A stretch of DNA of 64,000 bases from Utricularia gibba (Eukaryota; Plantae; Magnoliophyta), in NCBI GenBank assembly GCA_002189035.1, contig CM007991.1, positions 4,712,001 to 4,776,000 of the forward strand, read 5' to 3'. Positions 1-64,000 of the stretch are shown piece after piece; within the stretch, counting starts at the first letter, position 1, and every line of letters starts with the position of its first letter. The position numbers and the translations under genes are program-made. The notes under the pieces are model-generated. The model did not search any database and was not told the origin of the DNA. It saw only the letters and a program-made list of their open reading frames with translations.

Positions 1-2294
1 GAGGGTGACATGTTGTTGAGTATAACAGCTTAGTGCCAAGTTTACTCCAAAGAACTCTCCAAAAGTGACTAAGAAACCTTGCATCTCGATCAGAGACAAT
101 AGTTAGGGGCATTCCATGAAGTCTAACAACTTCCCTAGAGAAGAGATCAGCCACATGAGATGCATCATCAGTTTTATGGCAGGGAATAAAATGTGCCATC
201 TTTGAAAACCTGTCCACAACAACGAAAATTGAATCTCTACCCCTTTGGGTACGAGGTAAGCCTAAAACAAAGTCCATAGAAATGTCCACCCATGGTTGGG
301 AAGGAGTAGGGAGTGGAGTATACAAACCATTAGGGGCAGTGGTTGATTTAGCCTTCCTACAAGAGATACATCTAGAACAAATTCTTTCAACATCCCTTCT
401 CATGTGTGGTCAAAAGAAATGTTGGGTGAGAGTATCAAGAGTCTTTTTAACACCAAAATGTCCCATTAGTCCCCCACCATGAGCTTCTCTAACAATAAAA
501 TCACGTATGGAGCAAGAAGGAATGCACAGCCTATCTTTCCCATAAAGAAAACCATCTTTCCTGAAGAATAGTCCAGATGGAGCAAGTTCACATGCCTTAT
601 AAATATCCCCAAAATCGTGATCATGAACATATAAGTCAATGATGGAAGCAAATCCAAGAATTCTTGCATCAAGATTGGCTAAAAAGAGTGTACCTTCGAG
701 ATAAAGCATCAGCAACCACATTCTCCTTACCTTTCTTGTATTTGATCACATATGAAAATGTGTCAATGAATTCCACCCACTTAGCATGTGTTCTATTCAG
801 CTTTCCTTGAGCCTTCAAATGTTTGAGAGACTCATGATCAGTGTGTATCACGAACTCCTTAGGCCACAAGTAGTGCTGCCATGTCTCCAAAGCTCTAACC
901 AACGCAAACAACTCTTTGTCATATGTTGGATAGTTGAGGGTGGCACCATGAAGCTTCTCACTAAAATAAGCAAGTGGACGTCCCTTTTGCATCAACACAG
1001 CACCAATCCCTAAACCTGATGCATCACATTCAATTTCAAAAGTATCAGAAAAATTTGGAAGTGCTAGGAGAGGTGTTGAGCAAAGCTTATTCTTGAGTTG
1101 TTTGAAAGCATGTTCCTGCTCATCTCCCCAATGAAATGCATGATTTTTCTTGATCAACTGGGTGAGGGGTGCTGCTATAGAACTGAAGTCCCTAACAAAC
1201 CGTCTATAGAAACTTGCTAAACCATGAAAACTCCTAACTTCACCCACTGATTTAGGTGTTGGCCATTCTTTAATTGCTCTTACTTTCTCTTCATCCACAG
1301 CTACTCTTGCATCACTTACAACATATCCAAGAAAAGAGACACTATTTGTGCAAAAGACACACTTCTTGATGTTAGCAAACAACTTCTCTTTTCTAAGAGT
1401 ATCTAACACATCTTTCAAATGCCCTAAATGTTCCTCAATACTCTTACTATAGATAAGAATATCATCAAAATAAACAACAACAAATCTACCTATAAAAGGC
1501 CTAAGAACGTGATTCATCAATCTCATAAAGGTGCTAGGAGCATTGGTTAACCCAAAAGGCATAACAACCCACTCATAGAAACCAAACTTAGTTTTAAAAG
1601 CAGTTTTTCACTCATCACCTTCCTTCATTCTAATTTGATGATACCCACTTCTCAAATCAATCTTACTAAAAACACAAGCACCATGCAATTCATCAAGCAT
1701 ATCTTCAAGTCTAGGGATAGGATGTCTATACTTGATTGTGATGTTGTTGATGGCGCGACAATCAGTACACATCCGCCAAGTTCCATCAGACTTTGGAACC
1801 AATAACACTGGTACTGAGCAGGGGCTCATGCTCTAACGCACAAATCCTTTAAACACCAATTCCTCAACTTGTTTTTGTATTTCCTTCGTCTCCTCTGGAT
1901 TGGCTCGGTATGCTGGTCGGTTTGGGAGTTGTGCTCCAGGGACAAGGTCAATTTGATGCTCAATCTCTCTAAGGAGGGGTAAGCCTTGAAGTTCTTCTGG
2001 AAAAACATCTTCATATACCTGTAAGAGAGACACAACACAAGATGGAATGGATGAAGCATGGTTAGGGGAAGTAGGAACTTCATCATTATACATGAATAGA
2101 AAGAATGGTTGCCTAGCATGAAGTAAGTGTCTCTCAATTTCTAAAACTCTTATGTTTCCACTTTCTGTTTTGCGCTCATTTTCATCCTTTTTTCCACTCA
2201 ATTCCTTGCCATCTCTTCTTTTTTCTCCACTTTTTCGCATCTTTTTTTCACTCATTTTCACTCCACTTGTATCTTCTCCCTTAGGAACGACCAC
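1..2294 (-). pseudogene. pol: CRM pol (RT, RNase H, integrase) broken by stops and frameshifts
   Basis: Successive ORFs 1833-2294, 1608-1829, 669-1562 and 410-721 carry consecutive pol motifs ([41 protein letters not shown]); the integrase core reads on the minus strand to position 1. Confidence 0.9.
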
Positions 2295-2347
2295 CTTGTA
2301 CTTTCCATTATCAGTATGAAGGGCTCTAGCATCACTCAGGATTCTGA

Positions 2348-4072
2348 TTATGGAGCAAGTGTGATGGAGCGTCCATTATGATTGAAGGAATACTTGTTCT
2401 TAAAACCATCATGAAATGCTATTCTATCATATTTCCAAGGTCTCCCAAGAAGAATATGGCTTGCATGCATAGGAACAACATCACATAGGACTTTATCTTC
2501 ATATCTCCCAATGGAAAACGTCACAAGCACTTGTTTAGTAACCTTTACCTCACTTCCTTCATTGAACCACTGCAGATTGTAAGGCTTAGGATGCCTCACG
2601 GTTGGTAGTCCCAATTTCTCCACCAAGATGTTGCTGGCAACATTGGTGCAACTACCTCCATCAATAATCAGGCTGCAAACTTTCCCATTAACAAAGCATC
2701 GGGTTTGAAACAAGTTCTCCCTTTGCTCATCATTATCCTTCACTCCAATGTTAAGTGTTCTTCGAGTGACTAAGACTTCTCCAGAAACAGGCAATTCATC
2801 CTCATCACTCAATTCAGCATCGGTCTCCACCAGATCATCCTCATCTTCACTAACCACTTCTCCATTGCCTCTTATCACTATTGCTCGTTTATTTGGACAT
2901 TCAGAAGCAATATGTCCATGCCCCAAACATTTGAAACATTTTATGTTCCTTGTAGTACCCTTTGGAGGTGGTATTCGCTCCCTATGCTTGGAACTTGATG
3001 GGATGTCGAATTTCAAGTTTTCTGTGGATAACTTCCCCTTATTTCTCTCCAGTAACTCTTTGGTGCCTCCAAATCTCGAACCAGGAGGTCTCTTGTTGAA
3101 ATCTTGAGCAAAACTCTTGTTAGAGAGTTGTTTCTCAACTATTGTTGCCATATCAATCATGTCCTCCATCTCAATGTAGTGATGAAGTTCCACAATATTT
3201 GCAATGTCCTTATTCATCCCATGAAGAAACCTAGCCATAGTTGCTTCTCTATCTTCCTGAACATGAGCTCTAATCATTAAAATCTCCATTTCCTGCCAAT
3301 ATTCCTCCACTGGCCTTGAGCCCTGCTTGAGATTTTGCAAACGTTGATAAACATCTCTTTGGTAATGGTTTGGAACAAACCGCCTCCTCATAACTCTTTT
3401 CATCTCAGCCCAAGTGTGAATTGGTTCTTCAGAGTCAATCCTTCTTTTAGCCACCAATTGATCCCACCAAATGACAGCATAGTCACTAAATTCCATGGAG
3501 GCCAATCTGATTTTCTTTTCGTCAGAGAAGGTGTTGCAATCAAAGACATGTTCTACTCTTGTTTCCCATTGGAGATATGCATCTGGATCATTCTTTCCTT
3601 GAAATTGAGGTATCTTCATCTTGATGTTGTTAACATCCTTTCCAATTCTTCCTCCGTCTCTTCTACCTCCCTGATCTCGAAATCTTCTTGTATCCCCATG
3701 CACAAAATCATTTTCACTATGTTCAATGTAGTCATCTTCTTCATCAGTATTCAGGGTTCGATCTCTTCTTCCAACAGTCCTTGCACTTCGTTGATCACTT
3801 ACGTCATGTTCAGTGTTGATGCGTTGATGCATTTGACTGCCTCGACCCCTTCCAGCAGCATAATTATCTTGTCTTCGTGCTCTTGCAACATTTTGCAAAG
3901 AATTTTCGTGTTCATCAAGCCTGACATTTATGTTTTCCAGAATGCGATGCAATCTAGTGAACTCCTGTTGCATAGCTTTCAAAGTGAACCTCTCATCCGG
4001 TGAGTCATCCTTTTCATGCTCACTTCTGGAATTTGACATCCTAAATACAGGAGAAAAGAAAACGAGCAGCAA
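2348..4072 (-). CDS. gag: CRM Gag-protease ORF (574 aa), terminated before RT
   Basis: ORF track; retrotransposon gag core KIPQFQGKNDPDAYLQWE, CCHC knuckle, aspartic protease D(G)G motif. Confidence 0.9.
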   Translation of the reverse strand: MLLVFFSPVFRMSNSRSEHEKDDSPDERFTLKAMQQEFTRLHRILENINVRLDEHENSLQNVARARRQDNYAAGRGRGSQMHQRINTEHDVSDQRSARTVGRRDRTLNTDEEDDYIEHSENDFVHGDTRRFRDQGGRRDGGRIGKDVNNIKMKIPQFQGKNDPDAYLQWETRVEHVFDCNTFSDEKKIRLASMEFSDYAVIWWDQLVAKRRIDSEEPIHTWAEMKRVMRRRFVPNHYQRDVYQRLQNLKQGSRPVEEYWQEMEILMIRAHVQEDREATMARFLHGMNKDIANIVELHHYIEMEDMIDMATIVEKQLSNKSFAQDFNKRPPGSRFGGTKELLERNKGKLSTENLKFDIPSSSKHRERIPPPKGTTRNIKCFKCLGHGHIASECPNKRAIVIRGNGEVVSEDEDDLVETDAELSDEDELPVSGEVLVTRRTLNIGVKDNDEQRENLFQTRCFVNGKVCSLIIDGGSCTNVASNILVEKLGLPTVRHPKPYNLQWFNEGSEVKVTKQVLVTFSIGRYEDKVLCDVVPMHASHILLGRPWKYDRIAFHDGFKNKYSFNHNGRSITLAP

Positions 4073-4864
4073 GGAAGAAAAGAGACTAAACTAACAGAAC
4101 AAAGAAACACACACAAGATTTACCACTCAATCCTCAAGCTTCAAGTCCTTGATGCACTCTTTAATGTCATCATGCTTGTTCTCATGGCATCTAACGAATT
4201 AATTACTTCCAGATTGGTATTGATTATAGTGTAATGATGGAGTTAGGTGAGGGTGGCAGTATTAATAGTCTCAAGATGGAGACAAAGGGAAGTGTTTAAA
4301 TTAAATTGGTTGCTTGTTGGAATAGATAAATAGGAAGGATGGACAACAAGGTAAGAACAGATGAAATCAGAGAATAGAGCACTACACACGAAATGTGTTG
4401 CATGCTAAACTATAGAAATACAGGAATGGGCAATCAACAAAGAGAATAGTCAAATGGAAAGGTGGGGACACGTGAATGACAGGGGATGGTAATTGAAGAT
4501 AAGAAAAACAACAATTAAGTGGTTGCTTGGTGGAATGGGAAAAGTAGAGAGGTGGGCCACAATTTAAACATACATAATAATGGATGATAGTGATGGGTAA
4601 TGGATGTTCACCTTCACACTCCTTATCCTCTTGCACACTTGAAAATGATATTCAATGTGTTCTTGCCATTCAATTGACACTCAATTTCGAGCTCTTTTTC
4701 AATCAACTTCCTGTGAACCTCCCTTTTTTTTTTTTTGTACTAAAGCCAAAAGTAAAAAGGACTTGGCTTGAACGATTTTTTTTTTTTTTTTTTTTTTTTT
4801 TGAATAGGCAGGAATGGAAGAACTCAAACAAGAACTGGATAATAATAAGGATAAGGAACCCAAA

Positions 4865-4876
4865 GCTCTGATACCA
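4865..4876 (-). promoter_or_regulatory. Primer-binding site, tRNA-iMet type
   Basis: gctctgatacca on + is TGGTATCAGAGC on -, 2 nt from the LTR end. Confidence 0.9.
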
Positions 4877-4878
4877 AA

Positions 4879-5810
4879 TGATGTGACCCTCTAATCTATA
4901 GAGATTAGCAACCCACAAAAAAGAGGTGATTTTGAAGCTTAGAAGAGAACCCACCCAAGTCTACCCTCAAGAGAATAAATCTCTTGCAACCAGACTTCGA
5001 AACAAAGAAAATTAGGAGCCACACTTCAGAAAAGAGAAGGGATTGGAAGTGATAATCCTAGAACACCACAAGCTCAAAGCTTGATAAGTTAAGAGTGTAC
5101 AAGCACTCAAAGAGGAGGAGAATCCTCATCACATACATGAAAAATGACTAAAAGTCCTGAAATAGAACATCTCTAGCACATTTATGTTGGAGATCAGCTT
5201 CAATCCAAAGTTTGAAGGTGATTGGAAGCACTAATCTTGTGTCATAATGTTATATTTCAGATAAAAGGTGTTGAGTTCGAGCATGGAAGTGTTGGATTCG
5301 AGTTGTTGGGCTTTTTGTGTGTTTTCAATAATTGTGGCCCACTGTTGGGTAACCTAGGTATTGGGTATATATAAACCCTACTAGGAATGCGTGTCAATGA
5401 GGTTTTCGGTCATTCTTATTGTTCATGAGTCGTTTTTCATCCAAGGTGATCTCATAAGCATTACCTTTTTGTTACTTCCCAAGACTCTATTTTTCTTGCA
5501 ACAACAATTTATACTCTAGAATTGGGCTCTAACATTATATAGCCCAAACTAAATGAAATAGAAAAGTCTAACAAGCCCAATGGTTTAAGGTAAATCCACC
5601 TTCAAGTAGTTGAGCTCTTTTGATGGGATGTCTTCAAGCCCATGTTTGATTCCAATGGTATTGAGTAGAGGCTTAAGTGTATTTTCAACCATCTTTGTCT
5701 TGCTCCTAGTCATTGGTCATAGTGGAATCATCTTTGTTTCTAATGTGTTCACTTGGACAAACTCCTCATCATTCTTCAAATACACTTCATTATCTTCCTA
5801 GGGCTCATCA
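4879..5810 (-). repeat. 5' LTR of CRM copy A (~605 bp native), interrupted by a copia solo LTR
   Basis: Termini tgatgagccc...gtcacatca on the minus strand; homologous to 35990-36612 and 16000-16042. Confidence 0.88.
5185..5506 (+). mobile_element. Solo LTR of the short-LTR copia family, 5-bp TSD ATTTA
   Basis: TGTTGG...CAACA termini; ATTTA at 5180-5184 and 5507-5511; near-identical to LTRs at 12234, 20757 and 24808. Confidence 0.95.
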
Positions 5811-6299
5811 CAAAATTTGGAAGTTAGACTCGAAAACCAGTTTATGGGTTGGATAGATTTGGGAGGTTTTAAAAACAAATTCATAACTTCTTGCTCCCAT
5901 CTCCAAACCAAGAAATGCTTTTTGACACATGACCAAAACTTCAAGGGTTGAAAAAGTCACATTTATCATACCCAAAGAATCATAGTGCATAAAAAGTCAC
6001 ATTTATCGATCAGCACATAAAAATCAAAAAAATATAAAGAGAGCCACGTAAGTACAGATTTGCATATATAACATAGTATAGATTCAGAACCCATCATCCT
6101 ACTTACTCTTGTCCACATCGGCTCCTTTGAATGCTGAACACTTCATATATGCCTCTGCTATGAACTTGTGAAATTCCGTGATTTCGACATTGCTACATAG
6201 CTCTTAGAAGATCGAACTCGACCATGATGCAAACTACTTTTGCGATATCATTCTCAAAAGATCTCCCTTCAATTCCCCATGCTTTCCTCCTTCAGAATG

Positions 6300-8100
6300 T
6301 TTTTTCCTTCACATATGCTCTCTTCATAACCTCATTAATACTTATGCAAAAGTCCTCTATACGATATACTTGTCATCATCTTATTAAAAGACATGACACT
6401 TTCCAATTTGCCATTGTTGCATATTTGATGTTTGTTTGTTCTATAAATTCTTTTCCATCTATTTCAATCCCAATTCTAAAAGCTCATTGTAAAACCTTAA
6501 GTTTCCTATGCCATAAGACCATTCAGACATCATTTTATTGATCTATTCATTAAATATAGTATAGTAGTTACTGCATAACCCCAAAACTCTCAAGGCATTT
6601 TCTTAGTATGTAATAAAGCTACGAGCCATTTTCAAAATAATACAATTTCTCTGCCCCACCACACTTGTGGTGTTCTTGTAGTTGTAAGAGATTTGTAAAC
6701 ACCAATTTCTCTGTCATTTAGAATAAACTCACCATCTCTATCACATCTATGGGTTTTGATTTTCAAACCATTAAGAAGGTCAACATGACTTAAACTACTC
6801 AAACAAACCAAAATCAGGAATTTGGTATCTTTATATAAATTCATGTCCTTCGAGAATAATCATCAACAAATAATAAAAAAATATTCATTTCCTTGAACCA
6901 TTCTTCGCTTAATTTGCCCCCTAACACATTTCCATGAATCAATTCTGGATAGTCATTTGGGACTTACAATCCTTGCTTTCCTATGACATGTGCTTCACAT
7001 AATTCATTTGAATAGCATATAATCAGCTATCCCCTAACCATTTCACTTCTGTTTAGCATGGTAAGATTATCAAAATCTAAATGACTCTACCTCATATTTC
7101 ATTTCCATGCATCTGATTTATAGCATAAATTCAGGCAAATTGGTGAGGCATGATTAATTTTCAAGCAAGAACACATGGTTGGCTATCATCTTCACATTTG
7201 TAATTCTCTTTTTCTTTGCAGCTTTGATCTCCAACCTGTTATCTGTTAAAATAATCTCAAATTCATTCTTGAGCATTTGTCCAAGATTAAAAATAGTGTA
7301 TTTGAACTGAAGAATGCACAAACATCCATAATGATTTTATGACCGCCATTCTTCAAGGAGAATAATATATCTTCCTTGCCTACCACTTGAAGTTTAGGAC
7401 AATCTCCAAGAGAGACATATTCTACATAAGAACTATCAAGTTGATGAAATAATGCTTAATCTCCACACATATGACTGTTTGCTCCTGAGTGTGCAACTTA
7501 TCAACAAGTCATGAGAAGTGTTGTTGAGCATATTTCAGCTTTTATATTACTTTGGGAATTTTTCACACACCGTTAGTTTGCTCTTTAATATTCTCACATT
7601 CCCATGAATAATGGCCTTTCTAGTGTCAAGAATAACAATCATCATTTAATTTATCAACTCGTTTGGATGTCCCAGACTCAACACCTTCCTCTTCCTCTGC
7701 AACTCCAATTGCCTCTACCTCATGAACCTGCCAGTATTTTCATTATTCTAATTAGTCAAAGTTATGATCCAACACCCTTGTCCACATCCTCAACCATTAC
7801 TTTGACCTTTCCCCAACCTCTTGTCTTACCACTCTCAAAGGTTTTCAACATGAAGAAGTTATGCACTAGCCTCACCATGTGGCTTCAAGTGTTAATGTAT
7901 CAATATTGTTTGCTTCATCAATTGCAATGGTAATATATTGATATGTCTTATGAAAAGAGTGTAGAACTTACTTAATTCATCTGGTTCATTATCACTTTAA
8001 TTCTGATTATGCAATCAGTAATTCCTTCATCACATAATGGTCAAATGTCCTGAAATTCTCCTCGCATTCTATGTAATCTCACCCTAAGAACTTCATCAGC
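6300..8100 (-). pseudogene. Highly degenerate Ty1/copia gag-PR-integrase remnant
   Basis: Minus-strand translations resemble copia motifs: KIKTHRCDRDGEF...TTRTPQ (IN), EFWGYAVTTILYLMNRS, QVVGKEDILFSLKNG, and an RG-rich gag tail; many stops. Confidence 0.6.
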
Positions 8101-8149
8101 CCCTTAAAATAAAGCCAACAAAGCATCTCATGCTTGCTTCATATTTGTT

Positions 8150-11100
8150 GCTCTTACAACCTTTTCAAACATTTGATCATGCAAGACCTGATAATCTATG
8201 CAAGCCCGCCATCCATTTTGCACCCTTTGTGGAACAAGCTCGCCTTTCTCATTTTCCACCACGGTCATCCCTATCTCCTTTGGCACCACGTGAATGGGGC
8301 TCACCCATTCACTATCTGTGATAGAATAAATAATCCTTGCATTATGAAGTTTGACAATTTCTTTTCTTACCACCTCCATTATGTTTGGGTTGAGGCGTCT
8401 TTGAGGTTGACGAATTCGTTTTGGGCCATCCTCTAGAAAAATTCTGTGCATGCATATGGATGGGCAGATCCCCTCAATGCCATCAAGCGTCCAACATGTC
8501 ACCTTCTTGTTTCTGTTCAGGACTTCGAGAAGTTGCGACTCTTCGTCTAAGCTCAGAGCAGTGGAAATGATGGTAGGGTTCCTGAACTCTGTGTCAAGAA
8601 AAATATATTTTAAATGGTTAGGCAACGGTTTCAATTCAGCTAACCTCTCTTCCTGAGTCTTGGCTTGCACCATATTTAATTGCTCGAATTTTTCTTCAGC
8701 TTCAAAGTTTTGCAAATAAAGATTCTTTATGAGCCTCTTCTTTTCTTGAATTTCTTTCTTCAAGTACTCCTCAATGAGTCCATCCATAACGTCCACATCA
8801 CAAATGCTCTCAAAATCACTGGGATCTTCACATCCTTCATGTCCAGTGTGATTTTTTCTTCATCAAAAGAAAGCTCAATGGTCCCCATTTTCACATTGTT
8901 GTTAGTGTTTGAAGTGCTCAAGAATGGTCTCCCCAAGATAATTGTTGTGTCCTTTGATACTCTAGTGGGCATGTTCATAACGTAAAAATCAGTTGGGAAC
9001 ACAAGATGCTCAATTTTCACAAAAACATCCTCAGCCAAGCCTTTGGAGAGATCACTCTCCTATCCGCTAGCTCAATTTTCACACCCGATGCTTGCAAAGG
9101 TCCCAACCTAAGTGCCTCATAAACAGAATCCGACATGACATTTATAGAAGCTCCCAGGTCTACCATAGCTCTCCTGATGCACAAATCTCCTATTTTGCAT
9201 GGAATAAAAAAATATACCCGAATCCTTACGCTTCTCCGGTAATTTCCATGTTAAAATTGCTGAGACGCTATCACTCAATTTAACCTTTCCTTTCTCTTTC
9301 AGCTTCGGTTTAGACATATACAATTGCTTCAAATATTTGACACTCTTTGACACAAGATCAATATACTTCAAGAGGGTCAAATTCAATTGAGTGTTCCCCA
9401 ATGCTTTCAACATATTTTTCTTCTCGGTTTGCTCTTCCTTCAGCTTCAGCCTTCCTGGAAAAGGAGGCTGGGTTACCTTCACCGTGATAGGTTCTGGAAG
9501 TACCTCCACTTCATCCTCACTATATACAATAACTTCGTACTCCTCTATTTCGTTCTCCTTATTCTCAGTTTGGACTAGTTCTCGTTGATGCTTTTCTTTT
9601 CCACTCTTAAGTGTCATGGTGCTGATGTTCGGTCGTTCACTGGAATTTGGGTTTGGCTTGGGTTGAGATGGCAAGCTCCCTTTCTGTTTCAGGTCTCCAA
9701 GTTCTACTGCCATCTGACTCACTTGAACCTTCAAATTCCAGATTGCTTGTTGATTTTCAGCTTGATTCTTGTTTGATTGCGCCATGAATGTCTTCAACCT
9801 TTCCTCCAAAGAATTTCCAGAATGTACTCCAACATTGCCTTAATTTGAGGCTTGGAATGGCTGGTGGTTCTGTTGGTTTTGCTTTCGAAATGGAGGTGCC
9901 TGATAAGATCTTTGATCCTGAAAATTTTGCTGCCCCATGGTTGAGCTCTCCCCTTTATAAGAATTTTTGTTGTTGCTCCAATGAAAATTTAGATGATCCC
10001 TCCAGCTTGGGTTCTAATTATTTGAATAAGGATCATACTTCTTCCTCTGCTGGGGCTCCAAATATCCCATAGCCTTGACCTGCTCCTGTTCAAATAAATC
10101 TGGGCACTTGTCCGCGACTTGCCCTGTTATGTGATAGTTCCCGCACGACATGTTCTTAGCCTGGAATAAGAATAACTTCTTCATCATTTTAGACATAGCA
10201 GCAATATTTTTCGAGAGTTCATTTTCAAAAACCCTTGGCTTGCTCTCCACATCATACACTCTCTTGTTTGAGGTTTGCTTCCTGATAATATGTCTTGAAT
10301 GCTCAGCCAACTCCTCAAGCAAGGAAAGAGCCTCAGTTGGTGTCTTCTTCCTTAAAAATCCTCCCGCCGCCGAATCTACCATGGGTCGGTCAGTGCATAA
10401 CAATCCATCATAGAAGTATTTGACCAAAGCATTGGTCTGAAAAACCATGGTGTGGGCAAGAACCTAAAAGATGATTAAATCTCTCCCAATATTCGTGCAA
10501 TGATTCTCCACTCATTTGTTCAATATCACTAATTTTTTTTCTAATTCCTTCAGCCTTGGAAGCTGAAAAATATTTGCTCAAAAACATCTTCTTCATTCCA
10601 GCCCAATCGGTTATGCTTCTAGACCTTAGTGAGTTGAACTACGTCTTGGCTCTTCCTTCAATGTAAATTAGAAAGCTCTCAAACAAATTGAATCTTCAGT
10701 CATTCCAGCTCCCTTGAATGATGTACATACCGTTGTTACGTTGTCTAGATGCTCATGGGGATTTTCTCCAATTCTTCAAATAACCTAATTCCCTATATTA
10801 TCACCAACATTGCAATTAGGTCTACCCGCATTCAAAGCATATAGAACTAGGTCTATCCGGTTCTACTAGTTGTATCCCGAACTAACACCTACTGCTCACG
10901 TCTTGATTTGCTGGTCTACCTCTAAATCAAGCATCTAAGTTGTGAAGCTACTTGTTCCCGTCCTTAGGTTTACCCATGGATTGATAGAAACAAAAGCTAA
11001 GGAACAATAATGAATTTTATTAAGATTCCTAGATCCACACCACCATGCTTTAGCTTAAAGCATCCCTAGAGCTTTAGCTACTCATACTTTGAAGGTAATA

Positions 11101-11766
11101 CAGGATAGCATTAACATAAAATAACGAAAATGTTAAGAACATCGTGCAGAAGTTGGTTGCAAAAACTAATAACATCAATAAACTAAAATAAAGCAGTAAG
11201 AGTTCTGGTTTCCGTCTGCTACTGCTCATGAGTCGGAATAGTAGCGCTGAACTGGTTCTGATGCTATTCTTGAGGATGAAGTTCTTCTTCTCCTCTTCTG
11301 GTTGGTGTTCTTTGTGTTGGAGGTATTGTTGTTGGCGAAGGAGTTTTTGGGGAAGAAGTCCCCTCGTGTGTTTGCTGAAAATTTTGCTGAGAACCCCTTG
11401 CAATTCTCTCTCCTCCCCCTTTCTCTCGCCTCCCACTGCCCAAGGCAAGTACATTCTCTGATAAATCTGCTGCTCCTGGCCTTGACTTGCCAACTGCCGC
11501 TGAGACAATGTACTCATTGCTCCATGCCGCCTGGTGACTTGTACGAAATCCAGAATTCTTCCTTGATTCTCGGGTTGCTGCTAAACTCAAAAATCGGGTT
11601 AGACATGGGGTGGGCTAAATCAAAGGATTTACCTCACAAACACATCAAAAATCATATTTTTTCCCTAATCAAATACAAATACTTAAAACCATCAAATTAA
11701 AAACTAAAAAAAATTAAAAATTTGTGATTTTTCGTATCTTAGAACATGAAAATTTGTGTGCTATCA
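8150..11766 (-). mobile_element. Athila-like Ty3/gypsy element, copy 1 (partial LTR, gag, PR, RT N-terminus), truncated
   Basis: LKPLPNHLKYIFL, QPQRRLNP, WVSPIHVVPK and WRACIDY (Athila-type RT); gag ESLHEYWERF...CPHHGF; LTR 10774-11766 begins tgatagcacac on - and matches 50190-51197. Confidence 0.85.
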
Positions 11767-11879
11767 TCTTGATTCTGAGTCAGTGGTGTGTCCAAGATGA
11801 CAATGCCATAGTAACTTTCTATTACCTTCATGCAAAGTTTCAACAAGAAAAAAAATTGAAGGTAGTAGCACATTCACAA

Positions 11880-12190
11880 GGCTACTTCCTTAGTATCAGA
11901 CTTGTGAGCCACTTCAACAAACCCCTTGATCATACCTGACACACAGGATCTTCTTTCCACCACATAGACTCCATCACACACTCGTCCAATGCCGAGGAGT
12001 TTATTATTATCCTAGTCCTGTGGCAAGCAATAATAACTAGAAAATACAATATTGATTCCAATGTCATTGGCAAGTTTCTTGATGGATAATACATTGTACT
12101 TATACCCAAGGATATAGAGTGCATTCAGTAATTTTATCCATCTCGTTTCCGAACAGGTGCAAAATTTACAAATTGACCACTCGCTCCAGA
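11880..12190 (-). pseudogene. Degenerate Ale-like copia fragment (post-protease / pre-integrase region)
   Basis: IKLLNALYILGYKYNVLSIKKLANDIG...LLGIGRVCDGVY resembles the copia NVLYVP.FK.NLLS.SKL...IG.G...GLY motif. Confidence 0.55.
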
Positions 12191-12233
12191 TTGTCAAAAC
12201 TAGTTTTTTAACAACTAATGTGTGTGGCAGTAC

Positions 12234-14740
12234 TGTTGGAGATCAACCTCAATCCAAAGGTTGAAGGTGATTGGAAAAATTAATCTTGTGACATAATGTC
12301 ATGTTTCAGATAAAAAGGAGTTGGGTTCAAGCATGGAAGTTTTGGGTTTGAGTTGTTGGGCTTTTTTGTTTGTTTTCAATGATTGTGGCCCACTATTAGG
12401 TAACCTAGGTCCCTACTAAGAATGCGTGTCAACTAGGTTTTCGGTCATCCTTATTGTTCATGAGTCGTTTTTCATCCAAGGTCATCTCATAAGCATTACC
12501 TTTTTGTTACTTGCCAAAACTCTATCTTTCTTACATCAACATGATATCAGAGCAGTAAGGTTATCAAACCTATGTTCGTTTCAGTATTTTATTTACCGTT
12601 CAGCGTTTTTTACTTGGTGGATTACCAAGTATCAACCCAAAGCTTGTCAAATGGTGGCTATGATGGCATCTGGTAGAGGACCTCTAATATTTGATGGTTC
12701 TGAGTATGGAAGCTGGGTCAAAAAGATGCATAGCTACTTTCGGGTCAGAAAGATTTAGGATGTTGTCGAAAGGGAGTATCTTCAACAGAGAAAACATAAA
12801 GCAATGGATGACTTGTATCATGCCATCTCTGAACATCGGTTTGATGATATTGCAGAGTGTCAATCAGCGAAAGAAATATGGGATACTCTCAAGTCCCATT
12901 ATGAAGGCGATGCCAAACTCAGATAGATATTATGCAAAAACAAGCTGGAGGACTTCACCGTACCATATTCTCCACAACAGAATGGTATATGTGAAAGGAG
13001 AAACAGAACAATCCTTGATATGTCAAGATGCCTATTGTTTGAGAAAGGTCTTCCTGTAAGTTTCTGGGCTGAAGCGGTATCTACATCTGTATATCTGTTG
13101 AACTTGCTTCCCTCAAGGGCGATTAGTGGAAAAACCGCCCATGAAAAATGACATGGTTATATTAAAAAGGTTGATCATCTCAAAATCTTTGGTAGTCTGT
13201 GTTTTACTCATATACCAGACCAAAAACGAGGAAAACTTGAAAAGAAATCTGTATCTGGTGTATTTGTTGGTTATAGCAACACTACCAAGGGATATAAAGT
13301 TTATCTACCTCAACAGAAGAAATTTATCCTCAGCCATGATGTCACTTTTGATGAAGGTGCAAGGTATACTTTAATTGATGATTGCATTGCTCTGAATGAT
13401 GCAGAAGCTCATAAAAGTCTTGAAAGGCATAACACTCATGTGAAAGGAGACCTCTGGACACACATGCCTCAAAACTTCTCTTCCAGCAATTCAACAAACC
13501 AAGAAACTTCAGAACTCGTTCATGAAGATTCAAATCAAGTAAATGATCAGCATTCAGATGAGAATTTTCCAGCTCAAGAGGAGGAGAAGGTCACAAATCA
13601 AGATGGCTCGTCCAATGAGAATTCAGAATCAAACTCTGAACCCCTATATGGACGATCTCATCAGGCCAATGATCAACCTTCAGATGGGAATTTCGAAATC
13701 CCAGAAGAGGAGCAAGGCACGAATGTAGAAGACTCATCAACAGATGAATCTAATGGAGAGGAACCTGATACTGATGATGAAGATTATTACCCATCTGATC
13801 GTGATTGGCAAAGGAGGAAACGCAAAAACATCAGAGATTCAATAGATAATGAAGATTGTCATGTTACTGACATTAGACGAAGCAAAAGAAACAAGGCTCC
13901 TACAATAAGTTTCTCCAAGTTGAATGATGATGTCCAAGATGCTGTAGCTGATATTTTGGCTGGATTATTGACAGGAGATCCAACATCATTTGAAGTGGCT
14001 GTACAAAATCCGAAATGGAGAGAGGCCATGAAGGAAGAAATGAATTTTGTACTTGAAAATGAAACATGGGAGTTAGTTGATTAACCCAAGGATAGGGGTT
14101 TCAAACCTATTGGCCTCAAGTGGTTATTCAAAATCAAGATGAATGCAGATTGCTCTATCAACAAATATAAGGCTAGATTAGTAGCCAAGGGATATAGTCA
14201 GATCAAAGGAATAAATTTTCATGAGATTATGGTATGGCTGAAGATAGTAAGAGTACATTTGGTGCACTCTTCTGCTTAAATAAGAGCCCTATAGTCTGGT
14301 TTTCGAAGAAACAAACAGTGGTAGCACAATCAACAGCTAAAGCAGAATACATCTCAGCAGCACATGCTTCGAACTATTGTGTTTGGTTGAGGCAAAGGGT
14401 TTAGAGTGGATGTTAAACGAACTTGGATTCATACAAAGGGAAGCTACACATCTGCTTATGGATAATCGAGCTGCAATCTCTATTGCCATGGATCCAACGA
14501 ACTTCAGCAAAGCCAAACACATAAGAATCAGGTATCATGTCATAAGGAATTACATCAAGGAGAAGAAAATTAAAGTGCAGTATGTTGAGAGTGGGAATCA
14601 GCTTGTTGATGAGCTCACCAAAGGTTTGAACAGAGTTCAGTTTGAGGTTGCAAGGAAGAGCATGAATCTCATGATTATGGAAGACTTTCTCAAGTTGGGA
14701 GATCTCGGTTTGGGGGGGAGTGTTGTAGATCAACCTCAAT
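12234..14740 (+). mobile_element. Ty1/copia (Ivana/Oryco-like) copy 1, internally deleted, 3' LTR truncated after ~20 bp
   Basis: 5' LTR 12234-12541, PBS tgatatcagagc 12542-12553, gag start MASGRGPLIFDG, gag joined to IN (VPYSPQQNG) at ~12947, RT deletion, RNase H tail, PPT ggggggag 14712-14720, LTR start tgttgtagatc at 14721. Confidence 0.9.
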
Positions 14741-14744
14741 TTAA

Positions 14745-15461
14745 GAGGAAGAACACTTAGTTTCTTTTCGTTTCTGTTTCCATGGCCCTTTTGGGCTAAA
14801 AACCTTTAGTTTCTGGGAAGTAGATGAAGTTTCCTTCCAAGTCCTGAGCAATACACTCGGTTCTTTATTGAATTCAATTCGGATTCGGCATACTTCCACG
14901 CATCTTGTTGCAGTCTTTCTGTAATAACTCTTAGTCATGTTGTTGCAAGAAAAATAGAGTCTTGGGAAGTAACAAAAAGGTAATGCTTATAAGATCACCT
15001 TGGATGAAAAACGATTCATGAACAATAAGAATGACCGAAAACCTCATTGACACGCATTCCTAGTAGGGTTTATATATACCCAATACCTAGGTTACCCAAC
15101 AGTGGGCCACAATCATTGAAAACACACAAAAAGCCCAACAACTCGAATCCAACACTTCCATGCTCGAACTCAACACCTTTTTTTATCTGAAATATGACAT
15201 TATGATACAAGTTTAGTTCTTCCAATCACCTTCAAGCTTTGGATTGAGGCTGATCTCCAACATCACTTACAATATAGCCAAGAAAAGAGATTTTGTTTGT
15301 GCAAAAGTCGCACTTTTTGATATTAGCATACAAACACTCTTTTCTCAAGACGAACAACACCTCACGTAAATGACATGTATGTTCATCCAGTGTCTTACTA
15401 TACACAAGAATATCATCAAAGTAAACAACAACAAATCTACCAAGAAAGGGACGCAATACAT
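14745..15461 (-). repeat. Inverted copy of the junctions of 20558-25326, carrying a solo LTR (14938-15262) in place of the full copia element
   Basis: 14745-14937 is the reverse complement of 25133-25326; 15263-15461 is the reverse complement of 20558-20756 (CRM RT ...SFLGYIVSD); the copia LTR lies between them. Confidence 0.92.
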
Positions 15462-15469
15462 CCCTACTC

Positions 15470-15985
15470 ATCCATACTAGGCAAGCCATGGTTAGGGTCC
15501 CATTAGTAATGAGCGAAAATGTGAGCTTAAGATCAAGATAACTTTCTTGACCTCAAGTCTAAGCTTACTTGCACGGCTTACATATTCGAGATCTTGCTAC
15601 TGACACTTGGTTAGCTTCCCATAGTAGCATCTCGAAGATGAGTCATCCAGTGAATCGATTCTCTAATCGACACCCACACATAAGTTCTAGTAATCTCATT
15701 ACATCAATTGTGAGAACCATTGCCTAAACAATTTAGGGAACTCAATGTGTGCCAGCTTATTCGTATTTGTGATATCTTCATTTCACAAATATTCTAGCTA
15801 GGGAGTTTTTAACTTGATCATGAGTGTTTGAAGAATCTCATATTATGATCTCATCATAATTTCTATAGCACATAGATCAAGTAGAGGATTTTATCAATGA
15901 TATAAATTTGATCACAATTCAAAGTAAATATCATAAGATAAGATTTGCTAATGAATTGATTGTCTTTAGAACACATACACCAACA
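15470..15985 (-). repeat. LTR fragment of another copia family (Angela-like, tentative)
   Basis: Minus strand begins tgttggtgtatgtgttctaaagacaatc, resembling Angela-type LTR starts as recalled; no internal domain. Confidence 0.45.
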
Positions 15986-15999
15986 CCTCGTATGATTGG

Positions 16000-16042
16000 T
16001 GTTCGTGGATTGCTAATCTCTATAGATTAGAGGGTCATATCA
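16000..16042 (+). repeat. Short 3' end of a CRM-A-type LTR
   Basis: gctaatctctatagattagagggtcatatca is the reverse complement of 4879-4909 with one mismatch. Confidence 0.8.
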
Positions 16043-17085
16043 ATGAGTTCACATTGGTCCCCTTTGCATGGATAACGCACTAGCCCCAGTCATCCCTTAC
16101 AAAAACAGTGTTTCGGTGCCAGAAGTGGACAACTTTGCTTTTGTGTCGCTTGAGAACACCCTTATTTCAACGAGGGAGGAGTAAGCATTAGTTCCCCACC
16201 ATATGAGAGTGGCGGGTTCATGGGAAGGTCAGAATTTGTGACTCTTTGGGCGACTTGTGTACCATGATTGGCCACGTAGCATCTACGAATGCCATTTGGG
16301 TTGTCCTTGAAGGATGTTTATCGAAGGCTTGTCGAGGACGGTCCCCCCTCCCACGGATTTGACAATGGAGGGGTCCAAATACCAAGGGTTTGCGAAGTGG
16401 ATATTTGGATGTTGAAAGAAAAGCTAACTGCAACGTGTGTTCGTTCTTCATTTTTGGCGGATATGGATTTCTTTTATTCCCAGGAATGCATCCACTGACA
16501 GCTCTGCCTGCATCCTGATGCAACAGAATAAAGTCATTGCGCATGCATCCCGGGAAGTTAAAACATCACGAAACGAATTATGCAGGGCAGGAACTACAGC
16601 TACGTGCTGGTGTGTTTGCTCTAATACTATGCCAAAAATATGTCTATGGCTTGAGGTGCATGGGTTATACTGATCATCAAAGCTTTAAACACTCGGGTAC
16701 GACAAATGAATCGAACTTGAGACAAACGAGATGGCTGGAGCAGCTAAAAGATTATGAGGTGGAGATAGAGTCTCAACCTTGGAAGGACAATGGCGTGGCG
16801 GATGCCCAAGCCATAGGAAGCGTAAAGGGAACTTTGATGAGAGTTGCTTGTCACGGGTGGGGTCACCATCATCATTCCCAAGATTAGTTGAGTTTGCGGC
16901 ATCACAGCGGCATCTACGCGGAAGCCTATCCCGCCCGCTTTGGTTTGAAGCGCAGCATCCCTTCATACAAGGACGTGTCTGGCTATGAGAATGTAATAGG
17001 ACCGGAGCGGATGACAGTCACATAAGACAAGGTGCTCCTGGAAATTCCACAATGGGCAGAGAGCACTTGATTGAGTATCATGACA
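16043..17085 (+). pseudogene. Very diverged, CpG-rich Tekay/Del-like RT-RNase H fragment (possible mitochondrial-derived insert)
   Basis: LMQQNKVIAHASR-KLKHHETNY...YTDHQSFKH...NLRQTRWLEQLKDY...ADA aligns to Ty3 RNase H; visibly higher GC and CpG than the flanks. Confidence 0.7.
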
Positions 17086-18052
17086 GTCAACTTTGATTAT
17101 AATCAATTTTGAGAGCAAATTCTCCTTCTTTGAGTTCCTTAGAACTTAGACTTATCAAACCTTGCTTGTGGTGTCTAGTGTGTGGTTTATCACCCCCAAT
17201 TTCTTCCTTAATTATGTGAGTGTGGTACCATTTCATAGTTTGGGTTGCAAGGATTTTTTAATCCTTGAGGACCAACTTCTTTTTTCTCAACGGATTGTTT
17301 CTTTTCAACCAAGATCTGGTTTGCCAATCACTTGTTGATTGGAGGGTCGTATCAGGTGGTATCAGAGCCAATCTTTCTCTTCTTCATATACTATCTATCT
17401 TGTTGTGGTTTCATTCTAAGAAAAAAAAAAAGAAACTAATCCAGATCTATCTTGATTTACTTATCTTGTCTTTTGCTCATCTCTTCTTCTGAAAAGAAAA
17501 ACCAAGGGGGGTTTCTTATCTTTGTTTCTTCCATCCTTTTCTTCTGGATTGCCGCAAAAAGAAAAAAAAAACGTGTTGAAGGGAGAAAGAAGGTTAGCTG
17601 CCGAATTCATTGAATTTTCAACTTTTCATACACGAGAAAAGTAAAAAAAAAAGGAGTTAGTCGTTTGAATCCATTCAATCTTCTGCTTACTAAACAAAAG
17701 AAAAGTCAATATTGTACAACTTTGTCTATTGTCACACTTATATTACCTTTTAATTCTTTTCAATTGTCTACCTACCTCTTTTGTGCTAGACACAACAAGT
17801 TACATTATATCTTTCCATTTTTACTCTTACCTAATCATAATTACTCTTACCATCACCGAATCCTATATTGTTCATTTGCTTTATCTCACTCATTATCCTA
17901 GCCATCCTTATCCCTTTGAACCACACTTAGATTGATCATTTAAGGTTTATTGAGTCTTAAGGTTCAAGAGGACTTGAGGTTTGGAAATTCTATCCTTCTT
18001 CTTTTACTTCTATCCTCCTTTCATTGTTTTCTTTCCTTCGTTTTATAGTAGA

Positions 18053-20756
18053 ACGTCAAGCTCTAACAACCCTGCAGAAGAATCAGGTGCTATGGATGTT
18101 CGTTTCGTACTTAATGCAATGCAAAGTGAATTTAGGAGACTGCAAAGATGCATGGAGCAAATCCACCTCAAACTAGAGGAACATGATGAATCTCTCAAAA
18201 ACATCAAAAAGCAAGAAGAGGACAGCGTTTCTCATGGAAGAACAAGAGTTCCAACACATCATAGCAGAAGGAATTCTCAACTAGAAAAAGATTCGAAATC
18301 TGAGGCTGAAGAAGCAAGGCATGGTGAACAAAGGAGAAATAATAACAACAGCCCTGGTGAGTATGATTCATCTGGTGGTGATGATATAGAACGAAGATCT
18401 CAAGGAAATTGGAGGCCAAAACGTGGTGTGAGGTATGATGAAAGACCAAGAGGTAGACACACACGTGAACCCAAGGAATTTCAAAACATCAAGATGAAAA
18501 TCCCTTCTTTTCAAGGAAAAAACGATCCAAATGCCTACTTGGAGTGGGAAACTCGTGTGGAGCACGTGTTTGATTGCCATAACTATTCTGAAGCCAGGAA
18601 GATTAAGCTTGCTGTTGTTGAGTTCACAGATTATGCCATAACTTGTTGGGACAAAATAGTACTCAAATGAAGAGGATCATGAGAAAAAGGTTCATTCCCA
18701 GCCACTACCAAAGAGATCAACACCAAAACTTGCAGAAGCTCACCCAAGGGAGCAAAACCGTGGAAGAATATTGGCAAGAAATGGAGGTGTTAATGATTCG
18801 AGCCAATATAACAGAGGATAGAGAAGCTACAATGGCAAGATTCCTCTATGGTTTAAACAAGGAAATCTCTCAAGTGGTCGAGTTGCAACACTATGAGGAG
18901 ATTGAAGACATGTTGCACGTTGCAATAAAGATTGAGAAGCAACTCAAGTCTAAGGGACAACATAGACACCATCCAAAACCTACTACCTCGTGGAATGTTG
19001 CTGGAAGGAGAAGAAACCCAATTATCCTTCATTTGGGAAATCAACCAAGTTTGGACCGATGAAAGAGGGCACTTCAGATACTCGAAACCAGGAAAGAGTA
19101 TTTAAGTCTTCTGGACCAACACGAAATATCAAGTGTTTCAAATGTCTTGGCCATGGTCATATTGCTTCGGAAATGCCCAAACAAGAGAACCATGATTTTA
19201 AGGGATTCTGGAGATGTTGAATATGAAGTTGAGAGTGAAGGTGGAAGTGAAGTACAAGAGATAGATGATGGGGAACAACAACCTGTCATTGGTGAAAGTT
19301 TGGTAACAAGAAGGACTTTAGCCATGGATGCTAAGCCAATGAAGGAGCAACGTGAAAACTTATTCCATACACGTTGTTTTGTGAAAGGAAAAGTTTGCAG
19401 CCTAATCATTGATGGAGTCAATTGCACAAACGTAGCTGGTATTCTCATGGTGGATAAACTCCATCTTCCTACTCTTAAACATCCAAATCCCTACAAGCTT
19501 CAATGGTTGAACGAAGGGCGTGAAGTAAAGATCAATAAGCAAGTTCTTGTTGCTTTTCAAATTGGAAAGTATGCGGATGAGGTTCTTTGTGATGTAGTGC
19601 CCATGCATGCTGGACACATACTATTGGGAAGGCCTTGGCAATATGATAGGAAGGTGATTCATGATGGATATACAAACAAGTATTCCTTTTCCATAAAAGG
19701 AAAACCAATCACATTGGTGCCTTTATCTCCAAAAGGCGCACACGAAGATCAAGTTAAGATTGCTGCTGCTATCAAATCTTTTGGTGAGTTAAGAGATGAG
19801 AGTATGGGGGAGAAAAAAGAGATATCACGAGAAAGGAAAAGAACACCTAAAAAAGAGAGTGAAAAGAAAGACGTGAATGAAGGAGTTGTGAGAAAAAAAG
19901 AAGTGGAATGCCTTATTGCAAGAATGAGTGATGTGAAAATAGTGTTACATGCCAGAAATCCCTTTCTTTTGCTCTTGTTTAAAGAGCCTTTGTCACACAA
20001 CTCTAACCTACAAGAGAATCTTCCTACTTGTATTAAATTTGTTTTGCAGGATATCAATGATGTTTTTCCTGAAGAATTACCTGGATTACCTCCATACCGA
20101 CGAATAGAACATCAAATTGACCTTGTTCCTAGTGCTCAAATCCCAAACCGAGCTGCCTATAGGGCCAACCGTGAAGAAACCAAAGAAATCCAACGCCAAG
20201 TAGAAGAACTCATGGCTAAGGGGTTGGTGATGGAAAGTGTGAGTCCATGCTCAGTTCCAGTATTATTGGTGCCAAAACATGATGGAACATGAAGAATGTG
20301 CACTGATTGTCGAGCTATCAACCAAATAACGGTTAAGTACAGTCATCCTATACCTAGACTTAATGATATGTTAGATGAATTACACGGATCATGGATTTTC
20401 TCTAAAATTGATTTGCGTAGTGGATATCATCAAATTAGGATGAGAAAGGGGGATGAATGGAAGGCTGCTTTCAAAACTAAGTTTGGTTTACAGTAATGGT
20501 TGGTTATGTCTTTTGGATTGACTAACGCACCTTGTACTTTCATGAGGTTAATGAATCATGTATTGCGTCCCTTTCTTGGTAAATTTGTTGTTGTTTACTT
20601 TGATGATATTGTTGTGTATAGTAAGACACTGGATGAACATACATGTCATTTACGTGAGGTGTTGTTCGTCTTGAGAAAAGAGTGTTTGTATGCTAATATC
20701 AAAAAGTGCGACTTTTGCACAAACAAAATCTCTTTTCTTGGCTATATTGTAAGTGA
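18053..20756 (+). pseudogene. gag-pol: CRM-B gag-PR-RT (frameshifts and stops), cut at SFLGYIVSD by the copia insertion
   Basis: ORFs 17981-18670, 18643-19062, 19147-20292, 20296-20496 and 20500-20787; colinear with CRM-A gag-pol. Confidence 0.9.
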
Positions 20757-21814
20757 TGTTGGAGATCATCCTCAATCCAAAGCTTGAAGGTAATTGGAAG
20801 AACTAAACTTGAGTCATAATGTCATATTTCAGATAAAAAAAGGTGTTGGGTTCGAGCATGGAAGTGTTGGATTCGAGTTGTTGGGCTTTTTGTGTGTTTT
20901 CAATGATTGTGGCCCACTGTTGGGTAACCTAGGTATTGGGTATATATAAACCCTACTAGGAATGCGTGTCAATTAGGTTTTCGGTCATTCCTTTTGTTCA
21001 TGAGTTGTTTTTCATCCAAGGTGATCTCATAAGCATTACCTTTTTGTTACTTCCCAAGACTCTATCTTTCTTTCATCAACGTGGTATAAGGGCAGTAAGG
21101 TTCTCAAACCTGTGTTCTTTTCAGTATTTTATTAACCGTTCAGCGTTTTTTACTTAGTGGATTACCAAGTATCAACCTAAAGCTTGTCAAACGGTGGCTA
21201 TGATGGCATCTGGTAGAGGACCTCCAATGTTTGATGGTTCTGAGTATGGAAGCTGCGTCAAAAAGATACGTAGCTACCTTCTAGTCAGAAAGATTTGGGA
21301 TGTTGTCGAAAGGGAGATTCCGGCTATTACAATAACAAGCAAATCCACATCAGAACAACAATAGAAAGCTGAGTATCTTCAACAGAGCAAAGATGAAGTA
21401 ATGGATGCCTTGTATCAAGCCTTCTCTGTACATCTGTTTGATGATATTGCAGAGTGTCAATCAGCGAAAGAAATATGGCATACTTTCAAATCCCATTATG
21501 AAGGTGATGGAAAACTCAGAGAGATATTATGCAAAAACAAGCTGCCGGACGTTGAGAGAAACAAGATGTTAGACAATGAAGCCATACAAGTTTATTATGA
21601 ACGTACTGCGAAGCTTGTGAAGGAGATTCGAGGATTGGGGGAAAAACTTGAGGATCAAAAGGTGATTAGCAAGGCAATCATGAGCCTACCTGCAAGATTC
21701 GAGCCAAAGTTGTGCACTTGAGACAGAAAGAAAATCCTTGACATTATTAAAGGAAAGCTCCATCAGCTATATCCTGAATATCCTGTTACACCAGAGCCAA
21801 CATTTAGAGAGTTC

Positions 21815-22420
21815 ATGATTGAGTTGCAATCTACAGAAAAGAGATTGGAACTAAGAGATGGTTATGAAGTTGAGAAAACTTATGGTGAAGCTGCTCTCCT
21901 CACCAAAATGCAGAATATGAATATAACCTCAGGTGCAATTAACAATGTCAAGGATGTCAAGACAACAGCAATCAAACAATCACCAACGTCAATCCAAACA
22001 TCAACGATGGGCAATCAGAAGTGCAGGCATTGTGACAAATCCAACCATAAGAGTGAAGATTGTTGGACTTTAAGCACAAATGCTTGCAAGCATTGCAACA
22101 AACAGAATCACAGGAGTGAGTTTTGTTGGTGGAAGCCTGATGCTTTGTGCACGAAATGCAATCAAAGAGGCCATCTTGACAAGGTATGTGGAATGTCAAA
22201 TCCAATAAAAGTTGAGCATAACAAGAAGGCTTCTTCCAGGGAAGAGAAATCACATGCATCCTTTACCTACTTTGAAGATGAGCCAGAAATATCTTTTAAA
22301 GATCCTTTTGAGTATGAGTGTGCTCTAATGACAGTAGCCTCAAATGCTAAAGGCTGGTACTTGGACTCTGGCGCCTCCTATCCTGTATGTTGTGATACAA
22401 GGTCATTTCTCAAGTTTTAA
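21815..22420 (+). pseudogene. gag: Copia Gag C-terminus with three CCHC knuckles, plus protease start
   Basis: CRHCDKSNHKSEDC, CKHCNKQNHRSEFC and CTKCNQRGHLDKVC; WYLDSGAS. Confidence 0.88.
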
Positions 22421-23390
22421 AGGATTGGGAAGGAGGTAAGCACGTGCATTGGTGAAAATATTGGCATTGTGGGCAAAGGAAGCATTTTACTCTTGCTAAA
22501 AGAAGGAATTGTTCAAGTTGATGATGTTTATTATTCACCAAACCTCAAACAAAACATGTTGAGCTTTGACCAATTGAGCAGGCAAGGGATATAAAGTTTA
22601 TAGCAACACTACCAAGGGATATAAAGTTTATTTACCTCAACAGAAGAAATTTATCTTCAGCCATGATGTCACTTTTGATGAAGGTGCAAGGTATACTTTA
22701 ATTGATGATTGCATTTTTCTGAATGATGCAGAAGCTCATAAAAGTGATGGAAGGCATAGCACCCATGGGAAAGGAGACCTCTGGACACACATGCCTCAAA
22801 ACTTCTCTTCCAGGAATTCAACAAACCAAGAAACTTCAGAACTCGTTCATGAAGATTCAAATCAAGTAAATGATCAGCATTCAGATGAGAATTTTCCAGC
22901 TCCAGAGGAGGAGAAGGCCAATGATCTACATTCAGATGGGAATTTCGAAATCCAGGAAGAGGAGCAAGGCACGAATGCAGAAGACTCATCAACAGATGAA
23001 TCTGATGGAGAGGAACCTGATACTGATGATGAAGATTATTACCCATCTGATCGTGATTGGCAAAGGAGGAAACGCAAAAACATCAGAGATTCAATAGATA
23101 ATGAAGATAGTCATGTTACTGACATTAGACGAAGCAAAAGAAACAAGGCTCCTACAATAAGTTTCTCCAAGTTGAATGATGATGTCCAAGATGCTGTAGC
23201 TGATATTTTGGCTGGATTATTGACAGGAGATCCAACATCATTTGAAGTGGCTGTACAAAATCCGAAATGGAGAGAGGCCATAAAGGAAGAAATGAATTCT
23301 GTACTTGAAAATGAAACATGGTAGTTAGTTGATTAACCCAAGGATAGGGGTTTCAAACCTATTGGCCTCAAGTGGTTATTCAAAACTAAG

Positions 23391-24857
23391 ATGAATGCAG
23401 ATTGCTCTATCAACAAATATAAGGCTAGATTAGTAGCCAAGGGATATAGTCAGATCAAAGGAATAAATTTTCATGAGATTTTTGCACCAGTAACAAGATT
23501 TGACACGATTAAAGTACTTCTTGCCATTTCAGCTGCTCATGGATGGAAAGTGCATCACATGGATGTCAAGACTGCGTTCTTGAATGGTGTGTTGGAGGAG
23601 GTTGTTTTTGTTGAACAACCAAAGGGCTTCGAAGTGTCAGGTCATGAAGACAAGGTATTGAAGCTAAAGAAATCTCTCTATGGGTTGAAGCAAGCTCCTA
23701 CAGCATGGAATGAACGCATGGATAACTTTCTTCAGGGTATTGGTTTCAGAAAAACATATAGTGATTACTCACTATATGTTAAAGGAAAAGAAGATGATCG
23801 TTTATTTATTAGCTTATATGTAGATGATCTTATGATTACCTCAGGTAATGAAAGGAAAATTGAGGAATTCAAAGCTCTGCTCAAAAATGAATTCAAGATA
23901 ACTGACCTTGGAATGATGTCCTACTATCTAGGCATGGAAATTCATCAACTTGAAGGTGTTGGAACATTCATATCTCAGAAAAAGTACTGTAATGAACTTC
24001 TTGAAAGGTTTGGGTTCAAAGATGTCAATCCTTCAAAAACGCCTTTGGATTACAAACAAGTGATTGGAGAGAACAATCAGGGAAGGAATGTGGATGCCAC
24101 TACTTATAGAAGTATGATTGGAAGCCTCATTTATCTCCAGCATACAAGGCCTGACTTGTGTTTTTGTGTAAATGTCTTATCTCGCTTCCTCAACAAACCA
24201 ACAACAACTCACATGGCAGCTGTGAAAAGAGCTTTCAGGTACATAAAATCATCTACTGATTTCGGATTGTTCTATCCCTATGAAGGTGAAAAACCAGTCT
24301 TGAAACTTAGAGCCTACTCAGATAGTGATTATGGTATGGCTGAAGATAGCAAGAATACATCTGGTGCACTCTTCTTCTTAAATAAGAGCCCTGTAGTCTG
24401 GTTTTCGAAGAAACAAAAAGTGGTAGCACAATCAACAGCTGAAGCAGAATACATCTCAGCAGCACATGCTTCGAACTATTGTGTTTGGTTCAGGCAAATG
24501 CTAAACGAACTTGGATTCATACAACAGGAAGCTACACATCTGCTTATGGATAATCGAGCTGCAATCTCCATTGCCAAGGATCCGACGAACTTCAGCAAAG
24601 CCAAACACATAAGAATCAGGTATCATGTCATAAGGAATTACATCAAGGAGAAGAAGATTAAAGTGCAGTATGTTGAGTGTGGGAATCAGCTTGCTGATGG
24701 GCTCACCAAAGGTTTGAACAGAGTTCAGTTTGAGCTAGCAAGAAAGAACATGAATCTCATGACTATGGAAGACTTTCTCAAGTTAGGAGATCTCGGTCTG
24801 GGGGGAGTGTTGGAGATCAGCCTCAATCCAAAGTTTGAAGGTGATTGGAAGAACTAA
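23391..24857 (+). CDS. pol: Copia reverse transcriptase-RNase H ORF (488 aa), open, stop codon inside the 3' LTR
   Basis: [67 protein letters not shown]. Confidence 0.93.
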   Translation: MNADCSINKYKARLVAKGYSQIKGINFHEIFAPVTRFDTIKVLLAISAAHGWKVHHMDVKTAFLNGVLEEVVFVEQPKGFEVSGHEDKVLKLKKSLYGLKQAPTAWNERMDNFLQGIGFRKTYSDYSLYVKGKEDDRLFISLYVDDLMITSGNERKIEEFKALLKNEFKITDLGMMSYYLGMEIHQLEGVGTFISQKKYCNELLERFGFKDVNPSKTPLDYKQVIGENNQGRNVDATTYRSMIGSLIYLQHTRPDLCFCVNVLSRFLNKPTTTHMAAVKRAFRYIKSSTDFGLFYPYEGEKPVLKLRAYSDSDYGMAEDSKNTSGALFFLNKSPVVWFSKKQKVVAQSTAEAEYISAAHASNYCVWFRQMLNELGFIQQEATHLLMDNRAAISIAKDPTNFSKAKHIRIRYHVIRNYIKEKKIKVQYVECGNQLADGLTKGLNRVQFELARKNMNLMTMEDFLKLGDLGLGGVLEISLNPKFEGDWKN

Positions 24858-25132
24858 ACTTGTGTCATAATGTCATATTTCAGATAAAAAAAGGTGTTGG
24901 GTTCGAGCATGGAAGTGTTGGATTCGAGTTGTTGGGCTTTTTGTGTGTTTTCAATGATTGTGGCCCACTGTTGGGTAACCTAGGTATTGGGTATATATAA
25001 ACCCTACTAGGAATGCGTGTCAATGAGGTTTTCGGTCATTCTTATTGTTAATGAATCGTTTTTCATCCAAGGTGATCTTATAAGCATTACCTTTTTGTTA
25101 CTTTCCAAGACTCTATTTTTCTTGCAACAACA

Positions 25133-25804
25133 TGACTAAGAGTTATTACAGAAAGACTGCCAACAAGATGCGTGGAAGTATGCGGAATCCGAATTGAATT
25201 CAATAAAGAACCGAGTGTATTGCTCAGGACTTGGAAGGAAACTTCATCTACTTCCCAGAAACTAAAGGTTTTTAGCCCGAAAGGGCCATGGAAACAGAAA
25301 CGAAAAGAAACTAAGTGTTCTTCCTCCTTGAGAGGAGGAATAACTCAAAAGTTCTAAACAAATTGCTCCAAGTGGCTTTTATATGACTTCCCACGTGCAT
25401 TAACTCCTTTGGGTCCCCTTCCCATCATTCCTTCTGTTTTGCGTGCGTCAGCAGCCTTTCTTTGCGTGCAAGTTTGCGCCCAATAATTGCTGCAGACTCT
25501 GACATGCCGTAAGTCATAGGCCTTGACCAATATCAGTCTTCCGCTCACAATCATTCCAACTCGCATATAAGTCACGAAAACTCAGAGTCTGACCACCTGC
25601 AATACTCCTGCAACACTCCTGACAATCTCCTGACATGCCTCGGTCAAAGTGTGAGAAAAAATGCATAAAATATACACAAAATGGGAAAATAGGAATTTTC
25701 TAGTAAAAATCAAATACTTAATAATAAGACTCCTAATTGGGAAACTTAGCACTTAATTAATACATAATAATACCTAAATAATAACTAGAAAATGACACTT
25801 AACA
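25133..25804 (-). repeat. 5' portion of an unrelated long LTR (Athila/Tat-like) inserted in CRM-B RNase H
   Basis: Minus strand starts tgttaagtgtcattttc; CRM sequence resumes immediately with [11 protein letters not shown]. Confidence 0.55.
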
Positions 25805-27244
25805 TTATCCATACAGATCACGAAAGTTTGAAGCATGTCAAGAGTCAAAAAAATCTCAATAGAAGACACACAAAATGGGTGGAGTTCATTAATACCTTTC
25901 CTTATGTTATCAAATACAAGAAAGGTAAGGAGAACATTGTTGAAGATGCATTGTCACAAAGGTACACACTTTTAGCTACTCTTGATGTTCAAATTCTTGG
26001 ATTGTCAACGATAAAAGAATTTTACAGTCTTGATCATGATTTTAAAGATATTTATCTTTCATGTGAACTTAAACCTCTTGAAAACTTCCATAGGCAAGAT
26101 GATTTTCTTTTCAAAAAAAATAGATTATGTATTCCTCAATGTTAAATTCGTGAGTTTTTAGTGAAAGAAGCTCATGGTGGTGGTTTAATGGGGCATTTTG
26201 GGGTCACCAAGACGTTAGACATGCTTCAACAACACTTCTATTGGCCACAGATGAGAAAAGATGTGGAAAGAATCTGTGGAAGATGTTTGGTGTGCAAGAG
26301 AGCCAAATCAAAATCAACTTCTCAAGGATTGTACACTCCTCTTCCTAATCCTCTTTACCCTTGGATTGACCTTTCTATGGATTTTGTTTTAGGATTACCA
26401 AAGACTCAAAAGGGAAAGGATTCAATATTTGTAGTGGTGGACAGGTTCTCCAAGATGGCACATTTCATTCCTTGTCACAAGACTGATAATGCTTCTCATA
26501 TTGCGGATTTATTCTTTAGGGAAATTGTTAGGCTTCATGGCATGCCACTTACTATTGTAAGTGATCGTGACACAAAGTTTCTTAGCCACTTTTGGCGCAC
26601 ACATTGGAGTAAGTTGGGAACAAAGTTTCTTTTCTCTACCACTTGTCATCCTCAGACTGATGGACAAACCGAGGTAACAAATCGAACCCTAGCTACCCTA
26701 CTTCGTGCCATCATCAAAAAAAACATTCGAACATGGGAAGATTGCTTACCTCATGTTGAGTTTGTATACAATAGAGCAGTACACTCTTCTACTCGTTGTT
26801 CTCCTTTTGAAATTGCGTATGGTTTTAATCCTCGTGCTCCTATAGACTTGTTGCCCTTGCTATCTGATGAATTTCGTAGTTTTGATGGTGCTAAGAGAGC
26901 AGATGCCATCAGAACACTACATGAGAAGGTTTGAAATCAACTTAAAGCCAAAAACAAGGAGTATGCAACTAAAGAGAATAAACATAGGAAGAAAGTTACT
27001 CTACAACCAGGAGATTGGGTTTGGGTACATTTTCGAAAGGAAAGATTTCCAAGCAAGAGACATTCAAAGCTTTCACCTAGAGGAGATGGACCCTTTCAAG
27101 TCATTGAGAAAATCAATGATAATGCTTATAAGATTGATCTTCTAGGTGAGTTTTTGGTGCACTCCACATTCAATATTGCTGACTTGATTCCTTGTGATGT
27201 AGATGGTGACGATTCAAGGATCAATCTACTAAAAGAAGGGGGGA
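25805..27244 (+). pseudogene. pol: CRM-B RNase H tail and integrase
   Basis: ORFs 25792-26145, 26161-26934 and 26867-27145: [48 protein letters not shown]. Confidence 0.9.
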
Positions 27245-27797
27245 TGATGAGATCATAGATGCTATAGATTATCCCAATGAAGATAAAGGACACAAGATCA
27301 ATAATCCTCCATTGATTTCAGTTGGGCCAATCACTAGATCAAGAGCAAGAAGAAATCACGAAGTGGTTAAGAGCTTATGGGCTAATCAACCAAGCTATGA
27401 GGTATTTGGCATGGAATTCAACATTCTCAAAGTTTTTTGCCCATTACTACCAAATACATTATTATTACTACTTTTCCTCTAATAAGGCCCAATCCTTCAT
27501 CTATTTAAAAAGGCCTTACTCATGTTTTGGACAACTTTGATTGTAATCACTTATGAGAGATATTCTCCTTCCTTGAGTTCTTGTAAAACTTAGACTTATC
27601 AAGCCTTGCTTGTGATGTCTAGTGTGTGGATTATCACTCCCAATTCCTTCATTGATTCTGTGAGTGTAGTACCATTTCATAGTTTGGGTTGCAAGGATCT
27701 TTCAATCCTTGAGGGCCAACTTCTTTTTTCTTGAGAGATTACTTCTTTTCAACAAAGATCTGGTTTGCCAATCACTTGTTGATTGGAGGTCGTATCA
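27245..27797 (+). repeat. 3' LTR of CRM-B encoding the CR motif
   Basis: VGPITRSRARR in frame at 27321-27353; the 3' half matches 17088-17354. Confidence 0.88.
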
Positions 27798-27830
27798 CAT
27801 GTGGGATTCGAGCCATCTAATCCCTATCTT

Positions 27831-30800
27831 TGATAACACATATTTTTGAGTGATTGAGTGCATGGAAATTACTCATATTGTGCTACAAAAATCAGATTTT
27901 ACTGCCAAGTTCTATATTTTTGCGCAAAGTACCGTAGTTATGTTATTTTAGTCCCAACCTCCTAATAGTTTTCTTTTTGCACAAATCCCAAGGAGCCGAA
28001 TATGCACAGTGTAGTGGTATAAGATGAGTCTAAAAGTCTGAAAAGTAGTACACACAAAATCCAAGGAGATGAAAAGTGAGATTTTGGACAAAAAGGGGGA
28101 AAGAGGGAGAGAGAAGGTAGATCTCCCCATTGGAGACTCACGACATGTTTCTAGAGATTTTTCTGGGGTAGAAGAAGGAAGGGAACGATGAACCAGAGGA
28201 ACACAGCTTCTCTTTGAAGATTTATTTTTGTTCTTGATGCTTACTGTTCCTAGCTAAGACTAGATTTGGATTTCCTGCGTGAACAAATTGTCTTTCCTAC
28301 TTCTACTATATATTGCTCGTTGTTGTTTAGCTTTAAACCAGGATGTTACTTAGGATATGCTATGAAAACATTTTCCTTTCCCTTGTCATGAGTGGCTAAC
28401 CACTTAGGGGGGTGCCTTGGGGTGAAAAGGGGAGAAATATGCTAATCCATCCTTAGACCTATAAACAAGAAGTCACACCACTTCCTTAACAAACCAGGAT
28501 AGATCTAGAAGGAGGAAGTAGTGAAACCCAATCTAACAACCCTAATTAGAGGTAGACTAAAGATTAGGGGAAAAAACAAGAATCCGGGTAGACCTAGATC
28601 TTGTGAGTTAGTTGTATGATTCATGATTTATGTGAGCTTGTTTAATTGTATTATGTTTTAATGTGTATTAGATTATAAATTTATTTTATAGGAAGATTTA
28701 CATTTACGACGTGTAAATTTTTCGTTTATCAAATTGGCGCTGTTGCTGGGGAGCGGTGTTTAATTGTTTTGTGATTCGGTTGATGCATTTGCGTTCTTAC
28801 TTGTTTTCAAATAGCAAGAACCGCACAAGAGTGAGAGAAGCAGCAAGGTTGAGCAGACTCCCTGCTGTTACTCAAGCTAATTTCAATATGGCAGAATAGG
28901 AGAAGACCATGAATGAGCTTGATGCAGCTGACCACACATACAGAGGGCTGTGTATTAGGTTTTCTGATGATACAGCCAACGAATTAAAGCCAGCTATGAT
29001 TAATTTTCTGCCCAAGTATTATGGGAAAGCGCGTGAAAACTCACATGAACATCTTGACAACATGACTACTATTTGCACTTCTTTTAAGAGTGCTAGTATG
29101 ACTGAGGATGCCATCTGCTTGAGGGCGTTCCGATTTGGACTAGAAGGAAGTGCAAAAACGTGGTTCAATTCTTTGAAGCCTGGGAGTATCACAAATTGGA
29201 GTGGTATGAAGAAGGTATTTTTGAGTAAATATTTCCCTGCTTGAAAAGCTGAAGGAATAAGGAAGGAAACTAGTGATATTGAGAAGTCAAATGGTGAATC
29301 TTTACATGAATACTGGGAGCGTTTTAATAACCTGCAAGGCTCCTGTCCACATCATGGATTTCCGACCAATGCATTGGTCAAGTATTTTTATGATGGTCTT
29401 CTATGCACAAATAGAGCCATAGTGGATTCTGCAACAGGTGGGCTTTTGAGAAAAAAGATTCCCACGGAAGCTCTTGCATTACTTGAGGAGTTGGCTGAAC
29501 ATTCCAGGCACATAATCAGAAAACAAGCCTCGAACAGAAGGGTTTATTAACTAGAATGCAAGCTAAGTCATCAGAAAGTGAGCAGACGAAAAATGTGGCT
29601 GCCATGTCTGAGATGATTAAAGAATTATTTTTATTCCAAGCTAAGAATATGCTCTGCGGGAACTGCCACAGAATAGGACACATTACTGATAAATGTCTCG
29701 AATTAATGAAGGAGGAAATATGATACATATTCAAACACCTACAATCCTTGATGGAGGGATCATCCAAATTTCAAATGGAGTAACAATGATAACTCTTACA
29801 ATGGTGAAAGTTCATCTGTTGGACAACAAGGATTTAAGAAAAATTTCCAAGAACAACAGCAACGTTCTTATCAAGCTCCACAATTTCGCAAGTCAAACCA
29901 ACAGATGCAACAATAATTTCAAACTCCAAACCAGAATAATTCTAGAAGTTCTTTGGAGGAAATTTTGAAGACTTTTATGACCCAATCTATCAAGAACCAA
30001 GTTGAGAACCAACAAGCCATCAAAAATTTGGAAATTCAAGTTACTCAGCTAGCAACAGAGATTGGGGAACTGAAGCAAAAAGGAAGCCTACCATCGCAAG
30101 CCAAATAGAATCCCAACTCTGGGGGAGGACAAAATATCAGCGCAATGACACTGAGAAGTGGAAAAGAAAAAACTGGAAGAGAATTAGTGTAATCTAAGAG
30201 TAATTTAGAGACGGCAGAAGGAGGTGAACAATTTAGTCCATTCTTAAGCACGTCCAATGCCATAATTAATGTGAAGATGGGCACAATTGAGTAATCCTTT
30301 GATGAAGAAAAGATTACGCTGGACATGAAAAAGGTGAACAATTATCCCAGCGATTTTGAGAGTCTATGCTCAGTGGATGTGATGGATAAATTGGTTGAAG
30401 AGCATCTTGAGAAGGCTATCCAAGAGAAGGAAGAGGAACATGAAGAATCATTTTTTGCAAGAGTGGAAGCCGAAAAGGGGTCAGAACAAGTGAATGCTAT
30501 GCAAGTCAAGACCTTGGAGGAGAGGACAGCTGAGTTGAAGCCACTGCCCACACACCTATAGTACGCATTCTCGGATGAAGAAATGAACAACCCTGTTATC
30601 ATCTCAAATAGTCTTAGCTTAGACCAAGAGTCGCGACTGCTCAAGGTGCTGATCAGGAACAAGAAGGAGATTGGCTGGACCCTTGCGGATATTGAAGGCA
30701 TTTCTCCTTCTATATGTATGCACAGGATTTTATTAGAAGATGGAGCAAAACCTGTTCGCCAGCCACAAAGGTGCCTCAACCCGAATATGATGGAAGTGGT

Positions 30801-31413
30801 AAAGAAGGAAATTGTCAAACTTCATGATACATGTATTATCTATTCCATTACAGACAGCAAAAGGGTGATTCCAATCCATGTGGTGCACAAGAAGACTCGT
30901 ATGACAGTGGTAGAGAACGAGAAAGGAGAGCTGGTGCCTCAAAGAATCCAAAATGGGAGTATGCATAGACTATAGGAAATTGAATGAAGTTACCAAGAAG
31001 GACCACTACCCTTTACCTTTCATTGATCAAATGCTTAAAAAATTAGCAGGAATATCTTTTTATTGCTTCTTAGATGGTTATTCTAGATATAACCAAGTTG
31101 CAATTTCAGGTACGGATCAAGACAAGACAACTTTCACTTGTCCATTTGAGACTTATGCCTATAGAAGGATGCCCTTTGGGTTGTGCAATGCCCCTGCTAC
31201 CTTCTAGAGGTGTATGACCAGCATCTTCTCAAACTTTGGTGACGATTTCATTGAAATTTTTATGGACGATTTTACAGTGTATTGAGAAGATTATGAGTCA
31301 TGTTTAGACCATTTGGATCAGGTTTTGCGAAAATGTGTTGAGAAAAATCTTGTTCTTAATTCTGAAAAATGTCATTTTATGGTTGTTCATGGAATTGTGC
31401 TTGGCCATGTTAT
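27831..31413 (+). mobile_element. Athila-like copy 2: 5' LTR, PBS (tRNA-Asp type), gag, RT; protease deleted; truncated by the satellite
   Basis: LTR 27831-28731 (tgataacac...ttatca), PBS tggcgctgttgctgggga 28735-28752, gag ORF 28909-29244, RT CIDYRKLNEVTKKDHYPLPFIDQM...MPFGLCNAPATF, FMDDF, ending at LGHV. Confidence 0.88.
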
Positions 31414-33548
31414 GTGATTAGGAAATGCTGAGTCGGTGTGAATGAGACCGCAAACTATGAGGGGCATGTTGGCAACTAGTATCTGTCAAATTTGTATGCC
31501 ACCTAAGCCCGAGCACTTTTTTTATTAGATGCGAGTGATCACGTCGCTGGTTGCATGTTTAAAACTTACAGCGTGTTGCAAGAAACCGTATAAATAACGG
31601 AATTCAACACAAAAACATTTTAGGGTGTCATCAATCCTAATACTACTCTTGCCCAGGCATGATTAACTTCGCAAATCTAATGGTATTCGATGCATAAGTG
31701 CTGGTTTCATTGCACTTGAATGGTGCTGCGCAACCAAGTAACCCATGCATCCTGCTCCTCAGTCCGTGAAGCATAACTTTCTAACCGCTTTGATCCATGT
31801 GACGCACCACACATCGTTTAGAAGCTCTTTGCAAACCCGACGCAATATGGTTGGTTTGAGAGGCGTCCATCAATCGTACAAATTTAGAAACATAGTTTTA
31901 AAGATGCTCTGAATCGCAGGACTGCGTCGTGATGAAGACGTAGAAGTTGTGATTAGGAAATGCTGAGTCGGTGTGAATGAGACAGCGAAGTACGAGGGTC
32001 AAGTTGGTGACTAGATGTCGGTGATCACGTCGCTGGTTGCACGTTCACCACTGACAGCGTGTTGCTGGAAACCATAAAAATAGGGGAATTCAACACGAGA
32101 AATTTCCAGTGCGTCATCCATGCATGCTTAACTTTGCAGTTCTGATGGTAATGGATGAATAAGTGCTGGTTGCATTGAACTTGAGTGGTGCTGCACGACC
32201 AAGTAACCCATGCATTGTGCTTCTGGGTCGATGAAGCATAACTTTCAAACCGCTTTGATCCATTTGACGCATACTACATCAATTTAAAGCTCGATGCAAG
32301 CCCGACGCAAAATGGTTGGTTTGAGAAGCGCCCAACAATCATATAAATTTAGAAGCGTAGTTCTAACCGTGCGCTAAATCGCAAGAGTGCATCGTGATGA
32401 AGACGTAGAAATTGTGATTAGGAAGTGCGTACTCATTGTGAATGAGACGGCGAAGTACGAGGGGCACGTTGGCGACTAGTATCTGCCAAATTTGTATGCC
32501 ACAAGCACAAGGACTTTTTACTAGATGTCGGTGATCACGTCGCTAGTTGCACGTTCACAACTGACAGCGTGTTGCAGGAAACCATATAAATAACGGAATT
32601 CAACACGAGAACCTTCTAGGGTGTCATCCATCCTAATTCTACTCTCGCCCAGGAATGATTAACCTCGCAAATCTAATGGTATTCGATGCATAATTGCAGG
32701 TTTCATTGCACTTGTGTGGTGCTGTGCCACCAAGTAACCCATGCATCCTGCTCCTCAGTCCGTGAAGCATAACATTCAAACAGCTTTCCTCCATGTGACG
32801 CGTAGCACATCGTTTGGAAGCTCTATGCAAGCCGGATGCAAAATGGTTGGTTTTACAAGCGCCCAATAGTCGTATAAATTTAGAAACGTAGTTCTAACGG
32901 TGCCCTGAATCGCATGAGTGCGTCTTGATGAAGACGTAGAAATTGGGAATAGCAAATCCTAAGTCGGTGTCAATGAGACAGCAAAGTATGCGGGCCACGT
33001 TGGTTACTAGGACCTCCCAAATTGGTATACCACATAAACCTGAGGAATTTTTATAGATGTTGTTGATCACGTCGCTGGTTGCACATTCACAACTGACAGC
33101 GTGTTGCTGGAAACCGTATAAATAAGGGAATTAAACATGAGAACTTTTCAAGGTGTCATGCAGTCTTATACTACTCTCAGTCATAGCTTGCTTAACTTTG
33201 CAATTCTTATGGTATTCGATGCATAAGTGCTGGTTTCATCGCACTTGAGTTGTGTTGCACAACCAAGTAACCCATGCATCGTGATCATCAGTCCGTGAAG
33301 CATAACTTTCAAACCACTTTCATCCATGTGACGCACAGCACATCGTTTTGAAGCTCTTTGCAAGCCCAACGCAAACTGGTTGGTTTGAGGGGCGCCCATC
33401 AATCGTACAAATTTAGAAGCGTAGTTTTAACGGTGCACTGAATCGCAGGAGTGCATCGTGATGAACACGCAGAAGTTGTGATTAGGAAATGCTGAGTCAG
33501 TGTGAATGAAACCGCGAAATACGAGGGGCACATTGGCGACTACGATCT
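31414..33548 (+). repeat. Tandem satellite-like array, ~533-bp monomer, 4 units plus a 70-bp partial
   Basis: Anchor gtgattaggaaatgctgagtc (or variant) at 31414, 31949, 32414, 32945 and 33478, giving spacings 535, 465, 531 and 533. Confidence 0.93.
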
Positions 33549-33858
33549 GCAAAAAATACTGCTGCTAACTCTAAGTCATGAACAGGATAGTTCTTTTCGT
33601 GCGATTTTAGTTTCCTTGAAGCATAAGCAATCACCTTATTTTCTTGCATCAAAACACCGCCAAATCCTTCATAAGATGCATCAGTGAAAACTATAAAGAT
33701 TCATTAACCTTAGGCAAAGTAAGGATAGATGCGGAACTCAACTTGTCTCTTAGTGTTCGGAAACTTTTCTCACATTTTTGAGTCCATCCAAATTTCGTTT
33801 CCTTCTTGTTAAGATCAGTGAGTGGTCCAGCCATCTTAGAAAATCCCTCCATGAATTT
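33549..33858 (-). repeat. Inverted duplicate (310 bp) of Tekay RT/RNase H 34850-35160
   Basis: Reverse-complement match; ORF 33691-33951 repeats [16 protein letters not shown]...LTLPKVNES. Confidence 0.93.
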
Positions 33859-35727
33859 TTGGAGTTGATTGGTTGAAGAAGTGCCATTTGTTTGTGAATT
33901 GTAATATGAAACAGTTACATATGGAGAATTGAGAAATCTTTCGAATTTCAATGTCAGATGTTACACTTAAACATCAGATTGATGAAATAGATTGAATAGG
34001 TTACATTGTTCTTATTACAATAGAAAAGAGAATTCTAAAGATAGAAGAGATTCATGTCGTAAATGTATTTAAGGAGGTTTTTCCAGATGAACTACCAGGA
34101 AGACCACCTAGAAGAGAAATGGAGCTATCAATTGAGTTGGAGCCCCGAACTACAGCAATATCTAAAACCCCTTATAGGATGGCACCTTTGGATTTGCATG
34201 AACTGAAAATTCAGCTGAAGGAGTTGATGGATAAGAAAACTCCAGCATTATTTTTGAAGAAGAAAGATGCAAGTTTGAGGTTGTGCTATGATTATACAGG
34301 GTTAAATAAGGTGACAGTAAAAAATAAATATCCTCTACTGAGGATTCATGACTTGTTTGATCAGTTGCAAGGTGAAGCAGTATTTTCTAAGCTTGATCTT
34401 AGATCTGGGTATCATTAGATGCAAGTTAAAGAAGAGGATATTCCCAAGACTATATTTAGAACTAAATATGGGCATTATGAATGCACTGTAGTTCCTTTTG
34501 GACTAACAAATGCTCCAGCTGCCATTATGGACTTGATGAACAGAGTTTCGGCACTCTATTGGATCATTTTGTTGTGGTATTTATAGATGACATTCTGATC
34601 TACTCAAAGGATGAAAAGGAACATGAAGAGCACTTGAGAGTGGTCCTGCAACATTTGAGGAAAGATCAACTTTATGCTAAGTTGAGCAAATGTGATTTTT
34701 TGATGAAAAGCATATCATTTCTGGGGCATATTGTTTCTGCTGATGGATTCAGAGTTGATCCATAGAAGATAGCTGTAATTCGAGATTGGTCACAACCAAT
34801 TAATGTGAAGGAAGTAAGAAGCTTTGTTGGTCTTGCTGGCTACTACAGGAAATTTATGGAGGGATTTTCTAACATGGCTGGACCACTCACTGATCTTACC
34901 AAGAAGGAAACAAAATTTGGATGGACTCAAAAATGTGAGAAAACTTTCCGAACACTAAGAGACAAGTTGAGTTCCGCATCTATTCTTACTTTGCCTAAGG
35001 TTAATGAATCTTTTACTGTTTGTACTGATGCATCTTATGAAGGATTTGGCTGTGTTTTGATGCAAGAAAATAAGGTGATTGCTTATGCTTCAAGGAAACT
35101 AAAATCACATGAAAAGAACTATCATGTTCATGACTTAGAGTTAGCAGCAGTAATTTTTGCTTTGAAGTTGTGGAGACATTATCTTAATGGAGTGAAGTGT
35201 GAGGTATTTACTGATCATAAAAGTTTGAAATATTTACTGACTCAGAAAGAACTGAATTTAAGGCAGAGAAAATAAGTTGAATTATTGAGTGATTATGATT
35301 TGGAAATAAAGTATCATTCAGGGAAGGCTATCCATTGAGCAGAAAAAGAGAAGAAAAGCTGATGGTGACTATTGTGGGAAGTTTGCATAATCTGAAGCTT
35401 GAGTGTGTAGAAACAGAATCATCTCTGAGGATAAAAATTGTGATAGCAACTCCTGTTTGCTTGATGAAGTAAAGGAGGCTCAGAAACATGATACTGAAAT
35501 TCTGGAAATGAAGAAACATATCCATAATGGGAAGGAATTAAAAGATTTTTGCATCTCCACATCAGGGGACTTATTGTTTCAAAACAGACTCACGGTACCA
35601 AGGGAATCAAAAGTGAAACAATCGATTCTGGAGGAGGTTCATACATCATCTTTTTCAATACATCCTGGAAATAACAAGATTTATAGAGATCTGAAGCAAA
35701 AATGGTGGTGGAATGGCATGAAGAAAC
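33858..35727 (+). pseudogene. pol: Tekay/Del-like Ty3 pol fragment (PR tail, RT, RNase H, IN start)
   Basis: [82 protein letters not shown]. Confidence 0.88.
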
Positions 35728-37148
35728 TTTTAGAACGTCTGGTAGACATGAAAGTATTAGAACCTTGAATCTAGACGTTCAAAATCCCAAGGGTTTGGTG
35801 AGAACAATACAAACAAAGCATACTACACAAACTGTCACCTTTTCACTCTAATACATTTTGCAAAAGGTGACAGTTTCAGTAGTCTGTTTTCAAACAATTC
35901 CAAACAATCCAAACAATTCCCTTGTAGTTTTCAAGTGATTCCAAAAACTGAAAATTCTACAAGCATAAACACACAGATTCCAAGCTCAATGATGAACCTC
36001 AGCAACATGATGAATAGCATTTGAAGATTGATAAAGATGTTGCACAGTTGAATACTTTGGATAGCAAGATTATTCTACTTGGATCAATCATTAAGAGTAA
36101 GAGCAACAAAATTGAATATATGCTCAAATCTCTACTCAAAAATGGTGAGTTAGAAGTTAAGCTTAATCTTGTTACCAACTGAGCTCAACTACTTGAAAGT
36201 AGATCTAATTTAGAGTCCAAAATGTGTTTTTCTTTTAGATGTATACTATTGGACTTGATAACCTTTCCATTAATTTAATTTGGTCTTAGTAATTTTAGAA
36301 CCCAACTCTAGGGTATTAAGTACTTTTGAAAGTACCTTTAGCTTATTTCATTAATTTCGTGAGTAATTTCCTCTTCTTTGAGTATTTAAATATTCTTAAC
36401 TTATCAAGCTTTTAGAGCTTGTGATATCCAAAGATTATCACTTCTGATTTCTTCTCATTTTGAATCGTGGCTCTTGATTACTCTTTTCTTTCATAATCTA
36501 GTTGCAAGAAATTTATTCTTTCGAGAGTAGACTTTGGTGGGTTTTTTTTTCAACATTAGTTTCTCTCATACTTGTGGGTTGTTAATCTTTTTTAGATTAG
36601 AGGGTCATATCATTCAACACATAATCAAATTTCAATCGAGAGACACAAAATAATTTAAAAGAAAAGAGATGCACAACTTGTTCCAAATTGAGCCCTAAAG
36701 GTTCAATCCCCTACCCTAAAATCCTCATTCCAATTACTCACTTCTAATCATTTCTGATCTTCACAACAGTTCTATTCTTTCTCAAATATCAAGGTCAATC
36801 TAAAACCAAATTAAGATTCTCACTCCACAAGCCTTCAAAATCATAACAACAATTTCAATCTTTACTCTCCACCTTCTTGCTGCCATTTCCACCTTGGTTT
36901 GAAAACTCAGAAGAAAGTTTTATGTCAACTCTCCTAAAAACTTTCTTTTCCAAATGCAACTCCACCACTGATATTAGCTTATGCTTGGGTTACTTCTACA
37001 TAACCACATGATCCTTTTCCCTTTGACCATGTGTCTTACTTACTCAGCTTTCTAACTCTCTTTATTCCGATTTTTCTCATAAACAATAATCATGCATTTT
37101 AAAACATAACACATTTAAATAATAACAACAAAAATCAAAGCCCTAACA
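35728..37148 (-). repeat. LTR-like fragment of undetermined family hosting the CRM solo LTR
   Basis: Ends ...gccctaaca (tgttagggc on -); non-coding; abrupt junction with Tekay IN. Confidence 0.35.
35990..36612 (+). mobile_element. Old solo LTR of the CRM-A family, imperfect TSD ctcaa/ttcaa
   Basis: TGAT...ATCA termini; shares gagctcaactacttgaa, cttaacttatcaagcttt and agattagagggtcatatca with 4879-5810. Confidence 0.8.
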
Positions 37149-37189
37149 TCCTTGATTAGTGATTTGGTGGATTGCATCAACATTAGAAG

Positions 37190-38100
37190 ATCAATGTCCA
37201 GGTTTTGCATTTACATAAGAAGCAGCCTGATTAGTTGGAGATCAAAAAGACAGAGCACGATAGCAAAGAGTTCACGGAAGGTAGAATATCTAATTTATTA
37301 AGAGCTTTTGAACTCAAGAGCAGCTAGCGTACATTATGACTGAAGGCTTTTTCAGCACTATAGCACTATTAATTGCTGAGAAAATTGAGAACTGTATATG
37401 AGATTCTTTTTTTCCCTCGTGGAGTTTTGTAGAGCTCAAACAAAATCATCCAAATAAAATAATAATAGTCAGATTCCATTATCAAATAAAAAGTTTAGAT
37501 TTTTTTGAATTGATAGTAATTTTCTTTTTAAGATCCCATGAACTAATTTAAAACCTCAGATTCAGGGTAAAACTGAGATGATTCTAGGCAATCAAAAATA
37601 AAAAATTATGCCAAAGATTCTCGAGTAACAATGAAGAGTTCATCACATATTCCATGTGCATATATGTGTAGATCTCAATAAATGACATATTTACGCAAAT
37701 TCTAGTATTGTTATTCTAAAGTAATATTACTCTGTTACTATCAAACACTATTCGTTGTTTTGTAAGATTATAGAATTAATCATGCCACTGAAATCATTTC
37801 ACCTCCCATAATAACCCGTATTTTTTTTACATTCGATTCTAACCTCTACAACTCATACATTCACATATAGATTAGATCAAATATACCTTTGATAATGATG
37901 TGTAATTGAGTCCTTATTCTTAGACTCTTGAGGCTAATTTGGGATTCTCTTACATAATCTTCAGATTTTGAAGTAATCAAGAATATGTTAGTAAAGAAAA
38001 TATTGCAAAAAATAAAATTAAACTCAAATTAAATGTGAAAGAAAATAGTAAAACAACCAAATATGTAAGTGTTTGCACAAGAAAGACTCACTATAAATCC
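37190..38100 (+). repeat. Degenerate copia RNase H end plus downstream non-coding region; paralogous to 62770-64000
   Basis: SLISWRSKRQSTIAKSS motif; shared blocks atatctaatttattaagag and aaaaattatgccaaagattct. Confidence 0.65.
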
Positions 38101-41100
38101 TTAGCTACAAGTTCTCGTGCATACAAACTTGATTTTAACATATGAAAAATGATCGAAAAATGAAAGCAAATGAGAAAATAAAATGTGGAAATTGATTGTA
38201 AGACTTCCAAGACAAGACTTTGTAACTCTCCAAAAGTATGGTATTCAGGTCCATATCTAGAAGTAGAAGCTTTGAATTTTAATTTATGTACTTATATTAA
38301 ATCTTATATCCAAATGTTTTCAAATTATATTTAAATATTTTAAGATAATATTCAAATCATCATTTAATCCAACCTTTTGGGATTAAATCTTAATCCAGAC
38401 AGTTCAATTTTTATCCCTCCCCCTCCCCACCAAAATCATCTTTATTTGTCTTCAATTTAAATTAACATAATTTCAAAAAATCATCTAGTCCAAATTGACA
38501 CAAAAGATTTACAAATTATTCAAAATTGTTGGGAAAACTAAACGAAAAACATTCAAAACAACAAAAAAAAGTTATTAAAAACCAAAAGCAATTGACCCAA
38601 CAATGTGACTTAGGAACCGCTTTCTTTTGTTTCTGTTTTGTTGATGTTGTTGTTGTTGTTTTTTTTTTTTTTTACCTCTCTAGATGTTGAAATGGACACC
38701 GTAGATCGTAGATGTCTATAGCACAGGAATTCACAACTCACTAGCCATGTGCTGTGTAATCTACAACATTAATGTAAGAAGGTTAAAATTTATTAATTCC
38801 ATAGATAACAAATGCAAAAATATCTAATCCCAATATAAACAAAAAATTCATGCAAATTGCAACATTTACTTGAAATTCTGAAAAAAAAATTAGGCATACA
38901 ATAAACGTGTTCGTCAAATCTGTAAAATCGATTATGCTGTTATCAAATTAAACAACCTTGCAATATTTACCTGACCAATCCAAACAAATAATTGAATAAA
39001 AAAAAATATGATGAAAATCTCCAAAAAAATTCCCAAAATTGTAAAAAAAAATCTGAAAATCTTCATTTGGGTAGATTAACGAACAAAAACCATTTATTAT
39101 CAACATGGAGAATAAATCTAACCTACTTTTGTGACATATTTTCTAGTTTCAAGGGAGTTAACGATACCTGAAATCTTGAATCCATCACATTAGAGGAATG
39201 GAAGAAGTGGAAAAACTAGAAACACTATTTATGAGTATTTTTGAATAAAAAATGATGAAAAAGTCCCAAATTTAATATTAAATTATTTTATTAAACAGAA
39301 ATCCTAACTCATGCTTTATTTATATAAACTCAACTTTATTTCAGCAAATTTGATATTTTTCAAAAATGTATTCATAATACCAATCCAATACGAATTCCCA
39401 CAAAAGAATTCAATAAAATATTCATAATGTTGTCAATACCAATATACTTCAAATATAATGAATAATGTTTGGTTTAATTCGATACTGAACTACCCATTGT
39501 TGTTTCCATTTCCTTATTCTATCTCAATGCTCATTCCTCTCTAGTGCATTTTTACATGGCCTAGTCACACATTTTTGTGGCATGTTCCTTGGACATAAAT
39601 AATCTCAGGCAAGCACATACACACAAAACAAATTTACACACCCATCAACTACCCATTGTTGTTGTAATCCATTTCCCCTACTATGACCCTAACAAAAATG
39701 TCTTGATACCATGGTGTCAAGTCCAAAATTTATATCCCACTGAACTCAAACTTTGATGTCATGTTCCTAAGAAATGACCATAAGACTTTATTGGCCTATT
39801 AAGTCATAAAGGAACTAGCTATAAGTGTAGAGTTCCAAACTGAAAATGATAAGGTGAGTTAAGTACATCATAGGGAACGAGGGACTTTGCTTTTTCTTCG
39901 AAACATGATGTATGATCAAGTTAAAGAACAGCAAATTTATTAGCATAATACACAGAAAAAGCATGATCCAGGTGTCATGCTTAGTCTTCCCTACACAATA
40001 TCCTACTTGGCCACTATGTAGAACCAACAGCAGCCCTAAACCAACACCAACTCAAAGATCCTTCTAGGACCATGAATGGAAAGCACTAAAATAATATCAA
40101 AAGGAACATGTAAGACAAGCACTAAACCATTTAAAATGCAACACCATTAAGAATTAACGACATAATGTAATAAGCATTAATCACATAATTGAGTCTTTAC
40201 TTTGATTTGAAAATCTCAGAAATCAAGGTCAAAAAGTCCTTTTGGATCTATCTTATGAAATCAGCAACCAGTGCAACACCCTTCACCAACTTCACATTGA
40301 TGCAACACCTCTATCGTTTTCCCTTTCATTTCTTCAATCTCAAATTCTATGGTGAATATTATTCTATGAGAAGTTCCCTCAAAGCATAATCAACATAAAT
40401 AAGCCAGCATCCAGAACTCCCCCAAAAGTCTTCTATTTCAAACAATCACATTGCATCTCAGACTGATAAATGCAGCACAACAGTCACGTAAACCAAATCA
40501 TATTTGGAAGCCTTTACCTTATCTAAAATTTCCAAATAAACTTCGTTTGAAATGCTGACGAGCAATATTTTATTCAATAAAAAGGAATCACCAACATCTG
40601 AATGCCCAGTGGAGAGTTATGAATTATAGAAGTGGATTGAGAAAAACAGTTCTTAACGTTTGGTAGTTTTGAGAGGTTTTAAGTGAAAATTCATAATTTT
40701 CTGTTTCCATCTCTAAAGCAAGAAATTGTTTTTTAAACATGATCAACACTCATCATGTTAGAAGTTGATTGAAAAAATTAGTTTGAAAAAAATCAAAACT
40801 TTCTGTTTATATTTGTAAAATAATAAACTATGTTTGAAATATAATCAACACTCAAGGTTGAACCTATTGTGTTTATGAAGAATCATTATTTAAACGGAAT
40901 GAATTATTCCAAAAAATACATTGACCAGTGTATTTTGTAGAATAATTCATTTCGTCCAAATGAACATTTTCAAAATTAAGTATAATTTCATTAATTTTTG
41001 TGTTTAATATCAAAATATTATTTTAAATATTATAAGAATCTAATTTGTATTATTTAATTTTTATATTTGTTACGATTATAAAAGTTGAATTTGTAATCTT

Positions 41101-41624
41101 TCAGTTAATCACATAATCGAAAGAATAATATAATAATTATGTAATTAAATGATATATATTATATGTTGATCTAAAATCCAATAATTACGTGGAATAAGTT
41201 TTTCAAATATTATTAATTTGTATTTGAAATCGTGTATGAAAAATGTTTTTACAAGAATATTTATTTTTATGCTTATATTAAAACTACATCACTCTTACGC
41301 ATTGCAAATTATTCAGAAGAGTATACAGGATGTCACTTGATGTTCATAAACAGCATCAAGAGAGGTTTAGTCGTCAAGTAATGATAATAAACAGCACCCA
41401 GAAGGGTTCTGGACGTTGATTAAAGATAGTAAATATCACCCAGGGTTATGGACGTCGTTTAGTGATAATAAACAATGTTTAACAACTTGTATCCACTATC
41501 AAATGATAATCAGAAGTATTCAATCTAGTTTTTTATTAATTTTTTTAAATAAACTATAAACTAAAATTTTGTTCAAATCCATATTAGATAGTGGAGAAAT
41601 AAGGTTTGATGAAGTTATAGTCGA

Positions 41625-41800
41625 ATTGCAAAAGCTTTACTTGCATAATCCAAACTGCCATATTTTACATAAATGTCGTGAATCAAATTACAAAATGGAA
41701 GATTAATCTCTATATACTAATTAATTACAAATTGATGTTCATCCCAAATGAAAGATTTATAGACTCTACCCATGAGTGCAATGCACTCAGGATTGTAATT
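41625..41800 (-). pseudogene. PLS-class PPR fragment in the left arm (antisense mirror of 42211-42390)
   Basis: ITILSALHSWVESINLSFGM-(frameshift)-EHQFVIN*YIEINLPFCNLIHDIYVKYGSLDYAS. Confidence 0.72.
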
Positions 41801-41828
41801 TGATTTTCATTATGCTATCACATAAAAT

Positions 41829-42020
41829 GTGACAATCAAATTTATTATTAATCAGCATACAGAAACTAATCTCTCACTTTGCAATTCGATTCTTGCATTT
41901 TATGCAAAATATGGTAGCTTGAACTATCTTATGAAAGTTTTTGAAGAGATGATTAAAAATGATGTAAAATGCGGTATCTTGAACTATGAAAGTACAATCG
42001 TAAGTGCATCATACTCATGA
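41829..42020 (+). pseudogene. PLS-class PPR gene fragment (best-preserved copy)
   Basis: NLSLCNSILAFYAKYGSLNYLMKVFEEMIKND matches the PLS PPR consensus N(A/S)LI.MYAKCG.L..A..VF.EM..(K/R)D. Confidence 0.8.
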
Positions 42021-42210
42021 TGTAAAATATGAAAATCCAATTTACTATTAATGAGCATATAGAGATTAATCTTCCACTATATTAATATTATTTCAATAAA
42101 AATTATAAGGAAATCTAGGAATTGAATTACAAAGTGAGAGATAATTTCTATATACTGATTAATAACAAATTTTACTCTCACATTTTATGTAATAGCATAA
42201 TAAAAATCGA

Positions 42211-42390
42211 ATTACAATCGTAAGTGTATTGCACTCATGGTTAGAGTCTATGGATCTTTCATCTGGGATGAACATCAACTTATTATTAATTAGCATATAG
42301 AGATTAATCTTTCATTTTGTAATTTGATTCTTGAAATTTATATAAAATGTGGCAGTTTAGATTATGCAAGTAAAGTTTTTGCAATTCGAC
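42211..42390 (+). pseudogene. PLS-class PPR fragment in the right arm
   Basis: ITIVSVLHSWLESMDLSSGM-(frameshift)-EHQLIIN*HIEINLSFCNLILEIYIKCGSLDYASKVF. Confidence 0.75.
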
Positions 42391-43781
42391 TATAACTTTA
42401 TCAAGACTTATTTCTCCACTATTCAATATGGATCTAAGCAAAATTTTAGTTTATCATTTATTTAAAAAATTAATAAAAAACTAGATTGAATGCTTCTGAT
42501 TATCATTAGAAAATGGTTACAAGTTGTTAAATATTAATTATTATCACTAAACGATGTTCAAATAAGTGTGCACACTATTAATAATCATTAAATGGCATCC
42601 AGAACCCTTTGGGTTCTAGAACCCTTCTTTAATCAATGTCCAGAACCCTTCTTGACGTTGTTTACCATCTTTAATCGGCATCTAGAACCCTTCTGGGCGA
42701 TGTTTCTTATCATTAATTGATGCCCCAGACCTCTCTGGATGCTGTTTATGAGCATCAAGCGACGTCCATGTATATTTTTCTACATACTTTGCAATTTGGA
42801 AGAGTGATACAGATTTAATATAAGCATGAAAAAAAATATTCTTTTGAAAACTTTTTTCATACACATGATTCCAAATACAAATTAATAATATTTGAAAAAC
42901 TTATTTCATGTAATTACTGGATTGTAGATCTAACGTATATTATATATCATTTAATTACGTAATTATTATATTATTCTTTCGATTATGTGATTAATCGAAA
43001 GATTACAAATTCAACTTTTATGATTGTCACACATATGAAAATTCAATAATGCAAATTAGATATCTTATAATATTTAAAACAATATTTTGATGTAAACAAA
43101 AAAATAATGAAATTATACTTAATTTTGAAAATGGTCATTTAAAAGAAATGAATTATTCTATAAAATGTCAAGTTTATGCAAATGATTTTTTGAGGATAGC
43201 CATCTCTCAAATTTCGGAGATGAGAGATGGTCATGTTTCAAATTCACCCAGAAGAATGAGGAACCCACAAAAGGAGAGATTCATTGAACCATTTTATTTA
43301 TTGTAGCAGGTCTTGCGAATGGTATTGAGAATGGGTTGTTGGTACCAAATTCAAAATCTACTTCTTTAATAGTAGTATAGGGAAAAGGGATGGGATGATA
43401 CCGAGCATGTTTACTATCTCTTCTCGAGAAACTGAAGATGTTGAAACCTTACTAATCCACTCAAATCTATGGATTTATTTTTTTAATACGAATTTTAAGG
43501 ATGAAAACGGCCATCATTAATGTCAAAATAACTGAAGGGCTACAGTCCATGTTTATTAAACTTAAGATCCACCCGTGCTTGGAGCATATCGATGGAATGG
43601 ACGAAATACGAACAGTTAGCATAATATGGTCTGAGATCTTAGGAAATAGAGATGGAAAGAGTTAGAACTCTAAAAACATGTCTCACTTCGTAAAAAATAT
43701 TTTTTTTTGCCTTACATAAGAATTCAAAAAAGATTGCTTCATTCATGGCATTTCATCTTTTGGGATGAGCAAGGTTGTCCA

Positions 43782-43897
43782 TATTTCACGAAGTATGTGT
43801 CTAGATAGTCGAAAATGTCGATAATTAGCTCTGGGTCTTCGGATCAAACACGATGTGCAGTTGCACTCTTCCGGGGTGGGAATGCATGCTACCAGAT
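43782..43897 (-). pseudogene. rps14: Plastid-derived (NUPT) rps14 fragment
   Basis: RPRANYRHFRLSRHILREI versus plastid RPRANYRDFGLSGHILREM; nucleotide blocks gactatc..gacacatacttcgtgaaat and cccaccccggaagagtgca. Confidence 0.85.
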
Positions 43898-43969
43898 AGG
43901 CTTGAGTCTGATAACTCAATTTCCTTGTAGGAGTCCACAATCACTAACCGAGATGAACTCTGATTTGCT

Positions 43970-44045
43970 GAATTTTACTTTTTCTTAGATTCAGGAACGA
44001 ATTCAATTCTGAGGAATTTTTCATTCACATTGTCCCTCCTAAAAA
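43970..44045 (+). pseudogene. ycf2: NUPT fragment of the ycf2 5' end
   Basis: ttcttagattcaggaacgaattcaattctgaggaatttttcattcacatt versus recalled ycf2 ttcttagattcatggacccaattcaattcagtgggatctttcattcacatt. Confidence 0.75.
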
Positions 44046-44054
44046 GAATACTCC

Positions 44055-44094
44055 AGAATAACACTCAATTTTAGCACGAATAGTTTGTAGGGGG
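44055..44094 (-). pseudogene. rps3: NUPT fragment of the rps3 3' end
   Basis: cccctacaaactattcgtgctaaaattga encodes PLQTIRAKI, the conserved Rps3 C-terminal motif. Confidence 0.7.
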
Positions 44095-45966
44095 GATATA
44101 CTAGAACCATCTATCATTTCTTCGGATAGGATAGAAGAAGATTCTGGAAACACTTATTCGAAATCTCAACGTAGAACACCTTTAAAATGAATTCACCCTT
44201 TCCTGTTACATTTGCATTCAGATGTCAACTTATCAATCAACCATAAACCTTCTTTTCTTTCTTTTTCGCTGAAAAAGTAGCATATATATTTTTGAATTGC
44301 TCCCCTCGCTCCTTTTTTCCCCACAATGTAGGGATTTTTACATAAAATATCATCTTCGTAACCTTGGGGATCTAGTTGAGATCTTTTTCAAATAGAAAGA
44401 TATTAAACATAGTCATTAATGACGGTTGTTCGCTGTACTGACAAGAAATTTGAAAAAAAATAATATATTAACAATTAAACTCAAATATGTTTATTTGAGC
44501 CCTATGACTATAAAGCCTGCTACTTTTGACCGGGTCTTGTATGTTGTAATAAATGATTGAATATTCATTTAACTTATTTAACACAAATGAATTTCGAAAA
44601 TTATGAATAAATTTTTTATATAATTTTAATACATAAAAAAATCAATTTATAATAACATGTAAAATGATATTTTTGTTCTTTTATATATCGTATAAAAAAA
44701 ATATAATGTAAGTCAATTAAAAACGTATATTAAGAAAAAAATATCATTTGTAGTTCTAATAAAATGAAAAACAAGTTTATTTTACATAATTATTAATTTC
44801 CGATTTTCAAAATAAAAAATGAAAATGTAGAACTAATTGGTCATCACATCCTTTTTCTCTGGTCAATGTAGTGTCGGAATCCCGCCAATCCGCCCTGTCC
44901 CACCGATTCCTTGTCTTTATCTTTAGTAAGTGTTTAATTGGATTAATATGGAGAGTTTTGGTATGAAACTAAATATTGGCTATATGTTTGATTAGTTGGT
45001 CAAATTATGCATAAATAAAAAATAATTTATTGAAATAATGCAACAAAGAATAAAAATAATCTTAAAGGAGACTTGAATTTTTTTTTTCTATACCAAATAA
45101 AAGTAAGCTCATGAACTTTGCCTTACTTGAGATACATCATTTCATTACTTATGGCAACTCCCTTCATATGAAATGGATTCAAAGTTTTCATGTTGTTGAT
45201 TCCAAAGTATCGCGCTTCTTCCCTTATGCTATTTTGAAGAATCTTTTCCATTCTTTGGTTATATATGATTATAATAATATGTTGAAATTTAATCATATGG
45301 GTTGAGTAAAGACATATGAAATTCAAGTACACAAGAAACATGAATTATATTAAAGAAGATTAAGTCCAACCGATTACTAGTGATCCACAATCTTGTATAT
45401 ATTTAACTATTTCACTTTCATTTTCCAATATGAGATTATTTGTTCTAATAATCAAAGTCAAGTCAAATAGTCTTTTAATCCTATTAAGACTTGTTTTTTT
45501 GTGTGATTGTAGGTATTACTTGTGTCATAGGTTGATTTAACTGTTGTCGCTTAAGTCCAATCCATCTTCTTGTTTTTTTTTAATTGGAAACTCCGTTAAA
45601 CATGAAACTCATCTTGGCCACCCTAGTCGTGCCAAGATAAAAGAGTTCAACAAACTTTACAATATTACATCTAGGGTTCCTTGAACAATGAGATATCTTA
45701 CACAAAGAGATATTGATAATACACATCTTCCAAATAATTGACATTTCACGTTCCTGATCCGATCCGCAAGGACATTGATTGGGAATTTTTTGAATTCTTC
45801 TTTTGATTCTATTTTTGTTCTCTCTTTATGATTCAAAAAAGACAAAAAAACTTTTGGTCCACTAACACTAAAGCCTTTACGGATATTGTCAGGAAAATGG
45901 ATATTTTAGGGCAGAGGACATAAAATCCTCATGTCACTAGTTCAAACATGGTTCCTGACATAGGTA

Positions 45967-46080
45967 GTTAAATATATATTCCAAATTTATTATGAAAGAC
46001 GGTTGGCTCGAAAACAAAAAAGCACTATTCGTACTTTTTTTCAAAGCTTGGAATCAAGATTATTAGGTGAACATTCATAG
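45967..46080 (+). pseudogene. matK: NUPT fragment of the matK 3' region
   Basis: VKYIFQIYYERRLARKQKSTIRTFFQSLESRLLGE versus MatK [35 protein letters not shown]. Confidence 0.75.
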
Positions 46081-46247
46081 AGGGAGATGGTGAAAATTCT
46101 AGTATACACTCCCCGGTTCTGTTGCTATTGCTGGATTTATGCAATTAATCAAATTATATTTTTCAAATCATACTTTACTTATTACAGATTATCTCTGTTT
46201 TTTTGCCAATCGGTTTTTGATATCTCCCTCTCGAGAAAGATGATGCA

Positions 46248-47217
46248 AGAGAAAGTCTAATGATTTCTTCACCTTAACTACAAAAAAAGGATTGATCAAA
46301 TTCTATGAAGCCCGAATCATAGTGATGATTTATTGGAATCACAGCTGCATCTTCTTTTTGGGAAAGAGAATTTTTATCATTCAACTATATACTCATTTTT
46401 TGATTGTGATACACAATACAGTATATCTACACATCTATGCATATATCATAATAGGAATAAGATCGATTCATACATAAAAAAAATGTTCTCTATTGATTCT
46501 GTAGCTATGGGATAGAAGTTTTCTATTTCCCTCACATGAAAGGGCTATCCTACTATGATACCTGTTTATCATTGGACGATGATATATACTACTCATACTC
46601 AATTGCATTGATCATTTTTTTGGAATTAAAATAATCATGAAAATGAAAACATCAAGAAATATGGATACATCCAATAATGAGAACAATAAATCTTTCTTGA
46701 TCAATCCGAGTTGAAGACCTATAGCTTGAATGCCGAAATTAAATTCATTATGTAAGGTATAAGTATTAAAGAGGAAGAAGGTGATTAAAAGATTAAATGG
46801 AACAAATGTATCAATTAATCATATTATTCAATCTAAATGAATTTTCTAGACTTTGACTAATTTTGGTCAACTCTCGGTCATCTTTCACATTCTCATTCTC
46901 AAGATTGAAAGCTATTCTTTTCACACTGCAGCGAAGACTTATATTGTGAGCCCTTTACTATGCCTATTAGTTAGACCCCATAGAATTAAGAATCATTTCC
47001 ATTAGCTCAAAAAAGAAAAAAAAAAGAGTCTTCACCTTTATCACATATCCAATAAGCCTGTTCATTGTCTAATTGATACCTACAATGGCATGCTAAGTTG
47101 CTTAGAAAGAGTCAAAGTTTAGATTGACCCCAGTTCTTGGGATACTATGGATAATTCCCAATAATGTCTATGACATCCATATTCCATAAGAATAATTGAG
47201 TTCATGGATTTCCTTTG
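46248..47217 (+). pseudogene. accD: Scrambled accD-like NUPT pieces
   Basis: agagaaagtctaatgattt (46248), gatacacaatacagt (~46407), IDPSSWDTMD (~47118; accD IDPGTWDPMD) and atggattt near 47203. Confidence 0.55.
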
Positions 47218-48410
47218 TGATAAGTGATTTTGTGTCACTTATATTTGTGCTTTTTAGGACTCTCTTAGATGAGTTTTGCATTCTTTTTACCCCACTTTCC
47301 TTATATTTTTAGAAGAATTTTATATCTTTCATACCACTTTAATCTTTTTGGACGGAAAGTGTGTTTTGTGATTTTTCAGGACGAATTTGGAATAATTTGG
47401 AGGATTTTCGAGCTACTTTGATGAAGGCTAAGATTTGGTCTACCCGGATGAAAACTCGTTTAAAGATTCTCGGATAAGATAAGATTCGCATCTTATCTTG
47501 GAGAAATTGGATCTCATCCTAGAAGATTTGTATCAAATCTTCAAAGATTCGGATAGAAAATTTGATGCGAGCCCATCAAAAAAGTCCGACAAATCCCCAC
47601 CATTATACAAAGATCCAAACGCGAAGTCCTAAAGAGAGTCGAAGTGGTTGATGACCAGAGAGTCAATCTAGGGTTTAGAGTCGAGTCTAGCATGTTTTGG
47701 ATTCCTTTCCTTTCGTTTTTCATCAACTTTTGTTGTTTAGAGTCAAGCATGCGCGTGTGAGCGCTTGCGGCTGAGGATCTGCTGTGAAACCTTGCTTGCG
47801 TAAGTCCTGTGCACGTGACTGTCTTACTATGTTTTTCACCATTTAATTTGAGGTCTGATTCTGTTTGTCGCAATGTTTTCTTCACCAACGTGATCTTTAG
47901 TACCATATAACCCTAGGGGAGTGTGGGAGAATCAAAGATTGGCCTCAAGCACCTAAGGAGAAGGGCTCAATCGAACATCGTTGGTAAGGCACATTTTGTC
48001 TAATCTGTCTGCGAGGTGTGAGGTATAGAGGTTAGTTTTGGGTGTGGGGAAAACATGGGTTATCACAAGAGGTGAAATGACTCTGGTGGTGTGGTTGATT
48101 CCATAATCCCACAAAACAAGGGACGGTGCTATAACGGTCACCGAGTAGCACGACTTTAGCATAACACCCCCAAAGCTTGCTCAAGCAGGTCAGTTCTCAA
48201 GGTTTGTACACACGCAAGGGCGAGTTCCAAGTAAGGTGGATCTTAGATCCAAGGCCACTTTTCTTATTGTCTTCAAAAATCAAATCTTTCTTTTGTTTCC
48301 AATCTTTTTAACTCTTTGTTTTGAAAAGAATATTCCAATAACAATTCCATGTGGATACGATCTTATTTTATTACTTCGACGGTTTTTGTGCACTTGCAAA
48401 ATCACCATCA
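47218..48410 (+). mobile_element. Athila-like solo LTR (1193 bp), TSD CTTTG
   Basis: TGAT...ATCA termini; CTTTG at 47213-47217 and 48411-48415; U5-like end gtgcacttgcaaaatcaccatca. Confidence 0.9.
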
Positions 48411-49684
48411 CTTTGGTCAGTTTATGAGACAATAAAAGATTTGTATCTTCGAAACCCAAGAGGGGGGATAATGCCCTTTTTTTTTTCAAGAAATTGAAAT
48501 ATTTCATATTCATCTAAAGAAATATTTTACAATAAAATAGTTATATGACATGAAGTTCTTCTTATTGCATCACTCCCATTTTCTTTATGGAAGCTCTGTC
48601 GAATGTAAGCCAGCCTTACTCTATGGTAATTCGTGAAGAAAGCCAAACCACCAAACCGCTGCAAGTGGGAAAACCATAAAAAAATAACGATTGTTTGTGG
48701 AAGGTTTTATAGAAAGACCCCTTGAAAATTAGTCTAGAAAAGTTCATGGATGTTGAGCAAATCCTCTTCTTTGATCAAGGAATCCTTGGAAACACATCTA
48801 GAAAAGTTTCGAGTAGCAAATTAGTATTCGGCAAGAATCTATGTTTTAGGTATTAAGAAGGTGGAATTGGCTCTTATAATTTGGAAATTATTCGTGTACA
48901 TATTGAGTTTCAGATTCGAAATGAGAAACTGTCAAAACCATCAATCCTCATTCAATGAACATTCAATCCAAGCTTTGACCATGTTGCCCAAACAACCTCA
49001 GTACATATGATATATGTAGCAAACCTGCTATTCAGAGTATACCATATAGAAATAATAGAAAGAGGATGCAAACATCATCTAGAATGATAGAGATGGTTCT
49101 ACTTGGTAGGATATTTTGTTGAATATTTGGAACATGAACTATAGATACAAAAAAATCAATTAAGAACTATCTGAACTATGATTCAAACTTCATACTTTAT
49201 TACAAACCAATCATTTGTATGGGTCTTGTTCTTGAATTATGAATCAAACTACGAGTATAACTGCCAAAAAAAAGGCATAGATGTGATACTACTTGAGAGT
49301 ATGGTTTCCCTTTAAGTTCACTACATGTAACAATGATACATGAAATAAATGGCTACAACTGAGTTTCTCTTAGTCATAATAACATCTACTTTCTTTCATT
49401 TGTATGAATGGCGAGCATACCAGCCAATTGCCTTGATTTTGGAATATCATTACATAAAAAATAGAAACTAATAAAGAGACTTGTGATCCCATATAAAAAA
49501 ATAATGATCCCTCATATGCCTGCAGATTCCATTATCATTAAGTGTATCAATGGCTTTTTGTACTAATTTTTGAGAAATGTATCAATCAATTCTGATTCTT
49601 TCTCCACATATTGCTGGATTTTTCGTGAAATAAAAACAGATAATGAATTTGTTGTAGGTCTAGAAGGATAATCCATAAAGCGAT

Positions 49685-51197
49685 TGATAAACGGAAATTT
49701 TAGCATATTGTTGCAATAAAAGCAAACTTCCGTATAAAATACATTTATAAGCCCTAATCTACACAAAATATAAATTGAGAAAACTTGTATAGTGGATGTC
49801 GGGGTCGATCACAAGGAGCTTGTGCTTGCTATGTATTTCAGCAGATGCAGAATTCAAAGTAATGGTAAGTCTTAGTCTAAACTTGGACCAACAGTGGTAA
49901 ACAAGTTTGGTAAACAAGATCAGTAAACAATATCTGGTTTTAACGCTAAGGTAACGGGTACTGCTTCTAACTCAAAATAATGCTAAGGTGCCTTAAGTGT
50001 CTGCAAGTGGTATAGTGCAAAAATCCCTAATTTAATGTAAACAAGATCAGTAAACAATATCAGGTCTTAACGCTAACGTAATAGGTACTAATTCTAACTC
50101 AGGTCAAAATAATACCATGGTGCCATAAGGTTCTTTAGGTAGTATGGTGCCAAAATCCCTAATTTAATCTACAATGTTCCTACACTCAAAACTTCAAATA
50201 ACCTAAGTCTACCCAGGTCATTCATCATATTTTCGGCTAAGCTAGTCTCTCATATCATCATCAACATTGCAATTAGGTCTACCCGCATGCAAAGCATATA
50301 AAATTAGGTCTACCCAGTTTTACTGGCTCTACCCGAAACTAACACCTACTGCTCACATGTTGATTTGTTGGTCTACCTATAAATTAAGCATCTCAGTTGT
50401 GAAGCTACTTGTTCCCCTCCTTAGGTCTATCCATGGTTTGATAGAAACAAGAGCTAAGAAACAATGGCGAATGTTATTAAGATTCCTAGACCCACACCAC
50501 CATGCTTCACCTCAAGACATCCCTAGGGCTTTAGCAACTCATATTTGGAATGTAAAAATTATCGACATTAATATAAAAAAACGAAAATGCTAAGGACATC
50601 ATGTCGAAGTTGGGTGCAGAAACTGAAGACATCAACAACTAAAAGAAAGCAGCAGAGTTCTGGTTTCCGTCTGCTACTGTTCACAATCCGGAATAGTAGC
50701 GGTGAACTGGGTCTTGATCTTCTTCCTTCACGTTGGAGGTTCTTTTCCAGAAAAATCGCCTTTCTTCCATCTTCTCCTTTAGTGTTCTTCGTGTTCGAGT
50801 TGGGGGAGAAACCGCCTTGTGTGTGTTCTGAAAATTCTACTTGTCCTAGTTTTCGACTCTCTCTACTGCTCATCTTTCTCTCGCTTCCCACTACCCAAGG
50901 CAAGTACATTCTCTGACAAATCTATTGCTCGTATCCCCGACTTGCAGACTGCTGCCGTGACAGTGTACTCATTGCACCCTGCAGCCTGGTGACTTGCACG
51001 AAATCTAGATTTCTTCCTTGACTTTCGAGTTGCTGCTAGACTCCAAAATCGGGTTAGATTTAGCCCAATAATACACCAAAAATCATATTTTTTTTCTAAT
51101 CAAATAAAAATATTTAAAACTATAAAATTAACACTTAAATATAATTAAAAATTTATGATTTTTCATATCCTAAAACATGAAAATTTGTGTGCTATTA
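49685..51197 (-). mobile_element. Athila-like solo LTR (1513 bp), TSD GCGAT
   Basis: GCGAT at 49680-49684 and 51198-51202; homologous to 10774-11766 and 56016-57404. Confidence 0.92.
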
Positions 51198-51493
51198 GCG
51201 ATTAACTCGTTTCTATACTTGTTGCACTTTTAAACATTATACTCATTTCATTTTAGGATTTTCGGAATGGAATTCTAATCATTGTATGCAACATAGGCAA
51301 GTGATTGGTAGTATTTCACACAATGAAGTCTAGAAATTTATTTATAAAGAGAGTATAACCCCATGCGTTCTTCCACGTTAGTGTCCAATCACTACATACA
51401 TACAATACAGTGTCTCACTCTCTTAGGAGTTCATCAAGCGAGAGAAGCAAAAGGGAAGAAGGATGGATTATTGGTAACTACATATTTACAATA

Positions 51494-52060
51494 TAGGATC
51501 CCATTGGATTTTTTTTCAAAAGAGCATACAAACCCCTTTGATAAAATAAGAACAGCTTTGAGTAATATTTTGAGAAGAGCTATTCATAAAAGGCTTTCAT
51601 TAAAATTCTCATAGAATCGAGAATGAAGTTTTCATTCTACCCCGAAACATAGGCCCACTGCTGAACCCACTCTGGCTCAGCCTGCACAGATGTCTAATCC
51701 ATGTGAATTTCAAATTCAGAGGAGTTGGTATCAACATACGCCGAATTTTAATGAACTCAATAGAAGAGTTATCTATCAGAACACTTGCAATAAATTTCTC
51801 TACAGCACCTCCAATCATGTGATAAGAATAGTAGATCTTTGTAGATCAATCTTCATAGGTTTGATTCTGTAGAATTTGATTTTCTCAACATTCATTTCAT
51901 AATCCTTCAGTCATCCATAATATCAAATAAACCATTTTCATCGAGATGTTATTGGGCTTTCCTTTTTTTTAGCTCCATTAGTAGTTGTGTAAGCTTGCTG
52001 CTCGATTTAATGGGGGTTCGTAGTGATGGAGGAACTAAATGAGAAATTTACCTTGAGTTC
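51494..52060 (+). pseudogene. accD: Further accD-like NUPT pieces
   Basis: ggatcccattggattttttt (DPIGFFS versus DPIEFHS) at ~51494; tttaatgggggttcgtag...gagaaatttacc (versus FMGGSMGSVVGEKIT) at ~52007. Confidence 0.45.
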
Positions 52061-54262
52061 AATGATCAAACCTATTAAGGATTTTTACAATCTTTACTTC
52101 TCCATTACTTTTCAATGATCAGCTGTTATGGTATAAGGTGGAAAAATACTCTATAAATCAGATATGTCACTAAAATCATTTTATTTCTTATGATAATTCA
52201 TATTTTCTCCATATTTAAATCTATTATTTTATTATGGATGTTAGCTCTGCATCATTGTAAAATTATTAAAAATACAAAAAAATTGAAAAAATTAATACAT
52301 TTAAAATGAGTTATTTAATATATCTCAAGTTATTATATCATCACTAACCATGACATTAAATTAAAAAAATTACTTGGATATATTTAATTTTTACATAAAA
52401 CAATAAGAAAGATCATCAAAAGTCTTAACAAAAAAAAAACCCCAATAATGAGCTTTCTTGGGTAATCAATAAGACATATGAAATTATATACAATCAAATT
52501 TAATTCTTTTTTATAATAAATATATCATAATAATAAAAAGACTAATGTATACTATTATATATATATATATATACATATATGTCATTATAAAAAAATCAAA
52601 TACTAAAATTTATAGTAAATTTACCAAATAAGGGAAAAACGAATTGTGTTCATGTGCACATATTTTAAAATTTTAATGGGGTTAATGATGATGTTTTCTA
52701 ATTTTTAGAAGTTTTAAATTTTAATTTGAATGTTTTACAAATGTGTGTAACTAACAAAATTTAAAAGGTGAATACATGTTTTACCAAATTTACAGGATGC
52801 CTTCTCCATATTCCCTTGAGCTCTGAAATGGCCGATCGTCCGAACTTCAATTTTAGCACTTGATGAAGGACAAAACCACTCTTCCCTCAATTTATCTAAA
52901 CCTGTAGCATTGAGTTCCCTTCTGGTATATGGAAACCAAAAGGGGATTTTCTTACCTGCATGGAACACATTAATCAAACATGATTTATCACTAAACCTGA
53001 CTCTAAACCCACGTAAAACTACAAACCGAACTATCCCATAATGGTACTCTATTATCTAAAACTGAACTTTAAAAAAACTTGGTTGACAAACAACATCTAA
53101 ATAAAAATCATATTTTCTTTCTATTTGAAACCTTGGCAACAATCTAAATTACAATCTCTCAAACAAGTATAATCAGCTAAAAAATCACCTATGTTTATAT
53201 CATTTTTTAAACATGTTTTCAAAGGGATTACCTTATCCTCTATTCAAAAACGAGAGTTGAGTTTCGATATAACGTTGATTCATAAAAAATTAACTCTTAC
53301 AGAATTAGTAAACAAATGAGCAATCATTATATAATCCATTCATCTCTTTGTCAGGGCCAATGTGTATTATCAATATATAGACATGTGATTTATTGAAATA
53401 TACACTTTAATTTATCTTCTTTCCAATAAGTTGTGTTTCTATTAAGAAGATTAAATGAGTTGTTTCATTTATCCATCAGGTTGATGAACTAAATCAAATA
53501 GTTATATGATTGAAAAAAATGGCTTGTGAATTTGCTATTTATGAAGTAAAATCTCATTGTCTATGTACAAGGATTAAATCAAAGTAAACAGAAAAAGTCT
53601 GCACTTTTTATCCAAAGTGTGGTTGATTAGTTTGAAGTGGATTTGCAATATATACTTAATAAGGTTTTGATTATCTATTTCAACCGATAGATTACCTTGA
53701 TCAAAAAAAAAAGTGTGATTTGGATGACCAAGATACTAATAGTAATTGATTTTTTAGAGATTATTGAGGAGGATGTTCATTTATATAAAGAAAATCTTAA
53801 TTAGTATGATAAATTCGTAGAAATGTCACTGATATTATGCAAAAATTGAGAATGAGAAATCTTATATTTATGTTACTGTTCCTGTTTTTTAGAAAGGAGA
53901 ATGTAAGAAACCAATTCGAATAGAAAGAATGGAATTGCAAAAGACATGTTTTTGATTCATAACTAGTTCTTTGCTTTTTAATTTTTATGATTTACTTTTG
54001 TTTAGGACATCTAATATTTTTCGTATTGATAATAGAAAATTATAATGTAAATATTGATATGTTATTATTAACACTCTACAAAATATTTTTTATTCAAGAA
54101 AGCGAAATTAAAAATTTTTAAATAAAAGATAAGATGAATATAGATGTAAGTTATTTTATTTGAGATCTAGCATACAGAATATGTCAAATTTTAGGCCACA
54201 AGATAAGTGTTTGATTATCTATCAATTCTACAACCAAATAATGTGGAATGGTCCTTAGATAC

Positions 54263-54778
54263 TGTTACGGGTAAAATCGGTATCCGTTGGGAGGCCGATT
54301 TAAGGTGATAGGTGCGAACGAGAATGTCACACTTAGTCGCGTTTTTCACAGTTGATTCGATTGAAGTAAAAGTGAGCGAAGATTTTTACGTGGAAACCGC
54401 CGAAAAGCGGAAAAACCACGGAGGTACCAGAGCTCAGCGGGAAAGATTTCCACTAGATGGAGATGGTGAAGAGGGGAATACTAGTTTTCCCCCAATCCTA
54501 TTTTTGTCATAATTCCTTCTATTTATAGAAGGGCTCAATCTGACCGAATCCTAACATCTGCAAATGTCGGTTGCTTTCTGCATCTACTATACGATTTCGC
54601 TTTTTAGATATCGCCCGCCTGTTATGCCGTAATTTGGCCGCTTTTCAGACTGCGTCATATGGCCACACCTGTCAGATTTCTGACACATATCGGTCTGTCG
54701 GTTGGCATTATCCCCTCAGAATCCCTTTTTGCAGATTTTCAGAATCCGATTAACCTTTGCCGACTTTATCCCCCATCA
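54263..54778 (-). mobile_element. Tat/Retand-like solo LTR (516 bp), TSD GATAC
   Basis: TG...CA termini; GATAC at 54258-54262 and 54779-54783; TATA-like ctataaatag on -; CpG-rich; lineage tentative. Confidence 0.85.
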
Positions 54779-56015
54779 GATACATTTCAATATATGAGGA
54801 GCTGCATGGCATGATTATCTAATAGTTCAAGTACAATTGATATAGTTGAAGCCTAAGAAAAATATGGTTTTTGGGAATGAAATGTGTGGCGTCAGATTAT
54901 AGAGTTTATCATTTTTTTTTTAAAATTTCTTCTATAAGAGTGTGAAATATTACCTTTTGACTTATCAGAAGCTGAAGAAGAATTAGTAGCAATTTATCAA
55001 ACATAAATATTTTGGGATCAAACGAATGGTTTATTTTAAGTTGCTTTCATATATTTTTGTGGGAAAGATTGACCCAGAAGGGATGGCTAGATCAAGGGGA
55101 ATGGAATGAGACTAGATAATGAACATGAGGAGTTGCTGGACAAGTACCCCCATGGAAGTGGGATCTCCCTCATTTTATAGTAGACGCCAAAGGAATCTAA
55201 TGAGTCCCGATAAAATTTTCCAGACAGCTTAAGAGCTTTATTGCATCAAGGAAATATGGAGTTGTCACGAGGAGATGACAATTATTTTTCCGACTACTCT
55301 CTGGAAAAAGCCAGATGTAACAGTTAATTGAAATGGAAAATACCACTCCATGTCAAACTAGGATACAAGTATATAATTGAGGAAAGAGACAAAAGAAAAA
55401 ACTTCTGATCATTTTTTGAGAAAACAAGTAATAAAAAAGAAATAGGAGAAAGTTATGAGCAACTCCATTAGAAATTTCAAATTTTCTTCATAGTGTATTA
55501 TACCCAAAGAAGTTATCATTTATTTTTATTTAGTGAAAAGCCCATTTTTTGGTTTTCAGGGTTAATATATCGTTATGTCATTTTGTCTGCTTTCCAACAT
55601 TTTTGGCACACTTACTTTTATAAAAACTCACCTGAAACCCAGAAAAATATTTTAGTAACCTGGAATATATATATAACTACTAATTTCCTCATTATTTGTA
55701 ACAATTCATTACTTAGGACATTAGAATTTTTCTATTCCATATATATTCATTGTCGAAATTTTTCACATAAATAAAAGAAGTGAAGCCTTCGGAATACTAA
55801 TCGGCATTTGTACATTAGCAAAAACATATTTGTTCTTGCTTAGTTCGATTGTAACAAAATGGACTTCACCAAAGTTGAGAATGCACCAACTAATTTAAGA
55901 GGATGTTCTACATGAGTTTGATTATAACAGGATAGACTTGACCAATGTTGAGAATGCACCAACTAATTTAATAGGACGTTCCACATGTTTTTTGGGTTAC
56001 TTCTCCTTTTTCAAC

Positions 56016-57404
56016 TGATGACACACATTTTTCCTGAGTTTTATAATACAAAATAGTTATATTTTATTGTGGTTTAGGTTAAATAAATGAGGTTTTTTTT
56101 ATGTTTATGTGTGTTTAAGTTAATTTTGTGTCTTTATGTTAAAAAGTAACTAAATCCTTTGATTTAGTCCACCACCTTTGTTACTAATGTTTGACTAAGT
56201 TCAGCAGGGAGATCAACAGAAAATCAGACTTACAAACGTGTGGAACAAGTGAAAAAGGGTGCATTATTCGAAGAGAGACAAAGAGCATTGTTCTGCCGCC
56301 ACCTGCAGTCTGCAAGTTCAGGCCGGGAACAGTGCTGGTTCAGGAATAGTGCAATGGGGTGAAGGAGAGGAGATATTCTTTTCAAAAAGGGGTGAGCGGG
56401 AAGAGCGGAGAGGGGTGCGAGGAACATAGAACGCAAAGGGGGGTTTCTTCCCAAACGCGAAAAAAAACATCAACCAAAAGAGGGGAAGAAGGCCTTCATC
56501 GTCAAGAGCAGCACTAGAGCCCAGTCCGGTGCTACTATTCCGGTCCGTGAACAGTAGCAACCGGACAACAAAACAATCTTTATTTCCTTTCTGTTTTCTG
56601 AATGCTTCGAGTTTTTGTACCTGACTTGCTTACAATGTTTCTGTCATTTTTGCCATATTATCTGAATGAAATCATGTTTTATTTTCTATGTATGAGTAGC
56701 TAAAGCCTTAGGGATTTCTTAAGGTTAAGTATGGCGGTATGTGCTTAGGGTTAATAATGAAATTTATGTTTCTTCCTTAACTCTGGTTTCTATCAATCCA
56801 TGGGTAGACCTAAGGAGGGGAACAAGTAGTTTGACAACTAAGATGCTTGGTTTAGAGGTAGACCAACGAATTAAGATAGGAGTAGTAGGTGCTAGTCCAG
56901 GGTAGAACCAGTAGAACTAGGTACACCTAGTTCTATATGCTTTGCATGCGGGTAGACCTAATTGCAATGTTGGTTATGATATTAGGGACTAACTTAACCG
57001 AAAATATAATGAATAACTTTAATAGACTTAGGTTATTTGAAATTATGAGTGTAGGAACATGGTAAATTAAATTAGGCACCTAAGCATAACACCACCGGCA
57101 GATCCTTAAGGCATCTTCGTCTTATTATGAGTTAGAACCAGTACTTATTACCTTTCGTATTGAAACCTGATTCTGTTTACTGAACTTACTTGCCACTGTT
57201 AGTCCAAGCTGAGACTAAGATCTATTGTTATTCTGAATCATGCATTTACTAAAACACTTAGCAAGCACAAGCTCTTCATGATCGACCCCGATAACCACTA
57301 TACAAGTTTTCTAAATTTTTATTTTGTGTGGATTAGAGATTATAAATTTATTTGATACGGATTTCTATTTTTATTGCAACGATATAAGAAATTTCTGTTT
57401 ATCA
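56016..57404 (+). mobile_element. Athila-like solo LTR (1389 bp), TSD TCAAC
   Basis: TGAT...ATCA termini; TCAAC at 56011-56015 and 57405-57409; related to 49685-51197. Confidence 0.92.
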
Positions 57405-57599
57405 TCAACCATGAGAAAGTGCAAGTGTTATCATAATAATACATCCTTCTTCTTTTTCCTCTTTTTAAAATTTTCTTTCTTCCTCTCCCTTGGAATGCAA
57501 TTGACACATTCACCCTTCTGATTTTGACTTCTTGCTGGAAATAATACATGAATTTATGTTTATGTCCATAACTTTCTCAATTCACTTAAGAAAATCAGA

Positions 57600-58300
57600 G
57601 CACTGGCGCAAGAAATTCGCATCCGGATTCCCAAATCATGACATTGATGATCCTCTTATTTTGGGTCTTTTGAGACTGATCATGTTTATAGTAAGTCATT
57701 CCAAAATTGCTCATGTGCTCAAATGGTTTTGACATATAACTCTCTGGAGTTCCTTCTCTCCCACGTCACATGTTCTTCTTGTATTCTCTTTCGTATTTCA
57801 GCTTCTCGATAGGACCTATACTTTTAATTTTATCCCTGTCCAAGAAATGTTATCATGACATGTTTAAATTGCATAGTCTAGCACTTAATGGGCTTGGCCG
57901 ATGCAGATATGGCACAACGTAGGTTCACTTTCGAATCAGATTAATGTGAAATTGAGTTATTTCAAGTTTTGCATGTGTAGGTGATCAAACAAGTCAAGTA
58001 GCAATTCCTCATAGTTACTCTACTCAACTTCCTAGAGTATATGCGCAACCACATCGTGTCATTCCTTCTTCATAATAAGTAGTACTAGTGTTTTCATAGG
58101 CGAGTTACGGAGAGTTGTAAATCCTTTCTCTAGTAGATTTTCTAGTTGTAGCCTACGCTCCTTCTCCTCAGCAGGTGCCATCTAGTACAATATCTTGGTG
58201 ATAGGTTTCTCGATCTTGCATATGTCCAAGGAATTCTCCAAGAAGCATATTAGTAAATTTCCACATATGTGCTTCCACCCTTATCCATCATGTTACTACC
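57600..58300 (-). pseudogene. Degenerate Tekay-like RT remnant (may extend to ~59250)
   Basis: PITKILY*MAPAEEKERRLQLENLLEKGF resembles PISKAPYRMAPAELKELK.QL.ELL.KGF. Confidence 0.55.
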
Positions 58301-59499
58301 TAAGTAGCTGTGTTTCATCAAGTGGAATATAATATGTTCATCGGTCCTTTTCTCCACCCTTTATACACTCCCTTGTTCTCACTATGTACTCTCATAATAC
58401 CCACTTGGTATCTCATATGTCTATTGGACTGAGTTTCATCAAGTTTGTATCCCTCAATGATGTCTTCTATAGCTTCTTAGCCTTTCACTACCCAAGATAT
58501 AATCCACACACTAGGTGTAGCTCATCTCCTACACTCCCTATATTGGTGTGATAGTGCTTGTGTCATCATGCATATCCATGTCTGTGAGGTTGAATATTCT
58601 TGCTTCATACGCTCTATAGGTTTCCATGTTGCATCGCTTCCTATATTCATTTTCAACTTCTTTGGTTTCAAGCATTGTCATGCAATATGCCTTATCTGCT
58701 ATATCTGAAGACACTCTTCTCAGGGCGAAGCAACGCTCCCCACATGCCTCGTACATCTTGTTGACAAGGGGAAATGCGTATAGAGCTTGCACCCCCCCTC
58801 ATCATGGGTTTTTCCTTCCAAATTGCTGACTAGAGTCTTATTTAGCCTCAAGTTACTTGTTGTCCGCATCTACCACTTCTCCACTTCGTTACGTGTCTTG
58901 TCGTGATATGTGATGTGTATACTCAATCCATCTTCAATAACGAATAATGTGTCTGCTACCACTCGCCAACTAAGACCAATTAGGTCTCCTTGTTTATGCC
59001 TACTCTCCATCTTTCTCTTGTAGCGACCATGACAATCAAGAATAATTATTCTATAAATCCCATACTGCTGAAGTTTCAGCTAAGCACATTGTTCCTATGT
59101 ATGCTTATGTGATCATTCTCTCAACATCCTTTGAGTTATCTTCACATCTTGTTGCACTAGTTCTTGACCTAGTTCTTATAATGTAAAATCTCCTAGAAGA
59201 ATTCCCCTCAACTATACAATATTATTGACTTTAAGTTTTAGAATTCTAGACATTGCCAAGTTACTTGTCAAAATACATGAGCTATTAAAGGCATTAATCA
59301 TATACATATACTTACACTTGTTTATTTGCAAAATACCATAATTTTGAATCTTATAACAAATTCACATTAAATTACATTTTGATAACTTTGATAAATGATG
59401 ACACATTTTGTTGGCATTTGAATTCATGAAATTAGTTTCTTTTATTATGAAATTGGATGTTCCTAGCATAAATTCCAATTTTTTATAATTTTAATAGTA

Positions 59500-62400
59500 T
59501 TATTAATTTTATGCTCTAAAGTGGATTAAATCAATGATTTAGTTCACCTGATTCGTCAATGACATTTTTTTTGAAGTTTTAGAAGCAGATTTTCTAATAC
59601 AAACTCTCACAAGCATTGCACGTGCTAAGTTCACGTATTCTAACATAGTTCACTTTAATTGTAATGAAAACACTAATCGTTGTGTTAAGTTTTTGGATGA
59701 GAGAATAATCTCTATTAACAAAAAGGTTCAGAAAGGACTAGTTCCAACATATGTGTAAAGAATATGCTTTACATTTCTTGTTTTAATGTTAATGTAGTCC
59801 CAACATAAGAGATAATATTATTCCTTTCATTAGTTTAGCGTTTGTATTCTAAACGGCTCATCTTCTCGCATGATGATTGGGAAGGCCATCCTTCACATGC
59901 TTACCTAAATCATTTAACCAAATCACTTCCTTTTATTAAAAGCATGGCAGATAAAATGTGTTTTGACATATCCTCAACTAAAAAGGAAAAAAGTTGCATT
60001 TCTGAGACATTATGATTGCACGCCTATATTTGATACATTGCATATACACGCTTGAGGACCCCCTACAAAACCTGTGGTTTAAGTAGCTACATGTTCTTTC
60101 TTTCCATAGTAAATGATGACTCAAGAGTTACCTGGGTGTATCTCATGAGAATAAAAAATGAGGCATTTCATATATTAAAATCATTTGTTCATTTTGTTTG
60201 AAAAAAATTTCTGTAGATATTAAGACCATTAGGTTGTATCAGGCAAAAGAATCCTTCTCCTTCAATTTCAATATCTATTGAATGTAGCTTAGGCACTACT
60301 ATTCCAGCTCATCTATTTAGAGAATTTTGGGGTATGCCATGTTGATAAATGTTCATCTTATAGATAGAACTACTATGAAACGACTCAGATTTTGCACACT
60401 CTGTGAGAGCTAATTGGTTCTAAATCATTAACAACTAAGGTTATTTGGTTGGCTATCCTTGCCCAACTCTCAAAAGGAATGGCTCCAAACCATGGAAGTC
60501 TATGTAATACCCACAAGGTATTAAAGGGGATATCAAATTTCATGAAGGAATTTTTCCATTTGCTTGAATTTTTTTAAAACACATTAACTTTCTAATACAT
60601 CTTGAGGAAGTGTTGCAAGAAGAAGACCAAGAACACATAGACCCTTTCTCCAACTAGGTTCGATCACACTCTATCACTTGATCACGTAAGGGAAATGTTT
60701 CACCAATTAGCACAATGAGTCCACCAATCTCATTAAAATCCACAGTAGAAGTAAGTGTAGAGAATATAGAAGAGAGTTTGACGACCACTAGATTATCTTT
60801 ACCTATATGAGCACAATCTCACAAATCGTAAGATGGAGAAAGCTTAACAACCTATTGTGCCATTATTGGTACTCAAATTCTAGGCAAGGGACATCATCGC
60901 ATCACTCAGAATTTTTCAAAGACCCAATAGCCGAAAACATATCATGAGGCCACAATATATTTAGAATGAATGGCAACAATGCAATCAGAATTATATGCTT
61001 TAGAGTTGAATGAAACTTGGGGAATTACCTTTGTATGGGAGCAAACAAAACTGATTGAATGCAAATGAGTGTTCAAGATTATAGAGAGACTTAAGATGAA
61101 TGCTAAGGGATTATAGAGAGGCATAAGGTGAGGTTAGTCACAAAAGGGTATTGTCAAGTACATTGTTTTGATTACAATGAGAATTGTTTTCCTAATAGTA
61201 AAACATATCACTATGAGATTGTTCTTTACTCTAGCCTATGTCAACTCTGGTTTCTTAGACAAATCCATGTACACAATGCTTTGTGGTTGCTTAGATGAGA
61301 AGATTTACATGTAGTTACCACTGAGATATCAATTTGGCTTGTGTTCTAAGACAGTGATATATGCACTCCAATAGGCATCCAGATAATGGAATAAGAGTAC
61401 TTCAAGTTTCTTGATGAAGTATGGGTTCGAACAATCCCAAGCAGATTATTTCTTATTCAAATGCACTCAAATGAGGGTAATTAAATTGCTTTACTTATTT
61501 ATGTAGATAATATAGTTGTAGGCCATAATTCAGATGCAAGAATTGATGAACAATTCATATATGTTGGTTCAAAGTTCAGCATTTGTGTTCATGGAGAATC
61601 CAAGTATTTTTGAGGAGATGAAGTGGCATGAAAAGAAAAAGGAATAAACTTGTGTCAAAGAAAATATATACTAGATTTTCTCTAAGACTATACTTTACCT
61701 GCTACAAAATCAGTGCATACTCTACTTACTATAGAATACAAAGTGGATGATGAAGCCTCCCCTCTACTTGAAGATGTCACAAAGATCAAAGGTTAGTTGA
61801 TAAGCTAATTTATTCTACCTTCATTAGACCAGATATTGTTGACCTATGTGGACAAATCAAGAGAGCTACATTCACAATGTGCAATGAGACTTTTGTTGTA
61901 TCTCAAATGGAGCAAGAGGGAACATCTCTTCTTTCAAGCCAACTCTAGAACTTAATTAAGGGCCTACTACGATAGTGATTTGGTGTATCAACATTAAAAG
62001 ATCAATTTCTAGGTTTTGCATATCCATAGCCCCACCTATATCGAAAAAAATAATGTATTGTAAATTTTTAAGATTTAAAATTATAATGTCTAAATTTCAA
62101 TCCCCTCTTAATGTTAAATTAATAAATATGAACTGGTAAAAAAAAATAAGTATGCCCAATGTGAGAACCCTCATATTGATGTTCCAAAAATGAATGTCAT
62201 TTATATTTTATGTGAAGTAATCTTATATTCAATGAAAAAGTTATGAATCTATTAGTTATTATAATGATATTGATTTCCAAAAATTGTTTTAAATTATTTC
62301 ATCCAATTCAAATATACCTAGTTGTATAGAAATATTATTCAGAAGATTGCATTGGTCAAGATATTTTTGAATTGAAAGTTTTAAGACATTTTATTGTAAA

Positions 62401-63150
62401 CATTCCTCGTAATCTAGAAATAAAAAAGATTACTAATTGAATTATATCATTACATAACAAAGAGTGCTAAAAATATGACTTATTATTTGATTGATAGACT
62501 TCTGTGCTTGCCAATGTTCTTCCAACTTCTATAAGTAGTATTGCACATGCATTTTCAACTTTGAAGATTATCAACACAAGATTACATAGTAAAATGAGAA
62601 ATGACTTTATAACATATAATTTATTGATTTACATTGAACGTAAAATTAGATAAAAAAATATAGTTATGATGATGTTATTCATGAATTTCAGAATACGAAG
62701 AAACATGGATTGAATTTATAAAATGTAAATATTTAATATATATAATTGTCCAGTCCAATTTGCCCCTGCATAGGAAGTAGCCTAATTAGTTGGTGATCAA
62801 AACCACAAAGCATAACAGGAGCTCAAGGGAGGTAAAATATCGAGCACTGTCTACCACATTTTGTAAAGTCACAAGGATATCTAATTTATTAAGAGATTTT
62901 GAACTCAAAAAGAAAGGGAGACACATGCGTATACTGTGATAATAAGTCAATCACCTTATTATTCATGAGAGAAGCACTTGGACATTGATTGATATTATAT
63001 GTAAGAAAAGGAAGAAGAAGGAGCAGTACAAGTAATGTATCAACTCAAGATCAACTAGCAAACATTATGATTGATGGTTTTGGAATAATACAATACTACT
63101 ATTTGCTGAGCAAATTGAGCATGATAAAATGTATTAACTTGAGAAATATT
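59500..63150 (+). pseudogene. Degenerate Ale-like copia pol (IN, RT, RNase H), interrupted at 62030-62768
   Basis: GHPS (~59885), SIVNDDSRVTWVYLMRIKNEAF (IN), MQSELYALELNETW (RT), RAYYDSD and GSSLISW (RNase H). Confidence 0.7.
62030..62768. mobile_element. AT-rich 739-bp insertion flanked by CATAG, possible non-autonomous DNA transposon remnant
   Basis: CATAG at 62025-62029 and 62769-62773; removing it restores the GFCI.IGSSLISW motif seen intact at ~37200; right end gcccctg. Confidence 0.55.
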
Positions 63151-64000
63151 CTTTATGGTGACAACACTGAACAACCAAGTCGGCTGAACTGATTTTGAGA
63201 GGCCCCTTGAATCTTCTACTAACCAATTTTTTGGTTTAATTCATTTTTTTTCTATAATTTTTTGAATTGATAGTAATTTGCTTGTTAAAACCCAATAAAC
63301 TTATTTAAAACCTTAGATTCAGACTAAAACTTAGATGATTCTATGCAATAAAAAATAAAAAATTATGCCAAAGATTCTTGAGTAAGAATGAAGGACTTGT
63401 CACATATTCCATGAATTATACAAATATGAGAGTAATTTTGTAAGTATACCAAAACTTTCAAAATAATAAATAAAACAGTCTCAATAGTGAATTGATGTTT
63501 TCGAATTTTTCTGGATTTATAAACAAACAACACTAAAATGAAAACAATATTAAATAGAGGCTTTGGATTAAAGTTCCATCATGCAGAACCTTGGTTGTGT
63601 ATATTCATGTGTGAACTTCAAAAAATGACTCATTTGCTCCAGTTATGGAAGTGTTATTGCAGAGGTATATTATTCGATAATTATCATAGCATCATTCCTT
63701 GTTTTGTAACTAGTGTTTACCTTACATTCGATCCTAATCCATACAATTCATGCACCCACATAGAGATTAGGCTAAATATGCATTGATAACAATGTTCAAT
63801 TGATCCCTTCTTCTTAGACACTTGAGACCAATTTGGGATTCCGAATTCTCTTAGAATTTTGTGGTAATTGACAACAGGTTGGTAAATAAATAATACAAAA
63901 AATATAGTATTTAGGTCCATATATACAAGTGTTTAAGCAAGTAAAACAAATTAAATGTGGAACAATATAGTAAAACAATCATATGCAAATGTTTAAGCAA

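What the first reader, a model, noticed from the sequence alone, without database searches (positions are those of the whole stretch)
40932..43166. 2.2-kb foldback whose core is an amplified, alternately oriented PPR-gene module: candidate hairpin/siRNA (proto-MIRNA) locus against PLS-class PPR genes
Seen: two ~1-kb arms pair as an inverted repeat. Their inner parts and the spacer hold at least five degenerate copies of one segment: minus 41625-41800, plus ~41840-41970, plus partial ~41993-42085, minus partial ~42100-42175, plus 42211-42390. The copies translate to an L-motif to S-motif junction of a PLS PPR protein (VTIVSVL...DL..GM.HQF(V/I)IN..IE.NLSLCN.I..YAK(C/Y)GSL(D/N)YA.KVFEEM). From memory this resembles the Arabidopsis At2g37310-type PPR, unverified. 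Established: inverted duplication of target-gene sequence is a documented origin of plant MIRNA and siRNA loci (e.g. miR161 from PPR genes), and Mutator/Foldback elements capture gene fragments. Inference: a transcript through this structure would fold into long dsRNA containing PPR-derived sequence and could regulate PPR genes in trans. Alternatively it is an undescribed Foldback family built on a captured PPR module.
Basis: partly seen in the sequence, partly recalled or inferred. Interest (0 to 1): 0.85.

Follow-up and report, generated by a model that had tools for sequence, protein, structure and literature searches.

The report
Decayed foldback repeat carrying PPR fragments
A 2.2-kb stretch of plant DNA that can fold back on itself is a real, old, decayed member of a small repeat family that once picked up a piece of a PPR gene; it could in principle yield small RNAs, but nothing here shows that it does or that it regulates anything.

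Summary
Window 40932-43166 is a long inverted repeat. Its arms are 87% identical over 933 sites, and the RNA fold gives -1144 kcal/mol against -400 for shuffles (z = -67). The inner arms and apex hold five degenerate copies of one about 200-nt module in the order - + + - +. A profile of 154 orthologues hits only this element in the 64-kb window (best E 1.4e-11), always at profile positions 259-326. One copy is 83% identical in DNA to the Genlisea aurea orthologue.

About 700 nt of each arm is not PPR. It is AT-rich DNA with sharp termini and 41-42-nt subterminal tandem repeats that differ in number between the arms. A third copy of the terminus abuts the left end. Public DNA runs hold diverged paralogous copies with the same architecture.

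The best reading is a decayed foldback-type non-autonomous repeat with a captured gene fragment. It is not a direct inverted duplication of the gene. No target-site duplication was found, no RNA run was listed and there is no Rfam match. The siRNA or proto-MIRNA role remains untested and unsupported.

The parts
40932..41900 (.). Left arm of the foldback
   Evidence: Pairs with 43166-42111. 87.2% identity over 933 sites up to 41868.
42111..43166 (.). Right arm of the foldback. It is about 85 nt longer than the left arm because it has two more subterminal repeat units.
41901..42110 (.). Apex (loop) of about 210 nt, holding the 3' part of M2, a 26-nt local duplicate (41962-41987 of 41902-41927) and M3
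40932..40999 (+). Left terminus, 91% complementary to 43099-43166. The motif TAGAATAATTCATTTC lies at 40938-40953.
43099..43166 (-). Right terminus, with the same motif at 43145-43160
40873..40923 (-). Third, solitary copy of the terminus. It lies head-to-head with the left end, 2 nt apart if the termini run to 40923 and 40926.
   Evidence: blastn 40873-40917 against 43123-43166 at 80%. Inverted pair I13, 40881-40923 / 40926-40968. Motif hit at 40896-40911.
41332..41474 (.). Subterminal 41-42-nt tandem repeats of the left arm, about 3.4 units, each holding the small hairpin motif CCAGAAGGGTTCTGG
   Evidence: Families D5 and D6; motif search. TRF at its thresholds did not report them.
42584..42748 (.). 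Subterminal 41-42-nt tandem repeats of the right arm, about 4 units
   Evidence: Families D3 and D7; the 85-nt gap in the arm alignment.
41618..41814 (-). PPR module M1 (type A), matching orthologue HMM positions 259-319, with stops and a frameshift
   Evidence: HMM E 1e-4 and 0.046; tblastn.
41826..42017 (+). PPR module M2 (type B; its 5' part carries a roughly 23-nt deletion shared with M3 and M4). It contains a 63-codon open frame and is the copy closest to the donor gene.
   Evidence: HMM E 1.4e-11 at positions 285-326. Pfam PPR_3 E 1.9e-4. phmmer gives 912 hits. 83% DNA identity over 59 nt to the Genlisea orthologue.
41990..42076 (+). PPR module M3 (partial, type B), in the loop
   Evidence: D12, D2 and D18; blastn 42029-42076 against 42268-42314 at 87.5%, E 8.6e-10; alignment.
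42111..42192 (-). PPR module M4 (partial, type B), the arm partner of the 5' part of M2
   Evidence: I15, D11 and D17; arm alignment; module alignment.
42196..42392 (+). PPR module M5 (type A), the arm partner of M1, matching HMM positions 259-319
   Evidence: HMM E 1.3e-8 and 1.2e-3; tblastn.

Best explanation
The locus is an old, decayed and probably immobile member of a low-copy foldback-type (very long TIR) non-autonomous DNA repeat family. It lies in TE-rich, probably pericentromeric DNA of a plant that is most likely a member of Lentibulariaceae.

Proposed history (inferred):
1. Before the family spread, an ancestor acquired about 220 nt of the intronless At2g37310-type PLS PPR gene, covering the end of one PPR motif and most of the next (residues about 233-305).
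2. The fragment was duplicated and inverted at least twice, giving the order - + + - +.
3. The two arms have since diverged by K2P 0.14, roughly 5-10 million years.
4. The PPR pieces have lost their frame and drifted strongly from G/C to A/T.

Shown here: the structure, the donor gene family, the decay and the existence of paralogues.

Inferred: the transposon nature, and capture rather than direct gene duplication. A read-through transcript would fold into imperfect long dsRNA and be diced into heterogeneous siRNAs. Those would mainly reinforce silencing of the family itself rather than regulate the donor PPR gene.
For: Structure.

Donor:
- The orthologue HMM hits only this element in the window, collinearly at positions 259-326.
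- The best-ranked proteins are At2g37310 orthologues.
- DNA-level homology to the Genlisea orthologue has E 2e-12.
- Five residues that are rare among 154 orthologues are shared with Genlisea.

Capture rather than whole-gene inverted duplication:
- PPR similarity stops sharply at both module ends although the donor is about 2 kb of continuous coding sequence. No other six-frame fragment of the arms hits.

TE-like features:
- Defined termini with a shared motif.
- Subterminal tandem repeats that differ in number between the arms.
- A third solitary terminus next to the left end.
- Paralogues in DNA runs. One 1625-nt contig carries a terminus and an M2-like module about 1 kb apart, and its match stops about 9 nt from the end of the IR. 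Another contig spans the M1/M2 junction at 13% divergence.

Decay:
- Stops and frameshifts.
- G/C-to-A/T changes outnumber the reverse 3-4 fold, and module GC is 22-30% against 46% in the gene.

Context: LTR-retrotransposon ORFs and neighbouring plastid-derived DNA.
Against: - No target-site duplication of 3-11 bp at any plausible pair of boundaries.
- The outermost 6 nt of the right end do not match the other two termini.
- No transposase or autonomous partner was found in the window.
- Copy number is low, and the contig depth of the element is not above that of its flanks.
- The paralogues could only be seen as summary rows, not as sequences, so segmental duplication cannot be ruled out.
- Expression and small RNAs were not testable.
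Confidence: 0.6

Rival explanations
1. Functional hairpin-siRNA or proto-MIRNA locus. The foldback is transcribed and diced, and its PPR-derived small RNAs down-regulate the At2g37310-type gene, or other PLS PPR genes, in trans.
For: - The fold is very stable, with perfect helices of 36-55 bp, two of them inside the PPR part (41606-41650/42360-42404 and 41680-41715/42295-42330).
- Both orientations of the gene fragment are present.
- Even against the Genlisea gene, 13 of 791 21-mers have 3 or fewer mismatches.
- Inverted duplication of target genes is an accepted route to young MIRNA and siRNA loci (PMC1790633).
Against: - No RNA run was listed and there is no Rfam family match.
- The 21-mers closest to the donor lie in the apex copies M2 and M3, which are unpaired or poorly paired in the main fold. 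The stably paired copies M1 and M5 are only 67-68% identical to the Genlisea gene by blastn and 58-60% in the global alignment.
- Arm identity in the PPR part (87%) is no higher than in non-PPR parts (89-91%).
- Divergence between accessions equals that of the flanks.
- 70% of each arm is not gene-derived.
- The setting is heterochromatic, with no evident promoter.
Confidence: 0.1
2. Not a transposon. This is a local palindromic segmental duplication in heterochromatin, for example by fold-back repair or template switching. It happened to include a PPR pseudogene fragment, and later segmental duplications produced the paralogues.
For: No TSD. Low copy number, with depth no higher than the flanks. 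No autonomous partner in the window. The region is a patchwork of organellar and TE debris.
Against: - One paralogous contig loses similarity within about 9 nt of the IR end.
- A solitary third terminus exists.
- Subterminal tandem repeats with small internal hairpins, and variable unit numbers between arms and in the paralogue, are typical of transposon ends.
Confidence: 0.25

Closest known systems
Plant foldback transposons (FARE and 'Hairpin' elements of Arabidopsis, SoFT of Solanaceae, Tnr8 of rice)
   Same: - Non-coding elements of 1-2 kb made almost entirely of two long inverted arms.
- Modular arms with subterminal tandem repeats.
- Conserved termini and low to moderate copy number.

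The FB-like families are described as structurally similar but of independent origins in PMC3169594. Details of FARE are from my memory of Windsor & Waddell 2000, which is not held in the library.
   Different: - No 9-bp (or any) TSD was found.
- No sequence relation to those families was or could be tested.
- This element carries amplified host-gene fragments at the inner ends of the arms.
- The transposase superfamily is unknown.
Pack-MULEs and other transduplicating DNA transposons
   Same: A short fragment of a host gene sits between, or inside, long TIRs and is copied along with the element. The fragment is decayed and non-coding. Extra TIR copies next to an end are known for MULEs (PMC3310237).
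   Different: - In Pack-MULEs the TIRs are typically a few hundred bp and the captured DNA lies in a non-repeated centre. Here the captured piece is itself part of the inverted arms and has been amplified.
- There is no MULE-type terminus or 9-11-bp TSD.
Endogenous long inverted-repeat hp-siRNA loci and young MIRNA genes born by inverted duplication of target genes (IR71/IR2039, MIR161/MIR163; Allen et al. 2004; PMC1790633)
   Same: A long self-complementary locus containing both orientations of a protein-coding gene fragment. Its arms are imperfect, as expected for the drift stage described in PMC1790633.
   Different: - In those loci the arms are the gene sequence and small RNAs are documented. 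Here only about a quarter of each arm is gene-derived and no RNA evidence exists.
- miR161-type loci relate to P-class PPR genes, whereas this donor is a PLS-class gene.
Mu killer (an inverted duplication of a transposon that silences its family; cited in PMC1790633 as ref. 26)
   Same: An inverted-repeat derivative of a DNA transposon whose hairpin transcript would silence related copies. This is the most plausible activity if the locus is transcribed.
   Different: Mu killer is a recent, nearly perfect duplication with demonstrated hairpin RNA and genetic effect. Here the arms are 13% diverged and nothing has been shown.

Membership tests
PPR gene-derived sequence, At2g37310 orthogroup (PLS class) | Significant, position-specific similarity to that orthogroup rather than to PPR repeats in general | tested here: met
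   An HMM of 154 orthologues hits only the element, with E from 1.4e-11 to 0.046 at collinear positions 259-326. The top 16 of 269 proteins are orthogroup members matched at the same residues. The names come from NCBI annotations.
PPR gene-derived sequence, At2g37310 orthogroup (PLS class) | Nucleotide-level homology to an orthologue's gene | tested here: met
   41869-41927 against the Genlisea aurea gene: 83% over 59 nt, E 2e-12. M5 68% over 129 nt and M1 67% over 140 nt.
Class II (TIR) transposon, foldback type | Terminal inverted repeats with defined ends | tested here: met
   68-nt termini are 91% complementary and the arms pair throughout.
Class II (TIR) transposon, foldback type | Target-site duplication flanking the element | tested here: not met
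   No direct repeat of 3-11 bp at any boundary pair that also gives terminal complementarity. With about 13% arm divergence a decayed TSD cannot be excluded.
Class II (TIR) transposon, foldback type | Multiple copies in different genomic contexts that end at the same termini | tested here: inconclusive
   Diverged paralogous contigs are present in DNA runs. One of them has a terminus-to-module spacing like the window's arm, and its match ends about 9 nt from the IR end. The contig sequences could not be inspected and the number of copies is unknown.
Class II (TIR) transposon, foldback type | Subterminal repeated motifs (transposase-binding type) | tested here: met
   41-42-nt tandem units at 41332-41474 and 42584-42748, with different unit numbers in the two arms. 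Binding itself is not testable here.
Class II (TIR) transposon, foldback type | A related autonomous element encoding a transposase | not testable with these tools
   None in the window, which holds only LTR-retrotransposon ORFs. The host genome was not searchable.
hAT superfamily | 8-bp TSD and 5'-YARNG termini (consensus recalled from memory) | tested here: inconclusive
   Two of three termini can be read as CAGTG / CAATG (40926 and 40923). The right end does not fit, and there is no 8-bp TSD.
Hairpin siRNA locus / proto-MIRNA | Stable long foldback of a single-strand transcript | tested here: met
   MFE -1143.6 kcal/mol, z = -67.
Hairpin siRNA locus / proto-MIRNA | Transcription and small RNAs mapping to the arms | not testable with these tools
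   No RNA run was listed for the stretch. Small-RNA reads are shorter than the index words.
Hairpin siRNA locus / proto-MIRNA | Near-perfect complementarity of products to a target mRNA | tested here: inconclusive
   The host gene is unavailable. Against the Genlisea orthologue the best 21-mers have 2-3 mismatches and lie only in the apex copies; the longest exact match is 13 nt.
Known RNA families (Rfam 15, including MIR families) | Covariance-model match | tested here: not met
   No match at E <= 1 in 40800-43300.

The most novel reading that the evidence does not exclude
A transposon-borne, amplified fragment of a PLS-class organellar PPR gene has been exapted as a hairpin small-RNA locus. 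It would tune the host's single-copy At2g37310-type gene, in a plant whose 24-nt siRNA pathway is reported to be weakened (if the host is Utricularia gibba, PMC8333044). That would be a route to MIRNA birth by TE capture rather than by direct gene duplication, and it would aim at a PPR class not known to be under small-RNA control.
Probability: 0.06. Interest if true: 0.7.

Novelty: new member of a known kind. Interest (0 to 1): 0.3.

Why it matters
The locus is a clean worked example of a host-gene fragment that ends up inside, and is amplified within, the arms of a foldback repeat. The donor gene was identified to orthogroup and probable lineage. Such loci are the raw material from which hairpin siRNA and young MIRNA genes are thought to arise, so a catalogue of them in a small, TE-poor genome is useful. 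By itself this copy looks like neutral debris: old, decayed, heterochromatic, and evolving at the rate of its flanks. It does not open a new question unless small RNAs from it are shown to act on the donor gene.

Tried and rejected
1. A possible extra PPR piece on the + strand at 41563-41628 (residues about 200-220 of the orthologues) appeared as weak tblastn alignments. It was rejected because the orthologue HMM gives no hit there at E <= 10.
2. TSD search over 30 x 35 boundary pairs and lengths 3-11 found only A/T-rich chance matches without terminal complementarity.
3. Finding the host's own donor gene failed. Three homologue searches gave many orthologues, but the closest to the Genlisea protein are ordinary Lamiales at 72% or less.
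4. Exact-protein look-ups of a window ORF in the element and of a retrotransposon ORF found nothing on record.
5. An exact 26-mer shared by both arms has no match in JGI metagenome contigs.
6. The search for earlier scan findings by sequence, and a second one by words, returned nothing.
7. RNA runs: none was listed.
8. TRF did not report the 42-nt repeats because they are too diverged. They rest on the repeat finder and the arm alignment.
9. The FARE paper could not be read.
Full report
**1. The observation**

Window 40932-43166 is a genuine long inverted repeat. The repeat finder reports a chain of inverted pairs that together cover both arms:
- 68 nt at the very ends, 91% complementary;
- 130 nt at 91%;
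- 339 nt at 87% in the inner part.

Self-blastn joins them into one alignment, 40932-41900 against 43166-42111. A global alignment gives 87.2% identity over 933 ungapped sites up to 41868, with 78 transitions, 41 transversions and one 85-nt gap.

Folded as one RNA strand, the 2235 nt reach -1143.6 kcal/mol, against -399.9 +/- 11.1 for dinucleotide shuffles (z = -67). 876 of 972 pairs are arm-to-arm, and the uninterrupted helices are 55, 45, 45, 44 and 36 bp. Within the 64-kb window the element occurs once, apart from a 45-nt terminal fragment.

**2. The PPR modules**

| Module | Coordinates | Strand | Note |
|---|---|---|---|
| M1 | 41618-41814 | - | full module |
| M2 | 41826-42017 | + | closest to the donor |
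| M3 | about 41990-42076 | + | partial |
| M4 | 42111-42192 | - | partial |
| M5 | 42196-42392 | + | full module |

M1/M5 and M2/M4 are arm partners. M3 and the 3' part of M2 lie in the roughly 210-nt apex.

Generic PPR evidence:
- The 63-codon open frame of M2 matches Pfam PPR_3 at E 1.9e-4, below the gathering score.
- In an exhaustive phmmer search of 1.84 billion representatives, M2 gets 912 hits at E <= 1e-3, in proteins matched at several stretches each.

Evidence for the specific donor:
- The best single-stretch matches belong to proteins whose orthologues NCBI names 'At2g37310'.
- The 16 best of 269 proteins compared are members of that orthogroup, always matched at residues about 235-305.
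- I built an HMM from 154 orthologues and searched all 3394 stop-to-stop six-frame fragments of the window. The only hits below E = 1 are five fragments of the element, with E 1.4e-11, 1.3e-8, 1e-4, 1.2e-3 and 0.046, collinear on profile positions 259-326.

**3. Which lineage donated it**

The best overall matches are Lamiales orthologues, with some Ericales among them. Among the 154 orthologues, five residues that are rare (2-8.5%) are shared between module copies and the Genlisea aurea protein. One example is the ESMDL string, found in no other of the 435 proteins fetched.

At DNA level, similarity to the Genlisea gene is:
- M2: 83% over 59 nt (E 2e-12);
- M5: 68% over 129 nt;
- M1: 67% over 140 nt.

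The run holding most of the element is labelled 'plant metagenome'. My own evidence fits Lentibulariaceae but does not prove the species.

**4. Decay**

All copies carry stops or frameshifts except the 63-codon stretch of M2. Relative to the Genlisea gene, G/C-to-A/T changes outnumber the reverse 3-4 fold. Module GC is 22-30% against 46% in the gene. I infer that this is the pattern expected of long-methylated repeats.

The copies fall into two types:
- Type A: M1 and M5, the full module.
- Type B: M2, M3 and M4, which share a roughly 23-nt deletion.

One capture was therefore followed by at least two rounds of duplication or inversion. The arms differ by K2P 0.142. That is about 5-10 million years at 1.3e-8 to 7e-9 substitutions per site per year; the rates are assumed and the estimate is rough.

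**5. What the rest of the arms are**

Only about 200-260 nt of each roughly 970-nt arm is PPR-derived. PPR similarity stops abruptly at both module ends, although the donor is about 2 kb of continuous coding sequence. This argues against a simple inverted duplication of the gene.

The remaining DNA is 26% GC. Its features are:
- well-conserved termini sharing TAGAATAATTCATTTC;
- 41-42-nt subterminal tandem repeats, each with a small hairpin motif, about 3.4 units on the left and two more on the right;
- a third, solitary copy of the terminus at 40873-40923, head-to-head with the left end.

**6. Copies elsewhere**

Contigs of four public DNA runs were laid on 39400-44700.
- Runs X1, X3 and X5 hold pieces identical to the window.
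- Run X2 holds the same locus at about 1.4% divergence (9 differences in 628 nt over 41852-42479). That is no less than its flanks, at 1.7-2.9%, so there is no sign of constraint.

Several contigs are clearly paralogous:
- A 1625-nt contig of X1 carries a terminus-like piece (10 differences and 2 gaps in 116 nt) and an M2-like piece (23 differences in 126 nt) about 1.03 kb apart. The orientation is that of the window's left arm, and the match stops about 9 nt from the end of the inverted repeat.
- A contig of X5 spans the M1/M2 junction at 13% divergence.
- Contigs of X2 cover 42176-42596 at 12% divergence, or join parts of the element differently.

The PPR module and its head-to-head junction therefore belong to a small repeat family and predate its spread. 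Contig depth over the element is not above that of the flanks, so copy number is low.

**7. What was not found**

- No target-site duplication.
- No transposase in the window, which holds LTR-retrotransposon gag, RT, RNase H and integrase ORFs.
- No Rfam family.
- No RNA run listed.
- No match of an arm 26-mer in JGI metagenome contigs.

The superfamily is unresolved. Two of the three termini can be read as CAGTG / CAATG, which resembles the hAT consensus as I recall it. The right end does not fit, so this is only a lead.

**8. Can it target the donor?**

The host's gene could not be obtained. Against the Genlisea orthologue:
- the longest exact match is 13 nt;
- 13 of 791 21-mers have 3 or fewer mismatches;
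- all but two of those (42242-42243, in M5) lie in M2 and M3, at or near the apex, where pairing in the main fold is weak or absent.

The stably paired M1/M5 duplexes are much more diverged from the gene. Targeting is thus unlikely but not excluded.

**9. Verdict**

The best explanation (confidence 0.6) is a decayed foldback-type non-autonomous repeat that captured and amplified a fragment of the At2g37310-type PPR gene. If transcribed, it would give heterogeneous siRNAs that chiefly act on its own family.

Rivals:
- a non-transposon palindromic segmental duplication (0.25);
- a functional hairpin-siRNA or proto-MIRNA locus acting on the PPR gene (0.1).

In kind it is close to plant foldback elements and to Pack-MULE-type transduplication. 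It also resembles the inverted-duplication stage of MIRNA birth described in PMC1790633, but the evidence that defines that class is missing. I rate it a new member of a known kind, of modest interest.

Noticed in passing
window 31599-31717 (-): A single complete 5S rRNA gene match (Rfam RF00001, 47.2 bits, E 1.1e-6) inside TE-rich DNA. I did not check whether it is part of an array.
   Followed up: no
window 669-4072 (-), 23391-24857 (+), 26161-26934 (+): LTR-retrotransposon coding remnants. A Ty3-type gag/protease ORF and an RT/RNase H ORF lie at 669-4072. A copia-type RT (RVT_2, E 3e-75) lies at 23391-24857. An integrase lies at 26161-26934. The window is TE-rich and probably pericentromeric.
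   Followed up: partly
window 43294-44178: Contig depth in DNA runs jumps 10-90 fold (for example 1696-1810 in X2 against 20-90 in the flanks), in short blocks right after the foldback. This fits plastid-derived inserts whose words are also covered by the plastome, and agrees with the earlier notes on a plastid-derived patchwork there.
   Followed up: partly
window 40686-40752 and 40788-40854: Two 67-nt direct repeats, 76% alike and 102 nt apart, lie just left of the solitary terminus copy. Their origin is unknown.
   Followed up: no
window 41187 -> 43177 (runs X1 and X2): A contig in two runs joins left-arm sequence ending at 41187 to the right flank at 43177, with 16 other letters between (ATGAAGATGGTCATTT or ATGAAGATGATCATTT). 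It may be a deletion derivative, another family member next to similar flank DNA, or an assembly artefact of the repeat.
   Followed up: no
window 42270 -> 41845 (runs X2 and X3): A contig 'goes back 426' with GAAGTGCATCAGATTG between the two sides. This indicates a family member, or an allele, with a different order of PPR modules.
   Followed up: no
L001 (Genlisea aurea KE527653.1): The Genlisea At2g37310 orthologue is annotated as an 875-aa protein with C-terminal RING-finger Pfam hits. This is probably a gene-model fusion of the PPR gene with its neighbour.
   Followed up: no
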